A stretch of 4,838 nucleotides of DNA, taken from IMG/VR virus record IMGVR_UViG_2695420804_000009, positions 1 through 4,838 of that record; one strand, written 5' to 3'. Source of the DNA: a virus. Lineage: Duplodnaviria > Heunggongvirae > Uroviricota > Caudoviricetes. This document shows, in pieces, positions 1-4,838 of the stretch. How positions within the stretch are numbered: position 1 is the stretch's first letter; every line of letters begins with the position of its first letter. The position numbers and the translations under genes were made by a program. The notes beneath the pieces were generated by a model. That model saw nothing but the letters and a program-made list of their open reading frames with translations, did no database searches and had not been told where the DNA came from.

Positions 1-34
1 CACGCTGAAAATGCCGGCCTTTGAATGGGTTCAT
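1..34 (-). CDS. tnpA: IS26 transposase (Tnp26), 5' end only; first 11 codons MNPFKGRHFQR, remainder outside window
   Basis: Minus-strand ATG at 34..32, translating leftward as M-N-P-F-K-G-R-H-F-Q-R, the N-terminus I recall for the IS26/IS6 transposase. Absent from the ORF track because it is truncated by the window edge. Confidence 0.8.
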   Translation of the reverse strand, partial: MNPFKGRHFQR

Positions 35-97
35 GTGCAGCTCCATCAGCAAAAGGGGATGATAAGTTTATCACCACCGACTATTTGCAACAGTGCC
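1..97 (-). mobile_element. IS26: IS26 (IS6 family) partial copy: terminal ~97 bp including the 14-bp terminal inverted repeat; element continues beyond the window start
   Basis: The reverse complement of 1..97 reads GGCACTGTTGCAAATAGTCGGTGGTGATAAACTTATCATCCCCTTTTGCTGATGGAGCTGCAC-ATG-AACCCATTCAAAGGCCGGCATTTTCAGCGTG, which matches my recollection of the IS26 left end (IR GGCACTGTTGCAAA followed by the tnp start). The terminal IR occupies + strand 84..97 as tttgcaacagtgcc. Recalled, not searched. Confidence 0.85.
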
Positions 98-153
98 TCC
101 CCCTGAATCAGCATTATGTTGATTATCCCTGCAAGCAGACAAATACCGTTATT

Positions 154-225
154 TTGTGTGAATAACGACACAACTGCGCTTAGCTGTTTGTCAGGCACAA
201 TCACTTCAACATAGGGCGAAGCCTA
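154..225 (+). promoter_or_regulatory. Putative P2-type late promoter (P_F-like) with TGT-N12-ACA activator dyad
   Basis: TGT(155-157)-N12-ACA(170-172) lies within the imperfect palindrome TTGTGTG-N6-GACACAA (154..173). The dyad centre is ~85 bp upstream of the FI start codon, consistent with the roughly -55 placement of the Ogr/Delta site in P2/P4 late promoters. No strong -35 is present, as expected for activator-dependent promoters. The -10 is not confidently assigned (weak candidates around 197..214). Confidence 0.5.
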
Positions 226-248
226 ATCCAATCAGGAGGTTCGCCACT

Positions 249-1421
249 ATGGCTCAGGATTACCACCACGGGGTGCGCGTTGTTGAAGTCAACGAAGGCA
301 CCCGATCTATTACCACGGTGAGCACCGCCATCGTGGGTATGGTCTGCACGGGCGATGATGCCGATGCAAAAATGTTTCCTCTTAATAAACCCGTGCTGAT
401 CACTGATGTGCTGACTGCCAGCGGTAAAGCGGGTGAGTCAGGTACTCTGGCCCGTTCGCTGGATGCCATCGCTGACCAGGCAAAACCCGTGACCATTGTT
501 GTGCGTGTGCCGCAGGGTGAAACGGAAGACGAAACCACGACCAATATCATCGGCGCAGTGACTGCTGAAGGTAAAAAAACAGGTATGAAAGCCCTGTTAT
601 CTGCCCAGTCACAGCTCGGCGTTAAACCGCGCATTCTCGGCGTGCCAGGCCACGACACCAAGGCGGTAGCTACTGAGTTGCTGAGCGTGGCGCAACGCCT
701 GCGTGGATTTGCTTACCTGTCAGCGTATGGCTGCAAGACAGTGCAGGAGGCGATCACTTACCGCGAAAACTTCAGCCAGCGCGAAGGGATGCTGATCTGG
801 CCTGACTTTACTGGTTGGGACACGGTGCTGAATGCCGAAGCAACGGCATATGCCACCGCCCGTGCGCTTGGTCTGCGCGCCAAAATTGACGAGCAGACCG
901 GATGGCACAAAAGCCTGTCCAACGTGGGCGTGAACGGTGTCACCGGAATTTCTGCAGATGTGTTCTGGGATCTGCAGGACCCGGCAACCGATGCAGGTCT
1001 GCTGAACCAGAACGACGTCACCACGCTTGTGCGTAAAGACGGTTTCCGCTTCTGGGGTTCCCGCTGCCTGAGTGATGACCCGCTCTTTGCCTTCGAAAAC
1101 TACACCCGCACGGCGCAGGTGCTGATGGACACGATGGCAGAAGCACACATGTGGGCGGTGGATAAACCGCTTAACCCGTCGCTGGCCCGCGACATTATCG
1201 AAGGTATCCGCGCCAAAATGCGCAGCCTGGTCAGTCAGGGCTATCTCATTGGTGGTGATTGCTGGCTGGATGAGTCGGTGAACGACAAAGACACGCTGAA
1301 AGCCGGAAAACTCACCATCGACTACGACTACACGCCAGTGCCGCCACTTGAAAACCTGATGCTGCGTCAGCGCATCACCGATCAGTACCTGGTGAATTTC
1401 GCCAGCCAGGTCAGCGCGTAA
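249..1421 (+). CDS. FI: P2-like phage tail sheath protein (gpFI family)
   Basis: 390-aa ORF preceded by a strong SD (AGGAGG at 234..239, 9 nt spacer). The translation is closely similar along its length to P2 gpFI as I recall it (e.g. [107 protein letters not shown]). Confidence 0.93.
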
Positions 1422-1430
1422 GGGGACAAC

Positions 1431-1946
1431 ATGGCATTACCACGCAAATTAAAACACCTGAACCTGTTTAACGACGGGAACAACTGGCAGGGGATCGTTG
1501 AGTCGCTGACGCTGCCGAAATTTACCCGCAAATATGAGAAGTATCGCGGCGGCGGAATGCCGGGTGCGGTGGATGTGGATCTGGGGCTTGATGACAGTGC
1601 GCTGGACACAGAATTTTCCATTGGTGGTACTGAATTGCTGCTGTTTAAACAGATGGGTAAAGCCACGGTGGATGGCATCCAGCTGCGCTTTACCGGCTCT
1701 ATTCAGCGTGACGATACCGGGGAAGTGCAGGCCGTGGAGCTTGTCGTGCGTGGACGTCACAAAGAAGTGGATTCCGGCGAGTGGAAGACGGGCGAAAGCA
1801 ACACCACCAAAGTGACCAGTACCAACAGCTACGCGAAGCTGACCATCAATGGTGAGGTGCTCTATGAAGTGGACCTTATCAACATGGTGGAAATTGTGGA
1901 CGGTGTGGACCTGATGGAAGCGCACCGCAACGCCCTCGGCCTCTGA
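1431..1946 (+). CDS. FII: P2-like phage tail tube protein (gpFII family)
   Basis: 171-aa ORF starting 10 nt after the FI stop, with SD AGGGGA at 1421..1426. The translation resembles P2 gpFII (M..PRKLK, TLPK.TRK.E.YRG.GM.G, VDLGLDD.AL, RDDTGE..AVE.V.RGR.KE, IN.VE, HR...GL). Confidence 0.93.
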   Translation: MALPRKLKHLNLFNDGNNWQGIVESLTLPKFTRKYEKYRGGGMPGAVDVDLGLDDSALDTEFSIGGTELLLFKQMGKATVDGIQLRFTGSIQRDDTGEVQAVELVVRGRHKEVDSGEWKTGESNTTKVTSTNSYAKLTINGEVLYEVDLINMVEIVDGVDLMEAHRNALGL

Positions 1947-1957
1947 TATATCTGAAC

Positions 1958-1975
1958 GGCGCGGGATACCGCGCC
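1958..1975 (+). other. GC-rich hairpin in the FII-E intergenic region (7-bp stem GGCGCGG/CCGCGCC, 4-nt loop)
   Basis: ggcgcgg (1958-1964), loop gata, ccgcgcc (1969-1975). It is followed by agaaccc, with no T-tract, so it is not a canonical intrinsic terminator. It could be an RNA stability or processing element, or a translational modulator between the tube and chaperone genes. Confidence 0.4.
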
Positions 1976-2000
1976 AGAACCCAATTGACAGGACAGCAAA

Positions 2001-2285
2001 ATGAGCGATAAGCAGACTGAAAAGACCATTCAACTGGATACCCCCATCAAGCGCGGTAAAACAGAAATCACCGAAATTGTGCTGCGTAAACCGCAGTCCG
2101 GTGCGCTGCGCGGTACACGCCTGCAGGCCATTATGGATATGGATGTAAACGCGATGATGACCGTGATCCCCCGCATCTCCAGTCCGGCACTGACTGCACA
2201 GGAAATTGCAGAGATGGACCCGGCAGATCTCACTGCCATGTCGGTTGAGGTTGTCACTTTTTTGTTGAAGAAGTCGGTGCTTGCC
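2001..2285 (+). pseudogene. E: P2-like gene E (tail assembly chaperone), 3'-truncated; the E' extension is lost
   Basis: The gpE-like N-terminus plus the conserved slippery heptamer are retained, and phage-like sequence ends within ~2265..2295. After a -1 shift the reading frame runs only 26 codons ([13 protein letters not shown]...) before a stop at 2342..2344, far short of the ~55-codon E' extension expected from P2. Confidence 0.7.
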
Positions 2286-2516
2286 GGTTTACCGTATCAG
2301 GCAGAGTTACAGGTTCCGCAGGATATCGCGGTGATTGGCTATGACGATATCGAACTGGCAAGCTTTATGACGCCACCATTAACCACTATCCACCAACCGA
2401 AAGATGAACTGGGGGAGCTGGCGATTGATGTACTCATCCATCGGATAACCCAGCCGACCCTTCAGCAACAACGATTACAACTTACTCCGATTCTGATGGA
2501 ACGCGGTTCGGCTTAG
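2001..2516 (+). CDS. Chimeric 171-aa ORF: N-terminal ~90 aa of a phage tail assembly chaperone (gpE-like) fused in frame to the C-terminal ~75 aa of the ribose operon repressor RbsR (LacI family); probably a non-functional fusion
   Basis: SD AGGA at 1990..1993. The N-terminal part (..[43 protein letters not shown]..) has the gpE / Phage_E character. The C-terminal part ([73 protein letters not shown]) is a LacI-family effector-domain C-terminus consistent with RbsR. No LacI-type N-terminal HTH is present. Confidence 0.6.
2258..2264 (+). other. Programmed -1 ribosomal frameshift slippery site T_TTT_TTG (E/E' recoding signal)
   Basis: TTTTTTG lies in the X_XXY_YYZ register relative to the E frame (codons ACT TTT TTG), at codons 86-88 of E. 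That is the position and sequence type described for the P2 E/E' frameshift. Confidence 0.6.
2286..2516 (+). pseudogene. rbsR: rbsR 3' remnant (ribose operon repressor, LacI family), missing the DNA-binding domain and most of the effector domain
   Basis: The C-terminal LacI-family sequence ends ...LMERGSA* at 2516. Its 35-bp convergent overlap with the hsrA 3' end (2482..2516) matches the rbsR/hsrA arrangement as I recall it in E. coli K-12. The 5' boundary is approximate (junction somewhere in 2265..2295). Confidence 0.8.
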
Positions 2517-3909
2517 ATTTACGCTGTCTTTTGATCAAATTATTACCATCGGTTGTTTTCAGAAGCATGAACATTGCTGCTGAAGCAACAGTAATAATGC
2601 CCATCGTGATAAACGTATAGTGGAATTGTTCGACAGTCGTTGTGCCTTCCATCCCTTCATAAACGCGAAGGACGGCCGCACTTACAGCAACGCCTAAACT
2701 AATCGACAGTTGCTGCGTGACCGCCAGAACACTGTTACCGCTGCTGGCGTTGTCATCGGTCAGATCGGCAAGTGTGATGGTATTCATCGCGGTAAATTGC
2801 GTCGACATAGCCATCCCTAATATAAACAACGGCAAGATCAGCATCCATATCGCCATTGCCGGTGATTGCAAAGAGAACTGAGCGATCATTAGCCCAATAA
2901 TCACCGTGATCCCCACTAACGTATGGCGATAGCCCAGACGACGTAAGACTTGGGTAACCATCGATTTTGCAATAATGGAACCTAACGCTGTCGGTGCCAT
3001 CATACAGCCGGCAATAAACGCCTGATAACCAAATCCTACCTGTAACATCAATGGCATAAGGAACGGTACACAACCGGTCCCCAGACGGGTTGCAATATTG
3101 CCTACGATACCGATCGAGAAAGTGCGGGTTTTAAATAAATCTAATGAAATTAATGGGTTTGGCGTGTGTCGCGCATGGAGAATATAGAGAAGCAGTAACC
3201 CGATGCTGGTGACAATTACCGTCAAGGCAATCCAGCTGGCGACAATCTTTTCCCCGAATAGCTCTATTCCGCTTGAGAAGAGAACAAGGCTGAGGCCAAA
3301 CAGCAAAAAGCCAGTGATATCGAATCTGCGTCGTGCGGTGGTGAAATTGGGCATATGTTTGCGCGCGTAAAGAAGGCCCGCAATACCTATGGGGATATTG
3401 ATTAAAAATATCCAGTGCCAGGTTGCCCAGGTGACCAGCACGCCGCCAAGAACGGGGCCTAAAATTGGCCCCACCAGACCCGGCATGGCGACAAAATTCA
3501 ATACTGGAAGAAGTTCATTACGAGGATAAGCGCGCAGTAAGGCCAGCCGAGCAACAGGCATCATCATTGCGCCGCCTATCCCCTGAATAACCCGGAAGAC
3601 AACCAGCTGTGGTAGCGAATTAGAAAGTGCGCAGGCCAGAGAACCCAATGTGAACAGACTCACGGCAAGGGTAAAAATGCGACGCGTACCGAAGCGATCG
3701 GCTAGCCATCCGCTTACCGGAATAAGCATCGCCACCGTCAGCGTATAACTGATGATGGCTGATTGCATCGCGAGAGGAGAACGATTAAGGCTATGAGCGA
3801 TTGCGGGTAAGGCGGTATTCAGAATAGTGGCATCAAGTGCCTGCATGAAGAAGGCCATCGCCGCGATCCACGGCAAACCCGCCATACTGCGATTCTTTTT
3901 ATCGCTCAT
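2482..3909 (-). CDS. hsrA: MFS (DHA2-type) efflux transporter HsrA/YieO
   Basis: 475-aa ORF, highly hydrophobic with many predicted TM segments. The N-terminus [35 protein letters not shown]... and the overall sequence match my recollection of E. coli HsrA (YieO). SD AGGA ~6 nt upstream of the start on the minus strand. Synteny with yieP and rbsR supports the call. Confidence 0.93.
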
Positions 3910-3931
3910 TCAATGTCCTGTTATCGGGTTG

Positions 3932-4624
3932 TCACTTATCAGGTGAGCGTAGCAGCGCCTGACAAGCTTTAAATGCCGCGTCGCCATCGCTTTGGACAAT
4001 CGCATCGACAATCGCCTGGTGCAGATCCAGCTTTATCACTGTGTCGCTGGTAATTGACGTGAAGTAAGTGTGATAAACCGAATGGAATAGCGAGGCGAAT
4101 GAGGTCAAAAACGGATTGGCGCTCATTTCATAGATATGCTCATGCCAGGCCATATCGACTTCGATCCAGCGTTCACGGCGAAAGTTCTCTTTTAATGCCG
4201 CCATTTCGGCCATTAACGTATTGAGATGCGCCTTCTGTTCCGCGGTGCCAACCGTTGCAGCCAGTAGGCAAGCTTGCGGCTCCAGACAGATACGCATAAC
4301 CAGAAAGTGATCGATGACCTGATGAAAGTTCTCTTCTGTCATCCACCAGGTAAGCAATTCCTGATCAAGAAAATTCCAGTTTGATTGTGGCATGACCCGG
4401 GTACCAATTCGCGGTCGCGGTAAAACCATCCCTTTTGCCGTTAACGTTTTGACCGCTTCGCGTACCGCTGTACGACTCACTCCAAATTGCTCGCCCAGCT
4501 CAATCTCACCAGGCAAAATGGTGCCGGGTTCATATTCACCTTTTAAGATGCGTTGCGCCAGCTTCTCAGCCAGAACATACGAAAGGTTTTTCTGTGCAGC
4601 TAACTGTTGTGCGCTTAAAGGCAT
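3932..4624 (-). CDS. yieP: GntR/FadR-family transcriptional regulator YieP
   Basis: 230-aa ORF with an N-terminal GntR-type winged HTH (..GEYEPGTILPGEIELGEQFGVSRTAVREAVKTL...) and a FadR-like C-terminal domain. SD AGGAAG 8 nt upstream of the ATG on the minus strand. Ends 22 bp upstream of the hsrA start, suggesting a yieP-hsrA operon. Confidence 0.9.
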   Translation of the reverse strand: MPLSAQQLAAQKNLSYVLAEKLAQRILKGEYEPGTILPGEIELGEQFGVSRTAVREAVKTLTAKGMVLPRPRIGTRVMPQSNWNFLDQELLTWWMTEENFHQVIDHFLVMRICLEPQACLLAATVGTAEQKAHLNTLMAEMAALKENFRRERWIEVDMAWHEHIYEMSANPFLTSFASLFHSVYHTYFTSITSDTVIKLDLHQAIVDAIVQSDGDAAFKACQALLRSPDK

Positions 4625-4734
4625 TACTAATCTTCCTTTTTCTTTTTATTCCTCCTTAGTATGCCACCAGGAAGTGTGATTACGGTTGCAAAAACGGCAA
4701 ATTGCTTGTTTTATGGCACATTAACGGGGGTTTT

Positions 4735-4749
4735 GCTGAAAAAATGCGC
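4735..4749 (+). promoter_or_regulatory. Putative Fis binding site I of the rrn P1 promoter (centre about -71)
   Basis: gctgaaaaaatgcgc is a 15-mer with G at position 1, C at position 15 and an A-rich centre. Its centre at 4742 is 71 bp upstream of the inferred P1 start at 4813, matching the known Fis site I position of rrn P1 promoters. Confidence 0.45.
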
Positions 4750-4754
4750 GGTCA

Positions 4755-4813
4755 GAAAATTATTTTAAATTTCCTCTTGTCAGGCCGGAATAACTCCCTA
4801 TAATGCGCCACCA
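4755..4813 (+). promoter_or_regulatory. rrnC P1: Ribosomal RNA operon P1 promoter (rrnC P1 by synteny): UP element, -35, -10, GC-rich discriminator and +1
   Basis: AGAAAATTATTTTAAATTTCCT (UP element, 4755..4776), -35 TTGTCA (4777..4782), 16-bp spacer, -10 TATAAT (4799..4804), discriminator GCGCCACC, +1 A at 4813. This is essentially identical to the classic rrnB P1 core sequence. The transcript leader runs to the window end. Confidence 0.9.
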
Positions 4814-4838
4814 CTGACACGGAACAACGGCAAACACG

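Follow-up and report, generated by a model that had tools for sequence, protein, structure and literature searches.

The window analysed in this study, a stretch of 4,838 bp, is a mosaic of three sequence types: the end of an IS26 element (1-97), a part of a P2-like prophage (98-2294) and a part of the Escherichia coli chromosome (2295-4838). The contig is a one-off, strain-private rearrangement built from well-known parts, and no new kind of element. An ordinary insertion of IS26, together with an independent illegitimate joint between the phage gene E and rbsR within a larger rearrangement in one E. coli isolate, has in our judgement slightly better than an even chance of being the correct explanation. 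According to this explanation, IS26 would have entered, in the ordinary manner and with an 8-bp duplication of TCCCCCTG, the very end of the coding sequence for a Hin-like invertase in a resident P2-like prophage of the Wadgaonvirus type. Afterwards, gene E, broken after codon 98, would have become joined to rbsR, broken before codon 258. We infer this order of events, and the joining would have been independent of IS26, the phage integrase and the invertase. The joining may have been an illegitimate recombination that involved no more than 1 nt of microhomology, either by break-and-join (alternative end-joining) or by a replication template switch.

Anatomy of the window

An exact look-up of the fusion protein encoded across the phage/chromosome joint identified the window as the entire short-read contig CXZN01000059.1 of the E. 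coli draft assembly GCA_001284765.1. Both contig ends fall in genuine repeats, IS26 on the left and rrnC on the right, as expected of a true genomic path. The preliminary description of this DNA had proposed three separate origins for the mosaic. This was borne out for IS26 by an exact string, for the P2-like prophage by an alignment with 0 mismatches and for the rbsR region by 100% identity. Its left border (97/98) was correct, whereas the right border, given as ~2285/2286, was wrong and actually lies at 2294/2295.

Aligned with the P2-like prophages of three further E. coli assemblies (L009, L010 and L016), the phage segment (98-2294) had 0 mismatches; its identity to Escherichia phage 500465-1 (Peduoviridae/Wadgaonvirus) is 99.8%. 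A dyad of the pattern TGT-N12-ACA, found once in 98-248, is located at 155-172 on the plus strand, 77 bp upstream of the sheath ATG. We take this late-promoter element, from what is known of P2 late promoters, to be a putative Ogr/Delta-type activator site. The following genes are all on the plus strand. The tail sheath gene (249-1421; the P2 FI homologue) is intact and encodes 390 aa with the Pfam domains PF04984, PF17482 and PF22671. The tail tube gene (1431-1946; the P2 FII homologue), for which relatives have the annotation 'phage major tail tube protein', is also intact (171 aa; PF04985). Of the tail assembly chaperone gene E (PF10109, Phage_TAC_7), the three-way alignment showed codons 1-98 of 100 at 2001-2294. 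The -1 frameshift slippery site T TTT TTG of gene E is present at 2258-2264, but after it the rbsR sequence replaces the E' reading frame. The frameshift product is predicted to be an aberrant protein of 114 aa in the window, compared with the native 145 aa in L009. The contig contains neither the E' extension nor T, U, D and ogr.

The order of the sheath, tube and chaperone genes is the P2 order FI, FII, E, and is syntenic with phage 500465-1 and the prophages. Both the Pfam domains and the prophage alignments, in which sheath, tube and E homology was present without a mismatch, agree with the earlier identification of a P2-like late-operon fragment (promoter, FI, FII and most of E). The segment thus resembles prophages of the 500465-1/Wadgaonvirus type in gene order and, from the invertase 3' end through gene E, in nucleotide sequence (99.8-100% identity). 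Those prophages, however, are ~33 kb long and reside at ybjL, ssrA or sad, while only 2.2 kb is contiguous with the joint here. Their operon runs on into E'-T-U-D-ogr, whereas the operon in the window is cut 9 nt before the end of gene E and joined to rbsR.

The chromosomal segment (2295-4838) is 100% identical to the region from the 3' part of rbsR through hsrA and yieP to the upstream region of rrnC in many complete genomes. The rbsR portion (2295-2516, plus strand) comprises codons 258-330 and the stop codon (nt 772-993). It has neither the HTH domain nor most of the sugar-binding domain and does not qualify as a member of the RbsR (LacI-family) regulators; judged from its sequence, it is a gene remnant and not a functional RbsR. 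On the minus strand, hsrA (yieO; RefSeq label mdtD), encoding an MFS transporter, is intact at 2482-3909 and overlaps the 3' end of rbsR by 35 nt. The yieP gene for a GntR/FadR-family regulator (3932-4624, minus strand) is likewise intact according to its annotation and its identity to complete genomes. The string TTGTCA...TATAAT was found at 4777-4804 (plus strand) and is, from established knowledge, presumably the rrnC P1 promoter. The contig ends 34 nt past this promoter, at the start of the rRNA operon repeat; the 16S rRNA gene is located at this distance in complete genomes.

The IS26 end and its insertion site

Positions 1-97 (minus strand) correspond to the IRL end of IS26, and the contig stops within the repeat. 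All 97 of the 97 nt are the same as in the annotated 820-bp IS26 copies of FORC_081 and 23CRST010, and the initial assignment to IS26 was therefore correct. At 84-97 lies the 14-bp terminal inverted repeat, which reads TTTGCAACAGTGCC on the plus strand and is the reverse complement of the IS26/IS6-family tip repeat GGCACTGTTGCAAA. The first 34 nt of tnp26 are on the contig, with the ATG at 34-32 on the minus strand, and the gene runs off the contig edge.

IS26 directly precedes the final 9 nt (98-106, plus strand; Ser-Pro-stop) of the gene for a Hin-like DNA invertase, and base 98 corresponds to nt 559 of 567 of this gene in the alignment to intact prophages. A plain insertion with an 8-bp duplication predicts a read-through protein consisting of the invertase followed by WALLQS, which we searched for by exact protein look-up. 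The predicted protein exists (CTT17182.1/WP_053887046.1). For it to arise, TCCCCCTG must also be present on the left side of IS26, and the sequence at 98-105 (plus strand) would then be the right-hand copy of the target duplication. CTT17182.1 shares its accession series with the fusion protein CTT12394.1; the read-through protein has a single GenBank accession, numbered about one genome's worth of proteins after the latter. Its source is probably a neighbouring assembly of the same submission, not GCA_001284765.1 itself. The 8-bp duplication is therefore shown for the lineage and may be presumed for this isolate.

From the existence of this protein it follows that, in this lineage, prophage sequence extends leftward beyond IS26. 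Moreover, solitary IS26 copies with 8-bp duplications and without cargo are found in the same invertase gene of the complete genomes FORC_081 and 23CRST010. In view of these two facts, the proposal that IS26 marks the other side of the event that produced the rbsR joint is not supported. Nor is there support for resistance cargo beyond the left edge of IS26, and the 4.8-kb contig carries no second IS26, translocatable unit or resistance cargo. The IS26 in the window is similar to a simple chromosomal insertion in its exact end, in its insertion point within a gene that is also struck in those two genomes, and in the predicted duplication that the read-through protein backs; it is different in that the contig covers just 97 nt of it. 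Judged from these sequence features, IS26 seems to have inserted in the ordinary way, duplicating 8 bp of its target, and does not seem to be the far end of the phage/rbsR event.

Five independent IS26 ends cluster within about 750 bp at the serine-invertase gene of this prophage. Activity of IS26 around this prophage is also seen in a rearrangement junction in E47 and in an adjacent deletion in IAI39. The prophage family is a common one, and if neither chance nor selection but the element's choice of target is behind the clustering, it would inform where IS26 lands in chromosomes.

The joint between gene E and rbsR

The three-way alignment placed the phage/chromosome joint at 2294/2295, where it separates codon 98 of gene E from codon 258 of rbsR. 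The joint is blunt: base 2294 (G) fits both parents, so that the microhomology is at most 1 nt, and there are no inserted bases. As a result, a chimeric in-frame ORF of 171 aa (E 1-98 and RbsR 258-330) is present at 2001-2516 on the plus strand, deposited as CTT12394.1, 'tail E family protein'; its in-frame state is by chance. None of the 5,426 complete E. coli genomes spanned the joint, and it was not found among plasmids. The fusion protein forms a singleton cluster from one contig among about 15 billion proteins.

The joint is located inside gene E, about 5.1 kb before the ogr gene and attR of intact prophages, and no att was observed. The earlier view that it is not an integrase product is supported. 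We inspected the junction sequences for a P2 att core, which was rejected; the joint is not at the prophage end beyond ogr. No IS26 terminus is present at 2294/2295, where one would be expected if IS26 had generated the joint by adjacent deletion, inversion, cointegrate formation or a translocatable unit. A quasi-site for a Hin/Gin/Cin-type invertase was also rejected, since the 26 bp around each break contain no half-sites of the AAACC/GGTTT type around a 2-bp crossover.

These features are shared with spontaneous microhomology-poor joints, such as those formed by RecBCD/LigA alternative end-joining or template switching, which have 0-1 nt of homology, no site motifs and no filler, and are unique. 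The mechanism suggested here is read from the junction sequence only. Another related case is that of the Lenski long-term lines, in which IS150-adjacent rbs deletions reportedly cause IS-mediated loss of ribose catabolism. There, too, rbs is disrupted alongside mobile DNA and an Rbs-negative or deregulated phenotype is expected. Those deletions, however, end at the IS itself, while the rbsR joint has no IS end and IS26 is 2.2 kb away.

There is another interpretation, in which the joint would be an assembly chimera. Two unrelated contigs, one with IS26, sheath, tube and E and the other with rbsR, hsrA and yieP, would have been falsely joined by the assembler, the scaffolder or the gap-closer, and the prophage and rbsR would really be intact. 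The sequence comes from a single draft short-read assembly, the joint occurs in no other genome or protein set, independent assemblies included, and the rearrangement that it implies is awkward to explain. On the other hand, the parents share no k-mer at the joint that is long enough for a mis-join in the assembly graph. They have in common just 1 nt and the string GTTTACC, which is 9 nt out of register between the two breaks. The middle of gene E and the middle of rbsR are both unique sequence, giving no reason for contigs to end there in a normal genome. No Ns or filler are present at the joint, and the contig ends exactly where real repeats force breaks. We consider a chimera quite unlikely.

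It would also be conceivable that IS26, together with 2.2 kb of flanking phage DNA, was transferred into the rbs locus in an IS26-dependent manner. Two versions can be considered. In the first, one-ended, ISEcp1-like read-through transposition would have extended to a cryptic IS26-like end at 2280-2293. In the second, homologous pairing with a second IS26 near rbs would have been followed by illegitimate sealing of the far end, in the form of either homology-anchored illegitimate recombination or break-induced copying with a template switch. The foreign block starts exactly at IS26 and has an arbitrary far end, as is characteristic of such a transfer, and IS26 is demonstrably active around this prophage (E47, IAI39). 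Furthermore, half of the 14 nt that end at 2293 (CTTGCCGGTTTACC) agree with the IS26 repeat (7 of 14), the terminal CC included. A 7/14 match, however, arises at 4.3% of the window positions and is not significant. Known IS26 products have IS26 at each new joint, but the joint at 2294/2295 has none. If the fragment had been copied, 98-2294 would be present twice, and the contig should have been interrupted at 2294. With an 8-bp duplication at the joint, five variants of an RbsR'-IS26 read-through protein were predicted, one of which would run off a contig end; none of the four variants with a complete ORF is in the protein collection. IS26 (IS6 family) is not known to move other than by two-ended cointegrate formation. 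Judged by title and abstract, none of the papers listed in a literature search is about one-ended transposition by IS26, and a further search gave nothing relevant on illegitimate joints between IS26 and prophages. A transfer in either version thus appears unlikely. A combined proposal, that IS26 skipped its own IRL, used the cryptic end CTTGCCGGTTTACC (2280-2293) in gene E and carried 2.2 kb of prophage DNA into rbsR in the ISEcp1-like manner, and that, separately, the clustering at the invertase gene is a real target preference of IS26, is taken as a whole very improbable.

Location of the prophage and extent of the rearrangement

In the closest relatives examined, the prophage is located at ybjL, in some others at ssrA or sad, and never beside rbs. 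The zero-mismatch relatives of the phage segment are ybjL-resident prophages. The exact sheath protein was found on 354 contigs, and the prophage adjoined ybjL in all 10 contexts that were read (10/10). The invertase allele of the read-through protein was seen in ybjL prophages only (8/8 loci). These facts suggest that the phage segment would have originated from a prophage at ybjL.

Another course of events would be a simple local deletion. If a prophage with the same late genes had been present just upstream of rbs, one deletion from gene E to rbsR would suffice and leave the single-copy path found on the contig. Lost in this step would have been T, U, D, ogr, attR, rbsDACBK and the beginning of rbsR. 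Late modules of nearly identical sequence are found at no fewer than three attachment sites (ybjL, ssrA and sad/yneJ), so that the integration module is exchangeable. We examined this by BLAST with a 15.7-kb composite query (late region and kup-rbs), requiring one place that covers at least 80% of it. The late region was colinear with and within about 8 kb of kup-rbs in 0 of 5,426 complete E. coli genomes. In addition, the exact-match relatives and the invertase allele all indicate ybjL, and the distance from oriC to rbsR is only about 13 kb. A local deletion therefore seems quite improbable.

A single reciprocal inversion of ~1.2 Mb between rbsR and gene E of an ssrA-resident prophage, whose orientation is opposite to that of rbsR, would also be one event in which all sequence stays single-copy, and the observed joint has exactly the polarity of such an inversion joint. 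The inverted segment, however, would include oriC and result in replichores of roughly 25:75. The predicted reciprocal product, RbsR(1-257) followed by Thr-Ala, has no exact match in the protein collection, and when RbsR 1-257 served as a homology query to find such a chimeric N-terminal partner, ordinary RbsR clusters and generic partial forms only were returned. The ssrA-type prophages, moreover, have a different invertase allele and show 3-5 differences from the window. Such an inversion is very improbable.

We therefore return to the ordinary IS26 insertion followed by an independent illegitimate joint. Because ybjL and rbs are more than 1.5 Mb apart, a larger rearrangement has to be assumed, of which the joint is one breakpoint and the other joints are on other contigs. 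If the ybjL prophage and rbsR point the same way, two breaks cannot give a viable product in one step, since oriC would be lost with a deletion of 3 Mb, and the explanation thus needs at least three breaks or a copied fragment. The absence of RbsR(1-257) followed by Thr-Ala from the protein collection counts against this explanation as well. The larger rearrangement might have consisted of several breaks or of the translocation of a prophage segment.

Under the two-event explanation, RbsR and E/E' would have been destroyed, the sheath and tube genes severed from T, U, D and ogr, and the E-RbsR ORF created by accident. The isolate would probably be RbsR-negative and possibly Rbs-negative, with a defective prophage. 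The practical value is small, in that a strain-private structural variant is put on record. With IS26 at one end and an rRNA operon at the other, a short contig can seem more exotic than it is, and the label 'tail E family protein' of CTT12394.1 masks a chimera.

The gene E-rbsR joint and its surroundings

The proposed mosaic of three origins was borne out once its right border had been moved about 9 nt to the right. Positions 1-97 match annotated 820-bp IS26 copies exactly at their IRL end, and include the 14-bp inverted repeat (84-97) and the tnp26 start codon (34-32, minus strand). The adjoining stretch, 98-2294, is indeed that of a P2-like prophage: it showed 0 mismatches to prophages of three other E. 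coli assemblies, just 1-5 mismatches to several further prophages, and 99.8% identity to Escherichia phage 500465-1 (Peduoviridae, Wadgaonvirus). Its three ORFs have sheath (PF04984), tube (PF04985) and tail chaperone (PF10109) domains; a TGT-N12-ACA dyad typical for P2 late promoters lies at 155-172, and the T TTT TTG slippery site of the tail chaperone gene at 2258-2264. The tube gene is separated from gene E by a stretch with a GC-rich inverted repeat (GGCGCGG GATA CCGCGCC, 1958-1978); no T-run comes after the repeat, which is kept in intact prophages. Dozens of complete genomes match positions 2295-4838 at 100% identity over rbsR(3')-hsrA-yieP and the region upstream of rrnC. The gene at 2482-3909 carries the RefSeq name mdtD ('multidrug transporter subunit MdtD'); by its position beside rbsR and yieP it is hsrA/yieO, and the label looks like a name carried over between paralogous MFS transporters.

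Exact look-up of the 171-aa ORF (2001-2516) identified the window as the entire 4,838-bp contig CXZN01000059.1, which belongs to GCA_001284765.1, a draft E. coli assembly. The left edge is 97 nt into IS26. The right edge is 34 nt past the rrnC P1 promoter (TTGTCA...TATAAT, 4777-4804), at the start of the rRNA operon repeat; 16S rRNA comes next at a matching distance in complete genomes. Since both edges fall in repeats, they are ordinary repeat-induced contig breaks.

In a three-way alignment the right joint was placed at 2294/2295: phage identity extends through 2294 and rbsR identity starts from 2294 or 2295, with one G at most common to both parents. Gene E, of 100 codons, is kept up to codon 98 and rbsR from codon 258; the 171-aa chimera that results is in frame, for which the chance is one in three. 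The chimera (CTT12394.1) was deposited as 'tail E family protein', an annotation that hides its 73 C-terminal, RbsR-derived residues. Because the joint lies about 5.1 kb short of the ogr/attR end of the prophage, integrase was not its maker, in agreement with the preliminary description. No IS26 terminus was found at the joint; the best IS26-repeat match, over the 14 nt ending at 2293, is 7/14, and such a match occurs at 4.3% of window positions. Neither Hin/Gin/Cin-type half-sites in the flanks nor filler bases at the joint were found. The joint thus has the marks of illegitimate recombination, as had been suggested, with homology of at most 1 nt and without att, IS26 end, invertase half-sites or filler. 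The string GTTTACC is present in both parents near the breaks (window 2286-2292; rbsR nt 756-762, or 7986-7992 of L003, a locus with rbsR), but its register is 9 nt away from that of the joint itself. This match is probably a coincidence, but it could be the trace of a slipped template switch.

Lacking the HTH domain and the greater part of its core, RbsR would be non-functional. E is truncated, with an aberrant frameshift product predicted at 114 aa instead of 145 aa, and the sheath and tube genes would be cut from T, U, D and the activator gene ogr. We infer that the prophage is thereby defective for tail assembly, and that the late promoter, with ogr split off, has no cis-linked activator gene.

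Origin of the joint

Across 5,426 complete E. coli genomes no place spans the right joint. Among about 15 billion proteins the fusion protein is alone in its cluster and comes from a single contig. The prophage is common: in 823 genomes, 80% or more of the 1-2600 query is covered by one place. With the exact sheath protein, it adjoins ybjL in 10 of 10 contexts; it is found at ssrA in A28 and 500465-1, and near sad/yneJ in IAI39. Late-gene modules 97.3-99.9% identical occur at no fewer than three attachment sites (ybjL in L006/L007, ssrA in L018/L002 and sad/yneJ in the IAI39 locus), which suggests that the integration module is freely exchanged in this prophage family.

The simplest origin, local deletion starting in a prophage that had integrated next to rbs, was examined with a 15.7-kb composite query of the late region and kup-rbs, so that adjacent pieces would merge into one place. 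No genome place covered at least 80% of the composite, which makes this origin unlikely. Hence the joint links DNA that is elsewhere more than 1 Mb apart.

The joint rests on one short-read assembly and might be an assembly chimera. This is unlikely, however: a de Bruijn mis-join requires a shared k-mer, the parents have none in common at the joint, and mid-E and mid-rbsR are not contig-end sites in a normal genome. The joint is more likely real. All its components are well known; the sole new item is a private junction in one draft genome.

Gene E of a ybjL prophage is co-oriented with rbsR, as we take from the genome loci and the K-12 map. This orientation implies either a deletion-type joint of a 3-Mb arc or a duplication-type joint of the complementary 1.6-Mb arc. 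The deletion was rejected as not viable, since the arc contains oriC. The contig is unbranched through the joint, so that both sides should be single-copy, which argues against the duplication. A ybjL prophage would therefore need three or more breaks, or else the translocation of a segment. For an ssrA prophage, a single 1.2-Mb inversion would fit the polarity of the joint, but it includes oriC and would leave the replichores strongly unbalanced. The protein collection has no exact match to the reciprocal product RbsR(1-257)+TA, and a homology search yielded no chimeric partner for RbsR 1-257. Insertion of IS26 plus 2.2 kb into rbsR with an 8-bp duplication is another possible origin, but the four expected RbsR'-IS26 read-through variants are not in the protein collection.

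L009, a prophage locus in an assembly of the same accession range as the window's (GCA_001285585.2, CYDX01000001.1, 1-9300), has a phage segment identical to that of the window. Its ybjL prophage breaks off at the invertible segment of the tail fibre and continues in the yeh/mlrA/btsSR locus. Such a junction resembles that of a large inversion, for which recombination of two P2-like prophages or action of the invertase may be responsible.

IS26 at the prophage invertase gene

Base 98, at the left joint, is nt 559 of the 567-nt Hin-like invertase gene located 5' of the sheath gene in intact prophages. A conventional IS26 insertion here would duplicate TCCCCCTG and thereby extend the invertase into the IS26 IRR, ending ...ESP-WALLQS. 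The predicted 194-aa protein, for which the invertase allele was taken from the zero-mismatch prophages, was present by exact look-up (CTT17182.1/WP_053887046.1, on a 2,002-bp contig); the same tail on two other invertase alleles was found for neither. CTT17182.1 is the sole GenBank copy and stands about 4,800 numbers after CTT12394.1 in the same CTT series, so that its source is probably a neighbouring assembly of the same submission. FORC_081 and 23CRST010 each have a solitary IS26 in the same gene, with 8-bp duplications TTGCAACG and GTTGAACG, respectively, and without cargo. We therefore concluded that the insertion was ordinary in this lineage, with an 8-bp duplication; very probably, but not provably, it was so in the isolate itself. 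The ordinary insertion, the read-through protein and the solitary copies contradict the preliminary description, in which IS26 marked the opposite side of the event that joined phage and rbsR. Resistance cargo to the left of IS26 likewise found no support.

In this P2-like prophage family, a span of about 750 bp that takes in the invertase gene and its immediate upstream side has five independent IS26 ends. Besides the window's end (84-106, invertase nt 559), these are in FORC_081 (L004 11278-12097, about nt 49), 23CRST010 (L005 11278-12097, about nt 360), E47 (L022, about 2278-3097, some 130 nt upstream of the gene) and IAI39 (L023, about 8278-9097). The IAI39 copy is 10 nt from the window's site in opposite orientation, and the truncated tail-fibre gene there indicates an adjacent deletion. 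The E47 copy joins truncated gabP to a prophage tail-fibre remnant (L022 2096-3204), and is thus at a rearrangement junction whose orientation fits IS26-mediated inversion rather than deletion. From about 0.64 chromosomal IS26 copies per genome, over 829 genomes and 800 bp, roughly 0.09 insertions would be expected, a rough figure that ignores the uneven distribution of IS26, against 4 in complete genomes. The invertase region may be a target hot spot of IS26.

Follow-up and report, generated by a model that had tools for sequence, protein, structure and literature searches.

Positions 98-2294 of the DNA studied here are very probably the proximal part of a PF late operon with P2-like regulation (promoter, FI, FII and E), belonging to a Wadgaonvirus-type prophage that is defective (two IS26 copies, E cut) but that comprises more than two genes. 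The earlier note on this DNA had described FI and FII as an orphan pair of tail genes. This description did not hold on the left side, since the neighboring prophage genes are found on two further contigs of the same assembly, but it stood on the right side, where E', T, U, D and ogr are missing and the 3' end of rbsR follows instead.

The window, that is, the whole stretch of 4838 bases, is the complete short-read contig CXZN01000059.1 of the E. coli assembly GCA_001284765.1. It begins on the - strand with the end of an IS26 (IRL side) at 1-97, identical to positions 6001-6097 of the corresponding locus of genome 23CRST010 (L001). P2-like phage DNA on the + strand follows at 98-2294, and the remaining part (2295-4838) is E. 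coli chromosome, formed by the rbsR 3' end, mdtD, yieP and an rrn P1-type promoter, with 100% identity to many complete genomes. Both contig edges are repeats (IS26 and rrn) of the kind that break short-read assemblies. As a single piece, the window was present in none of 5426 complete E. coli genomes, and an Rfam search of the window gave no match. Regarding the right end, a near-consensus promoter (TTGTCA, 16 bp, TATAAT; 11/12 positions) preceded by an A+T-rich stretch is located at 4777-4804. Its counterpart in reference genomes is about 265 bp upstream of the 16S gene, and it looks like the rrnC P1 promoter, with the contig ending just beyond it.

The phage DNA was compared with phage 500465-1 (NC_049342; Peduoviridae, Wadgaonvirus), to which it is 99.8% identical over 2197 nt, and with three prophages from three other assemblies (L088, L089 and L095), from which it shows no difference in 2197 nt. 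These three prophages run on into E', T, U, D and ogr beside ybjL. The possibility raised before that the two genes are simply decaying is contradicted by these results: there are no private mutations and, hence, no sign of erosion and no basis for a dN/dS calculation. Most of a query covering positions 1-2320 was found in 968 of the 5426 complete genomes. The segment is ordinary: it comes from a P2-like prophage that is very common in E. coli, and its P2-type biology is already known. Its biological weight is accordingly small, as roughly one in five complete E. coli genomes has a prophage with an identical promoter, FI and FII. Wadgaonvirus prophages, of both E. coli and Klebsiella, share with the window 99.8-100% identity over 98-2294 and the invertase-PF-FI-FII-E layout; unlike the window, they continue into E', T, U, D and ogr and present no IS26 at the window's positions.

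The phage part encodes three tail genes on the + strand. By its sequence, the FI product (249-1421, 390 aa) is a contractile tail sheath protein of the P2 FI/T4 gp18 family whose domains span the protein, with residues 27-377 covered by PF22671, PF04984 and PF17482. The FII product (1431-1946, 171 aa) is assigned in the same way to the P2 FII tail tube family with a full-length domain, PF04985 covering residues 4-170 of 171 (E = 9e-60). The Pfam matches of both proteins (Phage_sheath_1, Phage_sheath_1C, Gp18_domIII_N and Phage_tube) had E values from 3e-33 to 9e-60. Their lengths are those found in intact prophages, and exact protein matches were obtained on 354 contigs for FI and on at least 1000 for FII. 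The statement that both genes are full length and preceded by strong Shine-Dalgarno sequences was thus borne out, with AGGAGG at 234-239 for FI and AAGGGGA at 1420-1426 for FII giving anti-SD duplex energies of -11.0 and -8.3 kcal/mol, respectively, against only -4.0 kcal/mol for E. The third gene, E, encodes the tail assembly chaperone and is present at 2001-2294 as codons 1-98 of 100, retaining the -1 frameshift heptamer T TTT TTG at 2258-2264. As noted previously, no baseplate, tape measure, tail fiber or activator gene is in the window, yet nearly all of E lies just downstream of the pair. Between FII and E, a GC-rich hairpin without a T run is located at 1958-1975 on the + strand (dG -17.4 kcal/mol, z = -3.1). 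It may act as a partial terminator or as an mRNA stabilizer that sets the ratio of FI and FII to the distal genes.

Concerning the regulation of these genes, the TGT-N12-ACA dyad TGTGTGAATAACGACACA at 155-172 (+ strand, center 163.5) is the predicted Ogr/Delta-type activator site of PF. In P2, this consensus is common to the four late operons, which depend on Ogr (PMC3931495). The bare pattern has no statistical value, with three matches in the window versus 1.36 expected (32 of 200 shuffles reach three, which is non-significant) and 10 matches versus 9.6 expected in the 37 kb of phage 500465-1, so the weight of the assignment rests solely on position and conservation. This intact relative has three late-promoter intergenic regions (P/O, before V and before FI) with one perfect dyad apiece, and the chance of such a result is about 3e-5, as calculated arithmetically from 10 matches per 37 kb and regions of 142, 68 and 142 nt. 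Moreover, 80 IMG/VR relatives provided 65 distinct sequences upstream of FI, and every one of them has a dyad at -87 to -94 from the ATG. When 64 distinct regions were aligned, with overall identity down to 36%, T154, T155, G156, T157, A170, C171 and A172 were invariant and the 12 spacer positions all varied at least once (A161 is replaced in only one of the 64). The dyad is taken as genuine because its arms are invariant at a fixed position while the spacer varies, and the earlier proposal of an Ogr/Delta-type late-promoter site at the expected distance agrees with these data.

The rest of the promoter can be placed by P2 geometry. The sequence CAACAT at 207-212 (+ strand) is the predicted -10 element, with A208, A211 and T212 invariant in the 64 relatives, and transcription is predicted to start at A219 (+ strand), which is A in 60 of the 64. 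A start at this position would leave a leader of 30 nt (about 25 nt in P2) and would put the dyad center at -55.5, P2's annotated sites giving 55-58; the P2 GenBank record annotates both the pF activator site and its start. As for PV, the dyad center in the relative is 55.5 bp from the V start codon; in P2, a leaderless mRNA is annotated as starting at this codon, with its activator site centered 55.5 bp upstream. The -35 position of PF reads CTGTTT and, judging from this sequence, PF lacks a functional -35 element; the promoter scan predicted no sigma-70-like promoter on the + strand of 1-2600. Considering all this, the identification of PF as a P2-type activator-dependent late promoter appears well supported by conservation, with homology to P2 pointing to the dependence on the activator. 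Alignment of the promoter to P2 DNA was also tried and gave no usable similarity outside the motif. The sole sigma-70-like site of 1-2600 is on the - strand at 113-142 (TTGTCT, 18 bp, CATAAT; 9/12 positions); it faces IS26 and the invertase, and it is within chance expectation.

The P2 PF operon (FI FII E E+E' T U D) resembles the window in the FI-FII-E order, in the T TTT TTG site within E, in a promoter without a -35 element whose TGT-N12-ACA dyad precedes the start (in the window, the predicted start) by about 55 bp, and in a GC-rich inverted repeat after FII (the P2 one was read by eye, not folded). P2 FI is 68% identical to the FI of the window over 393 aligned positions and P2 FII is 53% identical to its FII. 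On the other hand, the promoter DNA cannot be aligned outside the motif, the upstream neighbor in P2 is fun(Z) whereas in the window it is a DNA invertase, and the operon of the window is cut after E codon 98.

On the left side, the element at 1-97 is an IS26 (IS6 family), since it shows the terminal repeat and an 8-bp duplication on both flanks. On the + strand the terminal repeat reads ...TTTGCAACAGTGCC, and the 14-bp IS26 repeat GGCACTGTTGCAAA occupies 84-97. The start codon of tnp26 is at 32-34 on the - strand, so transposase transcription is directed away from FI, and the counterpart in 23CRST010 (L001) belongs to an annotated IS26 of 820 bp, of which it is the end and which has a duplication of 8 bp. 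The phage DNA starts immediately with the last two codons and the stop of the invertase (TCC CCC TGA, 98-106, + strand), as deduced from the alignment to 500465-1 and prophage L006, and the first eight of these bases, TCCCCCTG (98-105, + strand), are the target duplication, also present before IS26 on CXZN01000079.1. From the IS26 end it is 57 bp to the dyad and 122 bp to the predicted start; at that distance the promoter is untouched.

A simple IS26 insertion was tested by predicting the read-through peptide and the target duplication and then looking up the exact peptide. With the invertase allele of the zero-difference relatives, the predicted product, invertase(1-188) followed by WALLQS (194 aa), matched exactly CTT17182.1, which is encoded on CXZN01000079.1 in the same assembly. 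This contig of 2002 bp carries the invertase, the invertible fiber segment and the tail-fiber assembly gene; its positions 1-97 are the 97 IS26 bases of the window and its positions 1905-2002 are 98 IS26 bases that follow TCCCCCTG. As IS26 is found at both ends, a second copy in the same orientation must be inside the tail-fiber assembly gene. The peptide predicted for this other insertion, TAP(1-41) followed by RALLQS (47 aa), matched exactly CTS73182.1 at the end of CXZN01000028.1, also in this assembly, and the duplication GGCGTAAG is the same on both flanks (CXZN01000028.1 and CXZN01000079.1); on CXZN01000028.1, this second IS26 is located at 10126-10224 of locus L099. Both junction ORFs occur in the Logan assembly of ERR134549 as well. 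In CXZN01000028.1 (56.9 kb), the final 10 kb contain the end of the terminase gene P, then O, N, M, L, X, holin, lysozyme, LysA/B/C, R, S, V, W, J, I and the tail fiber gene H, with dyads at the P/O and V promoters, the latter centered 55.5 bp from the V start codon. P2-like tail genes elsewhere in the genome, which it had been recommended to look for, are thus present on these two contigs (tail fiber and baseplate).

According to these data, the order CXZN01000028.1, IS26, CXZN01000079.1, IS26, window is ancestral and is probably also the present one; matching duplications prove ancestral contiguity alone, and the three contigs could since have been parted by recombination between IS26 copies. 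Along this order, the first IS26 is in the tail-fiber assembly gene and the second at the stop codon of the invertase, leaving the promoter whole. Where a contig stops inside an IS element, a prophage fragment can be mistaken for an orphan; here the prediction of read-through peptides and duplications, followed by exact look-up, re-linked three contigs of a draft assembly. The 1.8-kb segment that lies between the two direct copies of IS26 (invertible region and invertase) is arranged like a pseudo-compound transposon.

On the right side, the truncation of the operon is confirmed in the assembly. The rbsR codons 258-330 and stop (2295-2516, + strand) follow E in frame, which creates a chimeric ORF, E(1-98)::RbsR(258-330), of 171 aa (2001-2516, + strand; CTT12394.1). 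The join at 2294|2295 is blunt, without shared bases or microhomology, and the contig passes it cleanly, with no N and no IS sequence. In the -1 frame, the junction leaves 10 native E' residues followed by 16 foreign ones, versus a native E' extension of 57 residues. With E cut at codon 98, the E+E' chaperone, the tape measure gene T, U, D and ogr are missing at the locus, as is the part of rbsR, the ribose repressor gene, upstream of codon 258. No other record of the chimeric protein was found among about 15 billion proteins, nor was the junction found in the 5426 complete E. coli genomes. The precise reciprocal product, RbsR(1-257)+TA, was looked up with either of two starts, and no exact match is recorded. 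No terminator was predicted after FII or E, so PF transcripts would enter mdtD in antisense. The E::rbsR' ORF (+ strand) and mdtD (- strand) share 35 nt at their 3' ends (2482-2516), as in wild-type rbsR/mdtD.

The origin of this join is not straightforward. We take rbsR and the ybjL-site prophages to read in the same direction on the K-12 map and, with this orientation, a one-step join of the 5' part of E to the 3' part of rbsR would delete about 3 Mb, with oriC among it, and could not yield a viable cell. An inversion would give a different junction. IS26-mediated deletion, inversion and translocatable-unit models each leave an IS26 at the join, where there is none, and were rejected. The remaining options are another integration site, a multi-step rearrangement, a partial second copy or a scaffolding join. 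If real, the join implies a larger chromosome rearrangement and an isolate that lacks at least the distal tail genes at this locus.

It could be that the join is an assembly or scaffolding product, or belongs to a partial second copy, and that the prophage is nearly intact through ogr except for the two IS26 insertions. The uniqueness of the junction among complete genomes and proteins, its awkward geometry without microhomology, and the fact that the chimeric ORF is recorded only from the NCBI assembly and not from the Logan assembly of ERR134549 are in favor of it. Nevertheless, the contig is clean through the junction, the assembler broke at true repeats (IS26 and rrn) and not at 2294|2295, and an exact in-frame join is what a real sequence is expected to show, and this explanation was considered unlikely. 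Another view is that FI and FII are a true orphan, an isolated remnant giving extra or interfering subunits only when a foreign Ogr or Delta appears. It would fit a window without other tail genes save most of E and the loss of T, U, D and ogr downstream, and adjacency across IS26 is deduced from duplications and not read through. However, the other two contigs hold the neighboring prophage genes in the expected order, and exact matches were obtained for the two predicted read-through peptides and the two 8-bp duplications, which makes a true orphan very unlikely.

A different question is whether the IS26 could drive the two genes by itself. IS26 ends can form hybrid promoters, and the terminal repeat carries an outward -35 sequence, TTGCAA (85-90), 7 bp from its tip, so that FI and FII might be transcribed constitutively, independently of any activator. 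The best -10 candidates at a spacing of 16-18 bp (ATCAGC, TCAGCA and CAGCAT) match the consensus at three of six positions at most, though, and the promoter scan mentioned above is also against it; such constitutive expression was given almost no chance. The data fit better with the proximal PF operon of a defective prophage under P2-like control.

For this operon, the mechanism proposed is that a zinc-finger activator of the Ogr/Delta family would bind the dyad about 55 bp upstream of the start and recruit RNA polymerase; P2 Ogr works via the alpha subunit of this enzyme. By analogy, PF should be silent without an Ogr/Delta-family protein, and its genes would remain so until one is made. Promoters of this type are those activated by Ogr, Delta or the B protein of phage 186. 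The supply of such proteins in the species is wide: the ogr of the window's phage type was found in 1330 of the 5426 complete E. coli genomes and P2-type ogr/ogrK in 2210 of them. P4-like satellites, which are present in almost half of E. coli genomes (PMC8628076), encode Delta, a homologue of Ogr able to turn on the late genes of P2.

Should the cell have or acquire an Ogr or Delta protein, activation would extend beyond FI and FII to all four late operons of the defective prophage, and heads, baseplates and lysis proteins would be produced together with sheath and tube. There is no tape measure gene, U or D at the locus, so no complete tails would be formed without a helper. With a helper of the same type, the identical FI and FII subunits would simply add to its pool, and with P2 as the helper (68% and 53% identity) one could conceive of mixed assembly or interference, although this is speculative. 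A prophage without its own ogr at the locus but with all four late promoters intact (PP/PO and PV on CXZN01000028.1, PF in the window) might even, instead of being inert, serve as a suicide or decoy module that an activator triggers, or as a donor of parts. If so, holin, endolysin, head, baseplate, sheath and tube would be switched on when a P2-like phage enters or a P4-like satellite is induced, and the E::RbsR' fusion could also poison tape-measure chaperoning, but such a role is highly improbable.

R-type tailocins and domesticated contractile-tail clusters were also compared, as they have a sheath and a tube of the same Pfam families. Tailocins keep baseplate, tape measure and fibers and have no head genes, whereas the window's prophage has head genes (on CXZN01000028.1) and no tape measure at the locus, so an R-type tailocin was ruled out.

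Furthermore, three complete genomes (23CRST010, at L001 5278-6097, E47 and FORC_081) carry, like the window, an IS26 in or next to the invertase upstream of FI and in the same orientation. Their insertion points are different from that of the window, and the 23CRST010 prophage is otherwise complete through ogr. Together with the window, these are four independent IS26 positions, which may indicate a preferred target or a selected event. In prophage L088 (GCA_001285585.2, CYDX01000001.1, 8767-13700), whose FI-FII-E DNA is identical to the window, the tape-measure gene has a TGG-to-TGA nonsense change and the invertible fiber segment is directly adjoined by yeh genes, whose place on the K-12 map is at about 2.2 Mb, an arrangement that suggests a large inversion with one end inside the prophage.

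Follow-up and report, generated by a model that had tools for sequence, protein, structure and literature searches.

An open reading frame that begins as the tail assembly chaperone of a P2-like phage and ends as the C-terminus of the Escherichia coli repressor RbsR raises the question of how two such unrelated genes came to be joined, whether the join is real, and whether its product could have any role. The ORF lies in a 4,838-bp stretch of DNA (the window) that is identical to the whole of contig CXZN01000059.1 from the draft E. coli assembly GCA_001284765.1. Three blocks make up this contig: the end of an IS26 element (1-97), a 2.2-kb prophage piece of the Peduoviridae type carrying a late promoter region, sheath, tube and gene E (98-2294), and E. 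coli chromosome (2295-4838), the last being 100 % identical to its chromosomal counterparts. We consider it likely that the junction between the second and third blocks is a strain-specific rearrangement scar, left by illegitimate end joining of a P2-like prophage to rbsR.

The chimeric ORF (2001..2516, + strand) encodes 171 aa from an ATG start, and has been deposited as CTT12394.1 under the label 'tail E family protein'. Up to residue 98 it is identical to the gpE homologue that intact prophages encode as a 100-aa protein, and the corresponding codons 1-98 of gene E (tail assembly chaperone; 2001..2294, + strand) are 100 % identical to these prophages up to 2294. Residues 99-171 match RbsR residues 258-330 at 73 of 73 positions, and derive from codons 258-330 and the stop of rbsR (2295..2516, + strand; 100 % identity to E. 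coli chromosomes). A native Shine–Dalgarno sequence, AGGA at 1990-1993, is positioned 7 nt upstream of the ATG, bearing out an earlier note on this DNA, in which the E frame was said to run open from the phage chaperone into the RbsR C-terminus as a 171-aa ORF with its own ribosome-binding site. The same note described the product as a chaperone fragment attached to a partial sugar-binding domain, of which the second half stands and the first does not. The phage portion comprises 98 of the 100 E codons, with the cut falling two codons ahead of E's own stop, and contains the complete Phage_TAC_7 domain (gpE; PF10109; residues 9-88, profile positions 1-78 of 79, E = 2.9e-18). The RbsR portion is incomplete, covering only positions 96-166 of the 167 in the Peripla_BP_3 profile, i.e. 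the C-terminal 43 % of the effector-domain profile, and a Pfam search detected no LacI-type HTH in the chimeric ORF. Because the chain crosses between the two subdomains in LacI/PurR-type folds, the RbsR fragment would not be expected to fold as an autonomous domain.

The point at which phage gives way to chromosome can be placed exactly. Searches of PLSDB plasmids, GenBank phages and 5,426 complete E. coli genomes gave phage matches that all end at 2294 and chromosomal matches that begin at 2295, save for two rbsR alleles in which the match is one base longer and starts at 2294; identity is 100 % on both sides. The breakpoint is 2294/2295, inside the interval (2258-2300) in which gene E had been proposed to be cut shortly past its slip site and joined to rbsR. 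The phage parent reads ...GGTTTACCG/ACAGCCTGA and the rbsR parent ...GGCGTTA/TATCAGG; in a longer view, the phage reads ...GCCGGTTTACCG/ACAGCCTGA, rbsR ...GGCGTTTACCAGGCGTTA/TATCAGGCAG and the window ...GCCGGTTTACCG/TATCAGGCAG. Gene E of intact relatives ends in ...GLP-TA-stop, such that E here loses just Thr-Ala-stop, and on the rbsR side the break falls at the first base of codon 258 (position 3001 of the related locus L002). As both breaks lie on codon boundaries, in the same phase, the E frame continues without a shift into the rbsR tail and terminates at the stop of that gene. The prior for an in-frame join is 1/3, and that for a join on codon boundaries on both sides is 1/9, so the open frame is statistically unremarkable and needs no special explanation. 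Continuous homology over the interval, of either RbsR or phage E, would have meant that there is no junction at all; this reading was rejected, as no record amongst the complete E. coli genomes, plasmids and phages spans both sides, from which it follows that we are dealing neither with a natural phage harbouring an rbsR piece nor with an rbsR allele containing phage-like sequence.

The joint is also unique in the collections searched. It is absent from the 5,426 complete E. coli genomes, the PLSDB plasmids and the GenBank phages, and the exact 37-mer over 2294/2295 has no match in the GTDB species representatives or the JGI metagenomes. In an exact look-up against about 15 billion proteins, the fusion protein stands alone in its cluster and is recorded from one contig. 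A database value of 'samples_with_this_contig = 3' was considered as a sign of independent isolates and set aside, since unrelated NCBI contigs also carry values of 1-3, probably reflecting duplicate records. A literature search on the accession returned nothing relevant, its single hit being a chance substring of an unrelated accession. As deposited, the joint is found in one draft assembly only.

A singleton of this kind, on one contig in one draft assembly and absent from every other collection searched, suits the rival explanation that the joint is a sequencing or assembly artefact (a chimeric fragment in the library, an incorrectly closed gap or a join made in scaffolding), and that the real genome carries an intact rbsR and an ordinary prophage. 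The properties of the contig argue otherwise. Graph assemblers mis-join at common k-mers and the two parents have none at the joint, so that a de Bruijn-graph mis-join would not be a natural explanation. A chimeric fragment would exist at single-read depth, in competition with the full-depth true continuations, yet the contig is unbroken for 2.2 kb on one side and 2.5 kb on the other; the absence of branching over more than 2 kb in each direction suggests that wild-type E-E'/T and rbsR 257-258 continuations were not present at comparable depth. Furthermore, the contig ends exactly where repeats start, as expected of a correct contig.

The left end lies in IS26, the terminal 97 bp of which are present (1..97, - strand), with the transposase start reading leftwards and the contig beginning inside the element. 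The 14-bp terminal inverted repeat GGCACTGTTGCAAA is found at 84-97 on the minus strand as an exact match (0 expected by chance) and adjoins the transposase start, as is characteristic of an IS26 (IS6 family) end; an IS26 family transposase is annotated beneath the matching stretch in H61 (locus L006), and plasmids match the stretch by the thousand (18,866 places for query 1-2294 and 18,842 for query 40-160). Phage homology starts at window position 98 (position 20001 of the intact locus L004) with the last 9 nt (Ser-Pro-stop; 98..106, + strand) of a serine invertase ('recombinase family') gene that has been cut by IS26; the recombinase CDS ends at position 20009 of that locus, and in related loci the gene gives Resolvase and HTH_7 Pfam matches. 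The same 97/98 joint was found in no other record searched, and the invertase gene has been hit by IS26 independently, at other positions, in other strains. That the IS26–phage joint is as unique as the one at 2294/2295 fits a rearranged locus better than two independent artefacts.

Between these two joints lie, besides gene E, an intact tail sheath gene homologous to P2 FI (249..1421, + strand; 390 aa; Pfam Phage_sheath_1, Phage_sheath_1C and Gp18_domIII_N), whose exact protein is frequent in E. coli prophages, and an intact tail tube gene homologous to P2 FII (1431..1946, + strand; 171 aa; Pfam Phage_tube, E = 8.8e-60). On the chromosomal side, the rbsR 3' end retains its native 35-bp convergent overlap with an intact MFS transporter gene (2482..3909, - strand; named mdtD by PGAP and hsrA/yieO in K-12 nomenclature). 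This is followed by intact yieP (3932..4624, - strand), a GntR/FadR family regulator gene that matches the E. coli chromosome, and by the yieP-rrsC intergenic region (4625..4838, + strand) upstream of rrnC, the 16S rRNA gene coming next in locus L002. Positions 4600-4838 occur at a median of 4 places per genome, being repeated upstream of several rrn operons. Both contig ends are thus in repeats (IS26 and the rrn upstream region), as is normal for short-read contigs.

With regard to how the two parents were joined, the in-register microhomology at the joint amounts to 0 bp for the common rbsR alleles and 1 bp for the two variant alleles; nucleotide comparison, which had been proposed for finding the break and any microhomology, places it at 2294/2295, where phage and common rbsR alleles agree at no base in register. 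Illegitimate recombination in E. coli proceeds mainly by a pathway that relies on microhomologies of about 9 bp (PMC11372144). None is present in register here, and such a blunt joint is atypical for this pathway, which counts against a scar; it resembles a ligation chimera instead, and in this respect favours an artefact. A 7-mer, GTTTACC, does occur in both parents, but offset by 8 nt, and its use for joining would need a second event.

The GTTTACC element also bears on the possibility that a dedicated recombinase made the joint, either the serine invertase of the prophage acting on quasi-crossover sites or IS26 through a deletion or inversion. The 7-mer, which we take to resemble part of a Gin/Hin-type half-site, is near the break in both parents, the invertase gene is directly upstream of the sheath gene in intact relatives, and IS26, with its record of insertion into this very gene, bounds the phage fragment on the left. 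However, a deletion or inversion mediated by IS26 leaves a copy of the element at the joint that it creates, and no IS26 sequence is present at 2294/2295. Serine invertases (Gin/Hin/Cin/Pin-type) exchange strands at a shared 2-bp core that is flanked by two half-sites; here, the GGTTTAC motif starts 9 nt to the left of the break, which does not coincide with a crossover core, the left half-site is unmatched, and the joint has no shared 2-bp core. Nor does any inverted or direct repeat relate the two breakpoints. An origin at an invertase quasi-site or through repeats was rejected on these grounds (misplaced GGTTTAC, no repeats, no shared core), and we regard the action of a dedicated recombinase, IS26 included, as very improbable.

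The likely source of the prophage piece adds a further complication. Prophages next to ybjL match the piece with 100 % identity, one of them in GCA_001285585.2, an assembly whose neighbouring accession leads us to guess that it stems from the same project, and a prophage at the ssrA site differs from the piece by 3 mismatches. The exact sheath allele was encountered in 637 blocks, with ten of the ten places among the matches listed being at ybjL, and the same sheath protein allele (WP_000046120.1) is also present at the ssrA site in strain A7. Nucleotide identity would therefore favour a ybjL-type prophage as the source. At ybjL, the phage is in direct orientation with rbsR and roughly 3 Mb from it on the K-12 map, so that a deletion would take out oriC and a tandem duplication should split the contig at the joint, leaving no simple one-step event. 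At ssrA the orientation is inverted, and a 1.2-Mb inversion containing oriC would be needed. Hence neither site permits a simple viable deletion, and the lack of any simple chromosomal event from the usual prophage sites lends weight to an artefact. So too does the failure to find a reciprocal product: the protein predicted for the other end of an inversion, RbsR 1-257 followed by Thr-Ala, was absent from the protein collection in all three start variants, and a homologue search with RbsR 1-257 retrieved only generic full-length and partial RbsR clusters, none tied to GCA_001284765.1. A multi-step history in an IS26-bearing strain would be plausible. Weighing these points against the unbranched contig, its repeat-bounded ends and the second unique joint, we hold an artefact to be unlikely, albeit an explanation to be taken seriously.

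Taking the junction as a rearrangement scar, the following history is proposed, the joining mechanism being what we infer from a blunt junction. In an ancestor of the isolate, homology-independent end joining would have linked a P2-like (Peduoviridae) prophage to chromosomal rbsR, the prophage having been broken two codons short of the E stop and rbsR at codon 258. The IS26 that borders the remaining 2.2 kb of phage DNA on the opposite side would represent a separate event. Intact relatives continue with E', T, U, D and ogr, and the event would have removed or displaced this part of the tail operon 3' of E, i.e. the E' extension, the tape measure gene T, U, D and ogr, together with the first 257 rbsR codons and the DNA-binding domain that they specify. 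With these losses, neither the tail operon on the contig nor rbsR would be able to function. The E-'RbsR ORF would then be an accidental by-product, which retains the ribosome-binding site and slippery heptamer of E, and whose transcription would require the late promoter to be switched on by an Ogr/Delta-type activator supplied by another element.

The heptamer itself, T_TTT_TTG (2258..2264, + strand), belongs to the programmed -1 frameshift that generates E and E+E', and has kept both its sequence and its correct phase. It is the sole TTTTTTG of the window and lies near the 3' end of E, where the E frame reads AC[T TTT TTG], conforming to X_XXY_YYZ; its P2 counterpart is the annotated frameshift site GG[T TTT TTG], with which it aligns in comparable protein contexts (VVGFL in P2 vs VVTFL here). 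In P2, a -1 shift at TTTTTTG yields E (91 aa) and E+E' (142 aa) (PMC3091744). The earlier note had reported the heptamer as intact, and its single occurrence, phase and homology to the P2 site agree with this; translation likewise confirmed that the -1 frame stops after 26 codons at 2342..2344. The further proposal, that the E' extension has been replaced by junk, holds as well. After slippage, the -1 frame (2264..2344, + strand) retains the first 10 codons of native E', from which it passes into 16 codons of rbsR read out of frame, ending in a TGA at 2342-2344. The extension of an intact relative runs to 57 codons and, after these first 10 residues, reads DSLTVDD..., with a 39-aa GpE-family ORF and T also present in intact relatives; the window has no E' extension (Phage_P2_GpE) leading into a tape-measure gene. 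The predicted frameshift product is accordingly 114 aa, against 145 in the native case, and would retain just 10 E' residues. By analogy with the T part of lambda gpGT, it would lack the E' portion expected to bind the tube protein. The RNA 3' of the slip site also differs, with an unusually stable fold in an intact relative (-29.7 kcal/mol, z = -3.1) and an unremarkable one in the window (z = -0.1); for P2, a stimulatory structure is reported to be lacking (PMC3091744).

Whether the ORF could be expressed depends upon the region ahead of the sheath gene. A TGT-N12-ACA dyad, TGTGTGAATAACGACACA (155..172, + strand), is a putative site for activation of the late F-operon promoter by Ogr/Delta, with spacing similar to that in P2: its centre is 85 bp upstream of the sheath ATG, compared with 83 bp between the centre of the annotated P2 activator site and the FI ATG. 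On its own, the motif carries no significance, as 3 were found where 1.4 were expected. A promoter scan revealed no sigma-70-like promoter on the + strand upstream of either the sheath gene or E, as expected for an activator-dependent late operon. A hybrid promoter at the IS26 end was considered and rejected, as the -35-like TTGCAA there has no suitably spaced -10, and the scan returned no + strand promoter. In intact relatives ogr comes after D, and it is absent from the contig, so transcription would depend on an Ogr/Delta protein encoded elsewhere. Expression of the chimeric ORF from the putative late promoter is possible.

Against this background it can be asked whether the chimera is expressed and kept for a function, for example as a decoy chaperone that poisons tail assembly in superinfecting P2-like phages. 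It has a complete chaperone domain, a native ribosome-binding site, a retained slip site and a late promoter region that appears intact, and the stoichiometry of chaperone and frameshift product is known to matter for lambda tail assembly (PMC5009743). Despite this, it is a singleton conserved in no other genome, and so gives no sign of selection; its RbsR part is a domain fragment, no constitutive promoter was found, and chance alone would give an in-frame phase in one case out of three. We thus view maintenance for a function as highly improbable. More remote still is a specific form of the idea, in which the chimera is made when a P2-like helper or superinfecting phage supplies Ogr, and acts as a dominant-negative tail assembly chaperone; we would give this next to no credence. 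Were it true, the protein would combine an intact tape-measure-binding E domain with a bulky C-terminal tail and no functional E' partner, and a prophage scar would behave as an accidental anti-phage decoy. That the chimera is most likely inert, as was first suggested, is the best-supported view, and we infer that it is neither expressed nor functional.

Seen as a scar, the locus offers a further example of how prophage decay and illegitimate recombination may give rise to chimeric host–phage ORFs, in this case with a host regulator (rbsR) knocked out. Automatic annotation named the chimera merely as a 'tail E family protein', which is a warning to pan-genome and annotation pipelines. A real joint would also mark a larger chromosomal rearrangement in the isolate. 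Its significance is otherwise small, unless the joint recurs in other lineages or the fusion protein interferes with P2-like phages.

Comparison with P2 reveals both how much of the chaperone gene has been kept and what has been lost around it. As in the FETUD operon, gene E follows the sheath and tube genes, its product shares 44 % identity with P2 E over 87 aa, including the Phage_TAC_7 domain, and the same heptamer is found in the same phase at homologous codons. The native homologue is somewhat longer than its P2 counterpart (100 aa for E and 145 aa for E+E', versus 91 and 142 aa). In the window, however, E' ends after its tenth codon, the tape-measure gene is missing and rbsR is downstream where T would be expected, whilst the zero-frame product gains 73 RbsR residues where P2 E stops. 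Judged by its sequence, the phage half is a bona fide P2 E homologue that lacks two defining features of the E/E+E' system, namely the E' extension and the adjacent tape-measure gene. A similar arrangement is that of lambda gpG/gpGT, again a chaperone with a low-frequency -1 frameshift product, although there is no detectable sequence relation. In that system, the G part interacts with the tape measure and the T part with the tube protein, to which each binds, and the ratio of the two products matters (PMC5009743). The T-equivalent part is destroyed here, so the chaperone pair could not work.

For the host half, the last 73 residues and the stop are identical to those of E. coli RbsR, the LacI/GalR-family repressor of rbsDACBK, but residues 1-257 are missing, and with them the HTH DNA-binding domain and most of the effector domain. 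It therefore has neither defining feature of a LacI-family repressor, i.e. the HTH and a complete effector domain. As a whole, the locus is of a known kind, a defective prophage remnant with an incidental chimeric ORF at a rearrangement joint. Partial tail operons left by deletion or rearrangement also occur in the ogrK/yegZ region of K-12, which we take to be a defective P2-like prophage remnant, and in GCA_001285585.2 (locus L009), where the left half of the remnant is replaced by chromosomal genes and the tape-measure gene is split; the present locus differs from these in that the break is inside E and creates an in-frame host–phage chimera. The rbs locus, too, has been disrupted elsewhere, the rbs operon having been lost by IS150-mediated deletions in experimental populations of E. 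coli B. Here it has again been hit by a disruptive rearrangement, but with no IS at the rbsR breakpoint, and with a prophage gene as the partner.

At its left extremity (window 1–106) the contig starts inside IS26, whose terminal repeat lies at 84–97; the prophage invertase gene, reduced to its final 9 nt, directly adjoins the element. The resulting IS26–phage joint is unique to the same degree as that between phage gene E and rbsR, and the 2.2-kb phage piece is therefore flanked by one-off junctions. With regard to the opposite end, the region upstream of rrnC (4600–4838) has a median of 4 matching places per E. coli genome, and it is because this sequence is a repeat that the contig stops at 4838.

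Near the E–rbsR break, a 7-mer, GTTTACC, occurs in both parental sequences (window 2282–2293; 2985–2991 in L002, the chromosome with intact rbsR), with the two copies lying 8 nt out of register. We put at about 5% (our own estimate) the probability that such a match would turn up by chance no more than ~30 nt from each of the two breaks. Downstream of the junction, the convergent 3′ ends of rbsR and mdtD (hsrA) still overlap by their native 35 bp within the chimeric ORF (window 2482–2516), and thus late-operon transcription, if any, would enter mdtD antisense.

A sheath–tube–E segment 100% identical to that of the window is found at the ybjL site in GCA_001285585.2 (CYDX01000001.1), an assembly that, going by its neighbouring accession number, may come from the same sequencing project. 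Therein (regions 1–9300 and 12182–15259), the left half of the prophage is swapped for the yeh/mlrA/btsSR region in inverted orientation, whilst the tape-measure gene is split into two parts; this locus is a further rearranged prophage remnant. Separately, P2-like gene E occurs at 100% identity in NZ_CP026085.1 (3111265–3111409), which is labelled E. coli DH5alpha and, at 4.83 Mb, exceeds the K-12 genome size; this record may be mislabelled as to strain or misassembled. The public genomes of Campylobacter phages A18a and A11a (GenBank MG065686, 171605–171910, and MG065691, 2213–2518) also carry E. coli rbsR–mdtD sequence at 100% identity, which looks like E. coli contamination or chimeric assembly.

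In the intact P2-like prophage L001, the 83 nt 3′ of the slip site (3109–3191) fold at −29.7 kcal/mol (z = −3.1), with 1 of 200 shuffles equally good. The counterpart in the window (2258–2340) yields z = −0.1, the fold having been lost through the junction. For the P2 frameshift, a stimulatory structure is reported to be absent (PMC3091744); this prophage lineage may thus be unlike P2 in having structure after the slip site.
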